Shown: positions 1 through 64,000 of the stretch, piece by piece
How positions within the stretch are numbered: the first letter of the stretch is position 1
How the letters are laid out: every line of letters begins with the position of its first letter
Assembly: GCA_024653485.1 (NCBI GenBank)
Contig: JANLFY010000003.1
Span: forward strand, 112,686-176,685
Source: Bacillota bacterium
GTDB taxonomy: Bacteria > Bacillota > SHA-98 > UBA4971
Direction of reading: 5' to 3'
DNA length: 64,000 bases
Program-made: the position numbers and the translations under genes
Notes under the pieces: generated by a model
What the model was told of the DNA's origin: nothing
The model's input: only the letters and a program-made list of their open reading frames with translations
Database searches by the model: none

Positions 1-662
1 GCCGGAGCCACGCTTGCGGGCATGTGTCTGCTGTGCCTCGCCTTCCTGACGATCACACCCCTGAACACTTCGCTCCTCGCTCCCTCCTCCGCGACTATTG
101 CGTCACGAAGGTTGAACGCCGGGTCAAGGAGGTTATCCAACCCAACCACCTTGGCGGCTTCCACGGCCAGCGCAGCTATGTCCTCATGACCTCTGCCTGC
201 GGTGTTCGCCACGCGTACCAGCCAAGGATCGCAAAGCCCCTGAATCGGTCGGGCGGAACGCTCCAGCGCCTCAATGGCGGCCCTCGCCCCGATCCTCACG
301 CCCTCAATCAGACGCGGCACCGGGACGCCGTCGGCCACCATGTCAAGCCCGGCCTGCACGAGGGCGCTAGCCATGATCGTGGCGGTGGTCGTGCCGTCGC
401 CTATCTCTTCATGCTGAGCCCGGGCGATGTTGATGAGCATCCTCGCGGCGGGATGGGTGGCCTCCATGCGCTCGAGTATGGTCCACCCATCGTTGGTCAC
501 GACCACGTCCCCCAGTCTATCAACGAGCATGGTGTCGAGGCCTTTGGGACCGATCGTTCCCTCGACCGCCGACGCAACCGCTCGAAGCGCGGAAGCATTC
601 GAGAGGAGAGCAGCTATCCTCTCATTCCCGCCGGTGTCGTTCGTCGTGCGCTGTTCGCTCAA
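1..662 (-). CDS. Group II chaperonin (thermosome/TCP-1-like Cpn60), N-terminal part; gene runs off the window edge
   Basis: Manual minus-strand translation from a TTG at 662 with GGAAAGAGGGG RBS gives ...ALRAVASAVEGTIGPKGLDTMLVD...VVTNDGWTILERMEATHPAARMLINIARAQHEEIGDGTTTATIMASAL, matching the thermosome N-terminal equatorial domain motifs (GPKG-D-MLVD; GDGTT ATP site). No ORF appears in the track because it uses a TTG start and is truncated. The plus-strand ORF 24..701 is the antisense artefact. Confidence 0.75.
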   Translation of the reverse strand, partial: MSEQRTTNDTGGNERIAALLSNASALRAVASAVEGTIGPKGLDTMLVDRLGDVVVTNDGWTILERMEATHPAARMLINIARAQHEEIGDGTTTATIMASALVQAGLDMVADGVPVPRLIEGVRIGARAAIEALERSARPIQGLCDPWLVRVANTAGRGHEDIAALAVEAAKVVGLDNLLDPAFNLRDAIVAEEGARSEVFRGVIVRKARHSRHMPASVAP

Positions 663-761
663 GAGAACCCCTCTTTCCCTGAAAGAGTTTCATGGGGCTA
701 AGCTAGCCTTAACCCCATGCGTCGAAGGCCACTGATGGCACTCGGCACCCACCTGGATACG

Positions 762-1811
762 TCACATGACGAGGATTCTCGTGAGGACATCCCCAAGGTT
801 CTCCGCGACGAACTCGACCAGCGCCACCACCCGCGAGTAGTGCATGCGGGTCGGGCCGACGACCCCGAGCGCGCCCATGGGGATGCCCCGGACTTCGTAT
901 GGCGCGCTCACCATGCTGCATGAATTCATGCTTGGATGCCCCGCCTCTCGGCCGATGGTGACCGTTACACCCGTGGCCCCCACAGCGCCGGAGAGAAGTC
1001 CGTGGAGAGCCTCTTCTTCCGCGAGGAACTCCAGCACGGTCCTGGCCTTCGAGACGTCCTGAAACTCGGGCTGTTCGAGGAGGTTCACCTGGCCATCGGC
1101 GTATACCTGTTCCTCACGATTGTCTTCGAGGGACTGAGCGATTGCCTCCATCGTGGCGTCGATGAAGCTGTTGTACTCATCGAGCTCCGCTTTGATCTCG
1201 CGCAGGAGCGATGTTCCGATACGGGAGAGCGGAAGGTTCACCAGCCGCGAATTCAGGAACTCAGCGATGCGAGCGAGTTGGGCGCCGGTCAGAGGATGCC
1301 CCGTGGCGATGAGATGTGTACGCACGAACCCTGGGTCAGTGACCAGCACGACCAGGACGTTTCGCGTGTCCACCGGAAGAATCTCGATGCGTCTGAACAC
1401 CCCGGCCTTCGAGATCGGGGACAGCACGAAGGCGGCGTACCTGGATAGATGCGCCAAAATCCTCGCCGTCTCCTCTATGATGAGGTTGATCTCTCGGCGC
1501 TTTTCGGCCAGAGCCCGCCTGATGCGCCCCCTCTCCTCTTCAGACACGGGCCTCTGCTTCATGATGAAGTCAACGTAGAAACGGTATCCCTTCTCGGAGG
1601 GGATGCGCCCCGAGGAGGTGTGGGGCTGTTCAAGGTAGCCCGACTCCTCCAGGTCCGCCATCTCGTTTCTGATGGTGGCGGGGCTTACGCCCAGGTTGTA
1701 TCTACGGGCGATCGTGCGGGACCCCACCGGTTCCGCAGTATGGATGTAATCGTCGGTGACTGCTTCCAGTATCCGCCTCTTTCTGGCGTCCATGACATGC
1801 TGGAAGCTCAT
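762..1811 (-). CDS. hrcA: Heat-inducible transcription repressor HrcA
   Basis: 349-aa ORF with HrcA features: N-terminal wHTH (ILEAVTDDYIHTAEPVGSRTIARRYNLGVSPATIRNEMADLEESGYL), full length. GGAGG RBS before ATG at 1811. CIRCE lies 30 nt upstream. Confidence 0.9.
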   Translation of the reverse strand: MSFQHVMDARKRRILEAVTDDYIHTAEPVGSRTIARRYNLGVSPATIRNEMADLEESGYLEQPHTSSGRIPSEKGYRFYVDFIMKQRPVSEEERGRIRRALAEKRREINLIIEETARILAHLSRYAAFVLSPISKAGVFRRIEILPVDTRNVLVVLVTDPGFVRTHLIATGHPLTGAQLARIAEFLNSRLVNLPLSRIGTSLLREIKAELDEYNSFIDATMEAIAQSLEDNREEQVYADGQVNLLEQPEFQDVSKARTVLEFLAEEEALHGLLSGAVGATGVTVTIGREAGHPSMNSCSMVSAPYEVRGIPMGALGVVGPTRMHYSRVVALVEFVAENLGDVLTRILVM

Positions 1812-1840
1812 CAGGTTTCCTCCTTATGTCAGCCTTCGCA

Positions 1841-1867
1841 TTAGCACTCGCACCACCTGAGTGCTAA
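1841..1867. promoter_or_regulatory. CIRCE operator (HrcA binding site), perfect inverted repeat TTAGCACTC-N9-GAGTGCTAA
   Basis: Sequence TTAGCACTCGCACCACCTGAGTGCTAA read directly; exact match to CIRCE consensus, immediately upstream of hrcA. Confidence 0.9.
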
Positions 1868-2095
1868 GCCCTCGCGATAAAGATATCACCCTATTTCGCC
1901 CTTTGTCAAGCGAGTTTTCTGCCCCGGTGGCATCGTTGACGAGCTCGCGCTCCTCCAGACCGCGGCGCCCTTGACCTCAGTGGTCCACGTTTGTCGTGGC
2001 ATCGCCCCATCTCACCGCGGCGGACGTCGCGCTTCCGACGCGATTCTATAGCTCCTGTCTCACTTCCGCAGCCTGTCCCCGATAGCAGACCGACG

Positions 2096-2521
2096 CTAGA
2101 GGGCACGCAGAAAGAACGCCGTCAAGCCTAGGATCGCGAGCACCTGGGTGAGAACGCCCCATGGGGGCGCGAGGCGTCCGTGCCTAATCACCCCGCTGTG
2201 ACTGGGAAACACGAGCCGGAGCCGTCCGTGCGGAGTGTACGCTCCGGGGAACACAAACGCCGCGGCGACCTCCAGATCCGGCAGCACGGCCCCCAAGCCG
2301 CCCGCTGTCGCGCGCACGTCCGCGCCCGCAGCCAGAAGGCCGAGGGCTACAAGGAGCGAGCAGGCGACGTCGAGCGCACCCTGAACCGCGCGGCTGTAGT
2401 CCGAGTGAGGCACATAATCCAGCACGGCATGGCTCACCAGCCCTGCCGCCGCCGCGAGAACAGGGCTTGGCGTGGCCACCCCGATGATAGCGCCCGCTAT
2501 GAAATGCGTTGTGCAATACAC
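2096..2521 (-). CDS. Small polytopic membrane protein, possibly DUF457/YdjM-like membrane-bound metal-dependent hydrolase
   Basis: 141-aa hydrophobic ORF with TH..AG and HAVLDYVPH motifs. Weak family assignment by memory only. Confidence 0.35.
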   Translation of the reverse strand: MYCTTHFIAGAIIGVATPSPVLAAAAGLVSHAVLDYVPHSDYSRAVQGALDVACSLLVALGLLAAGADVRATAGGLGAVLPDLEVAAAFVFPGAYTPHGRLRLVFPSHSGVIRHGRLAPPWGVLTQVLAILGLTAFFLRAL

Positions 2522-2548
2522 CCCTCCACTCTCCTCCTTTGAGCGGAA

Positions 2549-3070
2549 TCAGCCCGCGGACCCCTGCGACTCCCTCTGTTCACCAATGGGCGTCGCGATG
2601 ACCCGTTCGCCGCGCGAGACTCCGTCCCCTTCAGCGTCCGGTGCACTCGAGGGCACAACCGGACTCGAGAGCACAACGCGGTCCCCGCCGGAGCTAGAGG
2701 GGTCGCCCAGGCGGCCAAGCCACCCGCCAAAGCGCGTGAGAACCCGTAGCGTCGCTCGAGTAGTGCGCCTTGTGGCTGAAGCCAGCCACCTGGCGCACTC
2801 GCTCGCCGCGAGGAATGCACGGAGTCGGGCTCGCCGCGCGAAGGCAAGCTCATCCTCGATGTCGAGACGGCAGGACTTGCCAAGCAGGAAGACGACGTAT
2901 GCATGACCGTCATTCTCGCGCTCAACGCCAACGCACGGCGCAGGCATGTCCACGCCACGGAGGTCGGCCTCGGCCCGCTGCGCAAGGTTGAGTCCGAGGG
3001 CGACGAGCACGCCGAAAAGGCAGACGAATGCGGCCCAGCTCGCTGTCGCAACGCCGGGGATCCGCCTCAT
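2549..3070 (-). CDS. Hypothetical membrane-anchored protein directly downstream of spoIIP (YqxA-like position)
   Basis: 173-aa ORF with N-terminal TM segment (AAFVCLFGVLVALGL) and 4-nt overlap with the spoIIP stop. Its position matches yqxA in the B. subtilis spoIIP operon, but sequence similarity is not verifiable here. Confidence 0.35.
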   Translation of the reverse strand: MRRIPGVATASWAAFVCLFGVLVALGLNLAQRAEADLRGVDMPAPCVGVERENDGHAYVVFLLGKSCRLDIEDELAFARRARLRAFLAASECARWLASATRRTTRATLRVLTRFGGWLGRLGDPSSSGGDRVVLSSPVVPSSAPDAEGDGVSRGERVIATPIGEQRESQGSAG

Positions 3071-4455
3071 CTCTGGATGTCCTCCAGCACGCAGGCGACC
3101 ACGTCCGCAAGGAGGGTCGCCGCGCGCTCCGCTTCCTGTCTAGTGTTCTGCTCGCACCCGATCTCGAGGATGACTGCCCTGCTGTGGACGTGCTGGTTCC
3201 ACCTGGCGTCGTCCCGCACGTTGATCCCCCTTGAAAGTCCTGGGTACATCTCATCCATTTTCGCGTTGAGATAATACGCAAACGCCAGGTTTTCGCGCCA
3301 ATTCGGGTGGGGGAGTCCGAAGCGGTCCGTCGTGACCACTATGAACACTCTTGCGGCTTTCTGGCCGTCTATCTCCACTGTGGGCGACGCCGAGATCCCT
3401 GCGGTTCCGGCATCCCGGTGAACGTCGAATACCATCTCTATCGTGGGGTGTTCCTTCAGCACGGAGGAAACCGTCTCATGGGAGTTGATGTACGCCTCCC
3501 TCCACACCGGGTAGTCGTGGATCTTCCGCGAGTGGAGCACTGGGATGCCGTACTTCTCCGAAAGCGCCTTGGCGAGCTCCGCGCCCACAGAGATCACGCC
3601 TTCCTCGCTTCCCCACACGTGATCCGCTCCAGAAGTGAGCCTATATGCTTCCGAACTATGTGAGTGGTAGATGAACACCAGGGGCTTACTGCCCCATCCC
3701 CGCGTCTGGGCTCGCAGCCGCGTAGAGCCGCTTTGGTCCGACGGCAGCGGACGCGGAATCACGACGGCCGGCGGCGCAGGTTCTCGTTGCGGCAATGGCG
3801 CCTCGACCCCTCCCGGCGGATCCTCCGGCGTGGTCCCCTCATCTAGACGGCCGGGCTGTTCCCCGGCAGACGACTGTGTGGGGCTGACTGAGCCTCCCGT
3901 GGGCTCGCTCGTCGCAGTGCTCGCTGAGGGCCTCGCTGCAGGGAGGTACCCGGGAATGCCGACGGAAAGAAACGTCCTTGGGTCCTCGAGGTCCGCCGCG
4001 GAGAGCGTCAGCAACAGGGAGAGGAGGCGTGCAGGCATGGGTCCCGAAGACGTTCTCGTTTCTGTCATCCGGACCCGCGCGAACATGGGAATGGCGGTCT
4101 CAACGAGCCCGTAGGGAGCCATGAAGTCAACCGCGGCCCGGGCCTCTCGAACAAGCCTTCGCTCGCCTTCCACCAGGAATCCGCTGAAAGCAGGGAGGAT
4201 CCCTCCACGCCGCGAGCCAGTCCGGACCTCCAAGAGACCGGCCACACCCATGCCGAGGCCCACGAGGAGGACGGCCAAATAGACAAGCGCGGGCCCCCAC
4301 GGGTTCCTGACAGATTGGAACGGAGAACGGCTCCTGCGCGCGCCCCTGCGAATTCGCCAAGACCACCTGCGGCTCCCCCACACCCATCTCATGTCGACGT
4401 ACCTCCGGCCCGGCAACGGGGACCCTTGCCTGTCCAGTCGGCGGTGGGCGGACAT
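3067..4455 (-). CDS. spoIIP: Stage II sporulation protein P (SpoIIP), cell-wall amidase/peptidase
   Basis: C-terminal domain motifs VFIYHSHSSEAY, HDYPVWREAYINSHETV and VFDVHRD are typical of SpoIIP. The true start is probably an internal M, since the N-terminal ~70 aa of the ORF are R-rich. Located downstream of gpr as in Bacillus. Confidence 0.8.
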   Translation of the reverse strand: MSAHRRLDRQGSPLPGRRYVDMRWVWGSRRWSWRIRRGARRSRSPFQSVRNPWGPALVYLAVLLVGLGMGVAGLLEVRTGSRRGGILPAFSGFLVEGERRLVREARAAVDFMAPYGLVETAIPMFARVRMTETRTSSGPMPARLLSLLLTLSAADLEDPRTFLSVGIPGYLPAARPSASTATSEPTGGSVSPTQSSAGEQPGRLDEGTTPEDPPGGVEAPLPQREPAPPAVVIPRPLPSDQSGSTRLRAQTRGWGSKPLVFIYHSHSSEAYRLTSGADHVWGSEEGVISVGAELAKALSEKYGIPVLHSRKIHDYPVWREAYINSHETVSSVLKEHPTIEMVFDVHRDAGTAGISASPTVEIDGQKAARVFIVVTTDRFGLPHPNWRENLAFAYYLNAKMDEMYPGLSRGINVRDDARWNQHVHSRAVILEIGCEQNTRQEAERAATLLADVVACVLEDIQR

Positions 4456-4539
4456 CGCCCATTCCTCGACTCATCTATATGTCGTGGGCGGGCGATCTAG
4501 ACTTGAGCCCCTTCCCCGAAAGGCGCGGCCCCGCAGAGG

Positions 4540-5610
4540 TCACGAGAGGTAGGCCAACACCTTGTCCCAGTCCATGGACGGATGGAGCGCGGCGTTGAGC
4601 CCTGCCGCGACGACCGTGGCGAGGTCTTCCACGAGATCGTCGATCTCCTTGGGCGTCACGACCAGGGATCCAAAGTAAGGTGCGAGCATGCGGGAAAGGA
4701 ACTGCCGCCTCTGGGCCTCCTCCGGGAAGCCTTGACCTGGGCCCGCCCCAGGCGCCCGCCCCTGCCCCTGCACGAAGCCCATGGCGTCGAGGGCTATGGT
4801 CTCCGCGGCCACGACAGTTGGCACACCCACGGCGATCACGGGCACGCCAAGGCTGTCTCTGGTGATCCCGAGGCGCTTGTTCCCCACGCCGGATCCGGGT
4901 CTGATGCCCGTGTCTCCCATCTGAATCGTAGCGCCCAGACGGCTCGTGGACATGGAAGCGAGCGCGTCGACGACCACAACCAGATCCGGCCTCACGTTGC
5001 TTACGACACCCCTTATGATCTCCCCCGTCTCAATCCCGGTGAGCCCGAGCACGCCTGGGGCGATGGCGCACACGGGTCTCATACCGCCCCGTAGCTCAGG
5101 CGGGACGAGGCTGTGCAGGTGCCGTGTGACCGTGAGGTACTGAACCGTGCGCGGTCCGAGGGCGTCAGGTGTGGCCTGCCAGTTGCCCAAGCCGGCTACG
5201 AGCACTGTAGCCTCGGGCGCTATAGGAGCGAGCCTGAGGAACTCCCGGGCGAAGGTTTGAGCGAGGTCTTCCTGCACCTCCTTGCTTTGGCTTCGTAGAT
5301 GTGGAGACTCAATCGTCACGTAGTTGCCGCGCACCTTTCCGAGTGCGCGCTCCGCTTCCTCGGTCATGACTCTCACACGGGTTACCGTAGCGTACCGGGT
5401 TCTCTCCGTCTCCGATAGGACCCCCGGAACCTCCGCGCCCGTCCTCCGCGCGACGAATTCGTGCGCCTCTACCGCGAGGTCTGTCCGGACGCCCGGGGAC
5501 CCCCAGCCAGCTTCAACTTGCCCCGTGCGTGGTTCCGCCTCACGTGCCCTCGGGACCCTGGGGCCGTGTCTCCTTGCCGTTCTCGTCCTGCTTCCACCTG
5601 ATAGTCGCAT
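4540..5610 (-). CDS. gpr: Germination protease (spore endopeptidase Gpr)
   Basis: RTDLAVEAHE...GLGNWQATPDALGP...DTGIRPGSGVGNKR...GVPVIAVGVPTVV aligns along its length with B. subtilis Gpr. The start is likely internal (GTG near 5517), as the first ~30 aa of the ORF are R-rich. Confidence 0.85.
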   Translation of the reverse strand: MRLSGGSRTRTARRHGPRVPRAREAEPRTGQVEAGWGSPGVRTDLAVEAHEFVARRTGAEVPGVLSETERTRYATVTRVRVMTEEAERALGKVRGNYVTIESPHLRSQSKEVQEDLAQTFAREFLRLAPIAPEATVLVAGLGNWQATPDALGPRTVQYLTVTRHLHSLVPPELRGGMRPVCAIAPGVLGLTGIETGEIIRGVVSNVRPDLVVVVDALASMSTSRLGATIQMGDTGIRPGSGVGNKRLGITRDSLGVPVIAVGVPTVVAAETIALDAMGFVQGQGRAPGAGPGQGFPEEAQRRQFLSRMLAPYFGSLVVTPKEIDDLVEDLATVVAAGLNAALHPSMDWDKVLAYLS

Positions 5611-5658
5611 TCGGCATCACTTCCCGCTCTCGTAGTTCGGGTAGGTCTCGTGAGTGGA

Positions 5659-6057
5659 TCACCGCTGCTTCGTTCCGTCCTCCTGCGGGCGAGCTGAATC
5701 CGTTGGTGGCGGCGATTCCACCTGCACCAGGAGATCGGTGAGCCCCACCACTGCTCCAGCGAGGAGAACGCCGCCCACGGGCACGGTCATCCCCGGAACG
5801 AAGAACTGCGTGAAATGGGCTGCCGCAGCGGTCGTCAGGAACCCCACGACCGCCCGACCTTCGTTTCGCAACCGGCGTGCGAAGAGGGTCTCCAAGACGT
5901 ACCCCGCGGCAGCGGCGCATGCGCCAGCCGGAATCGCGCCCGAAAACCCGCCCGCTGCAAAGCCCGGGATTACGTAACTCAGGCATAGGAGGGTGACCGT
6001 GCACGCGAGGAACCTCGCCGCGGCTCCGAACAACACTTCCTCTACCCCCGCACTCAC
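5659..6057 (-). CDS. Possible small hydrophobic membrane protein (hypothetical)
   Basis: 132-aa ORF with protein-like hydrophobic composition in the otherwise long (~640 nt) gpr–rpsT intergenic region. No recognisable family. Confidence 0.3.
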   Translation of the reverse strand: MSAGVEEVLFGAAARFLACTVTLLCLSYVIPGFAAGGFSGAIPAGACAAAAGYVLETLFARRLRNEGRAVVGFLTTAAAAHFTQFFVPGMTVPVGGVLLAGAVVGLTDLLVQVESPPPTDSARPQEDGTKQR

Positions 6058-6255
6058 GGTGCAAGGTGCGCCGGACTCCGTGGTCGTCGCTCGTGTCGTA
6101 TCTTTCCCGATGACGCGTCTTCGTATCCGCCGTGCGGCACCGTACCTGCGGCAAGTCCCACGTTTGCGTCACGTGATCGAGACGTGTTGCAGTCCCGGAC
6201 GGCTCATGGTAGAATTGGTTTCGTGATCGGCCAAGTCGCAAGGAGGTTGAGGTGT

Positions 6256-6534
6256 TTGCCTAACATCAAGTCGGCAGAGAAACGAGTGAAAACCACACGG
6301 GTGCGGACCCTGCGTAACGCCTCCGTGAAGAGCGCCCTGAAGACCGCGGTGAAGAAGTACGAGGCGCAGCTCGCCCAGGCAGATCGGCCGGCGGCCGAGG
6401 CTGCGCTGCGCAAGGCCATAAGCGCCATAGACAAGGCGGAGAAGAAAGGCGTCATTCACAAGAACCAGGCTGCCAGGCGGAAATCCCGCCTGACGAAGAG
6501 CCTGGCTTCACTTACCGGAGCGGCGGAAGCCTAG
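6256..6534 (+). CDS. rpsT: 30S ribosomal protein S20
   Basis: PNIKSAEKRVKTTRVRTLRNASVKSALKTAVKKYE... is typical S20. Probable TTG start at 6256 preceded by AGGAGG; the track ORF starts at an upstream in-frame GTG at 6184. Confidence 0.85.
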   Translation: MPNIKSAEKRVKTTRVRTLRNASVKSALKTAVKKYEAQLAQADRPAAEAALRKAISAIDKAEKKGVIHKNQAARRKSRLTKSLASLTGAAEA

Positions 6535-6715
6535 GCTCTCAGGCACCAACAAGCGGGGTGTCTTGACTAGACGGCCTGGAGGTTGTGCGAGGTCGCGCGT
6601 GTACGGTCGAGCGCTGGGCAGACCGATGCCCGTCAGAGGCACCGAGAGTGGGGGCTTTCGAGGTCTTCCCGGCGCATGGTCGGGTCCCTGAAGCATCAGT
6701 CCCGTGGGCGGCTCG

Positions 6716-7840
6716 TCACGTGGGCTGGCGGCTGGGAACGCTAGGCGCCCTTTCAGCGCACAGCCGGGCGATGAGTCCCTCGATCATCACTCCCTCGGGC
6801 GCGGAGGAGGTCTTGAGACCGACATCCGTCTCAGCAAGGACCTCGAAGGTGTCCTCCAGCTCTTCTCGTGTGAAGTTCCTTGCTTGCCCGACATACTTGC
6901 GCACCATTGAGTCCTGCAGGCGAGTGGCGTCGGCGATCCTCTTGAGAGGTGCGCCCTCCTCTAGCAGGATTCTCGTCCTCAAGATGAGGCGTATCTGTCG
7001 AGCCACCATGGATAGGATACGCGTCGAAGGCTCTCCGAAGCTGAGAAGTCGGCGTGCGGCTGCTATGGCCTTCGCCCCATCCTTCGCTCCCAAAGCGTCC
7101 ACGAGATCGAAAATGCCGAGGGCGGGCTCGCCCGCGGATGCCGCCATGACGTGCTCCAGCGTCACTTTCTGCTGTGGGCGGACGACAGCGCCTCTCGAGC
7201 TCGAGCTCTCAGGGGCTGCTACCCCCGCGTAGTTCCGAGCTTTCTCCATGGCTTCAGCGAGCCTCGCGGCGCTGGTTCCGATCGTCCGTACCAGATAGTC
7301 GCGAGCCTCACGGTCGAGATCGATCCCCTTGTCCCGCGCGTGCCTCGCGAGCCAGGACGCGGCCTCGTTATCGTACAGGGACCGATACCGCACGACCCTT
7401 CCGATCTCTGCGATGGCCCTGCACGCCGTCGTACGTTCGTCGACCGCTTCAGCGACAAGGATGACCACGCTCGTTCGAGGCATTCTGCGCAGAGCCTCCG
7501 CCAACGACTTCTGCTCGTCCGCTGAAAGCTCGTCAAATCCGCGAACCATGACCACGCGCCTCTCAGCAAACGCCGGCGGGGACAATACCGCGGCAACCAC
7601 GGACTCGAGATCTGCCTCGCGGGCCCGGAACACCACGTAATTGAAGTCACGCGTGTCGGGGGCGAGGCACGCGTCTGCAATGGTCCTCGCGGCCTCATCG
7701 CGGAGATACCCCTCTTCACCGTAGAGGAGGTAGACCGGTCTCAGCCTTCCAGACCTTACGTCGGCGGCCAGTTCCCCTGGTCCAGAAGCCACCCTGGAAT
7801 CACCCCGTTTCCATCTGCCCTCGGCCGCGCTGACCTCCAT
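6716..7840 (-). CDS. holA: DNA polymerase III delta subunit (HolA)
   Basis: 374-aa ORF with RPVYLLYGEEGYLRDEAARTIADACL... and the clamp-loader delta architecture. Divergent from rpsT as in B. subtilis. Confidence 0.8.
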   Translation of the reverse strand: MEVSAAEGRWKRGDSRVASGPGELAADVRSGRLRPVYLLYGEEGYLRDEAARTIADACLAPDTRDFNYVVFRAREADLESVVAAVLSPPAFAERRVVMVRGFDELSADEQKSLAEALRRMPRTSVVILVAEAVDERTTACRAIAEIGRVVRYRSLYDNEAASWLARHARDKGIDLDREARDYLVRTIGTSAARLAEAMEKARNYAGVAAPESSSSRGAVVRPQQKVTLEHVMAASAGEPALGIFDLVDALGAKDGAKAIAAARRLLSFGEPSTRILSMVARQIRLILRTRILLEEGAPLKRIADATRLQDSMVRKYVGQARNFTREELEDTFEVLAETDVGLKTSSAPEGVMIEGLIARLCAERAPSVPSRQPT

Positions 7841-7882
7841 AATGCCATCCGGTCGGTGGATCGTCGGTGGGTCGTCGGCGGA

Positions 7883-8767
7883 TCAGCTCTTCAGGCCAGT
7901 GCGCGCGATGCCTTGAATGAACTGCTTCTGCACGAAGAAGAACCCGATCACTACAGGCATTATAGCCATTGTGGATGCTGCCATCAACAGCGTGGGCACG
8001 GTCCCGTGTTCCTGCATGAACGTGGACAACCCCACCTGGATCGTGCGCATCTTGTCGGTGTTCGTCACGATGAGGGGCCATAGAAACGCGTTCCAACTCC
8101 CGATGAACGTGAACAGGCCGCACGTAATGAACACGGGCTTGGAAAGCGGGACTGTGACTCTCCAGAGGTACCCCAAGCGCGAGCATCCGTCTATCTGCGC
8201 CGCATCGTAAAGCTCTCTCGGGATGGTCTGGAAGAACTGCCGCATCAGGAATATGCCAAACACGCTCGCAAGCCACGGCACTATAAGGGCGTAATACGTG
8301 TCTATCCAGTCCAGCCTGAAGAGCAGAACATAGTTGGGGACGAGCGTCATCTGATCGGGGATCATCATGGTCCCCAAGAAGAGAGTGAAAATGACCTCTC
8401 GACCGAAGAAATCCATGGTCGCAAAGGCGTACGCGGCGAGCGCGGAGAACGTGAGCTGGCCGATTGTGGTGGCGGTCGCCACAAACGCGCTGTTGAGGAA
8501 GTACCTCGCGAAGGGCGCCTCGTTCCAGGCGTCCACGTAGTTCGACCACACGAGGCGCGACGGTATCCACCTGATGGGAACCGTGAATACTTCGCTGTAG
8601 TCCTTGAGCGACGTGGATATCATCCAGGCGAATGGGGCAAGCATCACAACCGAGCCTGCCAGGAGAAAAGCATGGATGGCGAAGGATCGTCCCAAGCGCA
8701 CGGCCGCGGCGCGTCTGTCACGTCGTGACCTCGTCCGACGCGGTTTCGTAGTCATGCTCGACCACAA
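7883..8767 (-). CDS. Carbohydrate ABC transporter permease (MalG/UgpE-like)
   Basis: Six-TM permease with the EAA-loop region (YDAAQIDGCSRLGYLWRVTVPL). Confidence 0.8.
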   Translation of the reverse strand: MWSSMTTKPRRTRSRRDRRAAAVRLGRSFAIHAFLLAGSVVMLAPFAWMISTSLKDYSEVFTVPIRWIPSRLVWSNYVDAWNEAPFARYFLNSAFVATATTIGQLTFSALAAYAFATMDFFGREVIFTLFLGTMMIPDQMTLVPNYVLLFRLDWIDTYYALIVPWLASVFGIFLMRQFFQTIPRELYDAAQIDGCSRLGYLWRVTVPLSKPVFITCGLFTFIGSWNAFLWPLIVTNTDKMRTIQVGLSTFMQEHGTVPTLLMAASTMAIMPVVIGFFFVQKQFIQGIARTGLKS

Positions 8768-8783
8768 TGGGCGTGTCCCCTCC

Positions 8784-9770
8784 TTACTGGTAGTGCACCC
8801 GTGAACCTATGTACTTGCGCTGAAGAAGCGTGAGAACGAAGATGATGACGAAAAGCGTGTAGGCCATGGCTGACGCGTACCCCATCTTGAAGTCCTCGAA
8901 CCCGATCTTGTACAGGTAGTACACCACTACGAGAGTGCTCTTCAGCGGCCCTCCTCTCGTCATTACGTATACTTGGCTGAACACCTGGAACGATCCAATG
9001 ACCGACACTATGAGCACGAAGAACGTTGTCGGCGACAGAAGGGGCCAGGTGATGTACCGGAACATCGACCAGCCTTTTGCCCCGTCTATCTGGGCCGCCT
9101 CATAGTACTCACTCGAAATGTTCTGAAGCCCCGCTAGGAATATCACGACGTTGTATCCGAGCCCCTTCCAGATGCTCATGAGGATGATGCACGGCATGGC
9201 CCACCTCGGATCAAGGAGCCACGATTGAATGGGAAGCCCAAGCCTATCAAGGAGGCCGTTCACGAGCCCGGAGTAATCAGGATGGTATATCCAGAACCAG
9301 ACTATGGCCACGGCATTCGCGGCGGTGACGACAGGCAGGAAATACACCGTGCGGTACCACGCGAGCCCTCTGATCTTCTGATTGAGCAGCACAGCCACGA
9401 ACAGCGCCACGGCCATGGACGTCGGGACAGTGCCCAAGACGTAGTACACCGTGTTCACCAGGGACGTCACGAAATCCGAGTCTCTCAGGAGGGCAGCGTA
9501 ATTCGCCAGACCCACGAACTCGGGGTTTGGGCTGATGTAATTCCACTCAAGAAGGCTAACGTAGAACGCGTAGATGACCGGCGCGAAATGGAACGCCACG
9601 AGCACCGCCGTGGCAGGCAGAAGGTACAGGTAAGCGACGAGGGTCTCCCTTAAGTATTTGCTGCGCCTGGCTGAGCCACGTGCCCCGGACCGTGAAACCT
9701 GCAATTGACAGCACCACCTTGATAAGAGTGACCGCCCATCTGGACGAGGTGTCACCGCGACTGGAGCCAA
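8784..9770 (-). CDS. Carbohydrate ABC transporter permease (MalF/UgpA-like)
   Basis: Permease with EAAQIDGAKGWSMFRYITWPLL motif. The start is probably internal, since the ORF's 5' end overlaps the upstream gene. Confidence 0.8.
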   Translation of the reverse strand: MAPVAVTPRPDGRSLLSRWCCQLQVSRSGARGSARRSKYLRETLVAYLYLLPATAVLVAFHFAPVIYAFYVSLLEWNYISPNPEFVGLANYAALLRDSDFVTSLVNTVYYVLGTVPTSMAVALFVAVLLNQKIRGLAWYRTVYFLPVVTAANAVAIVWFWIYHPDYSGLVNGLLDRLGLPIQSWLLDPRWAMPCIILMSIWKGLGYNVVIFLAGLQNISSEYYEAAQIDGAKGWSMFRYITWPLLSPTTFFVLIVSVIGSFQVFSQVYVMTRGGPLKSTLVVVYYLYKIGFEDFKMGYASAMAYTLFVIIFVLTLLQRKYIGSRVHYQ

Positions 9771-11956
9771 CGGACAAGCTTCAGCATGAACTCCTCGTTA
9801 CCCAGGCCCGGACGGAAGTCATACACTGAGTAGAGCGGCGCGCCCATCGCTACGACACACCCATCGCCGATCCGTTCCATCGCACACACCACCGGGCGTG
9901 TCTCATAAGCGTGCCATGGGCCCTTCCCGTTGGTGTCCACGTTCTTCGTTCCGTCGCTCCCCTCGAGGATGACCACCGGGCCGGAATGCCCAACAAGGCC
10001 GCCGAACGCTGCATCCACGACGGTGCACGCCTGCGACGCCTGGACCGGCAAGGATAGGGCCCCCAGGAGTTCCTCTCCGGCGCGCGCGAGCTCGCAGGTC
10101 ACGGACGAGCTCACCGTCGGCCCTTCGCACAGCCAGACTTCGTCGTCGGAAAACCTCATCGATGAGCCAAGCGAAGCGAGGATCGCGTTCAGTTGCGCCA
10201 CATCCCGCGACGGGTCGGACGCGTCGGACGAGCCCGCTAGGATTAGTGCTCCTCCCAGGGCGACGAAGCCTCGAATCGCTGCGATCTCGGACTCGTCAAA
10301 CGTCGAGGGGGTGAGAGAGATCCCGGGTTCGGGATTGGCCACGACAAGGACCGACGCCCCTCTCAGAGCCTCGGGGCAGATTCTCCCTTGGCTGAGCCTG
10401 CCCACTGAATCAGCGGTCGACAACGCCTCCAGAAACCTACCTGCGAAACCGCTCGAGCGGTTGTTGTGGCCCTCGTCCACGACGACCTCGCGAAGGTTCT
10501 CGGGCAGGACCTTCACGCGGGCTGAGTACACGTTGTCGCTGAGCCCCGGCCTAGCAGGGTCGACAAGCGTGGCCATCACCGTCACGTCCCCGCTCACCGG
10601 GCACGACCATTGGAGGGAGACGGGCACGGTTGCTCCGGGCTCGAGGTCGATCCTCATCGCCCCTATCGGCCATCGGCGTCCTCCCGCGCTCGCGGAGAAC
10701 TCGACTATCACGCCAACCAGCGGGTCTTTGCCCAGGTTCACGACGTCGCAGCGGAGATGGCCCCAAGTGCCTTTCTTGGCCATCGGCACATCGAACCGAA
10801 GGTCCACTGCGATGAGATCCGACTGGCTCTTGGCCCAGATGGGGCTCGTTACGACGAGATCGCCGTCGGACTGCTGGATCCGCGCGTAGTACCACGTGTA
10901 CCCCTGAGTCGGTTCCACCTCGAAAGTCCTTCTGAAGGGTCTGCCCGGGTCACCTTCTTCCCCGGACGCATCGAACGCCACAACGGTCACTCCGCCGTTG
11001 GACCTCACCTCCACCTTCTCAACAACGTCCCCGGGGTCTGGATCGCGCACCTCGATCTCCAGCTCCACCTTCCCCAGGGGTAGGATCTCCCCCATCCATT
11101 TCCCGTTCCCCGCAAAGCGCACCTGCACGTTCCGGTCCTCTGTGGAGTAGGTGCGGAGCGCGCGCAGCGCTTCCATGAGGCTCTCGTGGGTGAGGGCGCG
11201 CGCCACCACGCCCGTCCTCGTGTCGGCGGCGGTGCCCCAGTCTGCCCTGTGGTTGTCCTGGCTGTTCGTGGCCCCTACCTTCCAACCGCGGTCCAGGGCC
11301 CGGATGTAGGACCGTTCATAAAGCGTGTTCCTTGCGTACGGGCCCGAGCCGACCTCGAGCAGCCTTATCGTCCTATTGCCGGCCAGGGAGTACTGAAAGT
11401 CGTTCCACATGCCTTGCTCGTTCCATCCCGGATGATTGAACGTGGCGACGGCGCCCTTGCCCTCCATCCACGCTACGAGGTCTTCCAGGCCCCGCTGCGT
11501 GTCCCGCGAACACGGTTCCGGTGCTTCGATCACAGATATGTGCCCAGCGCCGTGGGTCCATTCGGTGCCTCGGAACGCCACGAACCTTCCCGGCTCCGTG
11601 AACCGCCAAGCCGTCTCAACGAGTGCCTCCCAATGGTGGGGATTCTCGACCATGTAGTACCCATGCTCCGTGATTCCGAGAAAATCGAGGCCGGCCACGT
11701 CTCTCGCGTGCGCGTACGCGTCCTCGGGCGTTAGCGCGCCGTCGGAGAACGAGGTGTGAGAGTGCAAGTACCCGAAATAGAAGCCCATCTCGACCTGCTG
11801 CGCGGAAGCGGGGCGGCACGTGATCAGGAGGGCGATGCAAAGAGGCGTGACGAGCGTCTGGATCAGCTTTTCCCCACGGTTCAAGGGGGCCCCTCCTTTC
11901 TCGGAAACGGGCGGGGCAAAGGTCCGGGGCCAGGATCCCCGCCTGCCCCGGACCAC
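9752..11956 (-). CDS. Secreted multidomain protein: N-terminal PHP/CehA-McbA family metallohydrolase domain, central CARDB-like region, C-terminal GldG/DUF4350-like domain
   Basis: Signal-peptide-like LIQTLVTPLCIALLITCRPASA, then the PHP motif GYLHSHTSFSDGALTPEDAYAHARD...LDFLGITEHG. 734 aa, embedded between the SBP and permease genes of the ABC operon. Confidence 0.6.
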   Translation of the reverse strand: MVRGRRGSWPRTFAPPVSEKGGAPLNRGEKLIQTLVTPLCIALLITCRPASAQQVEMGFYFGYLHSHTSFSDGALTPEDAYAHARDVAGLDFLGITEHGYYMVENPHHWEALVETAWRFTEPGRFVAFRGTEWTHGAGHISVIEAPEPCSRDTQRGLEDLVAWMEGKGAVATFNHPGWNEQGMWNDFQYSLAGNRTIRLLEVGSGPYARNTLYERSYIRALDRGWKVGATNSQDNHRADWGTAADTRTGVVARALTHESLMEALRALRTYSTEDRNVQVRFAGNGKWMGEILPLGKVELEIEVRDPDPGDVVEKVEVRSNGGVTVVAFDASGEEGDPGRPFRRTFEVEPTQGYTWYYARIQQSDGDLVVTSPIWAKSQSDLIAVDLRFDVPMAKKGTWGHLRCDVVNLGKDPLVGVIVEFSASAGGRRWPIGAMRIDLEPGATVPVSLQWSCPVSGDVTVMATLVDPARPGLSDNVYSARVKVLPENLREVVVDEGHNNRSSGFAGRFLEALSTADSVGRLSQGRICPEALRGASVLVVANPEPGISLTPSTFDESEIAAIRGFVALGGALILAGSSDASDPSRDVAQLNAILASLGSSMRFSDDEVWLCEGPTVSSSVTCELARAGEELLGALSLPVQASQACTVVDAAFGGLVGHSGPVVILEGSDGTKNVDTNGKGPWHAYETRPVVCAMERIGDGCVVAMGAPLYSVYDFRPGLGNEEFMLKLVRWLQSR

Positions 11957-11996
11957 ACGTCCGCGTCGTGCGCTGCACCCTCAGACGAAAACGGAT

Positions 11997-13337
11997 CTAC
12001 CTGGCAAGGATGGCGTCCACTTTCTGTGCAGCCTTATCAAGCGCCTGCTTGGGAGAGGCTTTGAGAAGGAACGCTTCCTCCACGGCCTGGCTGATGACCT
12101 CGCGGATCTCCTGCCACTCCGCTATGTTGGGGTCAGTGACAGCGAACTTGAGTGCGTTGAGGCTGGCAGCGTTCCTTGGGTTGGCAGCCATCCACTCCTG
12201 CATTTGACGTAGATAGAGCGCCGACCTCCTCACAGGAATGTAACCCGTCTTGACAGCCCAATACGCGGTCTGGGTGGGGCTGGTCAGCCACTTCATGAAT
12301 TTCCACGCGGCCTGTTGCTCTTCGGGCGTGGCGGCAGCAAACATCACCAGGTCGGTGCCGGCTACAGGAGCGGCGGGCCGCTTCTTGTATGGTATGGGCC
12401 CTATGCCCCACTCGAACTTCGCGCCTACCGCGCTGTCAGTGTACGAGTAGCTGGCCGACGTGGCGAAGTATCCGCACGTCTTGCCGGCGCCGAAGTCCGC
12501 GTCTGCGTAACCGGGGATGTAGTACGCCACTTTGTGCTTGTGGAGCATGTCGACCATGAACTGGAGCGCTTCGACGCCTTCCGGCGAGTTGAACACGGCC
12601 TTCCTGCCGCTCTCGTCCAGATAGCGCCCGCCATTCGTGAACAGCAGGTTGGCGAAGTAGTCGACGTTCGGTCTGAGCACCATTCCGTAGCGAACGGTCT
12701 TCCCGTCTTTGACGACTGTCGTGGCCTTGCAGGCGGCCAAGAGCTCTTCCCACGTGCTGGGAGCCTTGAGACCGGACTCCTTCAGGGCGCTAAGGTTGTA
12801 GATATAGATGGCGACGCTCTTGTTGAACGGAAGAGTGTACATCTTTCCGTTGAACGTGCAGCCTACGCGCAGCTCAGGCCAGAAGTCCTCGATTTCGTCC
12901 TTCGAAAGCCCGCCCGACCCAGCAAAGAAGTCCTCAACAGGCTTCACTGCTCCGGATTTCACGTATTCCGCCACCCAGTTCCCGTACGCCTGCGCCACCG
13001 TCGGAGGCTTCTTCGCCGCTAGAGAGGCCATGATCTTTTGGCTCAGCGCTGAATAGCTGCCCTGATATTCTGCTTTTACGACTATCCCAGGGTTCTGTTT
13101 CTGGAATTGAGCGACCAGCTCGTCGAGGGTCTTTCCCAGAGCCGATCCCATTCCATGCCAAAACGTTATCGTGACCTTCGTATCTGCAGACACGGCACAG
13201 AATCCCGAGAGAACCATGACAAGAAGGCCCAGGCTCAGGATGACGACTATCGCTCGCTTCAACCGGTTCTCCTGACGTTGCACGACGCGAAGCGCGAACG
13301 TCAGGATTCCCCCCCCTTCATGCTGAATTCGGACCAT
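11997..13337 (-). CDS. ABC transporter extracellular solute-binding protein (sugar family 1)
   Basis: 446-aa ORF with N-terminal TM/lipobox-like segment and SBP_bac_1-like composition (TFWHGMGSALGKTLDELVAQFQKQNPGIVVKAEYQGSY). Confidence 0.75.
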   Translation of the reverse strand: MVRIQHEGGGILTFALRVVQRQENRLKRAIVVILSLGLLVMVLSGFCAVSADTKVTITFWHGMGSALGKTLDELVAQFQKQNPGIVVKAEYQGSYSALSQKIMASLAAKKPPTVAQAYGNWVAEYVKSGAVKPVEDFFAGSGGLSKDEIEDFWPELRVGCTFNGKMYTLPFNKSVAIYIYNLSALKESGLKAPSTWEELLAACKATTVVKDGKTVRYGMVLRPNVDYFANLLFTNGGRYLDESGRKAVFNSPEGVEALQFMVDMLHKHKVAYYIPGYADADFGAGKTCGYFATSASYSYTDSAVGAKFEWGIGPIPYKKRPAAPVAGTDLVMFAAATPEEQQAAWKFMKWLTSPTQTAYWAVKTGYIPVRRSALYLRQMQEWMAANPRNAASLNALKFAVTDPNIAEWQEIREVISQAVEEAFLLKASPKQALDKAAQKVDAILAR

Positions 13338-13561
13338 CCGGCGCTCGTCTCGTCGCCCGTGCGTTCAGACACCACCCATCCCCCAAGATCAAGAGAGGCT
13401 TCGGGCGCCCGCTCACCTCCCTCCGCCGGCCGCGTTCCGCCCTGCGACAGACAGCGCCTCCTCGAAACGCCTTCGACCGTGACCCGGGTCTTTAGGCACT
13501 ATGTGCCTCTCTACCTACCTTAAATCCATTCTCCCAGAATGGGACGTCTCCTTCCTGTCTT

Positions 13562-16039
13562 TCACAATCCCCGCATGGCGCGGACACTAGCCCGACCGCC
13601 TAGTCCCGTGGCGGTCACCGCCCCGTTCAGATCCGTGCGAAACGTTTTCGCGCCCGCTCGAGACAACGCCTGTAAGGTGCTTGGTGCGGGATGACCAAAT
13701 GTGTTTGGGCCTACGGGCACCACTGCCCAGTCGGGGGACACCGCGTCGAGGAGTTCGGGCGGACACCCACCGGCTGCGCCGTGGTGGGGGACCTTCAAGA
13801 TGTCCGCGTCAATATCGAACCCCTCCTGCACGAGCGAGGAAAGAGCGATGGGCCCTGCGTCTCCCGTAAGCAGGGCCCGCGTGTTCCGAAACCTCACCAT
13901 CATGACCAGGGAGAAATCGTTGAGGTCCTGTGAAGTCTGCGACGCGCACCCACGGGGCGGACCGAGGAAGTCTATTCTAGCGCCGTCTCCAAGGTCGATA
14001 TGGCCACCACGCACTGCCTCCACGACGACGACCCCTCTCTCGCGCGCGAGGTCCGTCAGCCGCCTATCCAAGTCGGGCCTCACGTTATCTGGAATGGGAG
14101 GTTTTACGAGGACTTTCACATGGAGGCGTCGGATCACTCCAAGGAGACCGCCGATGTGGTCCTGGTGGGGATGGGTGGCGACCACTACATCAAGTTGTCT
14201 CACGCCGCGCCTAAGCAGGTAAGGCACGACCACGTCGTCACCCGCATCGCGTTGCGGTCCGAGGGCACCTCCCGCGTCTACCAAGACCGTCCTGCCCGAA
14301 GGGCTCCGAATGAAACTGGCGTCACCCTGTCCGACCGAGAGGAAAACCAGCTCAAGAGGGGTAGTGCGCAGGGCAGCGATCCACACGACTGTTGCCGCGG
14401 CGCCGAGCGCTAGCACCGCGAGGGCCCGACGTCGCGCCCAAAGCGCTCGTTGCGCCTCTCGCGGCGCGCCTGTGGCGAGCAGCACGGAGTAGAAAGCGAG
14501 GACCACCCATAGCGGGGGCTTGGGCACAGGGAAACAGGCCCAAGGAAGCCGTGCCGTTGCGTGAAGCCACCACTCCAACGCCGCAAGAGCCAAGCTGTTC
14601 CCCGCGTTCAGCACCACAGCGAGGGGAAACCACACGAGCCCAGCGAGACCAGCCGCAAGTCCTGTCAGCACGGCCATGCTTGCGAGCGTGAGGGCAGGAA
14701 CGGACGCAATGACACCGACCAATGAGACCGTTCCGAAGTACCAAACGCCGAGCGGGACCACGCCGATTTGGGCTGCCAACGAGGTCGCGAGCGGATCCCC
14801 AAGCCAGCTCGGGAGCTTTCCGAGAGCCCTTCTCAGGCGCGGCGAGAGGGTCAGGATGCTGAGAACTGCGCAAAAGGACATCTGGGCACCGGGATCGAAT
14901 GCAAGCAGAGGATTCCGGCCGAGTGTGAGGATACCTGCCAAGTACAAGGCTCCCTGAATGGCTGTGCGGCGACGCAAGAGAACCGCGAAGCCTGCGCACG
15001 ACAGCATCACGGACGCTCGCATCACAGCAGGTCTCATCCCGCAGGCGGCTGCGTACGCCCAGCTGCCCGCGAGCGCCGGGGCCAAGGCCCATGGACCGCG
15101 GAGCCCGAGACCGGCCAGCAGGCTCCAAAGGAAGGTCGTTACCAGCCCAACGTGCAGGCCAGACACGGAAAAGAGATGGGAGGTGCCGGTGGCCTCGAGC
15201 ACCTCTTGCATCTCTTCCGGAGCTCTCCCGAAGAGCATGCCTGAGACGAGCTCTGCGTGTCGCTGGGAAAGGGTAGCCTTTGCGACGCGCATGACACGAC
15301 CTCGAAACCACGAGGCAAGCGAGGCAGTCGTGGCTCCCATCCCGGGTTTGGAACGCAGACGGATGTCCTTGGGGCTGCGGACGTACATCGTTCCCGCAGC
15401 TCCCTGACATCGAAGAATGATCCTCATGTCAGGTTCCCCTGGGTTCGCTGGCTGCTGCGGAAGGTAAAGCCGTCCCCGCGCCTCGATCCTCGCGCCAGGC
15501 ACTAGCCCCACCTCGCGCCCGTCGCTGACGTCCGGAAGACCGCCGGCGTCCACAGAGAGGACGACTCGTGCCCCGGACACCGCCGAGTCTCCATCCACCG
15601 AGGCGATCCTCAGAATTCCCTTCCAGCGGCCTCCAGGGCCTGCCTCCGGCACACCCAAGACCACGCCCTCAGCCGCGACCCTCGGCGCTTGAGCGTGCCT
15701 CTCCAGAGCCCGCTCGCACGGCCAGGGCGACAAAGCCACGTGCATGGACACCGCGCCGCCGAGCAGGATGAAACTCCAGATGGCGAGGGCTTTCGGCCCC
15801 GACTCACGCGGCAAGCAGCGCCGCGCCCGTTTTGACCCCAGCCAGAGCCACCAGATGGCCGCCGTCCCAAGCAAAGCTCCAGGGGCAAGGAATGAGACGC
15901 GTCCCCACGCCTTCGTCATGGCCCCGCTCAACGCGAAAAGGAGGAACGCGCTTTGAAGGACTCCGTTCGTCGGCACGCTCATGCGCCTCCACAGGACTCC
16001 TCCGCTCCGGCCTCGCAGATCGGCCGGCGGCCTCCCCAA
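13562..16039 (-). CDS. comEC: DNA internalization competence protein ComEC/Rec2 (with C-terminal metallo-beta-lactamase domain)
   Basis: 825-aa polytopic membrane protein. C-terminal MBL motif VVATHPHQDHIGGL and competence domain. Located downstream of comEA. Confidence 0.8.
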   Translation of the reverse strand: MGRPPADLRGRSGGVLWRRMSVPTNGVLQSAFLLFALSGAMTKAWGRVSFLAPGALLGTAAIWWLWLGSKRARRCLPRESGPKALAIWSFILLGGAVSMHVALSPWPCERALERHAQAPRVAAEGVVLGVPEAGPGGRWKGILRIASVDGDSAVSGARVVLSVDAGGLPDVSDGREVGLVPGARIEARGRLYLPQQPANPGEPDMRIILRCQGAAGTMYVRSPKDIRLRSKPGMGATTASLASWFRGRVMRVAKATLSQRHAELVSGMLFGRAPEEMQEVLEATGTSHLFSVSGLHVGLVTTFLWSLLAGLGLRGPWALAPALAGSWAYAAACGMRPAVMRASVMLSCAGFAVLLRRRTAIQGALYLAGILTLGRNPLLAFDPGAQMSFCAVLSILTLSPRLRRALGKLPSWLGDPLATSLAAQIGVVPLGVWYFGTVSLVGVIASVPALTLASMAVLTGLAAGLAGLVWFPLAVVLNAGNSLALAALEWWLHATARLPWACFPVPKPPLWVVLAFYSVLLATGAPREAQRALWARRRALAVLALGAAATVVWIAALRTTPLELVFLSVGQGDASFIRSPSGRTVLVDAGGALGPQRDAGDDVVVPYLLRRGVRQLDVVVATHPHQDHIGGLLGVIRRLHVKVLVKPPIPDNVRPDLDRRLTDLARERGVVVVEAVRGGHIDLGDGARIDFLGPPRGCASQTSQDLNDFSLVMMVRFRNTRALLTGDAGPIALSSLVQEGFDIDADILKVPHHGAAGGCPPELLDAVSPDWAVVPVGPNTFGHPAPSTLQALSRAGAKTFRTDLNGAVTATGLGGRASVRAMRGL

Positions 16040-16215
16040 TTAGGCGGCCGCACCTCGGTCAACAGCCAGCTATCTCAGTTCTCGCGGGAGGCGCGGATCA
16101 GCTCCACCCAAGGATGAAGGCTGACGAGCGAGCCGCCCTCTTCCCGCCCGGCATTCGTAGACGTATGCGACCGCCCTGTCACGCGACCGCGCGGCCGTCC
16201 GCCACGAGTCGTGAG

Positions 16216-16896
16216 CTAGTACACTGTGATGAGGTCTTTCAACGCCTCGAACTTTGCCTGGCCTATTCCCGGCACGTCCGTGAGTTGCTCGGGGTTCTCG
16301 AACCGGCCGTTGGCGCCACGGTAGTCGATGATTCTGCGGGCAAGGGTTGGCCCGATGCCAGGCAGCGACTCGAGCTCCGCGAGGCCGGCGGTGTTGATGT
16401 TGACTCGGCTATAGACCGCCTCGGCCATGCGAGAAGGCTCCGCGCAGGCCCCTTCGAAACCTGACCCGGGGCCGGGCCCGGCTCCGGGCTCGGTCTTTGG
16501 CCTAGTCGGTATGTACACCTGCGAAGAGTCGGACAGTACCTTTGCCATGTTCACTTGCTCCGGCCACGCCCCCGCCGCAAGGCCACCCGCAAGCCTGACT
16601 GCGTCCGCCACCCGGGATCCAGAGGGAAGCGTGTATACTCCCGGCGACGCCACCGCCCCGCATACGTGCACGGTCACCGCGCTTTTGGCCTGCACGTCCG
16701 TCGCGGGCTCACCTTTGCCGGCTCCGTCCCTCTCAGCCGCCTCGGCCCGCTCGCCGCCCGCTGGCTCGCTCGGCCCAGGAGCCACCACAACGTCTCCCAA
16801 GGTCATTTGCCTCGCGACCAGCACGACTCCCCCGACGCCGAACATTACGAGCAACACCACCATCACGAGCCTCTGTCGCCGCGAGAGGTCGAACAT
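16216..16896 (-). CDS. comEA: Competence protein ComEA (helix-hairpin-helix DNA-binding)
   Basis: C-terminal tandem HhH (VNINTAGLAELESLPGIGPTLARRIIDYR...LTDVPGIGQAKFEALKDLI) with N-terminal TM. Start taken at the internal M (MFDLS...). Confidence 0.8.
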   Translation of the reverse strand: MFDLSRRQRLVMVVLLVMFGVGGVVLVARQMTLGDVVVAPGPSEPAGGERAEAAERDGAGKGEPATDVQAKSAVTVHVCGAVASPGVYTLPSGSRVADAVRLAGGLAAGAWPEQVNMAKVLSDSSQVYIPTRPKTEPGAGPGPGSGFEGACAEPSRMAEAVYSRVNINTAGLAELESLPGIGPTLARRIIDYRGANGRFENPEQLTDVPGIGQAKFEALKDLITVY

Positions 16897-17115
16897 GACT
16901 CCACCTCCCTTGCCTATCTCCGATCGCGCCATACAGGTTCAACGCCGGACCGTACACTCCTGTTGAGCTGGGCTAGCCTGTAGAGACGGTTTCTGGTGAT
17001 ATCGCGGGTGAGTCCATAGAAGGGAACACCCCCCGTTCTCACGGACGGGGGGTGTCTTGCGAGCCTCGCCTGACTCTGCTGCCAAATCAGAGCACGTCAG
17101 TATGAAGGCGAAAAA

Positions 17116-17191
17116 TGGTGGAGACGATGGGAATCGAACCCACGACCTCGTGAATGCCATTCACGCGCTCTCCCAACTGAGCTACGTCCCC
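17116..17191 (-). tRNA. tRNA-Ala (anticodon GGC)
   Basis: Minus-strand 76-nt sequence GGGGACGTAGCTCAGTTGGGAGAGCGCGTGAATGGCATTCACGAGGTCGTGGGTTCGATTCCCATCGTCTCCACCA folds as a cloverleaf. G3:U70 alanine identity pair, anticodon loop AUGGCAU, TΨC loop TTCGATT, encoded CCA. Confidence 0.9.
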
Positions 17192-17260
17192 AGATAGATG
17201 TTCGCGTATTCGATTGCGTCCCTTGGTTCACTGCGATTATAGCAGACCCTCCTGGGCAAG

Positions 17261-17674
17261 TCAAGGCCTACGAGCCTCCCGAGGCTCGGCACGGTCGTCG
17301 CGTGAGCAGCCTTCCTCCGGCACGGCGTCCACGAGCGAGGTTCCCACTACTCTTGCGCCACGGTACAGCCGTTCTAGATCGTAATACTCTCTCTCTTTGG
17401 AATGGAACACGTGGACCACGGTGTCGGCGTAATCCAGGATCACCCAGCCGCCTTCGACGGTCCCTTCCTTGTGCTGAGGAAGCACACCTCGTTCCTTGAG
17501 CTCTTGAAGTATGGCGTCGCAGATGGCCTTCAGCTGCGTTCTCGATGTCCCGCCCGCTATGACGAAGTAATCGGCTATTATCGTGAGATCACGGACATCC
17601 AGCACCAGCACGTCCAGGGCTTTCTTGCCCTCCGCAGCAGCACGCGCTATCTCGGCAATGGCCAGTGGGTCTAT
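17261..17674 (-). CDS. rsfS: Ribosomal silencing factor RsfS (Iojap)
   Basis: LDVLVLDVRDLTIIADYFVIAGGTSRTQLKAI... aligns with RsfS. The conserved N-terminus (PLAIAEIARAAAEGKKALD) continues upstream of the track's GTG with no canonical start. The only RBS-backed candidate is ATA at 17674 with GGAGG 8 nt upstream. Confidence 0.6.
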   Translation of the reverse strand: MDPLAIAEIARAAAEGKKALDVLVLDVRDLTIIADYFVIAGGTSRTQLKAICDAILQELKERGVLPQHKEGTVEGGWVILDYADTVVHVFHSKEREYYDLERLYRGARVVGTSLVDAVPEEGCSRDDRAEPREARRP

Positions 17675-17814
17675 GCCTGCCGCCTCCCATTCGCAAAGGT
17701 TCGGCGAGGAACGTCATGGATTGATCACGCTCACCGCTGTCCCCTGGCTGGCGAAGTCTCGCCTCTACCGAACTTCGCCACCGCCGCCCCTCCCTTGAGG
17801 GCGCACGCAGGCAC

Positions 17815-18072
17815 TCAGTACCTTGCCTGCCGAGGCCTGGCCTCGTTGACTATGATCTGCCTTCCACCGATGTCCGCGCCGTTCATCGCGGCCACAACGC
17901 GCTCCACGTCCTCGTCGTCGACCTCCACGAACCCGAATCCACGCGACCTACCCGTCTCTCTGTCGGTAATCACCCTACTGCCCTTGACCTCCGCCACCGC
18001 CCTGAACGCCTCGGCCAAGTCTTCCTCAGTCAGTGCCCAGGGCAGGTTCCCCACATACAGGGTTTTCGTCAC
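17815..18072 (-). CDS. RRM-type RNA-binding protein (glycine-poor, ~85 aa)
   Basis: VTKTLYVGNLPWALTEEDLAEAFRAVAEVKGSRVITDRETGRSRGFGFVEVDD shows RNP-2 (LYVGNL) and RNP-1 (RGFGFVEV) motifs. GTG start at 18072 with GGAGGTGG RBS. The upstream part of the track ORF is R/S/G-rich non-coding leader. Confidence 0.8.
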   Translation of the reverse strand: MTKTLYVGNLPWALTEEDLAEAFRAVAEVKGSRVITDRETGRSRGFGFVEVDDEDVERVVAAMNGADIGGRQIIVNEARPRQARY

Positions 18073-18102
18073 AGGATACCACCTCCATCTCTTTGTGAAA
18101 GA

Positions 18103-18140
18103 AAAACCAAGGCTGCAAGAGACCTTGGTTCTCAATCCGC
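18103..18140 (-). terminator. Intrinsic terminator/attenuator hairpin immediately upstream of the RRM gene RBS
   Basis: Minus-strand RNA AACCAAGG-UCUCUUGCAG-CCUUGGUU followed by UUUUUCUUU. 8-bp perfect stem plus U-run, 30 nt before the GTG start. Confidence 0.55.
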
Positions 18141-18393
18141 ACACCCTATTCGGATCGTGGCGCGACCTCCTCACCCGTCGGACCAGGCCGCTGTGCTGCG
18201 TACTAGCTCTGACTGCCCCCGATCGGATTCTGCTTACGGAAAGACCTGAACCACGGAAACCCGCAAGACAAGGAAACATAAGTGGGGTTTTCACTTGCCC
18301 ATGCACGCTCGTCCGCGCGTGCGCTCGCGGTTTAAGGCACCGAGCTTGACCTCCAGGCATCGGTTTCGCGGTTTCGTCCGTCTTGCCAGACTT

Positions 18394-18422
18394 ATTATAC
18401 CACCGACTCCGCGGGCTGTAAA
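18394..18422 (-). promoter_or_regulatory. Sigma-A-type promoter: TTTACA-N17-TGgTATAAT (extended -10)
   Basis: Read on minus strand: cgTTTACAgcccgcggagtcggtggTATAATaag. Near-consensus -35 and perfect -10 with TG extension and 17-nt spacer. Lies ~310 nt upstream of the RRM start. Confidence 0.55.
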
Positions 18423-18478
18423 CGCCCATGTCCCGTGGCTTCGCTCCGACGCGCGAGCGGACGGGCTGGTGACGGCGT

Positions 18479-19093
18479 CTAACTCACGTCAGGTGATCGG
18501 TCGGAACGCGTGTAGAGCCCGGTTTTTCGAATGTAGTTCTCCACGCTCTCGGGGAGGAGATAGCGGATGGGATCTCCGTGCTTCACCCTCGCCCTGATGT
18601 CAGTGGATGAGATGGCGAGAGCGGGCACCTCCAGGACGAACACCCCGTGGGTAGAGACTGCACGCGCCCGGCCAAGCTCAGACTCAAGACGGGCAGTGCA
18701 ATACCCTGGCCTTGTCGCAACGATGAAGGCACACATCCTCAGCAGCTCGTGGGCGTCCTTCCACGTGAATATCTCGACTGCAGCGTCTGCTCCCGTGATG
18801 AAGTAGAGTCCCGTGCCAGGCCCGTGCTTCGTCCGGAACTCCTTCACGGTGTCCACGGTGTACGACGGGCCCGGGCGGTCGAGCTCCACCCTGGAGACCT
18901 CGAAGTACGGATTCGTCGCGGTCGCCAGAACGGTCATCATGTACCGATCCCGTCCGGGCGATATGTCCACCCCGCGCTTATGGGGAGGCACGCCGGAAGG
19001 CACGAACACCACCGCGTCAAGGCCGAACTTCACTCTGGCCACCTCCGCGGTCACGAGGTGCCCATGGTGTATCGGATCAAAGGTGCCACCCAT
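18479..19093 (-). CDS. nadD: Nicotinate-nucleotide adenylyltransferase NadD
   Basis: MGGTFDPIHHGHL...GVPPHKR... is the (H/T)xGH nucleotidyltransferase signature. Start taken at the internal M. Confidence 0.85.
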   Translation of the reverse strand: MGGTFDPIHHGHLVTAEVARVKFGLDAVVFVPSGVPPHKRGVDISPGRDRYMMTVLATATNPYFEVSRVELDRPGPSYTVDTVKEFRTKHGPGTGLYFITGADAAVEIFTWKDAHELLRMCAFIVATRPGYCTARLESELGRARAVSTHGVFVLEVPALAISSTDIRARVKHGDPIRYLLPESVENYIRKTGLYTRSDRSPDVS

Positions 19094-19169
19094 GATGCCG
19101 AGTCGCCTCGCTTGGCAGGCGTCCTGCTTGACACAGGCGGCTCCATCCTTCACGACCGGATCCCTCCCG

Positions 19170-20234
<1,065 letters not shown>

Positions 20235-20388
20235 TCAGGCCCAAGGCCCAACCTGGCGTGCAGCAAGCAATGCACCGCGGGACAACGAGCAAACGGACTC
20301 ACCCGCAAGACGGAGTCAGCCACGCGTTGCGTCGGACCCTCGGGCGGAAGCGCGGTCCGTGTCAGCGTCCGAACACAGGCAGTGCAAG

Positions 20389-20430
20389 AAAGCCCTCCGC
20401 AGGCCTTCCAACGCGCCTGCGGAGGGCTGT
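20389..20430. terminator. GC-rich hairpin (AGCCCTCCGCAGGC...GCCTGCGGAGGGCT) in the rpmA–obg intergenic region; possible factor-independent terminator without U-tract
   Basis: 14-bp perfect inverted repeat seen directly. Lies ~215 nt downstream of the rpmA stop on the minus strand. Confidence 0.3.
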
Positions 20431-20643
20431 GTGCTTCCGGCGACGCCATGGACGATCGCGCCATACCCCGGAAAGGGCTCTTGGCCGCACGCACCCCCAC
20501 GAGACCGGCCGGCCCCAACGCGCTGCGGCACATTACGCCATGAGCACGATGAGGTCGCTTGAGACCCTGGCGCACGCGCGAGCCCCGACGCGCCCGGGCT
20601 GAGTTGCCAGCCGCAGCCTGGCGCGGCCTCCGGCCCGCGTTGC

Positions 20644-20913
20644 CTAGGAACCCGCGACCTCCGCGGGATAGACGCATACTCGCTTCCCGTCCTTGCCGCA
20701 CCGTTCGTACGCCACGCGCCCGCTGACCTTGGCGTAGAGGGTGTCGTCTCCGCCGATCCCGACGTTAGCTCCCGCGCGTATCTTCGTGCCCCGCTGCCGA
20801 ACGAGAATGCTGCCCGCGGACACGAATTCGCCCGCGTGCTCTTTCACGCCGAGCCGCTTTGACCTGGAATCACGACCGTTCCTCGAGCTGCCTACACCTT
20901 TCTTATGGGCCAC
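20644..20913 (-). CDS. rpmA: 50S ribosomal protein L27 (no N-terminal propeptide)
   Basis: [24 protein letters not shown]... starts directly at the mature-type N-terminus. Confidence 0.9.
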
Positions 20914-20916
20914 CCC

Positions 20917-21288
20917 TCACACCTCCCCGCCGTCAGAAGAGCTCACGGGCGCTTCCGAGCTGCCGGTGGCGGACTCGCGCTGAATGCTCGTCACGCGCAC
21001 CTCGGTGAACGGCTGCCTATGGCCGTAGCGCCTTCTGTAATTCTTCTTGGCCTTGTACTTGAAAACCAGCAACTTGCGGGACTTGCCCTCCGATACTACC
21101 GTGGCGACGACCTTCGCTCCAGGCACATATGGGGTCCCAAGAGTGACGACGCCCGCATCATCCGACACCAGCAGCACGTGGTCGAACTCAACGGTGTCCC
21201 CCGGCCCCTTGCCCAGTTTCTCAACGCGGAGGATGTCGTCCCGGCTTACACGGTACTGCTTCCCGCCCGTCTCGATAACAGCATACAT
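20917..21288 (-). CDS. rplU: 50S ribosomal protein L21
   Basis: [25 protein letters not shown]... with a short acidic/Ser-rich C-terminal extension. Start at the internal M of the track ORF. Confidence 0.85.
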
Positions 21289-21431
21289 CTCGACCCTCGC
21301 GTCTCCTCTCGCTTCGACTCGCCGGGGCAAGGCACCCCAGTCATTCGACTTGGGAGTTTTCGCGGCCCGCCCCGAGCGGCGTGGCAATGCACACCCACGA
21401 AGATCAGTTTACCACAGTCGCTCAGACCGTG

Positions 21432-23198
21432 TCAAACGCCGCCCTCGGCCGCCCCTGCGGTGACCATGGGGCGGTCCAGCCCTCCTCCGGGACCGCCCTC
21501 TGATGCGTCGCGGGGTCTCGCCCGAGCATACGTTCTGAACACCTTTGCGATCTCCACCTTGACCCTCTTGCCCACGAGCTTTCCGCCGCCATCTATGTCA
21601 ACGATGTAGCCGTCGATGCGCGTTATCCCGTTGCTCGGGTTGGAGGCGTGCGGCTCCTGGACTTCCACCTCCAGGACGTCCCCAACGCTTACCGGAAGAG
21701 CCCTCTTCTCAACCTCCTCGCGAGTCCCGGTGGCGACCACCTCCATGTCCTCTAGGTGGAGCGAGGGGTTCCCCTTGACGTAGATCACCTTGCCCGTCTC
21801 CTGTTCGACTCTGGACAGATTGCTACCTCCCTGACCTATGAGAAGCGCTGCCACGCTGGGGTGCAGCGACACGAGCATCGCCTCCTCAGTCTGACGGGCG
21901 GCGATTCTCCTAATGTCCTTCTCTGCCCGGAGGGCAAGCGTCTCCTCGGACAGGACACGCCCTCGCCCATCGCAGTATGGGCACGGTCGTGACAGCGTCT
22001 CCTCCAAGCCGGGGCGGGTCTTCTTGCGGGTCATCTCGAGAAGGCCGAGGTGGGTGAATCCGAGCACGCTGGCACGCGTCTTGTCTTTCCGCAGCTCCTC
22101 CTCGAGCCTCTTTATCACCTGCTGGCGGGCTTCTTCTGAGTCCATGTCGATGAAGTCTATTACGATGATGCCTCCAACGTTGCGCAATCTCAACTGATGA
22201 GCGATCTCCGCCGCAGCCTCCAGGTTCGTCCTGAGCACCGTGTCTTGCAGGTTCGTCGTGCCTATGAACCTGCCGGTGTTGACGTCAATGCTCGTGAGAG
22301 CCTCAGTGTGGTCGAATACCAGGTACCCGCCGCACGAAAGCCACACTCTGCGGCGCAGCGCTTTCTCTATCTCCTCCTCCACGCCGTAGTGGTCGAAGAT
22401 GGGCTCCTCCTCGGCGTAGTACTTGAGTTTCCCTTTCAGCTGCGGAGACATGATGTTCACTAGGTCCCTGGCCTTCTCGAACTCGTGAGCGTCGTCCACG
22501 ATGAACTCGTCCACGTCCTCCGTCAGGAGATCTCTCATTATCCGGTAGATGAGATCGTAGTCCCGATGCAGCAGTGCGGGAGCTGAGGTGCGGCGTGCCT
22601 TCGTCTTGATGCGACGCCAGAGTTTCACCAGGAATCCGATCTCTTGGACGATCTCCTTTTCGTCTTTCCCCTCCGCAGCGGTCCGCACGATCACCCCGCA
22701 ACCCCTGGGTTTGGCCCTCATCGCGATCTTCTTCAAACGCCCGCGTTCCTCATCGTTGGAGATCCGCCTGCTCACCCCCACATAGTCCACTGTGGGCATG
22801 AGGACGATGTTCCTTCCGGGCAGCGTGACCTGGGTCACTACCCGCGCCCCCTTCGTTCCAATGGGCTCCTTCGTCACCTGGACTATTATCTGCTGCCCTT
22901 CCTTGAGGAGGTCCTTGATGGATAGAGTCTTGACATCCTCCACGTCTATGTCATCGAATTGACCCTCACGCGCCTTGAGAGCGTCCTCCACGTAGAGAAA
23001 CGCGTTGCGCTCCAGTCCGACGTCGACGAAGGCCGCCTGCATTCCAGGGAGCACGTTCTCCACACGACCCTTGTATATGTTCCCCACGTACCTTTGGTGG
23101 GCCTGCCTCTCAATCTGAATCTCCACCAAGTGCCCGTTTTCTATCACAGCGGCCCGGGTCTCGCCAGGCCGCACATTCACGACTATCTCCTTGGACAT
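21432..23198 (-). CDS. rng: Ribonuclease G (Rne/Rng family endoribonuclease)
   Basis: MSKEIVVNVRPGETRAAVIENGHLVEIQIER...GNIYKGRVENVLPGMQAAFVDVG shows S1 domain plus the RNase E/G catalytic core (DFIDMD...). Low-complexity G/A-rich C-terminal tail. Confidence 0.85.
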   Translation of the reverse strand: MSKEIVVNVRPGETRAAVIENGHLVEIQIERQAHQRYVGNIYKGRVENVLPGMQAAFVDVGLERNAFLYVEDALKAREGQFDDIDVEDVKTLSIKDLLKEGQQIIVQVTKEPIGTKGARVVTQVTLPGRNIVLMPTVDYVGVSRRISNDEERGRLKKIAMRAKPRGCGVIVRTAAEGKDEKEIVQEIGFLVKLWRRIKTKARRTSAPALLHRDYDLIYRIMRDLLTEDVDEFIVDDAHEFEKARDLVNIMSPQLKGKLKYYAEEEPIFDHYGVEEEIEKALRRRVWLSCGGYLVFDHTEALTSIDVNTGRFIGTTNLQDTVLRTNLEAAAEIAHQLRLRNVGGIIVIDFIDMDSEEARQQVIKRLEEELRKDKTRASVLGFTHLGLLEMTRKKTRPGLEETLSRPCPYCDGRGRVLSEETLALRAEKDIRRIAARQTEEAMLVSLHPSVAALLIGQGGSNLSRVEQETGKVIYVKGNPSLHLEDMEVVATGTREEVEKRALPVSVGDVLEVEVQEPHASNPSNGITRIDGYIVDIDGGGKLVGKRVKVEIAKVFRTYARARPRDASEGGPGGGLDRPMVTAGAAEGGV

Positions 23199-23279
23199 CC
23201 GCTTCACTCCTCGAAATAAGTCCCCAATGGGGAAAGCCCGGCCGGGGCGGGCTCCCAGACCCGGACCCCGAATAGCCAT

Positions 23280-24008
23280 CTAGAGAACGGGGCAGAGAGC
23301 CCCGTCCCTCCTCATGAAAAACTCCTTGCGCACGATCCTCGCGGGACGGACGGCCCTGCCGCTTGCCGCCCGACGCTGGATCTCCCGAACGATATCCCCG
23401 GGTCTCACGTGCCGATCTGGTCCCTCACCAACCAGGATGCACACCCTATCGGTCACGTCTCCCCGAAAGAACTTGAGGTCGTAGATGAGAGGTCTCAGAT
23501 CGACCTCCTTGGTGCCTTTGGGCGTCGCACGGAACACGGGAACCGCGCGCGCCCGAAGGATCCCCTCGACCGCAGCCTCGATATGGCCTCCCCACGCTCC
23601 GGCGTCTTCGCGCTCAAAGTCCACTTCGTAGGACACTGCCTGGATCAACATGCTCAGTGAGGGCCCTCCCTGCGGCACAAGCGCGCAAGCCACTAGCGCT
23701 AGACAGCTGGGCAGAGCGTCGCGCACTCTTGCGCCCGCCTCACTGGGGTCGGGGCAGCCGCTGAGTTCCACGTCCACCAGCTCGCACTCGCTTTCGATCC
23801 CCACAGGCAGCGCGGGCGCGAAGGACATCCTCGGGTGAGGGTGAAAGCCCTGCGTCAGGGCCACGGGAAGTCCCGCCCGCCGAACCGCCCTTTCCACGGC
23901 TCGCATGAAATCCAGGTGCGACATGAACCGTGCCGGCCCAGTCTTTGATAGCTTGAGCCTGCAAACGACCCGCGATGCACCCCGAGGGGGAATCGTGCCG
24001 TTCTCCAC
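23280..24008 (-). CDS. TIGR03936-family (DUF2344) radical SAM-associated protein
   Basis: 242-aa ORF (KLSKTGPARFMSHLDFMRAVERAVRRAGLPVALTQGFHPHPRMSFAPALPVGIESE). One-nt overlap with the upstream radical SAM gene. Confidence 0.65.
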   Translation of the reverse strand: MENGTIPPRGASRVVCRLKLSKTGPARFMSHLDFMRAVERAVRRAGLPVALTQGFHPHPRMSFAPALPVGIESECELVDVELSGCPDPSEAGARVRDALPSCLALVACALVPQGGPSLSMLIQAVSYEVDFEREDAGAWGGHIEAAVEGILRARAVPVFRATPKGTKEVDLRPLIYDLKFFRGDVTDRVCILVGEGPDRHVRPGDIVREIQRRAASGRAVRPARIVRKEFFMRRDGALCPVL

Positions 24009-25903
24009 TACGATACCCCCTCAACAGGTCGTGCGAGTATGTGCGGCGCAACCCCAAGCTGTGGACAGACGCCGCATTTCACGCATTTCCCCAGGCGGCA
24101 ATCGGGGGTCGTCACGCCCTGAGCGGCCCTCGCGGACTCAGCCGCCAGGTACTCCTTGGACACCCCGGCGCTCAGATGCTCCCATGGGAGCACGTCATCG
24201 TAACCCCAGTGCTCATTGGCGTAGAACTCCGGCCGCACGCGCGCTCTGACAAATGCCTTCTGCCATTCCTCGAAACGCAGCTCTTCGTGCCATGCGTCGA
24301 ACCTGCACCCAAGAGCGGCCGCCTCTTCGACGGCAGCCGCGAGACGACGATCCCCCCTCGAAAAGACTGCCTCGAGGAAGCTCGCTTTCACGTCGTGCCA
24401 CATCAACTTGAGGCCCTTCCCGCGTAAGTGGCGTTTGAGGTAATCCTGTTTTGCGACGAGATCCTCCACGGGGGCTTGGGGGTGCCACTGAAACGGCGTA
24501 TGGGCCTTCGGAACGAAGGAAGAGACGCTCACGGTGACCTGGGGTGGCCGCTTCGAGCCCGCGCGGAGCGTCTGCTCCTTGCCGCAAGCCAAGGCCTCTC
24601 TGGCGAGGTCCACTATGCCTGCCAGGTCATCCTCGGTTTCTGTTGGCAAGCCAATCATGAAGTACAGCTTGACACCCTGCCAACCTGCGGCAAAGGCCGC
24701 CCTGACCGCCTCCAGCAGGTCATCCCTGTTCACTCCCTTGTTTATCACGTCTCTGAGCCTTTGCGTCCCCGCCTCCGGAGCGAAAGTCAGACCGGTTCTT
24801 CTGCCTTTCTCCACCTCCTTCGCTAGATCCACGGAAAACGAGTCCACTCGAAGCGACGGAAGGGAAACCGCCACGCCCGATCCGGAGTACCGCTCGAGGA
24901 GACTCGACACAAGCTCTCTGATGCGCGAGTAATCGGCGCTCGAAAGGGACATCAGGGACATTTCCTCGTACCCTGTGCTCGTCACGAGGCGTCCCGCGAG
25001 GTCGCACAGGTCGTCGAGGTCTCTCTCCCTCACTGGCCGGTAGACCATGCCCGCCTGGCAAAACCTGCAGCCATGGGTACACCCGCGGAAGATCTCGAGC
25101 ATGATCCGGTCGTGGATGATCTCGGCGAACGGCACCACGAATTTGTCTGGGAACGGGACGGCGTCAAGGTCTCTGACCACCCTCTTTTCCACGGGGTACG
25201 CCGCAGCCGAGCTCGTTGGAAGGATTCTGGAGAGCTTGCCATCCTTCCCGTACTCCACCTCATATAGGGACGGCACGTATACGCCCGGAACGCGCGCCAA
25301 GGCCTCGAGCACCTCCCGTCTGGGGAGACCCTCGCGCTTCGCCTCCTTGTACACGTCGACTATCTCTCCCACCGCCTCCTCCCCCTCGCCAAGGAGCACG
25401 GCATCGAGGAAAGGCGCGATGGGCTCAGGGTTGTACGCGCAGGGTCCTCCCGCGATGACGATCGGGTCGTCTTCGCGCCTTGCGCTGGAGCGTGCGGGAA
25501 TACCGGCCAGGTCCAGCATGGCGAGGACGTTCGTGTAAGACAGCTCATACTGCAGGCTGAACCCGAGGATGTCGAACTCGCAAGCGGGAAGGCGCGACTC
25601 GAGGGAGTACAACGGGATTCCCCTTTCCTTCATCGCTGAGTGCATGTCCACCCACGGCATGAAGGTGCGCTCGCACGCCACGTCTTCTCGTTGATTGAGC
25701 AAGTAATACAGGATTTTCAGTCCCAGATGAGACATCCCCACCTCATAGGTGTCTGGGAAAGCCAGGAGGACCGTGACCTCCACCTCATCGAGGCTCTTGT
25801 GCACGGCGTTCCATTCGCCGTCAACGTAGCGGGCAGGTCTCTCCACTTTCTCAAGGAGCTCATCGAGCAAGCGCGAATCTATCTGCATGCACCGTCCCAC
25901 CAC
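24008..25903 (-). CDS. TIGR03960-family B12-binding-domain radical SAM protein
   Basis: CTHGCRFCQAGMVYRPVRER radical SAM cysteine motif, N-terminal B12-binding-like domain, 631 aa. Conserved partner of the downstream TIGR03936 gene and of rng. Confidence 0.7.
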   Translation of the reverse strand: MVGRCMQIDSRLLDELLEKVERPARYVDGEWNAVHKSLDEVEVTVLLAFPDTYEVGMSHLGLKILYYLLNQREDVACERTFMPWVDMHSAMKERGIPLYSLESRLPACEFDILGFSLQYELSYTNVLAMLDLAGIPARSSARREDDPIVIAGGPCAYNPEPIAPFLDAVLLGEGEEAVGEIVDVYKEAKREGLPRREVLEALARVPGVYVPSLYEVEYGKDGKLSRILPTSSAAAYPVEKRVVRDLDAVPFPDKFVVPFAEIIHDRIMLEIFRGCTHGCRFCQAGMVYRPVRERDLDDLCDLAGRLVTSTGYEEMSLMSLSSADYSRIRELVSSLLERYSGSGVAVSLPSLRVDSFSVDLAKEVEKGRRTGLTFAPEAGTQRLRDVINKGVNRDDLLEAVRAAFAAGWQGVKLYFMIGLPTETEDDLAGIVDLAREALACGKEQTLRAGSKRPPQVTVSVSSFVPKAHTPFQWHPQAPVEDLVAKQDYLKRHLRGKGLKLMWHDVKASFLEAVFSRGDRRLAAAVEEAAALGCRFDAWHEELRFEEWQKAFVRARVRPEFYANEHWGYDDVLPWEHLSAGVSKEYLAAESARAAQGVTTPDCRLGKCVKCGVCPQLGVAPHILARPVEGVS

Positions 25904-26048
25904 ATCAGCGCCACCACATAGGAGACTACGGCATCGGCCATAGTATTCTCACATGCCGACGCCCGAAACCGCGCCAGGCGTCGGCCCTCCCACCACATTC
26001 TATCAGATTCCATCACCATGCGCCACGAAAACATCCGAACCCCCGACG

Positions 26049-26921
26049 TCAAGGCGCGAGTGTGCCTATGGGCGCGTCTGGACCGTGTTTGGTCATGGCC
26101 TCCAGCACGTCGACCTCGGAAACGAGGCCTCTCATCGCTAGTTCGTCATCGAACACCGCCACAAGGTTGAGCTTGCCAGGAACGAACCGCCTTGCTACGC
26201 CGCCCAGGGGTGCCGCCTCATGCGCCGCCAGGACGTTTACTGCCATGGCACCCTGGGCGAGGAATCGATCCCTTTTCCTCAGGATGTCCTTGATACGTGC
26301 CCAAGACGCCATGTAAGCCTCCCGTGATGCAGCGAACACGAGGAATCCGCCGAGCACGGGCACGAGGATGTTGCAGTGCCCGAGGTACGCGAGCGCTCCA
26401 CCGATCACCAACACTCCCGCTCCGATGAGGCGGCCGAGTCCGGCTGCGAGCAGGGAAGCTCGCACCGGTCCCAAGGTGGGTGCGAGAGCCGCCCTAAGCA
26501 GGCGACCGCCATCCAGCGGAATGGCGGGAAGCAGGTTGAACACGCCCATGGCTACGTTCGTCTCCACCAGGAACTCTGAAAGGTTGCCTGAAACGTACCC
26601 GCAGCGCTCCATCACGACCACGAAGAGGGCGAAGGCGAAGTTGTGGACGGGTCCCGATGCGGCGATGAGAGCCTCTCGAACAGGGCTCGCCAGGAGGCTT
26701 TCGGAGAAGGACACGGAGCCCCCGAAAGGAAGGAGCTCGACGCGCGTGGCTCGGACGCCAAGACATGAGGCAACGGCGACGTGAGCAAGTTCGTGAAGGA
26801 GCACGACCCAGAACACGAGGACGGTTTCGCGGAACAGTCCGACCGAGGCGTACACGAAGAGGAGAAGGAGGAAGAACGGGTTGACCCCGACTTCCACTCC
26901 GAAAACGCGCACGCCTATCAC
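26049..26921 (-). CDS. spoIVFB: Site-2 protease family M50 zinc metalloprotease, SpoIVFB-like (pro-sigma-K processing)
   Basis: HELAH zinc motif in a TM helix and NLLPAIPLDGG motif, with a C-terminal CBS-like region. Position matches Bacillus spoIVFB after min/mre. Confidence 0.75.
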   Translation of the reverse strand: MIGVRVFGVEVGVNPFFLLLLFVYASVGLFRETVLVFWVVLLHELAHVAVASCLGVRATRVELLPFGGSVSFSESLLASPVREALIAASGPVHNFAFALFVVVMERCGYVSGNLSEFLVETNVAMGVFNLLPAIPLDGGRLLRAALAPTLGPVRASLLAAGLGRLIGAGVLVIGGALAYLGHCNILVPVLGGFLVFAASREAYMASWARIKDILRKRDRFLAQGAMAVNVLAAHEAAPLGGVARRFVPGKLNLVAVFDDELAMRGLVSEVDVLEAMTKHGPDAPIGTLAP

Positions 26922-27994
26922 AATCTGTCGCGCCTGCCTCCTTCGAGGTACGCGAAGGGATCCGTTGCCTTCCCGTTCAGCGAGACCTCGAAATGAAGGT
27001 GCGGACCGGTGGAAAGGCCGGTGCTGCCCACCTCCGCGATCTTCTGCCCCGTGCGCACCTTGTCTCCAGGTCTCACGAGGATCCTCGAGCAGTGAGCGTA
27101 CAGCGTGGTCAGCCGCCCCCCGTGATCCAACTCGACGATGTTGCCGTACGTTCCGCAGGGACCCGCGCGAATGACTCTCCCGGACGCCGCCGCTCGGACC
27201 GTAGCGCCCGCGGGGGCCGCAACGTCTATGCCCTCGTGGAAGAGACGTCGCCTATAGATGGGGTGAATCCTGTACCCAAAGCCGTACGTCACGCGACCGC
27301 TGACTGGGGCAGACAGCTTTCGAAGGTCATTGGCGGAAGTCGGAGGTGTTGGGCTGGAGGAGGGCGCGGAGCGAACAGTGGTGTGGGATTCTTGCTTCCC
27401 GGTGGCCTCGATGGCTGCGCCTTCCTTCGGCACCCCGTCTACGCGGTCGTCTCCTGCGCTCTCACCCACCGCGCCAGCTTCGGGGACAAGCCGCGTCACG
27501 CTTGCGGGAAGGGCGCGCCCTCCGCTCGGGCCGCGGCTCATCGCGAGCTGTGGCTGGTCCGGGCTGGCGCTTTCGCTTGACACGGCTGCGGCGTCTAGCG
27601 TCGCGCCCACTTCTGTAAGACGCGCCAGAGAGCGAGCGACGACCTCCGAGGTGTCAGGTGCGGTAGACGCGTCACCCGGCCCCCCGCCCGGCAGCCTGTC
27701 TGAACGCGCCCCCCCTCCCCCGGCGCTTGCCTCGCTGTTCTCCCTATCGGCAGCCTCTTTCGTCCACGGATTCCAGCCCAGCAGGCTTCGAGTCGCGTCG
27801 CGAATCTTCCCTGTCAGCTCCAAGAGACTCGTATCTTCCGTGAGAAGCGCCTGAACGCAGGACCTAACCCCCCTCCCGACCGGGAGGTTGCTCCTGCTGA
27901 CCGCGAGCACGAAACCGAAAACCAGGAACGATATCGCGGCGTCGCGAGCCAGCTTGGTCCGCATCGTGCCCCTCCTCCCGTGGAAAAGCCCCAT
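26918..27994 (-). CDS. M23 family metallopeptidase with N-terminal TM anchor (SpoIVFA position; catalytic motifs intact)
   Basis: C-terminal LytM domain YGFGYRIHPIYRRRLFHEGIDVAAPAGATV...GNIVELDHGG...GSTGLSTGPHLHFEV retains HxxxD and HxH zinc ligands. Long Ser/Ala/Gly/Pro-rich linker. Confidence 0.65.
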   Translation of the reverse strand: MGLFHGRRGTMRTKLARDAAISFLVFGFVLAVSRSNLPVGRGVRSCVQALLTEDTSLLELTGKIRDATRSLLGWNPWTKEAADRENSEASAGGGGARSDRLPGGGPGDASTAPDTSEVVARSLARLTEVGATLDAAAVSSESASPDQPQLAMSRGPSGGRALPASVTRLVPEAGAVGESAGDDRVDGVPKEGAAIEATGKQESHTTVRSAPSSSPTPPTSANDLRKLSAPVSGRVTYGFGYRIHPIYRRRLFHEGIDVAAPAGATVRAAASGRVIRAGPCGTYGNIVELDHGGRLTTLYAHCSRILVRPGDKVRTGQKIAEVGSTGLSTGPHLHFEVSLNGKATDPFAYLEGGRRDRL

Positions 27995-28103
27995 CCCGCC
28001 ACGGTAAGAGTATATTGCGCCATGCCAGCCGCTATGCGCGACCCCACGGGCAGCCGGGTCGCCAGACGATCGGGGGGCACGAGGGGGCCGGGTGCGTTGA
28101 TCC

Positions 28104-29228
28104 CTAAAAGAGGATCTTCTGCCTCCTCATGTATACGTCGAGGACGAATCCGATGGCGATGAGGTTCGCCATGAGAGAACTCCCTCCGTAGCTGAGGAAG
28201 GGCAGGGGAATGCCTGTCACGGGCATGAGGCTCATCGTCATCCCCACGTTGACCAGGACGTGAAAGAGGATCATCGCGGCCACGCCCGTGGCTACGAGAC
28301 GCCCGAAGGCGTCCTTCGCCAAGGCCGCGGCGTGCAGACACCTCCACAGGACGAAGCCGAACAGCGCTAGCACGACGACTGCCCCGATGAAGCCGAACTC
28401 TTCCCCGATTACAGAGAAGATGAAGTCCGTATGGTGGGCGGGGAGGAAGTTGAGGTGGGCCTGCGTGCCTCTGAAGAGACCCTTGCCGAAGAACCTTCCC
28501 GACCCGATGGCGATCGTGGACTGAATGACGTTGTATCCCGTGCCCGTTGGGTCAGCGTACGGGTTGAGGAAGGCGAGAAGCCTGGCACGCTGATAGTCTT
28601 TCAGCAGGAAAAAGAACACCACGGGCGAGGCGAGAGCCCCCGCGCCCGCCACAGCGAGAAGAGTCCTCGTAGGCGCCCCTGCTACGTACAGCATGGCAAA
28701 CGTTATCCCGCAGAACACGAGGGCTGTCCCGAGGTCGTTTTGAAGCAGAACCAACCCGGCGGGGACCGCCGCGTGGAGCAACGCGAGCGCGACCCCACGA
28801 TTGGTGGCAAGGTCATGCGCCTCGCACAGATGACGCGCTAGCGTGAGTATCAGCGCCACCTTAGCCAACTCCGACGGTTGAAGCGCCACAGGGCCGATCC
28901 TGAACCAGCTCTGTGCGCCCGAGATCCTGTGCCCCATCACCAACACCAGCGAGAGCAGTCCCACATTGGCTGCATACAGCGCTCTGTGGGCTCTGCCGGC
29001 GAGTCTATAGTCGGTGGTGAGCACCGCCACACAGGCCAATGTGCCGAGACCGAACGCGGCCACCTGCCTCTTGACGAAGTACAGCGGATCCTGGGGAGAC
29101 CCAGGACCAATTCCCCCACGCGTCGCGCTGAAGACGATCGCGAAGCCTATCACGCAGAGTGTCAGCACCGCGAGGATCAGCGAGTAGTCGAGGTTTCGGA
29201 GAAGACGCCGGTCGAGAAACACGGGCAC
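28104..29228 (-). CDS. rodA: Rod shape-determining protein RodA (SEDS family peptidoglycan glycosyltransferase)
   Basis: 374-aa 10-TM protein of the FtsW/RodA/SpoVE family, downstream of minE as in Clostridia. Confidence 0.8.
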   Translation of the reverse strand: MPVFLDRRLLRNLDYSLILAVLTLCVIGFAIVFSATRGGIGPGSPQDPLYFVKRQVAAFGLGTLACVAVLTTDYRLAGRAHRALYAANVGLLSLVLVMGHRISGAQSWFRIGPVALQPSELAKVALILTLARHLCEAHDLATNRGVALALLHAAVPAGLVLLQNDLGTALVFCGITFAMLYVAGAPTRTLLAVAGAGALASPVVFFFLLKDYQRARLLAFLNPYADPTGTGYNVIQSTIAIGSGRFFGKGLFRGTQAHLNFLPAHHTDFIFSVIGEEFGFIGAVVVLALFGFVLWRCLHAAALAKDAFGRLVATGVAAMILFHVLVNVGMTMSLMPVTGIPLPFLSYGGSSLMANLIAIGFVLDVYMRRQKILF

Positions 29229-29232
29229 GCCC

Positions 29233-29541
29233 TCACCTTCTGGCCTTGCCTCGGCGGCAGGCCTCGCTCCCCCGTCTCATTCCGATCACAGGCATGCTAG
29301 CTACCAGCGCAAGCCTCCTATCGGTCGAGTCGAACCTGAGACTCATGCCTGCCTCGTCGATCTCTACGTACTTCGATACAGCTCTCGCCAGGTCCACACG
29401 GAGACCCTCGAACACCTGTGGGGAGACCCCGACCCGATCGCACGCCAGCGTGACCTTGAGTCGCTCCTTGGCAAGGCTCTTGCTCCCCAGCCCGCCCGGC
29501 CTGGACTTGCCGCCCAGAATCCGTGACATGAAGTCGAACAC
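29233..29541 (-). CDS. minE: Cell division topological specificity factor MinE
   Basis: MFDFMSRILGGKSRPGGLGSKSLAKERLKVTLACDR..., ~100 aa, directly after minD. Confidence 0.8.
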   Translation of the reverse strand: MFDFMSRILGGKSRPGGLGSKSLAKERLKVTLACDRVGVSPQVFEGLRVDLARAVSKYVEIDEAGMSLRFDSTDRRLALVASMPVIGMRRGSEACRRGKARR

Positions 29542-29562
29542 GGCACGTCGCCTCCCCCGGCG

Positions 29563-30360
29563 TCACCTTCGCGCACCGACAAGCCTCTTCAGTCTCGACC
29601 AGAATCCTTCGGCTTCCAATGACATGAATGGAGCGTCTTCCCCATCGATCCGAGCGGCTATCCGTCTGAAGGCCTCTCCCGCCCTGGAAGACCCGTCCAG
29701 CACAACGGGCTCGCCCCTGTTGGTGGAGGTAATCACCGACTCATCATCGGGAACTACGCCCAGAAGGTCAATGGCGAGGATGTCCAGTACGTCGCCGACA
29801 TCGAGCATGTCGCCGCGTTTCACCATTTGTGGCCGGAGCCTGTTGACCACGAGCCTTGGTCTGCTCATGCCCTGGGCCTCGAGCAGGCCGACAATGCGGT
29901 CGGCGTCCCGAACCGCGGATACCTCGGGCGTGGTCACGATGACGGCTTCATCCGCCCCGGCTATTGCGTTCTTGAACCCGCGCTCAATTCCGGCGGGGCA
30001 GTCCACCACGACGTAGTCGAATTCGCCCGCCAGGGTCCTCGAAAGCTGCTTCATTTGCTCCGGCTGGACGGCCTCCTTGTCCTTCGACTGTGCCGCCGGC
30101 ATCAGGAACAACGTCTGTAACCGCTTGTCTCGTATGAGGGCCTGTCTCAGCCGGCACTTGCCCTCTATCACGTGGACGATGTCGTACACGATCCTGTTCT
30201 CCAAACCAAGCACGATGTCAAGATTGCGCAGTCCGATGTCGGCATCGACCAGGGCCACCTTCTTTCCTCTAGAGGCGAGCCCGCAGCCGATGTTGGCGAC
30301 TGCGGTGGTCTTGCCCACCCCTCCCTTACCAGAGGTGACCACTATGACCCTTCCTTCCAT
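29563..30360 (-). CDS. minD: Septum site-determining ATPase MinD
   Basis: VIVVTSGKGGVGKTTAVANIGCGLA deviant Walker A, 265 aa. Confidence 0.9.
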   Translation of the reverse strand: MEGRVIVVTSGKGGVGKTTAVANIGCGLASRGKKVALVDADIGLRNLDIVLGLENRIVYDIVHVIEGKCRLRQALIRDKRLQTLFLMPAAQSKDKEAVQPEQMKQLSRTLAGEFDYVVVDCPAGIERGFKNAIAGADEAVIVTTPEVSAVRDADRIVGLLEAQGMSRPRLVVNRLRPQMVKRGDMLDVGDVLDILAIDLLGVVPDDESVITSTNRGEPVVLDGSSRAGEAFRRIAARIDGEDAPFMSLEAEGFWSRLKRLVGARR

Positions 30361-31151
30361 GCAGGCTCCTCCTCCACCTCGGCCTTCCTCGCGGAGTAGG
30401 CCTCGATCACTATCTGATCGCCCCTCACCCGTGCCATCTCCGGCGTGCGTGGGGCCTTGCTCTCGCCGTCCGGGGGCCTGGCTATCGCGTCGGCTATCCG
30501 GAGCTGCGTGGGCATGAATCTTAGTGCCACCACCATCGCCCTGCGGTTATCGGGCGACCCCGCATGAGCGACCCCTCGCAAGGCACCCATGACGACGATG
30601 TCTCCGCCAGCCACGACCTCCGCGCCGGGGTTCACGTCCCCGAGCACCACGACGTTCCCACTGAACGTGGCACGCTGGCCTGACCGGAGAGTCCCCCGCA
30701 AGAGCAGGGTCTCTTCGCGCGCCGCCGGTGCAGGCTGCGGTTCACCGGCGCACGCGCGGTCGAACAGCCTCTCAGGTTCCTGAGCGCGGTGTTGGACAAC
30801 CCCTGGAGTGGATGACACCGGCGGGGACGAGCGCGGGCCCGGCGGCTCGGCCACGGTCGCAAGGCCGATCCCACCTGCAACTCGCGAGACCGACATACCG
30901 AACGACTCCACTATGTTCACTAACTCGCGGACATCGTCCTCCGAGAGTGCAAGCTCGCCGATGTCGAGCACCGCCCGAGTCGCCCCGGCGAAGAACCCAG
31001 AAGTCTTCTCCAGCTTGTCCGCCAGCTTCCCCTTGAGCCGCGCGAAGTCCTCATCATGGGGCAAGATTATGCACAGTCCCCGTTTCGTCCCTTTGAATAC
31101 GACGTCCTCCGTCTTCATGGGCAGCCGCGCACACCTCCTCGAACTCCCCAC
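30342..31151 (-). CDS. minC: Septum site-determining protein MinC
   Basis: 269-aa ORF upstream of minD. C-terminal beta-helix region (NVVVLGDVNPGAEVVAGGDIVVMGALRGVAHAG). Confidence 0.75.
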   Translation of the reverse strand: MGSSRRCARLPMKTEDVVFKGTKRGLCIILPHDEDFARLKGKLADKLEKTSGFFAGATRAVLDIGELALSEDDVRELVNIVESFGMSVSRVAGGIGLATVAEPPGPRSSPPVSSTPGVVQHRAQEPERLFDRACAGEPQPAPAAREETLLLRGTLRSGQRATFSGNVVVLGDVNPGAEVVAGGDIVVMGALRGVAHAGSPDNRRAMVVALRFMPTQLRIADAIARPPDGESKAPRTPEMARVRGDQIVIEAYSARKAEVEEEPAWKEGS

Positions 31152-31275
31152 CAGGGTGGTTCGGGTAGCGCTGCAATAGTTTCACCAGAAGCCAACTCAA
31201 TTCCTGCCCGTCACGGCGGAAAACGTGCGAATGGGGATGGACGCCCTCTCGCACGGCGGCCACTCGAGCGGAGAA

Positions 31276-33393
31276 TCAGTGACCGGGCGGGCTCGACGCC
31301 TCAGGTGAAGGCGAGCCGTTGGACTCGTGGCTTGTGACCTCCGGGCTGGACGTTTCCGCGGGCCCATCCATCGGTGTTGCGGAGCCAGCCGGGCCGGGCT
31401 GCTCTTGCCGCTCTGGCCGTTCTCGGTCGAGCCCAAAATACGCCTCCATGACCCTCCTCGCGACAGGCGCCGCGGCAAGCGACCCACTGGTCCCGTGCTC
31501 GACGAGGACCACCACAACTATCTCCGGATTCTCGACGGGCGCGAACCCCGCGAACCATCCATGGCTATCGCCCTCAGGGTTCTGCGCTGTGCCCGTCTTG
31601 CCCGCCGCGGCCACGGGAAACCCCTGGAACGCGCTTGCCGCCGTCCCCTCGGAGACCACCTTCGCAAGCCCTTGCTTGAGCGTGGCGAGAGATTCCTGTG
31701 ACACTTCGACGACCCCGGCCACTCTCGGGCGGAACTCGCTCACGACCTCTCCGTCCGGCGTCAGAACGGCCCGCGCGACCATCGGAACGTGGATGACCCC
31801 GCCTGCCGCTATCGTCGCGTAAACGCTCGCGATCTGTAGAGGTGTGGCAAGCAAAGCCCCCTGGCCGATCGCTACGTCCAGCGTCTCCGTGGGGTACCAG
31901 ATCTGGTCGTATCCCTTGAAGTTCAGCTTCTTCCATGCCCTGTCCGGCACGAGCCCGGACGCATCACCCGGAGACAGCTGGATGCCGGTAGGCTGCCCGA
32001 GGCCCAACATCCTTGCGTACGCGGCCAGATCGTCGATTCCCACGCGCCGCCCGAGCTCGTAGAAGACGATGTTGCACGAGTTGGCGATCCCGGTGACGAG
32101 GTCCTGCATGCCGTGCGCCTTCCCGCGCTCTATCGTCCAGCAAGCTTTGCCGGACTGGCGGTCACGCCCAGTGCACTCGAACCTGTCGTTCATCGTGACC
32201 TTGCCGCGCTCCAAGGCCGCAAGCGTGGTTATGACCTTGAATGCGGAGCCCGGAGGGTATGCATGGCTCATCGCCCGGTTCGGTTGCGGACTCGGGGTCG
32301 ATGACAGAAAGGCCAGCTCTTCGGGGGACAAGCCTCCCACGAACATGTTGGGGTCGTACGAAGGCTTGCTCGCCATCGCCAATACCTCCCCGGTCCTTGG
32401 ATCAATGGCCACAACGGCGCCCGCCTTGGCCTGCGCGGTCTTTGGGGACTTGGACAGCGCCTGCAGCTGTTCGGACAGGGCGCGTTCCGCAGCTGCCTGA
32501 ACCCTCTCGTCGATAGTGAGCACCACGTCGTTCCCAGGAACCGGTGCAAGGCTTCCCAGCACCTTGATTGGCTGGGAAAGGCTGTTCACCTCGACTTGGT
32601 CCCCTCCGTCAGTGCCGCGGAGGTGCTCCTCGAAGGTCCTCTCCACCCCGACCTTCCCTATGAGGTTGCCCGGCCGGTAGCCCTTGTCCCTGTATACTTT
32701 CAGCTCTGCTGAGTCGATCTCCCTGATGAAACCGATGAGATGGCTCGCGAAGTCACCGTGAACGTAACTGCGGACCGGTATCTCCTCGATGACCACGCCC
32801 GGCAGATCTGTCCGTCGCTCGCCTATCGCGGTCACGGTGGCGGGTGACGCGTCAGTCAGGAGCCTGATGGGTTCGAAGGGCCGCCTCGGGGCAGCGAGCT
32901 TCTCCTTGATGGTCTGGGCGGACATCCCGAGGATGGGAGCAAGCTGGGCCACGGTGGCCTCTATGTCAGGCACGTCCTGAGGCACTATCGACACGGAGAA
33001 CGCCATGCGGCTCGCGGCCAGCGGCACACCGTTGCGGTCGAGTATCTTGCCCCTCGGGGCGGGAACCGGTATCAATCGGATCCTGTTGCCTTGCGACAGC
33101 GCCTCGTACACGTCCCCTCGCATGATCTGCAGGTGCCACAGGCGCGATACGAGCACCACGAGCACGGCAACGACCACGAAACCGAGGTGTCTCAGCCTGT
33201 TCTGAGCTGCAGACTCGGGCATTGTCTCCTCCCTGGAGGTCTTGCGGCGCCTTCGAAGCTTCGGAGGGAGCTTCACATCATCTTCCCGCACCGGTGGGCT
33301 GACGTCTCCCGGCGCCTCAGCACTGACGGGAAACCGGTCTCTCCGTTCCCTATGAGGCGACGCCCACAACCGCACGAAGAACGCCCGGAGCAC
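31276..33393 (-). CDS. mrdA: Penicillin-binding protein 2 (MrdA, elongasome transpeptidase)
   Basis: TM anchor followed by dimerisation and transpeptidase domains (SAFK, SCN, KTGT motifs: GSAFKVITTLAA..., KTGTAQ). Start may be the internal M at 33222. Confidence 0.8.
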   Translation of the reverse strand: MLRAFFVRLWASPHRERRDRFPVSAEAPGDVSPPVREDDVKLPPKLRRRRKTSREETMPESAAQNRLRHLGFVVVAVLVVLVSRLWHLQIMRGDVYEALSQGNRIRLIPVPAPRGKILDRNGVPLAASRMAFSVSIVPQDVPDIEATVAQLAPILGMSAQTIKEKLAAPRRPFEPIRLLTDASPATVTAIGERRTDLPGVVIEEIPVRSYVHGDFASHLIGFIREIDSAELKVYRDKGYRPGNLIGKVGVERTFEEHLRGTDGGDQVEVNSLSQPIKVLGSLAPVPGNDVVLTIDERVQAAAERALSEQLQALSKSPKTAQAKAGAVVAIDPRTGEVLAMASKPSYDPNMFVGGLSPEELAFLSSTPSPQPNRAMSHAYPPGSAFKVITTLAALERGKVTMNDRFECTGRDRQSGKACWTIERGKAHGMQDLVTGIANSCNIVFYELGRRVGIDDLAAYARMLGLGQPTGIQLSPGDASGLVPDRAWKKLNFKGYDQIWYPTETLDVAIGQGALLATPLQIASVYATIAAGGVIHVPMVARAVLTPDGEVVSEFRPRVAGVVEVSQESLATLKQGLAKVVSEGTAASAFQGFPVAAAGKTGTAQNPEGDSHGWFAGFAPVENPEIVVVVLVEHGTSGSLAAAPVARRVMEAYFGLDRERPERQEQPGPAGSATPMDGPAETSSPEVTSHESNGSPSPEASSPPGH

Positions 33394-33405
33394 GACGCCT
33401 GGTAC

Positions 33406-33915
33406 TTAGGCGGCCTGGCGGCGCTCTAAGACCCGCTTTGCGCGCGCGTCTAGCCTCGCAACGACTCTGAGCGTGATCGGGACCAGCAAACCTGAGTACA
33501 GGGCTTGCCCCACAATCATCCGAAAGGCGGAGACGGAGACAGCCATCGGAACCCCGAAAGACGACAGCAGGAAGCAGTGAAGCACGCCGCCTACGACTCC
33601 ACCCAGAATCACCAAGACGGTCGGCACGATGACTCGGTCCTCGAACACCCTGGCGTAAGACAGGCCGGCGCCGATGCCGACGACGGTGCGAGTCAACATG
33701 AAAAGCCCCAGAAACTGCCCTGAACACGCGTCCTCGATGAAACCCGTGGCGAGACCCGCTAAGGCCGCGTTCCTCCACCCCGAATACGTGCCCACCAGCA
33801 CCACTAGGATCAGCACTAAATCTGGCTTCACTCCCTGGAGGGCTATGTGGGGCACCACGGTCATCTCGAGGAGCACCAGGACCGCGCCCGCCAAGAGCAG
33901 AAGAAGGTTCCTCAT
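33406..33915 (-). CDS. mreD: Rod shape-determining protein MreD
   Basis: 169-aa polytopic membrane protein immediately after mreC. Confidence 0.7.
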   Translation of the reverse strand: MRNLLLLLAGAVLVLLEMTVVPHIALQGVKPDLVLILVVLVGTYSGWRNAALAGLATGFIEDACSGQFLGLFMLTRTVVGIGAGLSYARVFEDRVIVPTVLVILGGVVGGVLHCFLLSSFGVPMAVSVSAFRMIVGQALYSGLLVPITLRVVARLDARAKRVLERRQAA

Positions 33916-34817
33916 CGTCCCGCCACCCCTCGCGGCGCTTCCGGCACAACGTGGGATCCAAGCGACTCGGGGGCACCGACCGTTTCGTTCACCCCCGTGA
34001 TCACCACGACCTCCTCAAGCCGAGCGAAGTCCACAGCCGGCCTAAGGTACGCGGCTTTTCCCACCCCATACTTTCCCGGCACTACCTCCACGATATCCCC
34101 TATGACCAAGCCCTTCGGATATATCCCGCCGAGCCCCGATGAAAGCACCCTGTCCCCCACCTGTACGTCGCTTTGCTCGGTGAGCGACTTTACGCGACAT
34201 AGACCGGGTCTCGCCGGGTCGCCCTCCACCAGGACCAGAGTCCTCGTTCGCTGCACCAGTCCCCCGACTGCGCTCCTGGGATCTACGATCAGAAGCACGG
34301 TCGCGGTGCGCGGGCTCGCAGACAACACCCTGCCCACGAGGCCTTCCATGGTCGCCACAGCCATGTCCTTCTTCACACCGCTGCGAGTGCCCTTGTTGAT
34401 CGTCACCGTCTCGAGCCAGTTACCGGGGTTCCTTCCCACGATCTGGGCCGCGCTCGTCGAGTAGTCGAGCGCCGCCTGGAAACCCAACAGCTGGCGAAGG
34501 CGCGCGTTCTCGAGTCTGCACTCCTCGAGACGCGCGTTCTCGGCCATGAGACGCGATATCTCCAGGTAGAGCCGGTCATTCTCCCGGAGGAGGTGGCGGA
34601 GGTTGGCGACGGTTCGCACGGCCGCTCCTATCTCACCCGTTACGCGGAACAACACCCTCGCGAAAGGCGCGAGGGTCTCGCGAACGGCGCTCTCCGGGAG
34701 CGACAGCCTCCCTCTCTCGCCAGAAGTCACGAAAAGGAGCGCCACAAGTAGCAGTAGTATTGCAGCCAGGGTCAGTGCATAGCGCTTGCCGGTGGGATCT
34801 TCGTGCACGCGCGTCAC
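33912..34817 (-). CDS. mreC: Rod shape-determining protein MreC
   Basis: N-terminal TM, coiled-coil (LEISRLMAENARLEECRLENARLRQLL) and C-terminal beta domains. Confidence 0.8.
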   Translation of the reverse strand: MTRVHEDPTGKRYALTLAAILLLLVALLFVTSGERGRLSLPESAVRETLAPFARVLFRVTGEIGAAVRTVANLRHLLRENDRLYLEISRLMAENARLEECRLENARLRQLLGFQAALDYSTSAAQIVGRNPGNWLETVTINKGTRSGVKKDMAVATMEGLVGRVLSASPRTATVLLIVDPRSAVGGLVQRTRTLVLVEGDPARPGLCRVKSLTEQSDVQVGDRVLSSGLGGIYPKGLVIGDIVEVVPGKYGVGKAAYLRPAVDFARLEEVVVITGVNETVGAPESLGSHVVPEAPRGVAGR

Positions 34818-34832
34818 CCCCGCCCGCCATGG

Positions 34833-35882
34833 TTACCTTCTCTGTCCCACGCGTGAGGAGGCCGTCAGCATCCGGCGGTACCGATCCATTTCCTCGAGCG
34901 CCTTGCCTGCACCTCTCACTACACACGTAAGCGGCTCATCCGCACGGTGGACCGGCATTCCAGTTGACTCGGACAGCACCCGTTCGATGCCGTCCACGAG
35001 CGACCCTCCGCCCGATGCCACGATCCCTTTGTCGATTATGTCGGCGGAGAGCTCAGGCGGCGTTCTCTCGAGAGTCATCTTGACCGCCTCGACTATCGCA
35101 CCTATGGGTTCGCGCAGCGCCACCTCTACCTCCCGCGCGGAGATTCGCACCGTCTTCGGCAGGCCGGATACCATGTCCCTGCCCTTTATCTCCATGGTCG
35201 CCTCAGGATCTCGGGGGCAGGCGGATCCCATGTGCTTCTTTATCTCCTCGGCCGTCCTCGTCCCTATGACCAGGTTGTAAACCTTCTTGACGTGTTGCAC
35301 TATGGCCTCGTCCATTTCGTCCCCGGCGATCCGGATCGATTTCGATGCCACGATTCCACCGAGGGATATCACGGCTATCTCCGTGGTCCCGCCGCCTATG
35401 TCCACAACCATGTTCCCCGACGGCTCAAACACTGGAAGCCCTGCGCCCACGGCCGCTGCGAGCGGCTCCTCGATCAGGTAAGCCTCACGAGCCCCTGCCT
35501 GTAGCGCCGCGTCTATCACCGCCCGCCTTTCTACCTCCGTCACGCCGGACGGAACCCCTATCACTACACGGGGTCGGACGAGGGCACGACCGCGGTGCGC
35601 TCTCACTATGAAATGACGAAGCATCATCTCAGTCACGTCGAAGTCGGCTATGACGCCGTCTTTCAACGGACGAACAACTGCGATGTTCCCGGGGGTCCTC
35701 CCGACCATGCGGTTGGCGGCCGAGCCGACCTCGAGAATCGCTCCCGTGTCTTTGCGAATGGCAACGACCGAGGGCTCTTGGATCACGACTCCCTTTCCCT
35801 TCACGTAGACCAGGGAATTCGCGGTCCCCAAATCAATGGCGAGGTCCTTCGAGAAGAAAGCGAGCACAGGGTCAAGAATCAC
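34833..35882 (-). CDS. mreB: Rod shape-determining protein MreB (actin homologue)
   Basis: LAIDLGTANSLVYVKGKGVVIQEPSVVAI... and full actin-fold motifs. GTG start at 35882 with GAAGGGAGAA RBS; the track ORF extends 11 codons further. Confidence 0.9.
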   Translation of the reverse strand: MILDPVLAFFSKDLAIDLGTANSLVYVKGKGVVIQEPSVVAIRKDTGAILEVGSAANRMVGRTPGNIAVVRPLKDGVIADFDVTEMMLRHFIVRAHRGRALVRPRVVIGVPSGVTEVERRAVIDAALQAGAREAYLIEEPLAAAVGAGLPVFEPSGNMVVDIGGGTTEIAVISLGGIVASKSIRIAGDEMDEAIVQHVKKVYNLVIGTRTAEEIKKHMGSACPRDPEATMEIKGRDMVSGLPKTVRISAREVEVALREPIGAIVEAVKMTLERTPPELSADIIDKGIVASGGGSLVDGIERVLSESTGMPVHRADEPLTCVVRGAGKALEEMDRYRRMLTASSRVGQRR

Positions 35883-36690
35883 TTTCCACGTTCTCCCTTC
35901 CGGCAGTACAGGCAACTACGCCCAGCACAGGCTCGTGCCACGACGACGCCCGCGAGCCGGACACGACGGCAGGCGTCATCAGACCGAGTTCCTTGAGGCT
36001 TGAGTACCTGTTGTCTCCCACGATTATGTGGTCAAGCACTTCTATCCCTAGAATGAGGCCCGAGCTTGCCAATCGGCGGGTTATGGCTACATCGTCTGCG
36101 CTGGGTGTTGGATCCCCGCTCGGGTGGTTATGTACCAGGATGACACAGGCGGAGTTCCTCTTCAGGCACTCTTTGAACACTTCTCTCGGATGAACCAGAG
36201 AGCTGTCCAGACATCCCACCGACACCGTCACGACGTCCAGCACTCTGTGTTTCGCGTTGAGCAGCACCACCCTGAAATGCTCCCTGTCGAGATAGCGCAT
36301 CTCCCCCATGAGGAGGCGCGCCACGTCTCCCGGCCCAGTCACCTGGGCGAGTTCCTCGGGATCCAGAGTGACCGCTCTCCTCCCGAGCTCAACGGCGGCC
36401 TTCAGTCGCACCGCCTTTGCGGGACCGATCCCTTTCTGAGCGGCAAGATCGCCCGTAGAGGCCGCGGCTATGCCTCTCAGGCCCCCGAAATCCCGCAGAA
36501 CGGCGCTTGCGAGGGCCAGGGCGGTCTGGCCACGCACTCCCGTTCCGAGTATTATGGACACCAGCTCCGCCGAAGAGAGCGCCTCGGGGCCCGCCTTCAT
36601 GAGGCGTTCCCTGGGTCTCTCCCGAAGAGGCATCTCCTTCATGGTGAACGACGAGCTTCGCTGCGTCGAGTCGTTTCGCATGCCCCTCAC
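35872..36690 (-). CDS. radC: RadC-family protein (JAB/MPN domain, UPF0758)
   Basis: MKEMPLRERPRERL...HhH region and C-terminal JAMM motif ILVHNHPSGDPTPSADD. The start is ambiguous between the M at 36690 (ATGA overlap with maf) and the M at 36642. Confidence 0.8.
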   Translation of the reverse strand: MRGMRNDSTQRSSSFTMKEMPLRERPRERLMKAGPEALSSAELVSIILGTGVRGQTALALASAVLRDFGGLRGIAAASTGDLAAQKGIGPAKAVRLKAAVELGRRAVTLDPEELAQVTGPGDVARLLMGEMRYLDREHFRVVLLNAKHRVLDVVTVSVGCLDSSLVHPREVFKECLKRNSACVILVHNHPSGDPTPSADDVAITRRLASSGLILGIEVLDHIIVGDNRYSSLKELGLMTPAVVSGSRASSWHEPVLGVVACTAGRENVESDS

Positions 36691-37304
36691 CCCCGGAAGA
36701 CCGTCCGCATGAGGTCCACGCCGATGGTGTCAGCAAGGGTCACCAGCCGTGCTAGGGGCAGGCCGACCACATTGAAGTAGCATCCGGAGATCCTCTCTAC
36801 CAGCAGGGCACCTCGACCTTGTATCGCATATGAGCCCGCCTTCCCAAGCGGTTCGCCCGTGGCGACGTACCCTTCGATGTCTTCCTCGGAGAGATCAGCC
36901 ATGAGCACTTGGGTTATCTCGTAGCAGGACGCTTCGAGCCCGGAACGCGAGTCCACCACGGCAAGCCCGCTTGCAACTTGGTGCCACCGCCCTGACATCT
37001 GGCGAAGCATGTTCCTAGCGTCATCAGCATCGGCCGGCTTGCCGAGAATCTCCCCATCGAGCACGACCACGGTGTCGGCCCCGATGACTAGAGCGTCATG
37101 CTCCGTGTGCGAAACGTGGCGTGCCTTGCGCAACGCGAGCGCCGCCACGCTCTCCCCAAGGTCGTCGCCACCCACCGTGTCTTCGACTATCCCGCTCGGC
37201 ACGACATCGAACCGAAGCCCGATCTGCCTCAAGAGCTCGGCGCGCGCGGGCGACGCAGACGCAAGAACAAGCCTCAACCTGACATCCCACCCCTGGCGAA
37301 GCAA
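36687..37304 (-). CDS. maf: Maf-like nucleoside triphosphate pyrophosphatase (septum formation protein Maf)
   Basis: LVLASASPARAELLRQIGLRFDVVPSGIVED... is typical of the Maf/Ham1 family. Precedes radC-mreB as in Bacillus. Confidence 0.85.
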   Translation of the reverse strand: MLRQGWDVRLRLVLASASPARAELLRQIGLRFDVVPSGIVEDTVGGDDLGESVAALALRKARHVSHTEHDALVIGADTVVVLDGEILGKPADADDARNMLRQMSGRWHQVASGLAVVDSRSGLEASCYEITQVLMADLSEEDIEGYVATGEPLGKAGSYAIQGRGALLVERISGCYFNVVGLPLARLVTLADTIGVDLMRTVFRG

Positions 37305-37333
37305 GTGAGAGTCCGACCGCGCTCGAGACGACC

Positions 37334-38446
37334 TCAGTGCCCTGGGAACCCGGGGGAGTACACTAGCTGTCCGCGCGAGTCCACTACCATCGCCGAAACG
37401 CCTTCTAGGCCTTCTAGGATCTTTAGGCCTTCCGACGGGCCCAGGACGAACACCGCCGTTGACAGGGCGTCGGCATCGAGCGAATTCGGCGCAACGATCG
37501 TGACGCTTTCCGCGAGGTTGGCCGGCATTCCCGTCTTGGGATCGAAGATGTGGTGATACCTCTGCCCCTCAGCGATGAAAAACCGCTCGTAGTCACCGGA
37601 AGTCACGACGGCTGCGTCGCTCACCTCAACCACCGGGCCTATCGTGTCTGTTGGGCTGGATCCCCTCGGATCCCTTATGCCTATGTGCCAGGGTGTTCCG
37701 TCAGGCCGACTCCCCACAGCGACGATGTTTCCGCCCGCGTCTATGAGAGCATGCTTGACTCCGCGCTCTCGCAGCACGGCGGCGGCCCGGTCCGCGGCGT
37801 ATCCCTTCGCGATGCCCCCGAGATCTAGGCACATGCCCGGCGTCGCAAGTCTCACCGTCTTCCGCACGGGGTCGAGCTCGATCGCACGAAAACTCACTAG
37901 CGCCACGGCCTTCGCGAGCGCGTCGGGATCGGGGACGCGCGGATCGTCGCCCCCAAACCCCCAAGCGTCCACCACAGGCCCGATGGTGACGTCGAAAGCA
38001 CCGCCGGAGGCCTCGGACCACTCGAGCGCCCTCTCGATGAGCATGAACGCCTCCTCGCTGACCTGGACGGGCTCGGCCCCGGCCGCCTGGTTCACCCTGG
38101 AGACATCGCTCGTCGGGATGAACCTGCTCATAAGGGCCTCCACGCGGCGCATCTCTTCGAAAGCCGCGGCCACGGCGCTCTCGGCCGCTTCACCGAAGGC
38201 GCGAATGCTGACATAAGTATCCATCATGAACTGGCTGTCAACGTATCCGGCATCTTCGTCCGCAGAGGCTGCCGCGTCTTGCCCCAAGACAGAGCCTTCC
38301 TCAGAGGGCCAGAGAAGCCGCTGAAACACGCCTGTCCTCACAAGCGCATACCCCGCAACAACGAGGACACCAATGAGGAGGATGATCAAGAGCAGCTGGC
38401 CACGCCGCCCTCTCTCTCTCCGCCTGCGTCCGTACTCCCATTTCAA
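37334..38446 (-). CDS. apbE: FAD:protein FMN transferase ApbE
   Basis: ApbE core DVTIGPVVDAWGFG...LDLGGIAKGYAADRAA...HHIFDPKTGMPA. Membrane-anchored N-terminus (LLLIILLIGVLVVAG). Start placed at TTG 38446; the track ORF continues to 38665 through an R-rich stretch. Confidence 0.8.
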   Translation of the reverse strand: MKWEYGRRRRERGRRGQLLLIILLIGVLVVAGYALVRTGVFQRLLWPSEEGSVLGQDAAASADEDAGYVDSQFMMDTYVSIRAFGEAAESAVAAAFEEMRRVEALMSRFIPTSDVSRVNQAAGAEPVQVSEEAFMLIERALEWSEASGGAFDVTIGPVVDAWGFGGDDPRVPDPDALAKAVALVSFRAIELDPVRKTVRLATPGMCLDLGGIAKGYAADRAAAVLRERGVKHALIDAGGNIVAVGSRPDGTPWHIGIRDPRGSSPTDTIGPVVEVSDAAVVTSGDYERFFIAEGQRYHHIFDPKTGMPANLAESVTIVAPNSLDADALSTAVFVLGPSEGLKILEGLEGVSAMVVDSRGQLVYSPGFPGH

Positions 38447-38664
38447 ACAGACCGCACCCCCCGACTGATTTCCCGGACACAGTGTATCACTTCTACTAAA
38501 CCCTGACAAGCAGCCCTTCGGGCTAGTCACAGAGGCATCGCGGGGTCGCACGGGCAGTCGATCCTCACCGCGGTCGCCGGTGCTCTCCGTCATATGCTCG
38601 CGTGATGTGGAGACAATAAGACAAAGATGCCCTCTTGGGCGAAAGAGGAAGGAGCGGGCACGCA

Positions 38665-38892
38665 TTGGGAAGGAAGAAGAACAACGACCGCTTGAGAACC
38701 CTGCGCCAACTTGACCGGTTGAAGTGGGAGACCGCGGAGCACCTGGGACTCGCGGATGACGTGGGAAGGCCTCGTGAACTCACCGCCCGGGAAGCGGGCA
38801 AGCTCGGCGACCAAGTGGCGAAAAGATCCGTAAAGCAGGGAGAGCAGGCCATCCGGCGCGAAGGCGCGAGGAAGGCGGAGAAGAACCTCTGA
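38665..38892 (+). CDS. Alpha/beta-type small acid-soluble spore protein (SASP)
   Basis: LDRLKWETAEHLGL and TAREAGKLGDQVAKRSVKQGEQ match the two conserved α/β-SASP DNA-binding motifs (KxEIAxEFGV / TSRxxGSVGGEITKRLV). ~75 aa. TTG start at 38665 with GAGGAAGGAG RBS; the track ORF starts at an upstream TTG at 38635. Confidence 0.65.
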   Translation: MGRKKNNDRLRTLRQLDRLKWETAEHLGLADDVGRPRELTAREAGKLGDQVAKRSVKQGEQAIRREGARKAEKNL

Positions 38893-39071
38893 CCTCCTGG
38901 TCCCGGTCGACCGCGGTCGACCGCGCCTGAGCCACATTGACCCTTACGAAGAGGCTGCCGGTGCCCCTGTACGGAGGACACCGGCGCGCAAGCCGCGTCG
39001 TGCATCTCGTCCGGTGCCACGCGCGGCCCGGTGCGCCCCGTCTTACGAACACCGGCAGCCACTTTTCGGGT

Positions 39072-39104
39072 GGAAATGCCCGGCATGGTCACTCGATTCA
39101 TGCC
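39072..39104. terminator. Hairpin GCCCGGCATG-N11-CATGCCGGGC between convergent SASP and rnfB ends
   Basis: 10-bp perfect inverted repeat seen directly. No clear U-tract. Confidence 0.3.
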
Positions 39105-39115
39105 GGGCGCCCCGG

Positions 39116-39943
39116 CTAGCTCGCCGCAAGTGAGCCAGTGTCAGCCTTCGCGCCTCTCACCACTATGCACTTGGTCGGGCACTTCTCCACGCACTTGCCG
39201 CACGCGTCGCACTTCCCCGCGTCGATGACGGCGAGATTGTCTTCCATGGATATGGCACCTGTGGGACAGACTTTGACGCACAGCCCGCACCCGATGCACC
39301 CGACCTTACATGTCTTCCGGACCTCCGCGCCACGCGCGTGCGACCTGCACAAGACTGTCACCGATTGCGATTCCGGCACCATCTCGATGATACCCCTCGG
39401 ACAAGCCGCAACGCATCTACCGCAGGAAGTGCACGCATCCTCGTCCACCACCGGTATGCCCTCAGGCCCCATGTGGAGAGCGTCAAAGGCGCAAGCCGCG
39501 ACACATGACCCCAGGCCGAGACAACCGTATACGCACGCCTTCGCGCCGCCCCCAACGAGTTGAGCGGCCTTGCAGTCGCGAAGGCCGTCATACGTGAACC
39601 TCGAACCGCAATTGGCCGCACCGCCTTGGCACAGAACCCTGGCTACCTTTCTCGCCTTCGCCTCGCCGGCGTCAACGCCCATGATGGCGGCAACCTTCGC
39701 AGCCACCGCTGCGCCTCCCACGGGGCACCCGTCCGTCGGTGCCTTGCCGGCTACTATCGCCGCCGCCAGCCCGCTGCAGCCCGGAAAGCCACACCCGCCG
39801 CAGTTGGCTCCGGGTAGGACCTCCATGATTCTGTCTTGTCTGGCATCCTGCTCCACCGCGAACTTCTTGGCCGCGAGAGCGAGCGCGAGTCCGAATACCG
39901 CTCCCATCAGCCCGAGGCCAAGGACCGCTTTGACGTATATCAT
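39116..39943 (-). CDS. rnfB: Rnf complex subunit B (RnfB, polyferredoxin)
   Basis: N-terminal TM, CxxCxxC 4Fe-4S-like N-domain (ANCGGCGFPGC) and two ferredoxin CxxCxxCxxxCP motifs. Last gene of the rnfCDGEAB order. Confidence 0.85.
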   Translation of the reverse strand: MIYVKAVLGLGLMGAVFGLALALAAKKFAVEQDARQDRIMEVLPGANCGGCGFPGCSGLAAAIVAGKAPTDGCPVGGAAVAAKVAAIMGVDAGEAKARKVARVLCQGGAANCGSRFTYDGLRDCKAAQLVGGGAKACVYGCLGLGSCVAACAFDALHMGPEGIPVVDEDACTSCGRCVAACPRGIIEMVPESQSVTVLCRSHARGAEVRKTCKVGCIGCGLCVKVCPTGAISMEDNLAVIDAGKCDACGKCVEKCPTKCIVVRGAKADTGSLAAS

Positions 39944-39967
39944 ACCTTGCTCACCCCTCGCCGAATT

Positions 39968-40567
39968 CTACATGACGCCGAAAAGCTCTTTGAGCCTGAA
40001 CCCCGCGAATCCCAGAAAAGCGATGGACATGAGGCCTGCGGTTATCAGGGCCATGGGGAAGCCTTTCAGCGACTCGGGTATCGGCGCGAGGTCCATGCGC
40101 TCTCTTATCGCGGCGAACAGGATTATCGCCAGCGTGAACCCGGACGCGCCCGCGATGCCGTTCACGGCGGCCCCAAGAAGGTCGTAGTCCTCGGTGATGT
40201 TCAGAATCGCCACCCCCAACACCGCGCAGTTGGTGGTGATGAGCGGCAGGTAGATGCCGAGGGCCTTGTACAGCACTGGGCTCACCTTCTGGATCACCAT
40301 CTCGACGAGCTGAACAAGCGCCGCGATCACGAGGATGAAGGCGATGGTCTGTAGGTAACCCAGGCCAAGCGGCACCAGCATGTAGTGCTGAACCGTCCAG
40401 GTCACGACAGACGCCACCCCCATCACGAACACGACCGCCATGCCCATGCCCGTGGCCGTCTCGACTTGTTTGGACACGCCTATGAACGGGCACACTCCGA
40501 GGATCCTCGACAGGATGAAGTTGTTCAGGAGCACGCCTCCGAAGAATATGACAAGTATCTCACCCAT
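39968..40567 (-). CDS. rnfA: Rnf complex subunit A
   Basis: 199-aa 6-TM protein, MGEILVIFFGGVLLNNFILSRILGVCPFIGVS... Confidence 0.85.
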   Translation of the reverse strand: MGEILVIFFGGVLLNNFILSRILGVCPFIGVSKQVETATGMGMAVVFVMGVASVVTWTVQHYMLVPLGLGYLQTIAFILVIAALVQLVEMVIQKVSPVLYKALGIYLPLITTNCAVLGVAILNITEDYDLLGAAVNGIAGASGFTLAIILFAAIRERMDLAPIPESLKGFPMALITAGLMSIAFLGFAGFRLKELFGVM

Positions 40568-40602
40568 GTGGTATTCCTCCTGTCACGGTTCGCCGTGCGG
40601 CG

Positions 40603-41232
40603 TCACGCCTGAGCCGTCTTCTTACCCCGACGGCTCAGGGAATTGAGAAGGCCTATCAAGAGCCCCAAGGTGATGAAGCCTCCGGGAGGCATGATCATGA
40701 GGACCGCCGCGAGACTGCGATCGAACACCTTGACTCCGGCAAACCCAAAATCAGGCACGGCAATGAGGGTGCCCGTCCCGAGGAGCTCCCTTATCGCGCT
40801 CAGACCGGTGAGTGCCAGCGTGAAGCCGAGCCCCATGCCGAGGCCGTCCGCGAGCGAGTACCATACCCCGTTCTTCGAGGCAAACGCCTCAGCCCTTGCA
40901 AGTATGATGCAGTTCACGACGATGAGCGGAATGAATATGCCAAGCACCTCGTGAAGCCTCGGCACGAAAGCAGCCATCACCAGATCGACCATCGTCACGA
41001 ACGAGGCTATGACCACGATGTAGCATGGGATACGTATCTTGGACGGAATCACGTTCCGCAACATGGAAATGATCACGTTCGACCCGACGAGCACGAACGT
41101 CGCTGCGATCCCCATGCCTATTCCGTTGGAAACTGCCACACTCGTCGCCATGGTCGGGCACATTCCAAGGAGTATCCTGAAAGTGGGATTCTCCTTCACG
41201 AGTCCCTTTGAGAATTCGGACCTAAAACTCAC
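40603..41232 (-). CDS. rnfE: Rnf complex subunit E
   Basis: 209-aa polytopic membrane protein homologous to RnfA (ILLGMCPTMATSVAVSNGIGMG). Confidence 0.85.
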   Translation of the reverse strand: MSFRSEFSKGLVKENPTFRILLGMCPTMATSVAVSNGIGMGIAATFVLVGSNVIISMLRNVIPSKIRIPCYIVVIASFVTMVDLVMAAFVPRLHEVLGIFIPLIVVNCIILARAEAFASKNGVWYSLADGLGMGLGFTLALTGLSAIRELLGTGTLIAVPDFGFAGVKVFDRSLAAVLMIMPPGGFITLGLLIGLLNSLSRRGKKTAQA

Positions 41233-41829
41233 TCACCAGACCCCCTCTCGCGAAGCAGCCTCGAACACTCGAAGAGCTTGGTCGACGGCACTGGCTACCG
41301 CCCTGGACGAGATGGTCGCTCCGGTGATAGCCTGCACTTGCCCGCCATCCCTCGTGACCTTCACCGTGGCCCCTGCGCGCAGCCCGAGGAATCTCTCTTG
41401 GAAGTCCTTGCTAGTGATGTTCGCACCCAGCCCAGGCGTTTCGGAGTGCTTCACCACGGTCAATCCGGTCACCACGCCATCGCGCGACACGCCCACGACT
41501 GCATCAATGGGCCCGCCGTAGCCGGAAGGGGCGCAGGCAAACGCGACCCCGGCGACTTCGCCGTTCTTGTATCCGATGTACACCGTGCCAACGACAGAAG
41601 CCTTTGACCCGCCGTCCCCAGCCTGGGAACCGACGCTCGAAAGCACCCTGTCTGTCTCGTCCTTGAATTCCTCAGCCTCGGGCACGACCGCCCTAAGCGC
41701 CTGCTCGAGTCGAACGGCAGCCTGAGATGCGATCCTCTCCTCTGTGATGTCGTTCACCACCGCGAGCGAACCCGCAGCCACCGCACAGATGGCAAAAAGG
41801 ATGAAGCCCAGCTTCCAGACGTCACGCAC
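41233..41829 (-). CDS. rnfG: Rnf complex subunit G (FMN-binding)
   Basis: N-terminal TM anchor and flavinylation motif ITGATISS near the C-terminus. Confidence 0.85.
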   Translation of the reverse strand: MRDVWKLGFILFAICAVAAGSLAVVNDITEERIASQAAVRLEQALRAVVPEAEEFKDETDRVLSSVGSQAGDGGSKASVVGTVYIGYKNGEVAGVAFACAPSGYGGPIDAVVGVSRDGVVTGLTVVKHSETPGLGANITSKDFQERFLGLRAGATVKVTRDGGQVQAITGATISSRAVASAVDQALRVFEAASREGVW

Positions 41830-42775
41830 CCTTCTTCACCTCCCCGAACTTGCGGGGCACCGTGACCCTATCTATGAGAGCAGTGGCGGAATTCATGATC
41901 AGGATCGCGTAGCACACGCCCTCCGGATAGCCGCCGAACAGCCTGATGAGGACCGTCAGAACACCGCACCCGATCCCGAAGGCGATCTGGCCTTTCGGTG
42001 TGACCGGGCTCGTGACGTAGTCCGTTGCCATGAAGAACGCGCCCAAGAAGAGCCCCCCGGCGAGCATGTGGAACAGCGGGTCCTCTCCAAAAAGCGCCGC
42101 CAGAACCGCCACAGTGCCGATGAAGCTCGCCGGAATGCGCCAGTTAATGTGCCCGCGCCAGATCAGGTACGCAGCTCCGATCAAGATCGCCAGGGCTGAT
42201 GTCTCCCCGATCGAACCCGCCACGTTCCCGAGGAACAGGTTGACGTACGGAGTCTTGATGCCGCCCAACCTCAGAAGGGCAAGTGGGGTAGCGGAACTCA
42301 GCGCATCGAAGTCACTTATCCACGCTGCCTCGAAGAGTGGCCACCTCCACCTCGTCATGGCCACGGGCCATGAGGCCAGGAGCACCGCCCGCCCGATGAG
42401 CGCCGGGTTGAAGACGTTCTGGCCAAGCCCGCCGAAGATGAACTTGGCGATGGCCATGGAGAACACCGCCCCGATGGCCCCGATCCAAAGCGGCAGGTCG
42501 GGCGGCAACACCAGGGCAAGCAGCAGCCCGGCCACGGCGGCGCTGTAGTCTCCGATGGTGATAGGCTTCCTAAAGAGCTTCTCGAGCCCCGCCTCGGTGG
42601 CTACCGCCGCCACCACGCACACCAGCATCATCGCGAACGCCCGAAGCCCGAAGAACCACACCCCTGCCAGCGACGCCGGCATCAGAGCAAGAATGACGTC
42701 GCTCATGATGACGGGCGTTGATACTGCAGTCCGCTGGTGCGGCGACGAAGACACTACGAGTCCTGTTGCATCCAT
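41822..42775 (-). CDS. rnfD: Rnf complex subunit D
   Basis: 317-aa polytopic membrane protein (NqrB/RnfD family), between rnfC and rnfG. Confidence 0.85.
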   Translation of the reverse strand: MDATGLVVSSSPHQRTAVSTPVIMSDVILALMPASLAGVWFFGLRAFAMMLVCVVAAVATEAGLEKLFRKPITIGDYSAAVAGLLLALVLPPDLPLWIGAIGAVFSMAIAKFIFGGLGQNVFNPALIGRAVLLASWPVAMTRWRWPLFEAAWISDFDALSSATPLALLRLGGIKTPYVNLFLGNVAGSIGETSALAILIGAAYLIWRGHINWRIPASFIGTVAVLAALFGEDPLFHMLAGGLFLGAFFMATDYVTSPVTPKGQIAFGIGCGVLTVLIRLFGGYPEGVCYAILIMNSATALIDRVTVPRKFGEVKKGA

Positions 42776-42817
42776 TTATCGATCCCCCCACAAGCGAACG
42801 CGCTTACAGCGCCTGGC

Positions 42818-44149
42818 TCAGCTCGCCTGGGCCTTGCGCCTCCTCGCCATGATCTCCGACTTGGCAAGCCTGATGGCCTGCACGAGACGCCTGCGCGACG
42901 GGCACACGAAACTGCAGCACCCACACTCGATGCAGTCGAGGGCGTTCACGCGTTCCGCGTCGCCATACCTACCCGCTTCCGCGTAGCTCGCTATCCAAAG
43001 CGGCATGAGCCTCATGGAACACGCCTCCACGCACTTTCCACACCTCACGCAGGGCATCGGCCCGGCGGGCGCAGCCTCCTCTTTGCCCAAGAGCAACACC
43101 CCTGATGTCCCCTTCGTAACAGGGATGTCCGTCGTGAACTGCGCCACTCCCATCATCGGCCCACCGATTATGATCTTCGCGGGCGGGGAGGAGCACCCCC
43201 CGCAGGCCTCTATGAGATCGCTTAGAAGCGTTCCTATCCTCACTTGCACGTTCTGCGGCTCGGCAATGCAGGAACCTGCCACGGTCACGACCCGCTCGAC
43301 AAGGGGCATCCCTGAGCAAACGGCGTCTTTCACTGCTGCAGCGGTCCCCACGTTGTTTACCACGACCCCCACGTCCACGGGAAGCCCCCCGGATGGGACC
43401 TCCCGCCCGAGGATCGCCCAAATGAGCTGCTTCTCGGCGCCCTGCGGGTACTTGACTTTGAGCGGAACGACAGATATCCTCTCGTCGCTCTTGGCCGCTT
43501 GGGATATGGCCTCGATCGCGTCTGGCTTGTTCTCCTCGATCCCGACGTAGGCCTTCTTGACGCTCGTGGCCTTGAGAAGAAGCTTCACGCCGTCCACCAC
43601 GTCCCCAGCCCGCTCCACCATCAACCTGTGGTCTGCGGAGAGGTACGGCTCGCACTCGGCACCGTTTACGATTACCGTGTCGAAGCTCTTGCCAGGCGGC
43701 GGCGTCAGCTTGAAATGAGTGGGGAACGCCGCGCCGCCCAGGCCGACTATGCCCGCTTCGCGGATTATGGTCTTAATCTCGTCAGCGCTGAGCTCATCCG
43801 CGTCCCTCCTCGGCTCGACGTGCTCGTCGAGGGTGTCCGCGCCATCTGACTCGATGATGACGGACAGAACCTCTCTCCCACCAGACTGTGGATGTGGTGA
43901 CACTCCCACGACCTTTCCGGACACGCTCGCGTGAACGGGTGCCGTCAGCCTAGCCGGGCTGTCGCCGATCTTCTGCCCAGTCTTGACCGTGTCTCCCACC
44001 TTCACAAGAGGCTCACACGGCGCGCCGGTGTGCTGGTGGAGGGATATTACGACCCTCCCAGGCGGGCCCAGCCTCCTTATGGGCTTCGACGCGGTGTCCT
44101 CTTTGTGGTAGTGGGCGTGTACTCCTCCCCTAAAGGTTTTCGCTACCAT
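42818..44149 (-). CDS. rnfC: Rnf complex subunit C (NADH-binding, 2x[4Fe-4S])
   Basis: MVAKTFRGGVHAHYHKEDTASKPI... and C-terminal CVRCGKCVEACSMRL...CIECGCCSFVCPS motifs. Start at the internal M; the upstream part of the track ORF is non-coding. Confidence 0.85.
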   Translation of the reverse strand: MVAKTFRGGVHAHYHKEDTASKPIRRLGPPGRVVISLHQHTGAPCEPLVKVGDTVKTGQKIGDSPARLTAPVHASVSGKVVGVSPHPQSGGREVLSVIIESDGADTLDEHVEPRRDADELSADEIKTIIREAGIVGLGGAAFPTHFKLTPPPGKSFDTVIVNGAECEPYLSADHRLMVERAGDVVDGVKLLLKATSVKKAYVGIEENKPDAIEAISQAAKSDERISVVPLKVKYPQGAEKQLIWAILGREVPSGGLPVDVGVVVNNVGTAAAVKDAVCSGMPLVERVVTVAGSCIAEPQNVQVRIGTLLSDLIEACGGCSSPPAKIIIGGPMMGVAQFTTDIPVTKGTSGVLLLGKEEAAPAGPMPCVRCGKCVEACSMRLMPLWIASYAEAGRYGDAERVNALDCIECGCCSFVCPSRRRLVQAIRLAKSEIMARRRKAQAS

Positions 44150-44454
44150 GGCAGCCAAGCACTCCTCCTTACGCCTGGCGTCGCGGGGCTGGCCGCGAGC
44201 CGCATACAAAGGCGAGCAGGCGCTCTCGTGCGCCTGACCCGCGTCGCAAAGCATCATGGACGTGTTCTTGCGGACGTGTTCTTGCGGCGTGTCCCGCGAT
44301 ACGTCGTATGGCCGACTTATCATTATTCCTCGGCTTCTGTCGATTCTCCTTCTGTGCTACACGCCGTTTTCGATCCAAGACGACCCTCGCGCGCGTAGAG
44401 CGGGCTCCCCGGCGTGCCAAGAGCCGTCTCGTGCACCCGCGCACCGACCACGAC

Positions 44455-44883
44455 TCAAGTTATCAGGCTTTGCGCGTCCCCGGGAAAGAAGATCCCGACT
44501 TCCCGCTCATAGCTTTCTCGGGAGTCCGAGGCATGGACGACGTTCTCCGGGAGCGTCCCACCGAAATCCCCCCTGATGGTGCCCGGAAGCGCCTCCGCCG
44601 GGTTCGTGGCGCCCACTAAGGTCCTCGCCACCTTCACCGCGTCGCCCTCACGCTCGAGCACGATGAGGGCCGAAGGGCCTCGCGTCACGTAGTCAAGAAG
44701 TCCCGGGAACATCGGGCGGTCAGCAAGGTGCTCGTAGTGGCGCGCGGCGTCCGTCCTCGCGATGGTCCTCATCTCCATCTTGACGATGCGGAAGCCCCTT
44801 CTCTCGAAACGTTCGAGCACGGTTCCAACAAGCCCACGCTCTACCCCATCGGGCTTCACGATTATGAACGTTCGCTCCATCAT
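44455..44883 (-). CDS. ndk: Nucleoside diphosphate kinase
   Basis: ERTFIIVKPDGVERGLVG...NVVHASDS (active-site His), 142 aa. Confidence 0.9.
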   Translation of the reverse strand: MMERTFIIVKPDGVERGLVGTVLERFERRGFRIVKMEMRTIARTDAARHYEHLADRPMFPGLLDYVTRGPSALIVLEREGDAVKVARTLVGATNPAEALPGTIRGDFGGTLPENVVHASDSRESYEREVGIFFPGDAQSLIT

Positions 44884-44923
44884 TCAACGTCCCCCCACGC
44901 GCTGCCCCGCCTGGCCGCGATGC

Positions 44924-46627
44924 TTAGAACAACCCGACGATCTTCCCGTCGTCGTCGATATCTACGTTCTCTGCGGCGGGACGCGCGGGCAGACCGGGCA
45001 TGGTCATCATCTGGCCGCACAGCGGCACGAGGAACCCCGCGCCCGCGGACGCTCTTACCTCGCGGACGGTCAGCTTCCACCCGCGGGGAGCCCCCCTGAG
45101 CGACGGATCGTCGGAGAGCGAAAGCTGCGTCTTGGCCATGCAGATGGGCAGTCCGCCCAGGCCCTGCTCTTCGATGACCTTGATGTCGCGCTCCGCGGTG
45201 CCGGCGTATACGACTCCGTCGGCCCCGTAGATCTCCGTGGCGAGGATCTCGATCTTCTCCTTCACGGAAAGCTCGAGGTCATACAGGAACCTGAAGTTCG
45301 GCTCATCCCGCTCCAAGGCGTCAAGGACCGCTTCGGCAAGCTCTCGCCCGCCGTCGCCGCCTCTCGCCACGACCTCGGAGACTGCCGAGCGCACGCCGAG
45401 CTCCTCGCAGTGCCTCTGCAGGTACTCGAGCTCCTCGCGGTCGTCCGCGGGGAACCTGTTGATCGCCACGACGACCGGCAGGCCGAACTTCTTTGTCACG
45501 TTCGTCACATGCTTGTCGAGGTTTTCACAACCCTTCGCCAGCGCATCCAGGTTCTTCTCGGCGAGCTTGCTCTTGGCCACGCCCCCGTGATGGTGAAGCG
45601 CGCGTACAGACGCGACCAGCACGACAACATGCGGGCGCACTTCAGTTATCCTGCACACTATGTCGAAGAACTTCTCGGCGCCCAGGTCGGCGGCGAAGCC
45701 GCCTTCCGTGACCACGTAGTCCGCAAGCCGCAGAGCTGTCTCCGTTGCAAGAATGGAGTTGTTTCCGTAAGCGATGTTGGCAAACGGCCCCCCGTGAACG
45801 AAGGCCGGTTGCCCTTCCAGGGTCTGCACGAGATTCGGCTTGATGGCGTCCTTCATTATGACCGCCATCGCCCCAACGGCCTTGAGCTCAGAGGCCGTGA
45901 CCGGCCTCCCTTCGTACGTGTATGCCACCACCAGCTTCGAGAACCGGTCCTTGAGATCCGAGAGAGATCGAGAAAGCCCGAGGCATGCCATGACCTCCGA
46001 GGCCACGGTGATGTCGAACCCGCTCTCCATTGGAAACCCGTTGGCCTTGCCGCCCAGGCCCACCACGATGTTTCGGAGCTGCCTGTCGCTTATGTCCATG
46101 ACGCGACGCCACACGACTCGCCGCGGGTCTATCCCCAGTTCGTTTCCCTGATGGATGTGGTTGTCGACCATCGCCGCAAGCAGGTTGTGAGCAGCCCCCA
46201 CGGCATGGATGTCCCCGGTGAAGTGGAGATTGATGTCCTCCATTGGCAGTACTTGGGAGTACCCCCCGCCGGCGGCACCGCCCTTGACGCCGAAGGTCGG
46301 CCCGAGCGACGGCTCGCGCAGCGCGACCATGACCTTCTTGCCCAGCTTCCCCAGGGCCTGCGTGAGCCCCACCGCAGTGCAGGTCTTCCCCTCGCCGGCG
46401 GGCGTCGCAGTGATAGCTGTCGTGTAGATGAGCTTGCCGTACGGACGGCTCTTGAGCCGGTCGATGGCTTCCAGCCTTACCTTGGCCTTGTACTTCCCGT
46501 AGTACTCGATGTCGTCCTCGGTCAGCCCCACCTTTGCGGCGATGTGACCTATTGGCTCGAGCCTTGCGCTTTGCGCTATCTCGATGTCGGGAGGGATCCT
46601 GCCGTACGTCGCTTCCGCCATGGTCAA
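44924..46627 (-). CDS. fhs: Formate--tetrahydrofolate ligase
   Basis: 567 aa. [16 protein letters not shown]-loop and [19 protein letters not shown] motifs. 4-nt overlap with the nfnB stop. Confidence 0.9.
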
Positions 46628-48045
46628 CCGCTCCTTTCCCGTTTAGCACGGATGTACTCGTCGATTCCGCGAGCAGCTATCTTTCCAGCCCCCATCGCAG
46701 CGATGACGGTAGCAGACCCGGTGACTATGTCCCCACCGGCGAATACCCCCGGCACGCTCGTCTCGCCGGTCTCTTCGTTTACGATCACGTTCCCGTGCCG
46801 CCCGATCTTGAGCCCAGGCACGCTCCTCACAAGAAGGGGATTCGGGTCCGTGCCCACCGCCGATATCATCGTGTCGATGTCGATCACGAACTCGGAGCCC
46901 TGCACAGGGACGGGCCTCCGCCTTCCGCTCTCGTCGGGCTCGCCCAACTCCATCCGGATGCACTCCATGCCCCGCACCCAGCCTCGCTCATCGCCGAGGA
47001 CCCTGATGGGATTGGTGAGGAGCATGAGTTCTACTCCCTCTTCCTCGGCGTTCTCGATCTCTTCGAGTCTCGCCGGCATTTCCGCACGAGACCGTCGGTA
47101 CACTATGGTGACCTTCTCGGCGCCGAGCCTCAGTGCTGTCCTGGCTGCGTCCATCGCGACGTTCCCCGCGCCTACCACCGCCACCCGCTTGCCGACCCAG
47201 ATCGGAGTATCATACTCCGGGAAGAGGTACGCCTTCATGAGGTTCGAGCGGGTGAGAAACTCGTTCGCCGAATAGACCCCGTTGAGGTTCTCCCCCGGTA
47301 TCCCCAGGAAGTGCGGAAGCCCCGCCCCGGTCCCGAGGAAGACCGCGTCGAATCCATCGCGGAAGAGCTCATCCAAGGTCACCGTCTTGCCCACGAGCGT
47401 GTTCGCACGGATCTCCACTCCCAAGCTCTTCACGTAATTGACCTCTTCGTCCACGATGGCCTTGGGCAAACGGAACTCCGGGATGCCGTAACGCAGCACC
47501 CCTCCTGTCGAGTGGAGCGACTCGAAGAGCACCACCTTGTACCCCATCCTCGCCAGGTCCGCCGCGCACGTTAGCCCGGCAGGCCCCGAACCAACCACCG
47601 CCACTCTGCCCGCGGAAACGCGCGCGGCCACCTTTGGGTCGTTCTTCGCCCCCTCGCTCGACGTCCTTTCGTAGTCCGCCGCGAAGCGTTCGAGGGCGCC
47701 TATCGCCACGGGCTTTCCTTTCTTGCCCAAAGTGCATCTCTGTTCACACTGCGTCTCCTGAGGGCACACCCGTCCGCATATCGCAGGCAAGCTGTTCTTT
47801 TCCTTGACCTTCCTCGCTGCCTCAACGAACCTGCCCTCCGCGATCAGCTTCACGAAGGAAGGGATGTCCACCTCGACGGGGCATCCTGCCACGCAAGGGC
47901 GCTTGGGGCAGCCAATGCATCGCTTTGCCTCCTCCACGGCTGTGTCCGGCGAGTACCCGAGGGCCACTTCGTCGAAATTGCGTATTCGTTCCTGGGGATC
48001 TTGCTTCGGCATGAGATGCCTGTCTACTCTCGCCGGCATTTGCAT
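46624..48045 (-). CDS. nfnB: NfnB-like: glutamate synthase small-subunit-type NADPH:ferredoxin oxidoreductase subunit (FAD/NAD(P)-binding, 2x[4Fe-4S])
   Basis: 473 aa, GltD-like: CxxCxxxPC...C cluster motifs and two Rossmann GxGxxG motifs ([19 protein letters not shown]). Confidence 0.8.
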
Positions 48046-48875
48046 CCCTCCACATGCGCCTTGTACCGCTCCATGGCAAGCTTCTCCTCAGTCAGGAACC
48101 GCGTCTGTCTCGCCATGAGCTCACCAAAATCCACTTTGTGCCCGTCGAACGCAGGTCCCTCAACGCAGGAAAACATCGTCTTCCCGTCCACGGTCACACG
48201 GCACGAGCCGCACATCCCCGTGCCATCCACCATGATAGCGTTCAGACTCACTACGGTCTTGACGCCGAACTCCGCCGTCACCTTGCACGCGGCGCGCATC
48301 ATGGGAAGGGGCCCGATGGCGACAACCTCGTCCGGACGCAGCCCGCCTGCCAGCAGGTCGTGAAGGAGCCCGGTCACGAAGCCGTGGTACCCGAAGCTGC
48401 CGTCGTCGGTGGCGTAATGCACCTCGTCGCTCACCGCCTCCATCCTGTCCTTGAAGATGAGCATATCCTTCGTCTGGGCGCCTACGAGAGAAATCACTCT
48501 CGTGCCCAGCTCGTGAAAGGCTTTGGCTTCGGGATAAATCGGCGCCACCCCCACCCCGCCTGCCACGCATACTACCGTGTCGAGCCGCCTGATCTCCCTC
48601 GGCGTCCCAAGGGGCCCTACCAGATCGAGGATTGACTCGCCTTCCTCGAGAGTCCCGAGCTCATAGGTGCTCTTCCCGACCTCTTGGAACACCATGGTGA
48701 TGGTTCCCGCCCCGGGATCGCTGTCCGCTATGGTCAGAGGAATCCTCTCCCCCCGGTCGTGCAACCGCAGCACGAAGAAGTGACCCGGCCGGGCGTGCGA
48801 CGCGATCTCCGGCGCCTCCACCACGAACAGCTTGATCCTGGGAGCCAGTTCTTCTTTCTTGATGATCCTGTGCAT
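48024..48875 (-). CDS. nfnA: NfnA-like: ferredoxin-NADP+ reductase-type subunit (FAD, [2Fe-2S])
   Basis: MHRIIKKEELAPRIKLFVVEAP... is the PyrK/sulfide dehydrogenase alpha fold with C-terminal CGSC...C cysteines. AAGGAGGAG RBS before ATG at 48875. Confidence 0.8.
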   Translation of the reverse strand: MHRIIKKEELAPRIKLFVVEAPEIASHARPGHFFVLRLHDRGERIPLTIADSDPGAGTITMVFQEVGKSTYELGTLEEGESILDLVGPLGTPREIRRLDTVVCVAGGVGVAPIYPEAKAFHELGTRVISLVGAQTKDMLIFKDRMEAVSDEVHYATDDGSFGYHGFVTGLLHDLLAGGLRPDEVVAIGPLPMMRAACKVTAEFGVKTVVSLNAIMVDGTGMCGSCRVTVDGKTMFSCVEGPAFDGHKVDFGELMARQTRFLTEEKLAMERYKAHVEGCKCRRE

Positions 48876-49227
48876 GTCTCTCCTCCTTGTCCCTCGTGCC
48901 AGGCCGCAGCGCCTCTGTGCGCTGCGGGCTGACGGTATCCCCAAGGCCGCCCTCTCAGTTCGTGAGGCTTCACTCTGTCCCTTTCTGTTCCTTGCTGTTA
49001 CGCTGCGGGTACGCCGGACCCGCCTTCGCACGGGAAAGCACTGTTCCGCTCTGGCCCCGCGGCAAGAGGGGAGCGCCTCCCGGGCCGGAGGGCAACCGCC
49101 CGCAGGCCGATTGTCATCCCCGCCCCCAAACGGTTCCGCGAGTCACCGACGTACACGACCGCCACGTGGCCTCGCGATCGACTCCCTAACGGAAGATCTC
49201 ACGCTAACGGAAGATCGCACGCGCACA

Positions 49228-49863
49228 TCACAAATAGTACGCCAGGTGCATGAGCTCCACGCTCAGGTCGGTATTGTGGAGACGCACGCCTTCAGGGACT
49301 CTCAGCTTCACGGGGGCGAAGTTCAGAATGGCTTCTATCCCCGCCCCTACGCAAGCATCGACAACCCTTTGAGCCGCCTCCGCTGGAACAGCAACTATTG
49401 CCATCTTGATCTGGCGGTCGCGAGCAGTCTCCGCGATCCTGTCCACGTGATGTACTGGAACGTCACCCACCTTCTTGCCGACCTTGGACGGGTCCACGTC
49501 AAAAAGCGCCGCGAGGCGGAGATGGTAGTTCCTTTCGACGGCCCGCCGTCCAATGACGTATCGCGCCAACGCCTGCCCCAGGCCGCCTGCCCCCACTATG
49601 GCCACGTTTATCTCCTTGTCGAGATTGAGCACCGATCGGAGCTCGCTGCGAAGCACGCCTATCTGGTATCCCACACCCTGCTTCCCGAAACCGCCGAGGA
49701 AGTTGAGATCCTTGCGCACTTGCGCGGGGGTAACGCCAGCTCTCTCCCCTAGCTCAAACGAGGATATGAGACCCCCGTGGACTTCCTCGTCCACCGCCTC
49801 GAGCACTCGGAGGTACACTGGCAGCCGTCTGATGACAACGTCCGGAACCCGCAGTCTCCTCAA
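49228..49863 (-). CDS. rex: Redox-sensing transcriptional repressor Rex
   Basis: MRRLRVPDVVIRRLPVYLRVLEAVDEE... winged helix plus Rossmann NADH-sensing domain (VAIVGAGGLGQAL), 211 aa. Confidence 0.9.
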   Translation of the reverse strand: MRRLRVPDVVIRRLPVYLRVLEAVDEEVHGGLISSFELGERAGVTPAQVRKDLNFLGGFGKQGVGYQIGVLRSELRSVLNLDKEINVAIVGAGGLGQALARYVIGRRAVERNYHLRLAALFDVDPSKVGKKVGDVPVHHVDRIAETARDRQIKMAIVAVPAEAAQRVVDACVGAGIEAILNFAPVKLRVPEGVRLHNTDLSVELMHLAYYL

Positions 49864-50179
49864 ACGTCACACCCCCCCAAGAGAAATCGCAGCTTGTCCC
49901 GCGTCACCAGTATAGCACACCTGACAGCCCGACGGGCAACGGGTCGCTCCCACGCAGCGTATTCGACACTTCTACCGCTCCTCCTTCCCAACGCCGCTCA
50001 GGCCGATTCAGGCACCACAGAACGTCAATCCCCGGAGTGCCGGGCTACCGAGCGGCATGTGGGCGTCGCGACTCTCGCTTGCGCGCGCCTGGGCCACGGG
50101 CCTTTCTTTCACGCTGACGTCTGAAGGGGCAAAGCCCGTCTCGTGTGCAAGTTGAACCCTCCAGACCCGTCAACTACAA

Positions 50180-50208
50180 GGGGCGGCGCTACCGAGCTGC
50201 GCCGCCCC
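50180..50208 (-). terminator. Hairpin GGGGCGGCGC-N9-GCGCCGCCCC ~130 nt downstream of hydA
   Basis: 10-bp GC stem seen directly. Followed on the minus strand by UUGUAGUU. Confidence 0.4.
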
Positions 50209-50337
50209 TGCCGTTCTCCGCTACCGGGCCGTTCCAATGTCGCTCAACCCTTGGGGTTTCCGCCCTCGAGGTTCACGCCCCGGGATCGCCATCGCCATGC
50301 CGGTGCACGGCACGGCGCGCGCACCGCTCACCCACCA

Positions 50338-52095
50338 TCAGCCTGCGGCCTCCGCGCACGCCTGCCCCGCCACCGAGGGGTACTTGTCCCTCGGGGTGTA
50401 GTGAGTGTGCAGCAGTCGATGTGACACTTCTCCCAGCGGCTCGCCCAGGAACTCGGCGTATATTTGTTTTATCGCCGGGTTCTCGTGGGACTTTCGGTAG
50501 GGCAGTCCCTTGTCGGCCTCGTACAAAGCGTTCCCGCGGATCAACCTAGTCTCCATGGTCGTTGGGATCGGCTGTCCGCCTCCTCCTACGCATCCGCCCG
50601 GACAACACATTATCTCTATGAAATGGTAGTTCGCCTTGCCCTGGCGCAGTAGGTCCAGGATCTTCTTGGCGTTTCCGAGGCCGTGCGCTACGGCGACCCT
50701 GACATCCAGGTCTCCCACCTTGACCTGCGCCTCTTTGATGCCCTCGAGCCCTCTGACCTCCTCAAAGTCGATCCTGGGAAGCTCGTTTCCGGTGGCGACT
50801 TCGTACACCGTTCGCAACGCCGCTTCCATCACGCCACCAGTCGCGCCGAAGATCGCGGCCGCTCCCGTGGAGATCCCCATCGGGTCATCGTGCTCCTCTT
50901 CAGGAAGGTCTTCGAAGCGGATGCCCGCCTCGCGCAGCATCCTCCCCAGCTCACGGCTAGTGAGCACGACGTCGACGTCCTTGTACCCTGAGTCGCGCAT
51001 CTCAGGTCTGTCGGCCTCGTACTTCTTCGCGGTGCAAGGCATGAGCGACACTGAGAAGATATCCTTCGGGTCGATGCCGGCCTTGCGCGCGTAATACGTC
51101 TTGACGAGGGCTCCGAACATCTGTTGAGGCGACTTGCATGTGGATACGTGTTTGAGCAAGTCTGGGTAGAAGTGTTCCCCGAACTTGATCCACCCTGGGC
51201 TGCAAGAAGTTATGAGGGGAAGCACGCCGCCCTCCTTCAGCCTCTTGAGGAACTCGTTGCCCTCCTCGATGATCGTCAAGTCCGCCGTGAAATCCGTGTC
51301 CATCACGCGGTCGAACCCCAGCCTCCGGAGGGCGGCCACGAGTTTGCCCGTGATAATCCGCCCGGGCGGCAATCCCATTTCCTCGCCGATGCTGACTCGG
51401 GTCGCCGGGGCGGTCTGGACCACCACGTGCTTGTTTGGATCGGCGAGCGCCCGCCACACGCGTTCGGTGTCGTCCCTTTCCGCAATGGCGCCAACAGGGC
51501 ACGCGTGGATGCACTGCCCGCACAAGGCGCACGCTACCTCGTCGAGCTCCCTCGCAAACACCGGCGTTACCTGCGTATCCACTCCTCGGCGCGACGGAAA
51601 GAGCACCCCGGCCGCCTGCACGTCGTGGCACATGGATACGCAACGGCGGCAGAGAATGCACTTGTCGGGCTCCCGGACTATCGCCGGAGTTGAGTGGTCT
51701 TCGGGAAGTCCGCGCAGCTTGCGTTCGAACCGTATCTCCCTCATCCCGAACCGCTCAGCGAGCGCCTGGAGCTCGCAATTGCGGTTTCTCACGCACTGGA
51801 GGCAATCTTGAGGGTGACGGGCGAGGAGAAGCTCGAGGTTCAGCTTCCTAGCCTGCCGGACCCTTGGCGTGTTGGTGTACACCACCATCCCATCCTGCAC
51901 CGGAAAGGCGCACGCAGGCTGGAGCAGCTTCTGGCCCTCGATATCAACCACACATATTCGGCAGACGGCCTGCACTGCGAGATCTGGATGGTGGCACAGC
52001 GTGGGGATGTCCACGCCGAGCTTCTTAGCGGCGTCCAGGATGCTTGTGCCGGCATCCACTTCGACCTTCCGGCCGTCTATCGTCAGCACTGCCAT
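50338..52095 (-). CDS. hydA: [FeFe] hydrogenase catalytic subunit (HydA, NADH-dependent bifurcating type)
   Basis: N-terminal 2Fe-2S ferredoxin-like and 4Fe-4S domains. H-cluster motifs TSCSPGW, MPCTAKKYE and EIMCCPGGCVGGGGQP. Start at the internal M (MAVLTIDGRKVEV). Confidence 0.9.
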   Translation of the reverse strand: MAVLTIDGRKVEVDAGTSILDAAKKLGVDIPTLCHHPDLAVQAVCRICVVDIEGQKLLQPACAFPVQDGMVVYTNTPRVRQARKLNLELLLARHPQDCLQCVRNRNCELQALAERFGMREIRFERKLRGLPEDHSTPAIVREPDKCILCRRCVSMCHDVQAAGVLFPSRRGVDTQVTPVFARELDEVACALCGQCIHACPVGAIAERDDTERVWRALADPNKHVVVQTAPATRVSIGEEMGLPPGRIITGKLVAALRRLGFDRVMDTDFTADLTIIEEGNEFLKRLKEGGVLPLITSCSPGWIKFGEHFYPDLLKHVSTCKSPQQMFGALVKTYYARKAGIDPKDIFSVSLMPCTAKKYEADRPEMRDSGYKDVDVVLTSRELGRMLREAGIRFEDLPEEEHDDPMGISTGAAAIFGATGGVMEAALRTVYEVATGNELPRIDFEEVRGLEGIKEAQVKVGDLDVRVAVAHGLGNAKKILDLLRQGKANYHFIEIMCCPGGCVGGGGQPIPTTMETRLIRGNALYEADKGLPYRKSHENPAIKQIYAEFLGEPLGEVSHRLLHTHYTPRDKYPSVAGQACAEAAG

Positions 52096-52139
52096 AGGCG
52101 CATCACTCCTTCCGTCTCTCCTGCTCGAGCCTGGCGGGT

Positions 52140-53750
52140 TCATATCCCGCACGTCCCGGTGGGACAGAGCCTCTCGTGCACGTGCGCGTGGAACTCATCA
52201 CGGAAGTACTTGAGCATGGTCTTGATAGGGACGGGCGCCGACTGACCCAGGCCGCACAAGGATGTTGCCTGCATCGCCGCGCCAAGTTCCTCGAGTAACT
52301 CGAGGTCGCCCGGCTGCCCGTCGCCCCGGGCGATCTTGTCGACGATCTCGTAGAGACGCGCGGTACCCTCCCGGCACGGCGTGCACTTGCCGCACGACTC
52401 GTGCTTGAAGAACTCCATGAAACACCTGGCGATGTCGACTATGCAGTGACTGTCGTCCATGATGAGGAGGGCGCCAGAGCCGAGCGCCGACCCGTGCTCA
52501 GGCAGGGTAAAGTAGTCCATCGGCACGTCCAGCAACTCCTTGGGGAGGCATCCCCCTGAAGTCCCGCCCGTCTGGGCCATCTTGAAGCCCCTGCCCCCTG
52601 GTATTCCCCCGCCTATCTCGAACACCACGCGGCGCAGCGTTATCCCCATGGGCACCTCGATGAGCCCCTTGTTCTTGATATCCCCGGTGAGAGTGAAGAC
52701 TTTGGTTCCAGGGCACCTCTCGGTGCCGACTCGCCGGAACCATTCAGGCCCGTTCAAGAGAATGGGCGGGATGTTGGCGAGCGTCTCGACGTTATTGACC
52801 ACAGTGGGCTTCCCGAACAAGCCCTCCGTCCCAGGATATGGCGGCTTCACTCTGGGCTCACCGCGCTTGCCTTCGATCGACTCTATGAGGGCGGTTTCCT
52901 CTCCGCACACATACGCCCCCGCGCCCTTCCTTATCTCAACATCAAATGAGAAGCCGGTGCCGAAAACGTTCTGTCCGAGGAGGCCAAGGGCCCTTGCCTG
53001 CTCTATGGCCTTCCCCAGCCTCTCGATGGAGAGCACGTACTCTCCTCTCACATACACGAAACCCTTGTCCGCTCCCACCGCATAGCCCGCTATGGCCATT
53101 CCCTCTAGTATGCTGTGGGGATCTCCCTCAAGGATCAGGCGGTCCTTGAAAGTGCCTGGTTCCCCCTCGTCGGCATTACACAGAATGTACTTTTGGTCGG
53201 CTCCGGCCTTCGCAGTGAAACTCCACTTCAGGCCCGTTGGAAACGCCGCGCCCCCTCTGCCGACGAGCCCAGACTTCTTCACAGCCTCGATGACGTCCGC
53301 GGGCTTCATCTCTGTGAGGCACCTCGCAAGTGCCCTGTAGCCGTCACGCGCGATGTACTCCTCGATGGATTCGGGATCTATCACTCCGCAGTTACGCAGG
53401 ACTATCCGTTCTTGCACCCCGAGATATTTCGGTTCCTCGTACTTCACGACCCCCGCCTGCGGCGCCTCGCCAACAAGCCGTGCCACGACTCTCCCTTTCA
53501 GGAGGTGTTCCTCGACTATGTCGGGGACGTCGGAGACGCGGACCTTCTGATACAGCGTGCCCTCAGGATAGACGACGATCACGGGCCCTAAGTCGCAAGG
53601 CCCCAGGCAGCCGGTTTCGACCACCTTCACTTCCCTCTCAAGCCCTCGCCGCTGCACCTCGGCTACGAGCGCGTCGCGCACTCCCTTGCAGCCCTCGAGC
53701 ACGCACGGGGTCCCTCCACAGACCAGGACGTGCGAACGGTAGAACTCCAC
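52140..53750 (-). CDS. hydB: Hydrogenase subunit HydB (NuoF-like NADH-binding, FMN, Fe-S)
   Basis: GRGGAAFPTGLKW...CNADEGEPGTFKDR NuoF signature with C-terminal ferredoxin-like Cys motifs, 536 aa. Confidence 0.9.
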   Translation of the reverse strand: MEFYRSHVLVCGGTPCVLEGCKGVRDALVAEVQRRGLEREVKVVETGCLGPCDLGPVIVVYPEGTLYQKVRVSDVPDIVEEHLLKGRVVARLVGEAPQAGVVKYEEPKYLGVQERIVLRNCGVIDPESIEEYIARDGYRALARCLTEMKPADVIEAVKKSGLVGRGGAAFPTGLKWSFTAKAGADQKYILCNADEGEPGTFKDRLILEGDPHSILEGMAIAGYAVGADKGFVYVRGEYVLSIERLGKAIEQARALGLLGQNVFGTGFSFDVEIRKGAGAYVCGEETALIESIEGKRGEPRVKPPYPGTEGLFGKPTVVNNVETLANIPPILLNGPEWFRRVGTERCPGTKVFTLTGDIKNKGLIEVPMGITLRRVVFEIGGGIPGGRGFKMAQTGGTSGGCLPKELLDVPMDYFTLPEHGSALGSGALLIMDDSHCIVDIARCFMEFFKHESCGKCTPCREGTARLYEIVDKIARGDGQPGDLELLEELGAAMQATSLCGLGQSAPVPIKTMLKYFRDEFHAHVHERLCPTGTCGI

Positions 53751-53780
53751 GGGCGCAAACCTCCCTTCTTGGCGTAGGCG

Positions 53781-54260
53781 TCACTTGTACTCCTTCAGGA
53801 TCAGCGGGACCCTTTCGGGAGTGAGGTTGCCGTAGACTGCCTCGTTGATCATGATGGCCGGCGCGACACCGCAAACCCCGAGGCAACTCGTGTACTCGAG
53901 CGTGAACCTGCCGTCGCTGGTTGTACCTCCCATCGGGATGCCAAGCTCCCTCTCGAGCGCCTCAACCACGGCTCGTGCCCCCCTCACGTGGCACGGAGCG
54001 TTCTCACAAACGCGCACTATGTACCTGCCTTTGGGTCTCGTTGAGAACAACGTGTAGAACGTCGCGACGCCGTACACCTTGGACACGGGGATGTCGAGTT
54101 CGGAAGCGATCTCTGTCATGGCTTTCTCTGAAACGTAACCTGCTTCTTTCTGAACATCGTGAAGGATCGACACGAGGGCGTCAGGTCTGCGAGAATACTT
54201 TGCCAGGATTTCGCTGACTCTGGTCGAGCAAATGCCCGGATCTCCCGCCGCTCGCTCCAT
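53781..54260 (-). CDS. hydC: Hydrogenase subunit HydC (NuoE-like [2Fe-2S] thioredoxin-like)
   Basis: NuoE-like ORF with CENAPC...C...C[2Fe-2S] motif (VRVCENAPCHVRGA ... SCLGVCGVAP). Start at the internal ATG with GGGGAAGAGAGC RBS. Confidence 0.85.
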   Translation of the reverse strand: MERAAGDPGICSTRVSEILAKYSRRPDALVSILHDVQKEAGYVSEKAMTEIASELDIPVSKVYGVATFYTLFSTRPKGRYIVRVCENAPCHVRGARAVVEALERELGIPMGGTTSDGRFTLEYTSCLGVCGVAPAIMINEAVYGNLTPERVPLILKEYK

Positions 54261-54292
54261 GCTCTCTTCCCCCCTTTCCCCTAAGACGCGCT

Positions 54293-54664
54293 TCACGCGC
54301 TGGCTATGACCCACTCTCCTACAACCTGGCCGTTGACTATGTGGCTCGCCACAATCTGGCGCGCCCTCTCCTTGCTCACCTTCCCATAGGTCACCTTTGC
54401 GGCACCGGGCTTGATGACGTCCACGATGGGCTCTTGCTCGCACAGACCCACGCAGCCGGTTTGGGTGACCACGACGTCCTGGATGTTCCTCTTCGCGAGC
54501 TCATCTAGGATCGCGGAAAGCGTCTCCCTTGCCCCAGCGGCGATTCCGCACGTGCCCATTCCCACGACGATCCTCGTCGTCTCCCTGCCCTCCCTCAGCC
54601 TTGTCATGGCCTGAGCCTGTTTTCTGATTCGCTCCAGCTCCTCAACGGTCTTCATCGCAGACAC
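54293..54664 (-). CDS. Thioredoxin-like [2Fe-2S] ferredoxin (hydrogenase-associated)
   Basis: 123 aa with Cys pattern GMGTCGIAAG ... GCVGLCEQEP, first gene of the hyd structural operon. Confidence 0.7.
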   Translation of the reverse strand: MSAMKTVEELERIRKQAQAMTRLREGRETTRIVVGMGTCGIAAGARETLSAILDELAKRNIQDVVVTQTGCVGLCEQEPIVDVIKPGAAKVTYGKVSKERARQIVASHIVNGQVVGEWVIASA

Positions 54665-54742
54665 CTCCTGAGCTTTCCCCTCTCGACGCTTTCTAGATCG
54701 AGCTCACAGTTGTTTCGCCGACTCCGCACATGCTTGGGGACT

Positions 54743-54760
54743 TTGCGCCTTACTTCACAA
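54743..54760. promoter_or_regulatory. Candidate Rex operator (degenerate): TTGCGCC-TTAC-TTCACAA
   Basis: 11/14 match to the Firmicute Rex box TTGTGAA-N4-TTCACAA with a perfect right half-site, ~80 nt upstream of the hyd operon start. Confidence 0.3.
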
Positions 54761-54803
54761 TCCCCCTTTCAAGAACCCGCGCTAAACTTCCCACACCGCA
54801 CTT

Positions 54804-54832
54804 ATGATACCATCGCCCAGGCCAGCGGGCAA
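54804..54832 (-). promoter_or_regulatory. Candidate sigma-A promoter for the hyd operon (TTGCCC-N17-TGgTATCAT)
   Basis: Read on the minus strand upstream of the ferredoxin gene. Confidence 0.3.
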
Positions 54833-54910
54833 TAGGCGTTCCGCGCTCCATATGCTATGCTCCACAGCGGTTCCAGAACGCCGAGGCGGTTTCCTCCTGG
54901 GCTCGTGTGG

Positions 54911-55342
54911 TCATTCTCTGCCCACGATCCGTGTGATCTCCGCCCGGAACCGTGCTGGGTTCACACGCCTGTCGTAAGTGTACACGAGGCTGTACGACGC
55001 GGCGAGCAGCGCCAGGCCGAAAATCACGCCTAACAGGGAGGCCGCGCCCGATCTCCCGGCCGACCGAGCGAGGACGGCGCCAAGGTATATGCCCGCCATC
55101 ATGAAGAAGAGCGGGATCATGTACGCGATGAACGCCGCCCCCAACACTCTGGAGCTTTCGAGCTCGAGAGCCACCTCATCACCCGGGCGGGCGCCGATCG
55201 CATTCGTCGCTTCCACCACCATTCTGTCGGCGCGGCCCAGACCGCACGCCCCGCAGTGGCGGCACGCCTCATGGCGCGTGACTTCCACTTTGGCCAGCCC
55301 TCCGGACACCTCGATCACCCTACCGCGTTCTTCCACGAACAA
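54911..55342 (-). CDS. RseC/MucC-family Fe-S/membrane protein (SoxR-reducing system-like)
   Basis: 143 aa, N-terminal CRHCGACG cysteine cluster and C-terminal TM helices. Confidence 0.6.
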   Translation of the reverse strand: MFVEERGRVIEVSGGLAKVEVTRHEACRHCGACGLGRADRMVVEATNAIGARPGDEVALELESSRVLGAAFIAYMIPLFFMMAGIYLGAVLARSAGRSGAASLLGVIFGLALLAASYSLVYTYDRRVNPARFRAEITRIVGRE

Positions 55343-55375
55343 CCAGCCTCCGCAACGACCCCTCGCTCACCAGAC

Positions 55376-55921
55376 TCACGCACGCTGGACCGGTTCCAGG
55401 CCCTGTCGGATAAGGTCCTTCACGACGCCCGCAAGGGCCGGGGTGGTCGGAGGGATGTCTCCCAGAGCCCTCCGAAACTCCTCCGAGTCGAAAGAGAACC
55501 ATCTAGCCCCTCTCCTGTGAGTATACCTGAACCTCACTTCAGGATTGCACACGACGAGGAGCGCGAGCGTCCCCGCCATGTCGCCCAGGGGGGCTCTGTC
55601 GATGCTGTCAAGCCTGAACGTGGCTCGCACCTCCGTTCCGCGCCCCGGTTGCGACTTGATGGCTAGGTCGCCCCCGGCGGCTCTCGCGGCCTCGCGGAAA
55701 AGAGGAAGCCCGAGCCCTACCTTGCGGGAGGTCCGCGACGTGTAAAAGGGGTCCAGCACGACGCTTAGTATCTCCGGCGGAACGCCGACACCATCGTCAG
55801 AGACCTCTATCGAGAGAAGGCCTGACTCCTCATCCTCCGAGACCGTCACGTCTACCGTCTTCGCCCCCGCAGCAATGGAGTTTTGAACTATGTCCAGGAC
55901 GTGCAAGGAAAGCTCCCGCAC
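55376..55921 (-). CDS. Histidine-kinase-like ATPase (HATPase_c only) of the hydrogenase sensory cluster
   Basis: N-box LHVLDIVQNS, G1 SDDGVG and G2 GLGLPL. No HisKA domain. GTG start with GGGAGG RBS. Confidence 0.6.
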   Translation of the reverse strand: MRELSLHVLDIVQNSIAAGAKTVDVTVSEDEESGLLSIEVSDDGVGVPPEILSVVLDPFYTSRTSRKVGLGLPLFREAARAAGGDLAIKSQPGRGTEVRATFRLDSIDRAPLGDMAGTLALLVVCNPEVRFRYTHRRGARWFSFDSEEFRRALGDIPPTTPALAGVVKDLIRQGLEPVQRA

Positions 55922-55940
55922 ACCGCTGCCTCCCTGTCGG

Positions 55941-56720
55941 TCATTCCACCGGCCGCGCGGCCCGCCCTTCGACTCCCGCGAGCGCCAGCCTGATCTCATC
56001 CAAGGTCGGTCTGTCCAGCACAAACGCGGTATACCCGCGGATCTCCTCCAGCCTGTGGGCGTCAGAGGATACCACGATCGGAAACGCCGCAAGCTGGGGG
56101 AACATCTCCCTCGCACGCCGGGCTCCCAGCCTCGGAGAGACTTCCAGTGCATCGGGGCGGAGACCGGGAGGCACGAGGCCGAGGTTCCGGACGAGGCTGA
56201 AAGACGGTCTGTCCACGTGCGCGGGGACTACCAGCCCCCCGAGTTGCCGCACGCGCTCTCCCACATAGTCGATGGTCATACCCGTCGAAGCGAGGAGAAG
56301 CCTGGACAATCTCCCCGTCTGGTAACCTCGCGAGTCGAGTATGATCTGCTCCCCGAACCTCGCTTCATCGTTCTCCACGTCAGGAAGGCTCGCGTACACT
56401 TCCTCCTGCCAGCGAAAAAGGGCCCGCGGGTCATCGAACAGCGCAAGGACGTGGACGTCCTCCCGCGTCTGCACCTCCATCCCGCACAGCACCACCACCC
56501 CCGCCTTTGCGCCACTCTGGGCAACCGCGAGAGTGTTCTCCGCGGAGTTGTGGTCACAGATGCCGATGAGTCTCACTCCTCTTTCGGCGGCGGCCTCCAC
56601 TATGGCAGGCGGGGACATCTCGGCCTCTGCGCAAGGGGACAAAGCGGTATGCACGTGAAGGTCCGCAAGGTACAACTCCAACGACACGGCCGCCCATCCC
56701 TCCCGCGCTCCGTGGGACAC
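55941..56720 (-). CDS. PHP-domain phosphoesterase (hydrogenase sensory cluster)
   Basis: ADLHVHTALSPC...IGICDHNS PHP motifs. Precise start uncertain. Confidence 0.65.
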   Translation of the reverse strand: MSHGAREGWAAVSLELYLADLHVHTALSPCAEAEMSPPAIVEAAAERGVRLIGICDHNSAENTLAVAQSGAKAGVVVLCGMEVQTREDVHVLALFDDPRALFRWQEEVYASLPDVENDEARFGEQIILDSRGYQTGRLSRLLLASTGMTIDYVGERVRQLGGLVVPAHVDRPSFSLVRNLGLVPPGLRPDALEVSPRLGARRAREMFPQLAAFPIVVSSDAHRLEEIRGYTAFVLDRPTLDEIRLALAGVEGRAARPVE

Positions 56721-56752
56721 CCCTGCTCGCTCGTCAGAGCGGGCTAGGGCTT

Positions 56753-57106
56753 CTAGAGTCGGCCTCGTATCCCCGCCGCGTACAGGCGGCCCACGACCTC
56801 GAAGGCCGGCAGAGCAGTCTTGAGGAGTGGGATCCCCTCCTCTTCGGCTCTCCTTACTGCTTGGGGCTGACACTCGACCGCTCCCGCGACGATGATGGCC
56901 GCAAGCCCCACCAACGTCGCCACTGCGACTATGTTCTCGTGGGCTTGAACGGTCACCCAGATGTCACCGTCGCGGGCGTGCGCGATCACGTCGCTTAGCA
57001 GGTCCGACACGTACCCGCACCGTATCTCGGTGTCCAACCCGCCCGCGCCAGCCTCGACAGAGCACTCCAGCAAGTCAAGGACGTCCTGCACTGTCACGTC
57101 TTCCAC
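56753..57106 (-). CDS. DRTGG domain protein
   Basis: 117 aa, CGYVSDLLSDVIAHARDGDIWVTVQAHENIVAVATLVG, typical small DRTGG proteins associated with HydS clusters. Confidence 0.6.
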   Translation of the reverse strand: MEDVTVQDVLDLLECSVEAGAGGLDTEIRCGYVSDLLSDVIAHARDGDIWVTVQAHENIVAVATLVGLAAIIVAGAVECQPQAVRRAEEEGIPLLKTALPAFEVVGRLYAAGIRGRL

Positions 57107-58456
57107 TCACCCTTTGCCCACGTCCGCCTCGCGTTGGGCGCTCATGGCAGACGGGTTCTTCTTCGCGAGGTCGAAGAGTTGCTCCGCAAGTGCCTTCACC
57201 TGGTCTCGAAGCTTGAAGACGCAGTCGGTGTCAACTGCTAGACCCTGCACGATGTCCTCGGCGAGCGCCCTGCAGTGCGGCGATCCACACGACCCACAGT
57301 CGAGACCTGGCAGGTCCTTCACGACCCTCTCCATCATCTCTGCCTTGGAGATCGCCCTGGACACGTCGTGGTCGAGTCGGAACGCAGGAACTGCGGCGAT
57401 GTCCTGGCGCATGTCGAAGTAGCCTTCGTAGGCGCGCCGCGCAAGGTCTTCCTCTTCCTCGGCTGTGAAAGCCTTCACACCCGCGAACTTCTTCGCCAGC
57501 CTTGCCAGATGCACGTGGGCGATGAAAGGATTGCGCACGGCGAGAGCCCCGCCTACGCAGCCACCGATGCACGCCTGAGCCTCAACGAAATCCACGTCGG
57601 TCAGCCTGCCCACCTCGATTTCCTCGAGCACACGGATAACGCTGTGGATGCCGTCGACCACCAAGTAGTTTTCCAGCCCGACAGCGGCGTTCTCCCCACC
57701 GGTCCCTCCCCAGCCGATTCCCGCCCCCGAAGATCTGCGCCTGGGCGGCGGCGCGGTCTGGCTCGCCAACCGGCGTGCTATCTCGCCGTACACGTCAGTC
57801 ATGGAGACCACACCATCTACTGCGTTGAAGCCCCGGTTCGACGCCTCACGCACCCATGTCACCTTCGCCGGGCACGGGGTGATGAAGAACGTCCCGATTT
57901 CTTTCGGTTCGATTCCGAGTTCTCTCGTCTTGCTCTCTTTGGCGAGCTTACCCGCACACGCCATTGGGGAGTCAACGGGAATCAAGTGGTCTATGAGCGA
58001 CGGAAACCTCACCTGTATGAGCCTCACTACGGCGGGACAAGCGGCAGAGATCATCGGTCGAGTCTCTCGGTGCCGCCGAAGGTACTCGCGGGTCACGAAG
58101 GTAGCAACGTCCGCTCCGCGCGCGACTTCGAACACGTCGTCGAAGCCCATGTCGACCAGGGCTGCGAGCACGCGGTCTGGGTCCACGTCCGGCCCGAACT
58201 GCGCATAGAGCGCGGGGGCGGGAAGCGCGATGGTATACCTGAATTCCCGTAGCCGCTCCAGCGAATCCGTGATGGCCGTCTTCGCGTGGTTATCGCAGGT
58301 CCTTATGCACTCCCCGCAATCGATGCACCGCTCCGCGTTGATTCTGGCCTTGCCCTGCCTCACCCTTATGGCTTCGGTAGGGCAGTTCTTTATGCATCGC
58401 GTGCATCCTCGGCATTTCTCTTCGATCAGGAGGACCGAGTGGAACAGGCCGGTCAT
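57107..58456 (-). CDS. Sensory [FeFe]-hydrogenase-like protein (HydS/HfsB-type; H-cluster domain-like with N-terminal 2x[4Fe-4S] and C-terminal Cys4 motif)
   Basis: N-terminal CRGCTRCIKNCP / CIDCGECIRTCD ferredoxin motifs. Hydrogenase large-subunit-like core (FITPCPAKV, QACIGGCVGG). C-terminal CGSCGSPHC. No small-subunit or electron-transfer partner genes of its own. Confidence 0.7.
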   Translation of the reverse strand: MTGLFHSVLLIEEKCRGCTRCIKNCPTEAIRVRQGKARINAERCIDCGECIRTCDNHAKTAITDSLERLREFRYTIALPAPALYAQFGPDVDPDRVLAALVDMGFDDVFEVARGADVATFVTREYLRRHRETRPMISAACPAVVRLIQVRFPSLIDHLIPVDSPMACAGKLAKESKTRELGIEPKEIGTFFITPCPAKVTWVREASNRGFNAVDGVVSMTDVYGEIARRLASQTAPPPRRRSSGAGIGWGGTGGENAAVGLENYLVVDGIHSVIRVLEEIEVGRLTDVDFVEAQACIGGCVGGALAVRNPFIAHVHLARLAKKFAGVKAFTAEEEEDLARRAYEGYFDMRQDIAAVPAFRLDHDVSRAISKAEMMERVVKDLPGLDCGSCGSPHCRALAEDIVQGLAVDTDCVFKLRDQVKALAEQLFDLAKKNPSAMSAQREADVGKG

Positions 58457-58884
58457 GTCAGACTTCCTTTCGAGGGAAGGTTGATGATCATTCTGACGCT
58501 AGTGCCCCGCCCTACAGTGGACTCGATCCGGAATTCGTCGGAGTACCTCTTCATATTGGGCAAGCCCAGTCCGGCTCCGAACCCCATCTCCCGAACGTGC
58601 TCCGGTGCTGTGGAGTATCCCTCCTGCATCGCAAGGTGTATGTCTGGAATACCAGGACCCTCATCGTCCGCCGCGATCTCGATCCGCTCGGGAGAGATCT
58701 CAACGGTGAGGACTCCACGGAACGCGTGGATGACTATGTTCATCTCGGCTTCGTACGCCACGATCGCGGCCCTGCGAGCGGTCTCCGCGTCGACGCCAAC
58801 TTGCCGCAATGTTCGCTTGAGCTTCGCCGCAGCCTCCCCCGCCGCTTGAAAGTCCCCGCCTGCGACCTTGCACTCCATGCGCAT
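58453..58884 (-). CDS. Anti-sigma-factor-like Ser/Thr kinase ATPase (HATPase_c, SpoIIAB/RsbW-like)
   Basis: MRMECKVAGGDF...NIVIHAF...DDEGPGIPD...GFGAGLGLPNMKRYSDEF. Start at the internal M. Confidence 0.6.
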   Translation of the reverse strand: MRMECKVAGGDFQAAGEAAAKLKRTLRQVGVDAETARRAAIVAYEAEMNIVIHAFRGVLTVEISPERIEIAADDEGPGIPDIHLAMQEGYSTAPEHVREMGFGAGLGLPNMKRYSDEFRIESTVGRGTSVRMIINLPSKGSLT

Positions 58885-58888
58885 CGCG

Positions 58889-59422
58889 CTAGCCACCACC
58901 CGCAACGCGCGTCCTGGCGTCCTCGCACCCGGCTCTGGCGGTGGCGCTCGCACCCGCGCCCCCGCCGGCAGCGGGGGCACTCGCTCGAGAGTCCTGGCCG
59001 TCGTGAGAGTCTGCGACTCCCTCTCCACTGCTTTCCGCCCCGACGCCGGGCGTTCCATGGTCTTCAGCTCTCGGCCATGCGCACTTCCCGCGCAGGCCAG
59101 CCTCGAACAGAAGGCCGGCGGATTCGTACAGAGGGTACGACGTGCATAGAATGGGGATGCCGGCCTCCGCCGCCATGGCCACGATCTCTGCCGTGGGCCT
59201 CTTCCCGCGCACAAAGACGATGCCCGAGAGATCCATCATCTCGGCCGCACGTATTATCTGAGACGTGACAAGCCCCGTGAGAACGAGCATCCTTGCCTTC
59301 GTGAAGGCCAGCAGGTCGCTGATGAGGTCACATCCGCACGCACCTTCGATCTCCTCGTCGAGCTTGTCCTCTCCTGTAAGAACCGTAGCATCGAGAACCC
59401 TCATGACATCGCGCAGCCGCAA
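58889..59422 (-). CDS. DRTGG domain protein (second copy) with low-complexity C-terminal tail
   Basis: MRLRDVMRVLDATVLTGEDKLDEEIEGACGCDLISDLLAFTKARMLVLTGL... The G/A/S-rich tail after ~117 aa may not be translated. Confidence 0.55.
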   Translation of the reverse strand: MRLRDVMRVLDATVLTGEDKLDEEIEGACGCDLISDLLAFTKARMLVLTGLVTSQIIRAAEMMDLSGIVFVRGKRPTAEIVAMAAEAGIPILCTSYPLYESAGLLFEAGLRGKCAWPRAEDHGTPGVGAESSGEGVADSHDGQDSRASAPAAGGGAGASATARAGCEDARTRVAGGG

Positions 59423-59510
59423 TCTTCATCATTCCTTCCCGTCATCACCGCAGCACTGTCAAGCCGCCGCAGACGCAAGTCGTTACAGACGCTGTCCTTG
59501 GAACGCCTGC

Positions 59511-60056
59511 CTAATGGATCACTACCACGGAATAGCCTCTCTCCTCGATTTCGTCGGCAAGTCGCTCCGCGTTGGCTCTGTCCGCGAAAGCCCCCACTTG
59601 GACCCTGTAAGGCGCGCCCCCGGTCACGAACCCAGGGTACCCTGCTTTGCCGAGCTCTCGAGCTAGGGCTTCGGCTCCAGTCCTGTCGTCAAACTCGCCG
59701 ACCTGGACCCGGTACAGCGTCTGGCCACCGGACGCTGCCGGCACCTGGGCCACCGGCGTCGACCCTTCGGTCCCGGTCATACCGGTTCCGCCAGCCTGAG
59801 ATGGTGCCGCTTCGGGCGCGGCCGCTCCCGCCTGACCGGATGGTGTCGATCCGGCGTCGCCCAGAGACCCTGCGGGAGAGATCTGGTCTGTCTCCTGAGC
59901 GACCTCGTTGCCAGCGGACCCGGGACCGGACGTGAGAAGGCCGAAAGCGTACTTGCCCATGAGAACGCCGAGCCCGATGGCGAACGCCGCCATCACCGCG
60001 AGCATCAGCACCATGGACAGGCTCTGACCTACCCTTCCCCTTCTCTCAGGCATCAT
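59511..60056 (-). CDS. SPOR-domain protein (peptidoglycan-binding, N-terminal TM anchor)
   Basis: Two SPOR-like repeats YRVQVGEFDDRTGAEALARELGKAGYPGFV and YRVQVGAFADRANAERLADEIEERGY, with a TM helix and Gly/Ala/Ser linker. Confidence 0.7.
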   Translation of the reverse strand: MMPERRGRVGQSLSMVLMLAVMAAFAIGLGVLMGKYAFGLLTSGPGSAGNEVAQETDQISPAGSLGDAGSTPSGQAGAAAPEAAPSQAGGTGMTGTEGSTPVAQVPAASGGQTLYRVQVGEFDDRTGAEALARELGKAGYPGFVTGGAPYRVQVGAFADRANAERLADEIEERGYSVVVIH

Positions 60057-60086
60057 GGATACCCCCCTCAGTCTTCTGATACTATA

Positions 60087-62120
60087 CTACTCCCAGGTGC
60101 GAGCACATTCCTCCCGTGTGCGGCCACACTCTGAATCGCGCGCCCATGGCGGGCGCATGTGCAGCTCGATCGGCACCACCCGCGTGTTGCGAATACCACC
60201 GTCCAACTTCGCGAGAACGTCGGGGGTCGCGCACGCGAACACCACGGGGAGGTTGCGCCTTGCGGCTAGCTCGTGCGCGAGTCGGGTACCCCGCAGCACG
60301 TCGCGCGGGGTGGTCTCGTCCCCCATGTGCGTGTTGCTCACGATCCCGGTGAAAGTCAGCCCGGAGGCCTCCTCAATCGACTCCAGCATGTCTTCGGCAC
60401 CCTCAACGTCCCTTGTGAAAGGCCGGTTGGCATTGACCACGAAGAACATGTCGTAACCCGCCCCCTCGAAGTGGGCGGAGTACCTCGCCAACGCCCTCGC
60501 TCCGACGGGGTCTCCGCCCACATCGAAGACTATTGTCGCGGTCTCGTCGTGGAAAGCCCGAAGAATCGCCGGAGCCAGGGCCGGCAGGTCCGCCGCCTCG
60601 AACCCGGGAGCAGACGATATTACCTCCACGCCCCGGCTTTCCATCTCTCGGGCAGCTTCGCGCGACCTGAAGTAGGGATTCACAATGTCCAAATCGACCA
60701 CGACCACGCGGGCGCCGTCCCGCCGCTTCAAGCTGGCGAAGTTGAGGGAGACTTCCGTCTTGCCCGATCCATAGGCGCCGGTGAAGACCACTATCCTTCG
60801 TGTCATGGGGAGGGTGCCCGCAATTGACAGGAGGTGATTTCTCACCTCGCCCACCAAGTACAGAGACCCGCACACGAGGAGCACACCGTCATGCCCCGCG
60901 CACTTCAGCCCTTCGTCCACTGCTTCCACTGCGTTCTCCCTCACCAGACCCGGGCAACCCGCGCGCAGCGCAAGTGAGACTATGGAGCGCGGATCGACGG
61001 CTCCCAAACGCGATGACGAGGCGGTCGTCGCTATCACCTGCGACGCGAAACCCGCCACCTCGCGCACCATGTCCTCCACCTGTTTGTCCCTGGAGATCCC
61101 GACGACCGCTGTGACCCGCCGCCCTCCAGTTACCTCCGGAACAGCCAGGGCGAGCCTTCTCACACCATCCAGGTTGTGAGCGCCGTCGACCATCACCAGA
61201 GGGCGTCTCTGAAGCACCTCCAGCCGCCCGGGCCACTCGACAAGCTTGAATCCTCGCTTCACGGCCTCCCGAGTCAGATGGACTCCGATACCGCCAAGGA
61301 CCTGCGCGACCCCTACGACGCATGCGGCGTTCTCCACCTGGTGCTGGCCAAGGAGCGGGATCTCGAACTCTCCGAAATCGCGACCGCGTACCCACGCGCG
61401 AAATCTTTGCCCCTCCTCGTTGCAGGAGGTGCGCTCGCAGTGAACGTCTTCGCCCACGACTAGGGCGGGGGCGGCCCTCTCAGCGGCCGCTCGCTTTATC
61501 ACCTCGAGCGCCGGGGGGTGCTGCACCCCGACTACCACGGGCACTCCCCGCTTGATGATGCCCGCTTTCTCGCCGGCGATCTCTTCTATCGTGCCGCCGA
61601 GTCTTTCGCGGTGATCCAAGTCAACGTGAGTGATGACGGACACGAGCGGCGTAATGACGTTCGTGGCGTCCAGCCTGCCGCCCAGACCCACCTCTATCAC
61701 GGCGTAGTCCACGCGCTCTTCCGCAAAATACAGGAATGCCATGACTGTGCCCATTTCGAATTCGGTCGGCGCGCCCAATGACGACTGTGAGGCCATCCTC
61801 TCGAAATGGGGCCGCAGTGTGGTGACGAGTTCCGCCAGGCGCCTCCTCGGCATGGGCCTGCCGTCAACTCGTATGCGCTCGGTGTACGACGATAGGTGGG
61901 GAGACGTGTACAGCCCAACGCGGAACCCCGCGGCGCGAAGCACTGAAGCCGTCATGGCCGCGACCGAACCCTTGCCGTTGGTTCCCGCCACGTGGACGGC
62001 CTTCAGCTTGAGATGGGGCAAGCCTGTGGCATCGAGTAAGGCGAGAGTCCGGTCGAGGCCGAGGCTTACTCCGAACTTCCCCAGGTTGTGCAGGAATGTG
62101 ATGGCCTCTTCGTACTCCAT
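60087..62120 (-). CDS. folC: Folylpolyglutamate synthase/dihydrofolate synthase FolC fused in-frame to a C-terminal ~239-aa P-loop NTPase domain of unknown function
   Basis: N-terminal ~435 aa is a Mur-ligase-type FolC (HVAGTNGKGSVAAM, ...GSLYLVGEVR). It continues without a stop into MTRRIVVFTGAYGSGKTEVSL...VVVVDLDIVNPYF...FDVGGDP...FFVVNANRP. Start chosen at MEYEEAITFLH (62120); the track ORF extends to 62216 and overlaps nth. Confidence 0.7.
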   Translation of the reverse strand: MEYEEAITFLHNLGKFGVSLGLDRTLALLDATGLPHLKLKAVHVAGTNGKGSVAAMTASVLRAAGFRVGLYTSPHLSSYTERIRVDGRPMPRRRLAELVTTLRPHFERMASQSSLGAPTEFEMGTVMAFLYFAEERVDYAVIEVGLGGRLDATNVITPLVSVITHVDLDHRERLGGTIEEIAGEKAGIIKRGVPVVVGVQHPPALEVIKRAAAERAAPALVVGEDVHCERTSCNEEGQRFRAWVRGRDFGEFEIPLLGQHQVENAACVVGVAQVLGGIGVHLTREAVKRGFKLVEWPGRLEVLQRRPLVMVDGAHNLDGVRRLALAVPEVTGGRRVTAVVGISRDKQVEDMVREVAGFASQVIATTASSSRLGAVDPRSIVSLALRAGCPGLVRENAVEAVDEGLKCAGHDGVLLVCGSLYLVGEVRNHLLSIAGTLPMTRRIVVFTGAYGSGKTEVSLNFASLKRRDGARVVVVDLDIVNPYFRSREAAREMESRGVEVISSAPGFEAADLPALAPAILRAFHDETATIVFDVGGDPVGARALARYSAHFEGAGYDMFFVVNANRPFTRDVEGAEDMLESIEEASGLTFTGIVSNTHMGDETTPRDVLRGTRLAHELAARRNLPVVFACATPDVLAKLDGGIRNTRVVPIELHMRPPWARDSECGRTREECARTWE

Positions 62121-62134
62121 TAAGGCTTTCTTCG

Positions 62135-62824
62135 CTATAGCTGAGCGTTTTCCTTCCCCGATCGACATTCGGGAGCGAGCGGGCACCCGTCGCACTTGGG
62201 CCTTTGCGGCCTGCATCGGCGCCGTCCGTGAGAGATCATGTTGACGTGCATGGAGTACACGAGTTCCGGAGGGATCCGTGCCCCCAGGACTTCATGAGCA
62301 GATTCCGCTCCACACCTTGCGTGCACCAACCCGAGGCGCTTCGCCACCCGCAGAACGTGCGTGTCCACGGGGAACACGGGAAGACCGCACCCAAAGAGTA
62401 GAGTGCAGGCACAGGTCTTGGGGCCGACGCCTTCGAAAGACAGGAGGTATTCCCTGGCCGCCTCCACACCGAGTCCCGCGAGGAAGTCTAGGGATAGACG
62501 CCCCCTCTCGCGATGCAGGCGCTCCAGTATCCGTTTTATCCTGGCCGCCTTGACCCGGGCAAGGCCACCTTCCCTTATGGCCTCAGCGACCTCGTCCACA
62601 TCGGCCTTCCTCACGCACTCCCACGAGGGAAACCTTTCCTTCAGCCTTCGAAACGCCCTCTCGGAGTTGACGTCGGACGTATTCTGGGAAAGCACAGTCG
62701 CCAGGAGGGTGTCCAAGGGGTCCTCCCTTCTTGGGCGAGGACCCCCGTACGCCTCCTCTAGAAGCGCCGCGATTCGCCGCACTCGACTGTCGAGGTCGTC
62801 GTGACTTGTGGTGTCCAATCTCAC
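62135..62824 (-). CDS. nth: Endonuclease III family DNA glycosylase (HhH-GPD, [4Fe-4S])
   Basis: LLATVLSQNTSDVNSERAF...GVGPKTCACTLLF...FPVDTHVLRVAKRLGL and C-terminal CRPQRPKCDGCPLAPEC cluster. Confidence 0.8.
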   Translation of the reverse strand: MRLDTTSHDDLDSRVRRIAALLEEAYGGPRPRREDPLDTLLATVLSQNTSDVNSERAFRRLKERFPSWECVRKADVDEVAEAIREGGLARVKAARIKRILERLHRERGRLSLDFLAGLGVEAAREYLLSFEGVGPKTCACTLLFGCGLPVFPVDTHVLRVAKRLGLVHARCGAESAHEVLGARIPPELVYSMHVNMISHGRRRCRPQRPKCDGCPLAPECRSGKENAQL

Positions 62825-62855
62825 GCCTCCGCTGATCAGACTCTCGCGGTCGCCG

Positions 62856-64000
62856 TCAGGCCCTTAGGTCCTGAAGAAGGGCCGCGAGACGCTCCCGCTT
62901 TTCGGCGTACTCCCCCCGCCGCGCCCTCTCTCGATCGATGACCTCCTCTGAGGCCTTCTCCAAGAACCCCGGGTTCGAGAGCTTGCGCTCCGCTGCCTCC
63001 AGCGCCGCCTCGGCCGCCCTCATGTCCCTTTCCAGGCGCCGAATCTCCGACTCCAAGTCGATAATGCCCCCAAGCGGCACGTATACTTCGACCCCGGCCA
63101 CAACCGCGTGGGCCGCCTTCTCCGGCTTGTGTTCAAGCTCCTTCTCAACTCTCAGCCTCTCCAGACCGGCTAAGCGCATCACGAGGTCCCGGCCCGTCTG
63201 CAGGGCTTGCGCCGTCCTGCCCTCCGCCACCGCGACCGCGGCGACCTTCTTCTGAGCGGGCACGTTCATTTCGGACCTTATACTGCGGATGGCTCTCGTT
63301 ACGCTCATGATGGTGACCATTTCCGCCTCCGCGTCAGGATCGTCCAACCTTTCTTCGAACGTTGGCCAAGCCGATACCATGACGCTGCCGGACGTCCCGG
63401 GCAGCCTCCGCCAAATCCCCTCTGTAATGAACGGCATGAATGGGTGAAGCAACCGAAGAACCTTCCCCAACGTCTCCCAGAGCACGAACCTCGCGGTCGA
63501 GCGGGCCAGGTCGTCGCTTCCGTACAGACGCGCCTTGGAGATCTCGATGTACCAGTCGCAGAATTCATCCCACGTGAAGTCGTACAACGCCCGTGCGGCC
63601 TCACCGACCTCGTACGAGCGGAGGTGCGAGTCCACCTCTTGCGCCACCCTGTTCACTCTGCTGCGAATCCACCTGTCAGCAGGAAGCAAGCGCAAGGCCC
63701 TCTCGTCGACATTCGCCGGATCGAAGTCGCCCAAGTTCATCAGGACGAACCTGGCAGCGTTCCATAGCTTGTTCGCGAAGTTCCGGCTGGCCTCGAGACG
63801 CTCCTCGCGGAACCGCATGTCATTCCCAGGGGTGTTCCCGCTGACAAGGGTGAATCTCAGCACGTCCGCGCCGCACCTGTCCACGACCTCCAGAGGATCT
63901 ACTCCGGTGCCTAGAGACTTGCTCATCTTCTTCCCGCTCGCTGCCCTCACGAGCCCATGGATGAACACGTCGCGGAACGGAACGTTCCCCATGAACTCGA
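62856..64000 (-). CDS. valS: Valine--tRNA ligase, C-terminal part (gene continues beyond window)
   Basis: KMSKS motif (GKKMSKSLGTGVDP), anticodon-binding domain and C-terminal coiled-coil (EIRRLERDMRAAEAALEAAERKL). The reading frame is open past position 64000. Confidence 0.85.
   Translation of the reverse strand, partial: EFMGNVPFRDVFIHGLVRAASGKKMSKSLGTGVDPLEVVDRCGADVLRFTLVSGNTPGNDMRFREERLEASRNFANKLWNAARFVLMNLGDFDPANVDERALRLLPADRWIRSRVNRVAQEVDSHLRSYEVGEAARALYDFTWDEFCDWYIEISKARLYGSDDLARSTARFVLWETLGKVLRLLHPFMPFITEGIWRRLPGTSGSVMVSAWPTFEERLDDPDAEAEMVTIMSVTRAIRSIRSEMNVPAQKKVAAVAVAEGRTAQALQTGRDLVMRLAGLERLRVEKELEHKPEKAAHAVVAGVEVYVPLGGIIDLESEIRRLERDMRAAEAALEAAERKLSNPGFLEKASEEVIDRERARRGEYAEKRERLAALLQDLRA

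Follow-up and report, generated by a model that had tools for sequence, protein, structure and literature searches.

A conserved fusion of FolC to a SIMIBI-class P-loop NTPase of a vor-operon-associated family in an uncultured Bacillota lineage

Layout of the fused folC gene

The window, i.e. the whole 64,000-nucleotide stretch of Bacillota DNA analysed here, carries on its minus strand a folC gene whose product is laid out as a full FolC, an 11-residue linker and a P-loop NTPase domain of ~225 residues, with no intervening stop. Its parts are as follows.

60087-62120, minus strand: the whole fused gene, with 677 codons and its stop at 60087-60089
60840-62120, minus strand: FolC module (dihydrofolate synthase / folylpolyglutamate synthase), residues 1-427, ending ...GSLYLVGEVR
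61965-61985, minus strand: FolC P-loop GTNGKGS, residues 46-52, with G46, T47, N48, G49, K50, G51 and S52 as invariant columns
60807-60839, minus strand: linker NHLLSIAGTLP, residues 428-438, kept as HLLSxAGxLP in the fused orthologs
60135-60806, minus strand: NTPase domain of the SIMIBI P-loop class, residues 439-662, belonging to the vor-operon-associated family
60090-60134, minus strand: C-terminal tail, poorly conserved, pLDDT <60, variable or absent in orthologs

The open frame itself spans 60087-62216 on the minus strand (709 codons) and extends upstream beyond the supported start. The true start is most likely Met33 of this frame (62120), yielding a 677-aa product, because NCBI annotates the identical protein (P0121; GCA_029907145.1) at 677 aa, all orthologs start at this position in the alignment, and the nth-like gene upstream ends at 62135. 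Within the 709-aa ORF, residues 54-460 matched the TIGR01499 folC model with 379.1 bits (cut-off 162.65), and the Pfam search returned Mur_ligase_M (PF08245) at 62.5 bits and Mur_ligase_C (PF02875) at 54.2 bits. The catalytic and conserved Mur-ligase motifs are invariant in the alignment of the fused orthologs. FolC uses ATP to add glutamate to dihydropteroate and folates, and we infer that this half of the protein functions like other bacterial FolCs. Past ...GSLYLVGEVR the frame meets no stop before 60087-60089, as the original prediction had stated, and the final 239 residues of the protein open with MTRRIVVFTGAYGSGKTE. This 239-aa extension matched 2009 database proteins, the best with an E-value of 2e-59, and so many matches (>2000) place the open frame far beyond chance.

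The fused architecture is conserved

Among the best 120 FolC matches, an NTPase domain on FolC was found only in 22 protein clusters (P0121-P0142), which are 659-699 aa long and 100-44% identical, in keeping with the earlier remark that such a linkage is unusual. They come from independent NCBI, ENA, JGI and Logan assemblies, contigs of 100-290 kb included, and uninterrupted fused ORFs of 662-682 codons are present in four GTDB species representatives as well. Public records name the fused protein just 'Mur ligase family protein', and our literature search found no paper on a FolC-NTPase fusion or on the NTPase gene. The dN/dS was 0.09-0.15 for the NTPase part versus 0.14 for the FolC part, and the full-length AF2 model of the fused protein reached a pTM of 0.89, with the linker ordered and a pLDDT of ~88-92 across the junction. 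In this genome the domain begins with an internal ATG at 60806 (Met439), and the original prediction was right that no ribosome-binding site precedes it: the 20 nt 5' of this ATG (CAATTGCGGGCACCCTCCCC) contain no Shine-Dalgarno. That is a weak argument by itself, since the Shine-Dalgarno at the folC start is also weak. That orthologs have A, K, L, V or I in place of the junction Met, while the linker stays conserved, is stronger sequence evidence for a fusion.

Two other explanations can be weighed against these data. One holds that separate folC and NTPase genes were joined in the assembly by a missed stop or a frameshift, and the domain is a common stand-alone gene that in some genomes sits right behind folC with one stop between. 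However, the fused frame is uninterrupted in all 22 clusters, across many independent samples and assemblers; the cluster P0133 alone appears in 34 blocks of the contig collection, and 24 of its carrier contigs were read; and the linker is conserved as protein whereas the internal Met is not. The sole 'split' version, P0017 (57% identity, the closest 'stand-alone' match), was tried as an intermediate and rejected, since it is a fused gene disrupted by errors; it lies on a contig of 1.4x coverage in which other genes are broken as well. An artefact of this kind is thus hardly conceivable. The other explanation holds that one ORF gives two proteins, the NTPase being made also, or only, by internal initiation at Met439. 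The ATG at 60806 and a probable translational coupling of the ancestral genes would speak for it, but the absent Shine-Dalgarno, the substituted Met and the conserved linker, predicted to be ordered, make it highly improbable.

The fusion is therefore real, old and kept by selection, and the architecture is rare, lineage-specific and conserved. Concerning the concern raised originally that a common stand-alone gene might merely be read through here, its premise is correct, the domain being very common on its own elsewhere, but its consequence is not, in view of the conservation down to 44% identity, the lack of a conserved internal start and the purifying selection. The suggested comparison with relatives gave a mixed picture, with the two parts fused in 22 clusters, encoded separately with the NTPase gene behind folC in five genomes, and the nearest unfused FolCs having no NTPase.

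The C-terminal domain is a SIMIBI-class NTPase outside the named families

In the model the domain starts at beta1 directly behind the linker. Its motifs are as follows.

60756-60779, minus strand: Walker A GAYGSGKT, domain residues 10-17, with Lys454 of the full protein and an invariant Glu next to it
60660-60695, minus strand: switch-I-like motif DLDIVNPYFRSR, spanning domain residues 38-49 and located where beta2 ends in the model
60498-60524, minus strand: Walker B / switch II DVGGDPVGA, domain residues 95-103, on beta4, with D95, V96, G97, G98 and G102 invariant
60420-60434, minus strand: G4-equivalent motif NANRP, domain residues 125-129, with N125 and R128 invariant
60327-60335, minus strand: NTH motif, domain residues 158-160, with N158 invariant

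The Walker A noted originally is present in 26 of 26 fused sequences, with G10, G13, S14, G15, K16 and E18 invariant around it. The 'VVVVDLD' stretch, whose DLD had been taken for Walker-B-like, is not a Walker B, because in the model it sits where beta2 ends and its counterpart in Mrp/MinD is the Asp pair of switch I (Mrp 'DADflgP'). It is switch-I-like, with D38, D40, Y45, F46, R47 and R49 invariant, and the genuine Walker B is found on beta4 of the model, as IVFDVGGD. The proposed likeness of DVGG and NANR to G3 and G4 boxes held in part: DVGG is the Walker B/switch II, and NANR follows beta5 in the G4-equivalent place but lacks the guanine-specifying Asp. In its second stretch to 2ph1, HMMER aligned the NTH motif with Mrp 'ENMS', but the CxxC found next to this in Mrp is missing. 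The complete family signature, GxxGSGK[TS]E ... DLDxVNPYFRSR ... ADLP ... DVGGDxxGA ... NxxRP ... NTH ... PW, is found in the window domain and in every one of the 26 fused sequences. Judged by these residues, the nucleotide-binding site of the domain is intact, and the NTPase half probably binds and hydrolyses nucleotide, probably ATP since the guanine-specifying Asp is absent; by analogy with other SIMIBI proteins it probably acts via nucleotide-dependent dimerisation.

The Walker A, the Walker B Asp with a DxxG-like switch II, and the parallel beta-sheet core, as in SRP, MinD and BioD proteins, identify the domain as a SIMIBI-class P-loop NTPase; its nearest sequence matches are of the Mrp/MinD type and its nearest folds of the SRP type. 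The sole Pfam model past its cut-off was PF01656 (CbiA), marginally (29.7 versus 25.4 bits) and partially (positions 1-90 of 125), while PF10609 (ParA/NUBPL) scored 18-21 bits, below its cut-off of 27.1, SRP54 (PF00448) gave only an E-value of 0.26, and the NCBIfam MinD, ParA and Mrp models all remained far under their cut-offs. At the place of the MinD/ParA/Mrp signature lysine (xKGGxxGK[ST]), H, A, G or N was found in 104 sequences, never K; the 24 invariant and the 17 near-invariant columns include neither a CxxC nor a conserved Cys, and the median is one Cys per domain. The domain is outside every named family, which agrees with its having originally been left unassigned to any known kinase or GTPase family. 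From the first description as SIMIBI/G3E-type, the SIMIBI class stands and G3E does not: a G3E GTPase (HypB/UreG/MeaB/CobW) was rejected for want of an HMM match, the NKxD, an ExxG Walker B, the metal-binding Cys motif and fold support.

Stand-alone relatives are encoded in vor operons

The best 120 of the 2009 matches to the extension were all stand-alone proteins of 220-300 aa, and 528 relatives were confirmed in reference genomes, spread over Clostridia, Zixibacteria, Calditrichota and other groups, with 24 residues invariant across the family. The family is widespread and without a curated model, and its members are normally stand-alone proteins of ~225 aa. By tblastn-based counts, fdx and the OFOR alpha and beta genes lie directly downstream on the same strand in 59 of the 62 informative stand-alone loci, and one further locus has fdx and OFOR directly upstream of the NTPase gene, making 60 of 62. 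The NTPase gene normally comes first in the operon, followed by ferredoxin-vorB-vorA-vorC, and is often preceded by ptb and buk. The OFOR alpha subunit was identified as VorB by NF005507 (565 bits versus a cut-off of 399), the kinase as butyrate kinase by TIGR02707 (592 bits), and the remaining operon subunits were confirmed by Pfam. The oxidative ptb-buk-vor route of amino-acid-fermenting anaerobes leads from a branched-chain 2-oxoacid via acyl-CoA and acyl-phosphate to ATP, and in anaerobes of the gut and of digesters the ptb-buk-X-fdx-vorBAC set oxidatively ferments branched-chain amino acids to isobutyrate, isovalerate and 2-methylbutyrate. In our literature search we found no NTPase partner of 2-oxoacid:ferredoxin oxidoreductases described. 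No OFOR, ptb or buk gene was found within the 64-kb window or beside any fused gene.

Origin of the fusion

The order folC > NTPase > fdx > vorBAC was found in five genomes (L003, L013, L030, L032 and L052), where the folC/NTPase junction is an ATGA overlap, an overlap of 14-59 nt or, in L032, one in-frame TGA plus 3 nt; with this stop read through, the folC tail and the NTPase start of L032 are nearly collinear with the window linker. These five genomes, with an overlap or a single in-frame stop at the junction, suggest an origin of the fusion by loss of the folC stop codon and then of the vor genes. In an uncultured Bacillota lineage the NTPase gene would have lain directly behind folC, in translational coupling with it; loss of the folC stop codon would have given a single polypeptide, and the downstream fdx-vor genes would have been deleted or moved, bringing folC~NTPase beside the SPOR gene.

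Two loci (L090 and L093) have the arrangement NTPase-fdx-vorBAC-SPOR, and L090 goes on with DRTGG-HATPase-HydS-like, equal to the block that the fused gene precedes in the window; L093 has a gene other than folC upstream of the NTPase, and in L090 this upstream gene is cut off. The NTPase-vor-SPOR-HydS arrangement came to light through a 'Bacteroidota'-labelled VorB (P0356), whose MAG is not that of the fused P0125. The unfused FolCs closest in sequence (50% identity) show the synteny valS-nth-folC-SPOR-DRTGG-HATPase-HydS without the NTPase. The complete order folC-NTPase-fdx-vorBAC-SPOR was on no contig, and no SPOR, DRTGG or HydS gene follows vor within the available flanks of the folC-adjacent loci. 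The FolC identity to the window's FolC is 38-42% for the folC-adjacent genomes versus 50% for the unfused syntenic lineage. In an NJ tree the fused and folC-adjacent NTPases grouped as sisters, only a hint given the bootstrap of ~10%, with P0141 and P0142 placed unstably. Several fusion events may have happened, or an insertion may account for the arrangement.

Role of the NTPase domain

The near-obligate link to vor recasts the reading of the fused protein as 'folate plus NTPase'. From its gene neighbourhood and fold class, the ancestral NTPase most likely served a VOR-type 2-oxoacid:ferredoxin oxidoreductase as an accessory factor in assembly, activation or regulation, and the fusion to FolC most likely mirrors gene order rather than a folate-specific mechanism. 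The reading we favour, and hold to be fairly probable, is that a single polypeptide arose by stop-loss fusion of FolC with an accessory-type, VOR-linked NTPase, reflecting gene order and not a folate mechanism. The NTPase domain has no established folate link, and this 'Rosetta stone' fusion should not be read as evidence for a folate function of the NTPase. A purely vor-dedicated role does not explain the strong selection on the domain, as no vor gene lies beside the fused genes, unless a VOR is encoded elsewhere.

Selection on the domain also bears on functional co-option, in which the NTPase would now work with FolC, through nucleotide-dependent dimerisation or regulation of (poly)glutamylation, or by recruiting a partner, and the repeated association with folC would mark a functional link. 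The domain has been kept without vor neighbours in a clade diverged to 44% identity, at a dN/dS as low as that of FolC; the family is linked to folC in two ways, by fusion and by adjacency with translational coupling; and the pTM and the ordered linker would imply a defined packing on FolC and no floppy tether, although the model was built on an alignment with just ~15 fused sequences. Against this, folate genes are not nearby in the stand-alone loci, where fdx-vorBAC are the partners in 60 of 62, the vor genes still follow the NTPase in the folC-adjacent genomes, and the closest FolC relatives of the same synteny do without the domain. We consider co-option unlikely. A bolder version, which we regard as distinctly doubtful, is that the SIMIBI family is an unrecognised near-obligate partner of the clostridial-type 2-ketoisovalerate:ferredoxin oxidoreductase (a maturation factor, activator or extra subunit), which the fused lineage has co-opted as a FolC module for nucleotide-dependent regulation or dimerisation; if true, folate glutamylation would be coupled to the nucleotide/energy state, which would be novel for any FolC. 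At the other extreme, the domain could be a decaying, non-functional relic of a lost vor operon. The vor genes are indeed absent from the locus, but the low dN/dS, the presence of all family-invariant residues in all fused sequences and the confidently predicted fold leave this very little credence.

Returning to the favoured stop-loss fusion that reflects gene order, the gene represents an undescribed FolC architecture and a clean case of a fusion that arose most likely by stop-codon loss between translationally coupled neighbours. The conserved, unstudied vor-operon NTPase is a testable candidate accessory factor of 2-oxoacid:ferredoxin oxidoreductases.

Comparison with known systems

The window domain has its overall fold in common with the MinD/ParA/CbiA superfamily (PF01656), but it lacks the signature lysine of the deviant Walker A, and the genes around it have nothing to do with cell division, partitioning or cobyrinic acid amidation. 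Mrp/ApbC/Nbp35 and the ATPase-type HypB, which belong to the MinD-like SIMIBI ATPases, serve in the delivery of Fe-S clusters or Ni; unlike them, the family of the window domain has neither the signature lysine nor a conserved Cys or CxxC. To the SRP-type GTPases (Ffh, FtsY and FlhF) the domain is 14-24% identical, but it has no N-domain and carries NANR in place of the TKxD G4. The five-subunit OFORs of Aquificaceae likewise include an extra protein of ~21-28 kDa, delta, whose gene accompanies those of OFOR alpha, beta, gamma and ferredoxin, a likeness in concept only; delta is CdhB-like (CODH/ACS epsilon) and not a P-loop protein, so that the family is ruled out as this subunit (PMC10052474). 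With canonical FolC (TIGR01499, Mur ligase superfamily) the fused protein shares its complete N-terminal 427 residues, above the curated cut-off, and its gene holds the usual valS-(nth)-folC position; whereas canonical FolC ends soon after ...GSLYLVGEVR, the window protein runs on into a second, unrelated nucleotide-binding domain.

FolC and an NTPase domain form one conserved protein

The open frame at 60087..62216 on the minus strand comprises 709 codons, and its best-supported start is Met33 at 62120, giving a 677-aa protein; Met33 is the first residue of every ortholog in the alignment of fused proteins, and an identical protein (P0121) is called with 677 aa in GCA_029907145.1 (contig JARYMN010000003.1). 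The HhH-GPD (nth-like) gene that precedes it terminates at 62135. The N-terminal part is unambiguously FolC, scoring 379 bits against TIGR01499 (NCBIfam cut-off 163) and containing both Mur_ligase_M and Mur_ligase_C in Pfam. Past ...GSLYLVGEVR the frame is stop-free through 11 linker residues and then 239 residues starting MTRRIVVFTGAYGSGKTE; the original prediction had described and placed this stretch correctly.

A whole-protein query identified this architecture in 22 clusters (P0121-P0142) of 659-699 aa, with both parts covered and identities from 100% down to 44%, derived from NCBI, ENA, JGI and Logan assemblies and in several cases from contigs of 100-290 kb. Public records name the architecture only 'Mur ligase family protein' or 'hypothetical protein'. 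Unbroken fused ORFs of 662-682 codons also occur in four GTDB species representatives (L004-L007). The alignment of fused proteins displayed a linker conserved as HLLSxAGxLP, and the candidate internal-start Met at the junction is A, K, L, V or I in fused orthologs. Nei-Gojobori dN/dS, determined only for sequence pairs with unsaturated dS, was 0.14 in the FolC part and ranged over 0.09-0.15 in the NTPase part, and the NTPase family motifs are complete in 26/26 fused sequences. The sole 'split' version met, P0017, is on a 1.4x-coverage ENA contig (L089) with broken neighbouring genes as well: its genes 1-1212 and 1203-1712 are the fused gene cut into two overlapping calls, and a hydrogenase-like gene is also split. 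These breaks are sequencing errors, and the 169-aa P0017 fragment was rejected as a stand-alone homolog. Given the 22 clusters, the conserved linker, the low dN/dS, the intact motifs and the single split on a 1.4x contig, the fusion is genuine, old and kept by selection, so the in-frame fusion claimed originally holds. Another kind of FolC fusion, P0143 (813 aa), consists of two complete FolC modules in tandem.

The NTPase domain is a separate family within the SIMIBI class

In Pfam the domain matched CbiA/MinD/ParA alone, partially and marginally (29.7 bits versus a cut-off of 25.4), and no NCBIfam model came near any cut-off. A query with the 239-aa domain alone yielded 2009 proteins, the best 120 of which are all stand-alone, 220-300 aa long and named 'hypothetical' or 'ATP-binding protein', with near-full-length matches at ≤49% identity. 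Fused proteins with identical or 44-82% identical domains were not among the matches listed and were shown by the full-length query alone, so absence from such a list is no evidence of absence. Scanning one genome per species confirmed at least 528 relatives. Alignment of 55 family members revealed 24 invariant residues, no conserved cysteine, and the signature GxxGSGK[TS]E, DLDxVNPYFRSR, ADLP, DVGGDxxGA, NxxRP, NTH and a terminal PW. The AlphaFold model of the domain is confident (pLDDT 88.9, pTM 0.87); Foldseek ranked SRP G domains at the top (TM 0.5-0.57), and a PDB-sequence profile search retrieved Mrp, MinD and FleN at only E about 0.002 across the first 40-65 residues. On these scores, signature, and structural and profile matches, the domain is a separate SIMIBI-class family. 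The DLD motif, originally read as Walker-B-like, lies at the end of β2 as the counterpart of the switch-I Asp pair, and Walker B is IVFDVGGD on β4.

Stand-alone members are tied to VOR operons

Genomic context was surveyed at 83 loci by clustering flanking ORFs, followed by tblastn counts. A 2x[4Fe-4S] ferredoxin gene and the OFOR α and β genes were found directly downstream on the same strand in 59 of the 62 stand-alone loci having ≥1.5 kb of downstream sequence, and OFOR γ is present in 55; at one more locus (L054) the NTPase gene comes after fdx-vorBAC rather than before, with the OFOR genes directly upstream. L001 (Anoxybacter) and L064 have no adjacent OFOR genes; just downstream of the L001 NTPase are a sigma-54 activator, a Glu/Leu/Phe/Val dehydrogenase, a butyrate-kinase-family gene and ptb. 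Upstream of the NTPase, butyrate kinase occurs in 42/67 loci and phosphate butyryltransferase in 38/67, and a sigma-54 activator is also frequent. The α subunit scored 565 bits against NF005507 VorB (cut-off 399) and the kinase 592 bits against TIGR02707; the remaining OFOR subunits were confirmed by Pfam. The family is tied to operons of VOR (2-ketoisovalerate:ferredoxin oxidoreductase), which represent the oxidative branched-chain 2-oxoacid route of Stickland fermenters, formed in C. difficile by vorABC, ptb and buk (PMC6110889). No mention of the NTPase gene was found in the literature on FolC fusion and OFOR/vor/ptb/buk topics.

Gene order and probable origin of the fusion

Comparing folC across relatives, as proposed originally, showed that, besides the fused clusters, five genomes (L003 Hydrogenispora ethanolica, L013, L030, L032, L052) have folC directly upstream of a stand-alone NTPase gene followed by fdx-vorBAC, and the closest unfused FolCs (50% identity) share the fused genes' synteny, valS-(nth)-folC-SPOR, with the NTPase absent. 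The folC/NTPase junctions are:

L030: ATGA overlap
L013 and L003: overlaps of 14-59 nt
L052: 43-nt spacer
L032: one reading frame, with TGA-ATC-ATG alone separating the genes

These junction sequences indicate translational coupling. Hypothetical read-through of the L032 stop would produce ...LLNIGD-x-IMEKRITV..., nearly collinear with ...LLSIAGTLPMTRRIVV... of the window.

Every fused gene lies in a valS-(nth)-folC~NTPase-SPOR arrangement, in most cases with DRTGG-HATPase-HydS-like genes next, and vor genes were found in the neighbourhood of none of the fused genes examined. Two related MAGs (L090, L093) have NTPase-fdx-vorBAC-SPOR, with DRTGG-HATPase-HydS-like beyond SPOR in L090. Since folC-NTPase, NTPase-fdx-vorBAC-SPOR and unfused folC-SPOR loci exist, each pairwise adjacency (folC-NTPase, vorC-SPOR, folC-SPOR) occurs, as an ancestral order folC-NTPase-fdx-vorBAC-SPOR would predict; loss of the folC stop together with the fdx-vor genes would then have given the fused lineage, and loss of the whole NTPase-fdx-vor block a sister lineage. 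The full order is on no contig examined, a gene other than folC precedes the NTPase in L093, the preceding gene being cut off in L090, bootstrap is 100% for the core fused clade and 81% for the folC-adjacent clade but only about 10% for their sister relationship (P0141 and P0142 unplaced), and FolC halves of the folC-adjacent genomes, at 38-42% identity to the window's, are more distant than the syntenic unfused lineage (50%); the scenario is therefore one that we infer. Most likely, the fusion is a by-product of gene order.

The neighbouring genes in the window include:

58889-59422, minus strand: DRTGG-domain ORF (Pfam E 4.9e-9)
56753-59422, minus strand, onward as 13237-21783 of L094 (the public record): conserved block, syntenic in all relatives examined

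The DRTGG ORF sits in a 626-nt stretch without a called gene in the public record (L094 12611-13236) and is probably a gene missed by annotation, because the orthologous loci L086 and L091 call it. The block order is DRTGG, HATPase_c_2 (anti-sigma-like kinase), HydS-like (a sensory [FeFe]-hydrogenase homolog with a C-terminal FeS domain), DRTGG, PHP, HATPase, RseC, NuoE-like, NuoF-like and HydA-like, an arrangement suggestive of a regulatory module preceding a bifurcating-type hydrogenase. L090, L091 and L093 (GCA_050260415.1, GCA_050260545.1, GCA_050260175.1) are MAGs of one study labelled 'Bacteroidota bacterium' or 'Patescibacteria group bacterium'; these labels look unreliable, because their contigs bear FolC fusion, VorB and HydS-block genes typical of the window's Bacillota lineage.

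Function and comparison with known systems

One polypeptide chain combines an intact FolC with a nucleotide-binding domain that is also intact and is under selection. The FolC half would act as usual. The NTPase domain would bind ATP and not GTP, given that it lacks the Asp that specifies guanine, and by analogy with other SIMIBI proteins it probably acts via nucleotide-dependent dimerisation. Many invariant residues outside the P-loop, including three arginines (R47, R49, R128), point to a putative specific partner or ligand. Ancestrally, the domain was probably an aid to VOR, in its assembly, activation or regulation.

The fused lineage retains the domain without adjacent vor genes. One explanation is that these genomes may encode a VOR at another site; the 64-kb window has neither OFOR nor ptb or buk genes, the flanks covered extend 10 kb, and a VorB search matched no fused-lineage contig. 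Alternatively, the domain may have gained a role with FolC: the 677-residue full-length model (pLDDT 88.5, pTM 0.89), built on a shallow alignment, has an ordered linker and favours some structural integration of the two parts. The vor-linked NTPase family brought out by the fusion is a worthwhile, testable lead.

Neither Pfam nor NCBIfam has a dedicated model for this family, and its annotations across L008-L083 are hypothetical, 'ATP-binding protein', 'cobalamin biosynthesis protein CbiA', 'MinD-like ATPase' and 'HerA-like ATPase', names that the motif tests do not support. Identity with the additional subunit found in five-subunit OFORs was discarded, the latter being CdhB-like (PMC10052474). 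Membership of the MinD/ParA-type deviant Walker A proteins was rejected with H, A, G or N at the signature-lysine position, an Mrp-type Fe-S carrier for lack of CxxC, and an SRP-type GTPase for lack of TKxD; the G3E resemblance suggested originally was not borne out either, NKxD being absent. The FolC half is a typical member of an established family. The C-terminal half is of a known fold class, lacks the defining features of MinD/ParA/Mrp proteins, SRP GTPases and G3E GTPases, and fits no described family; the original prediction likewise had assigned it to none.
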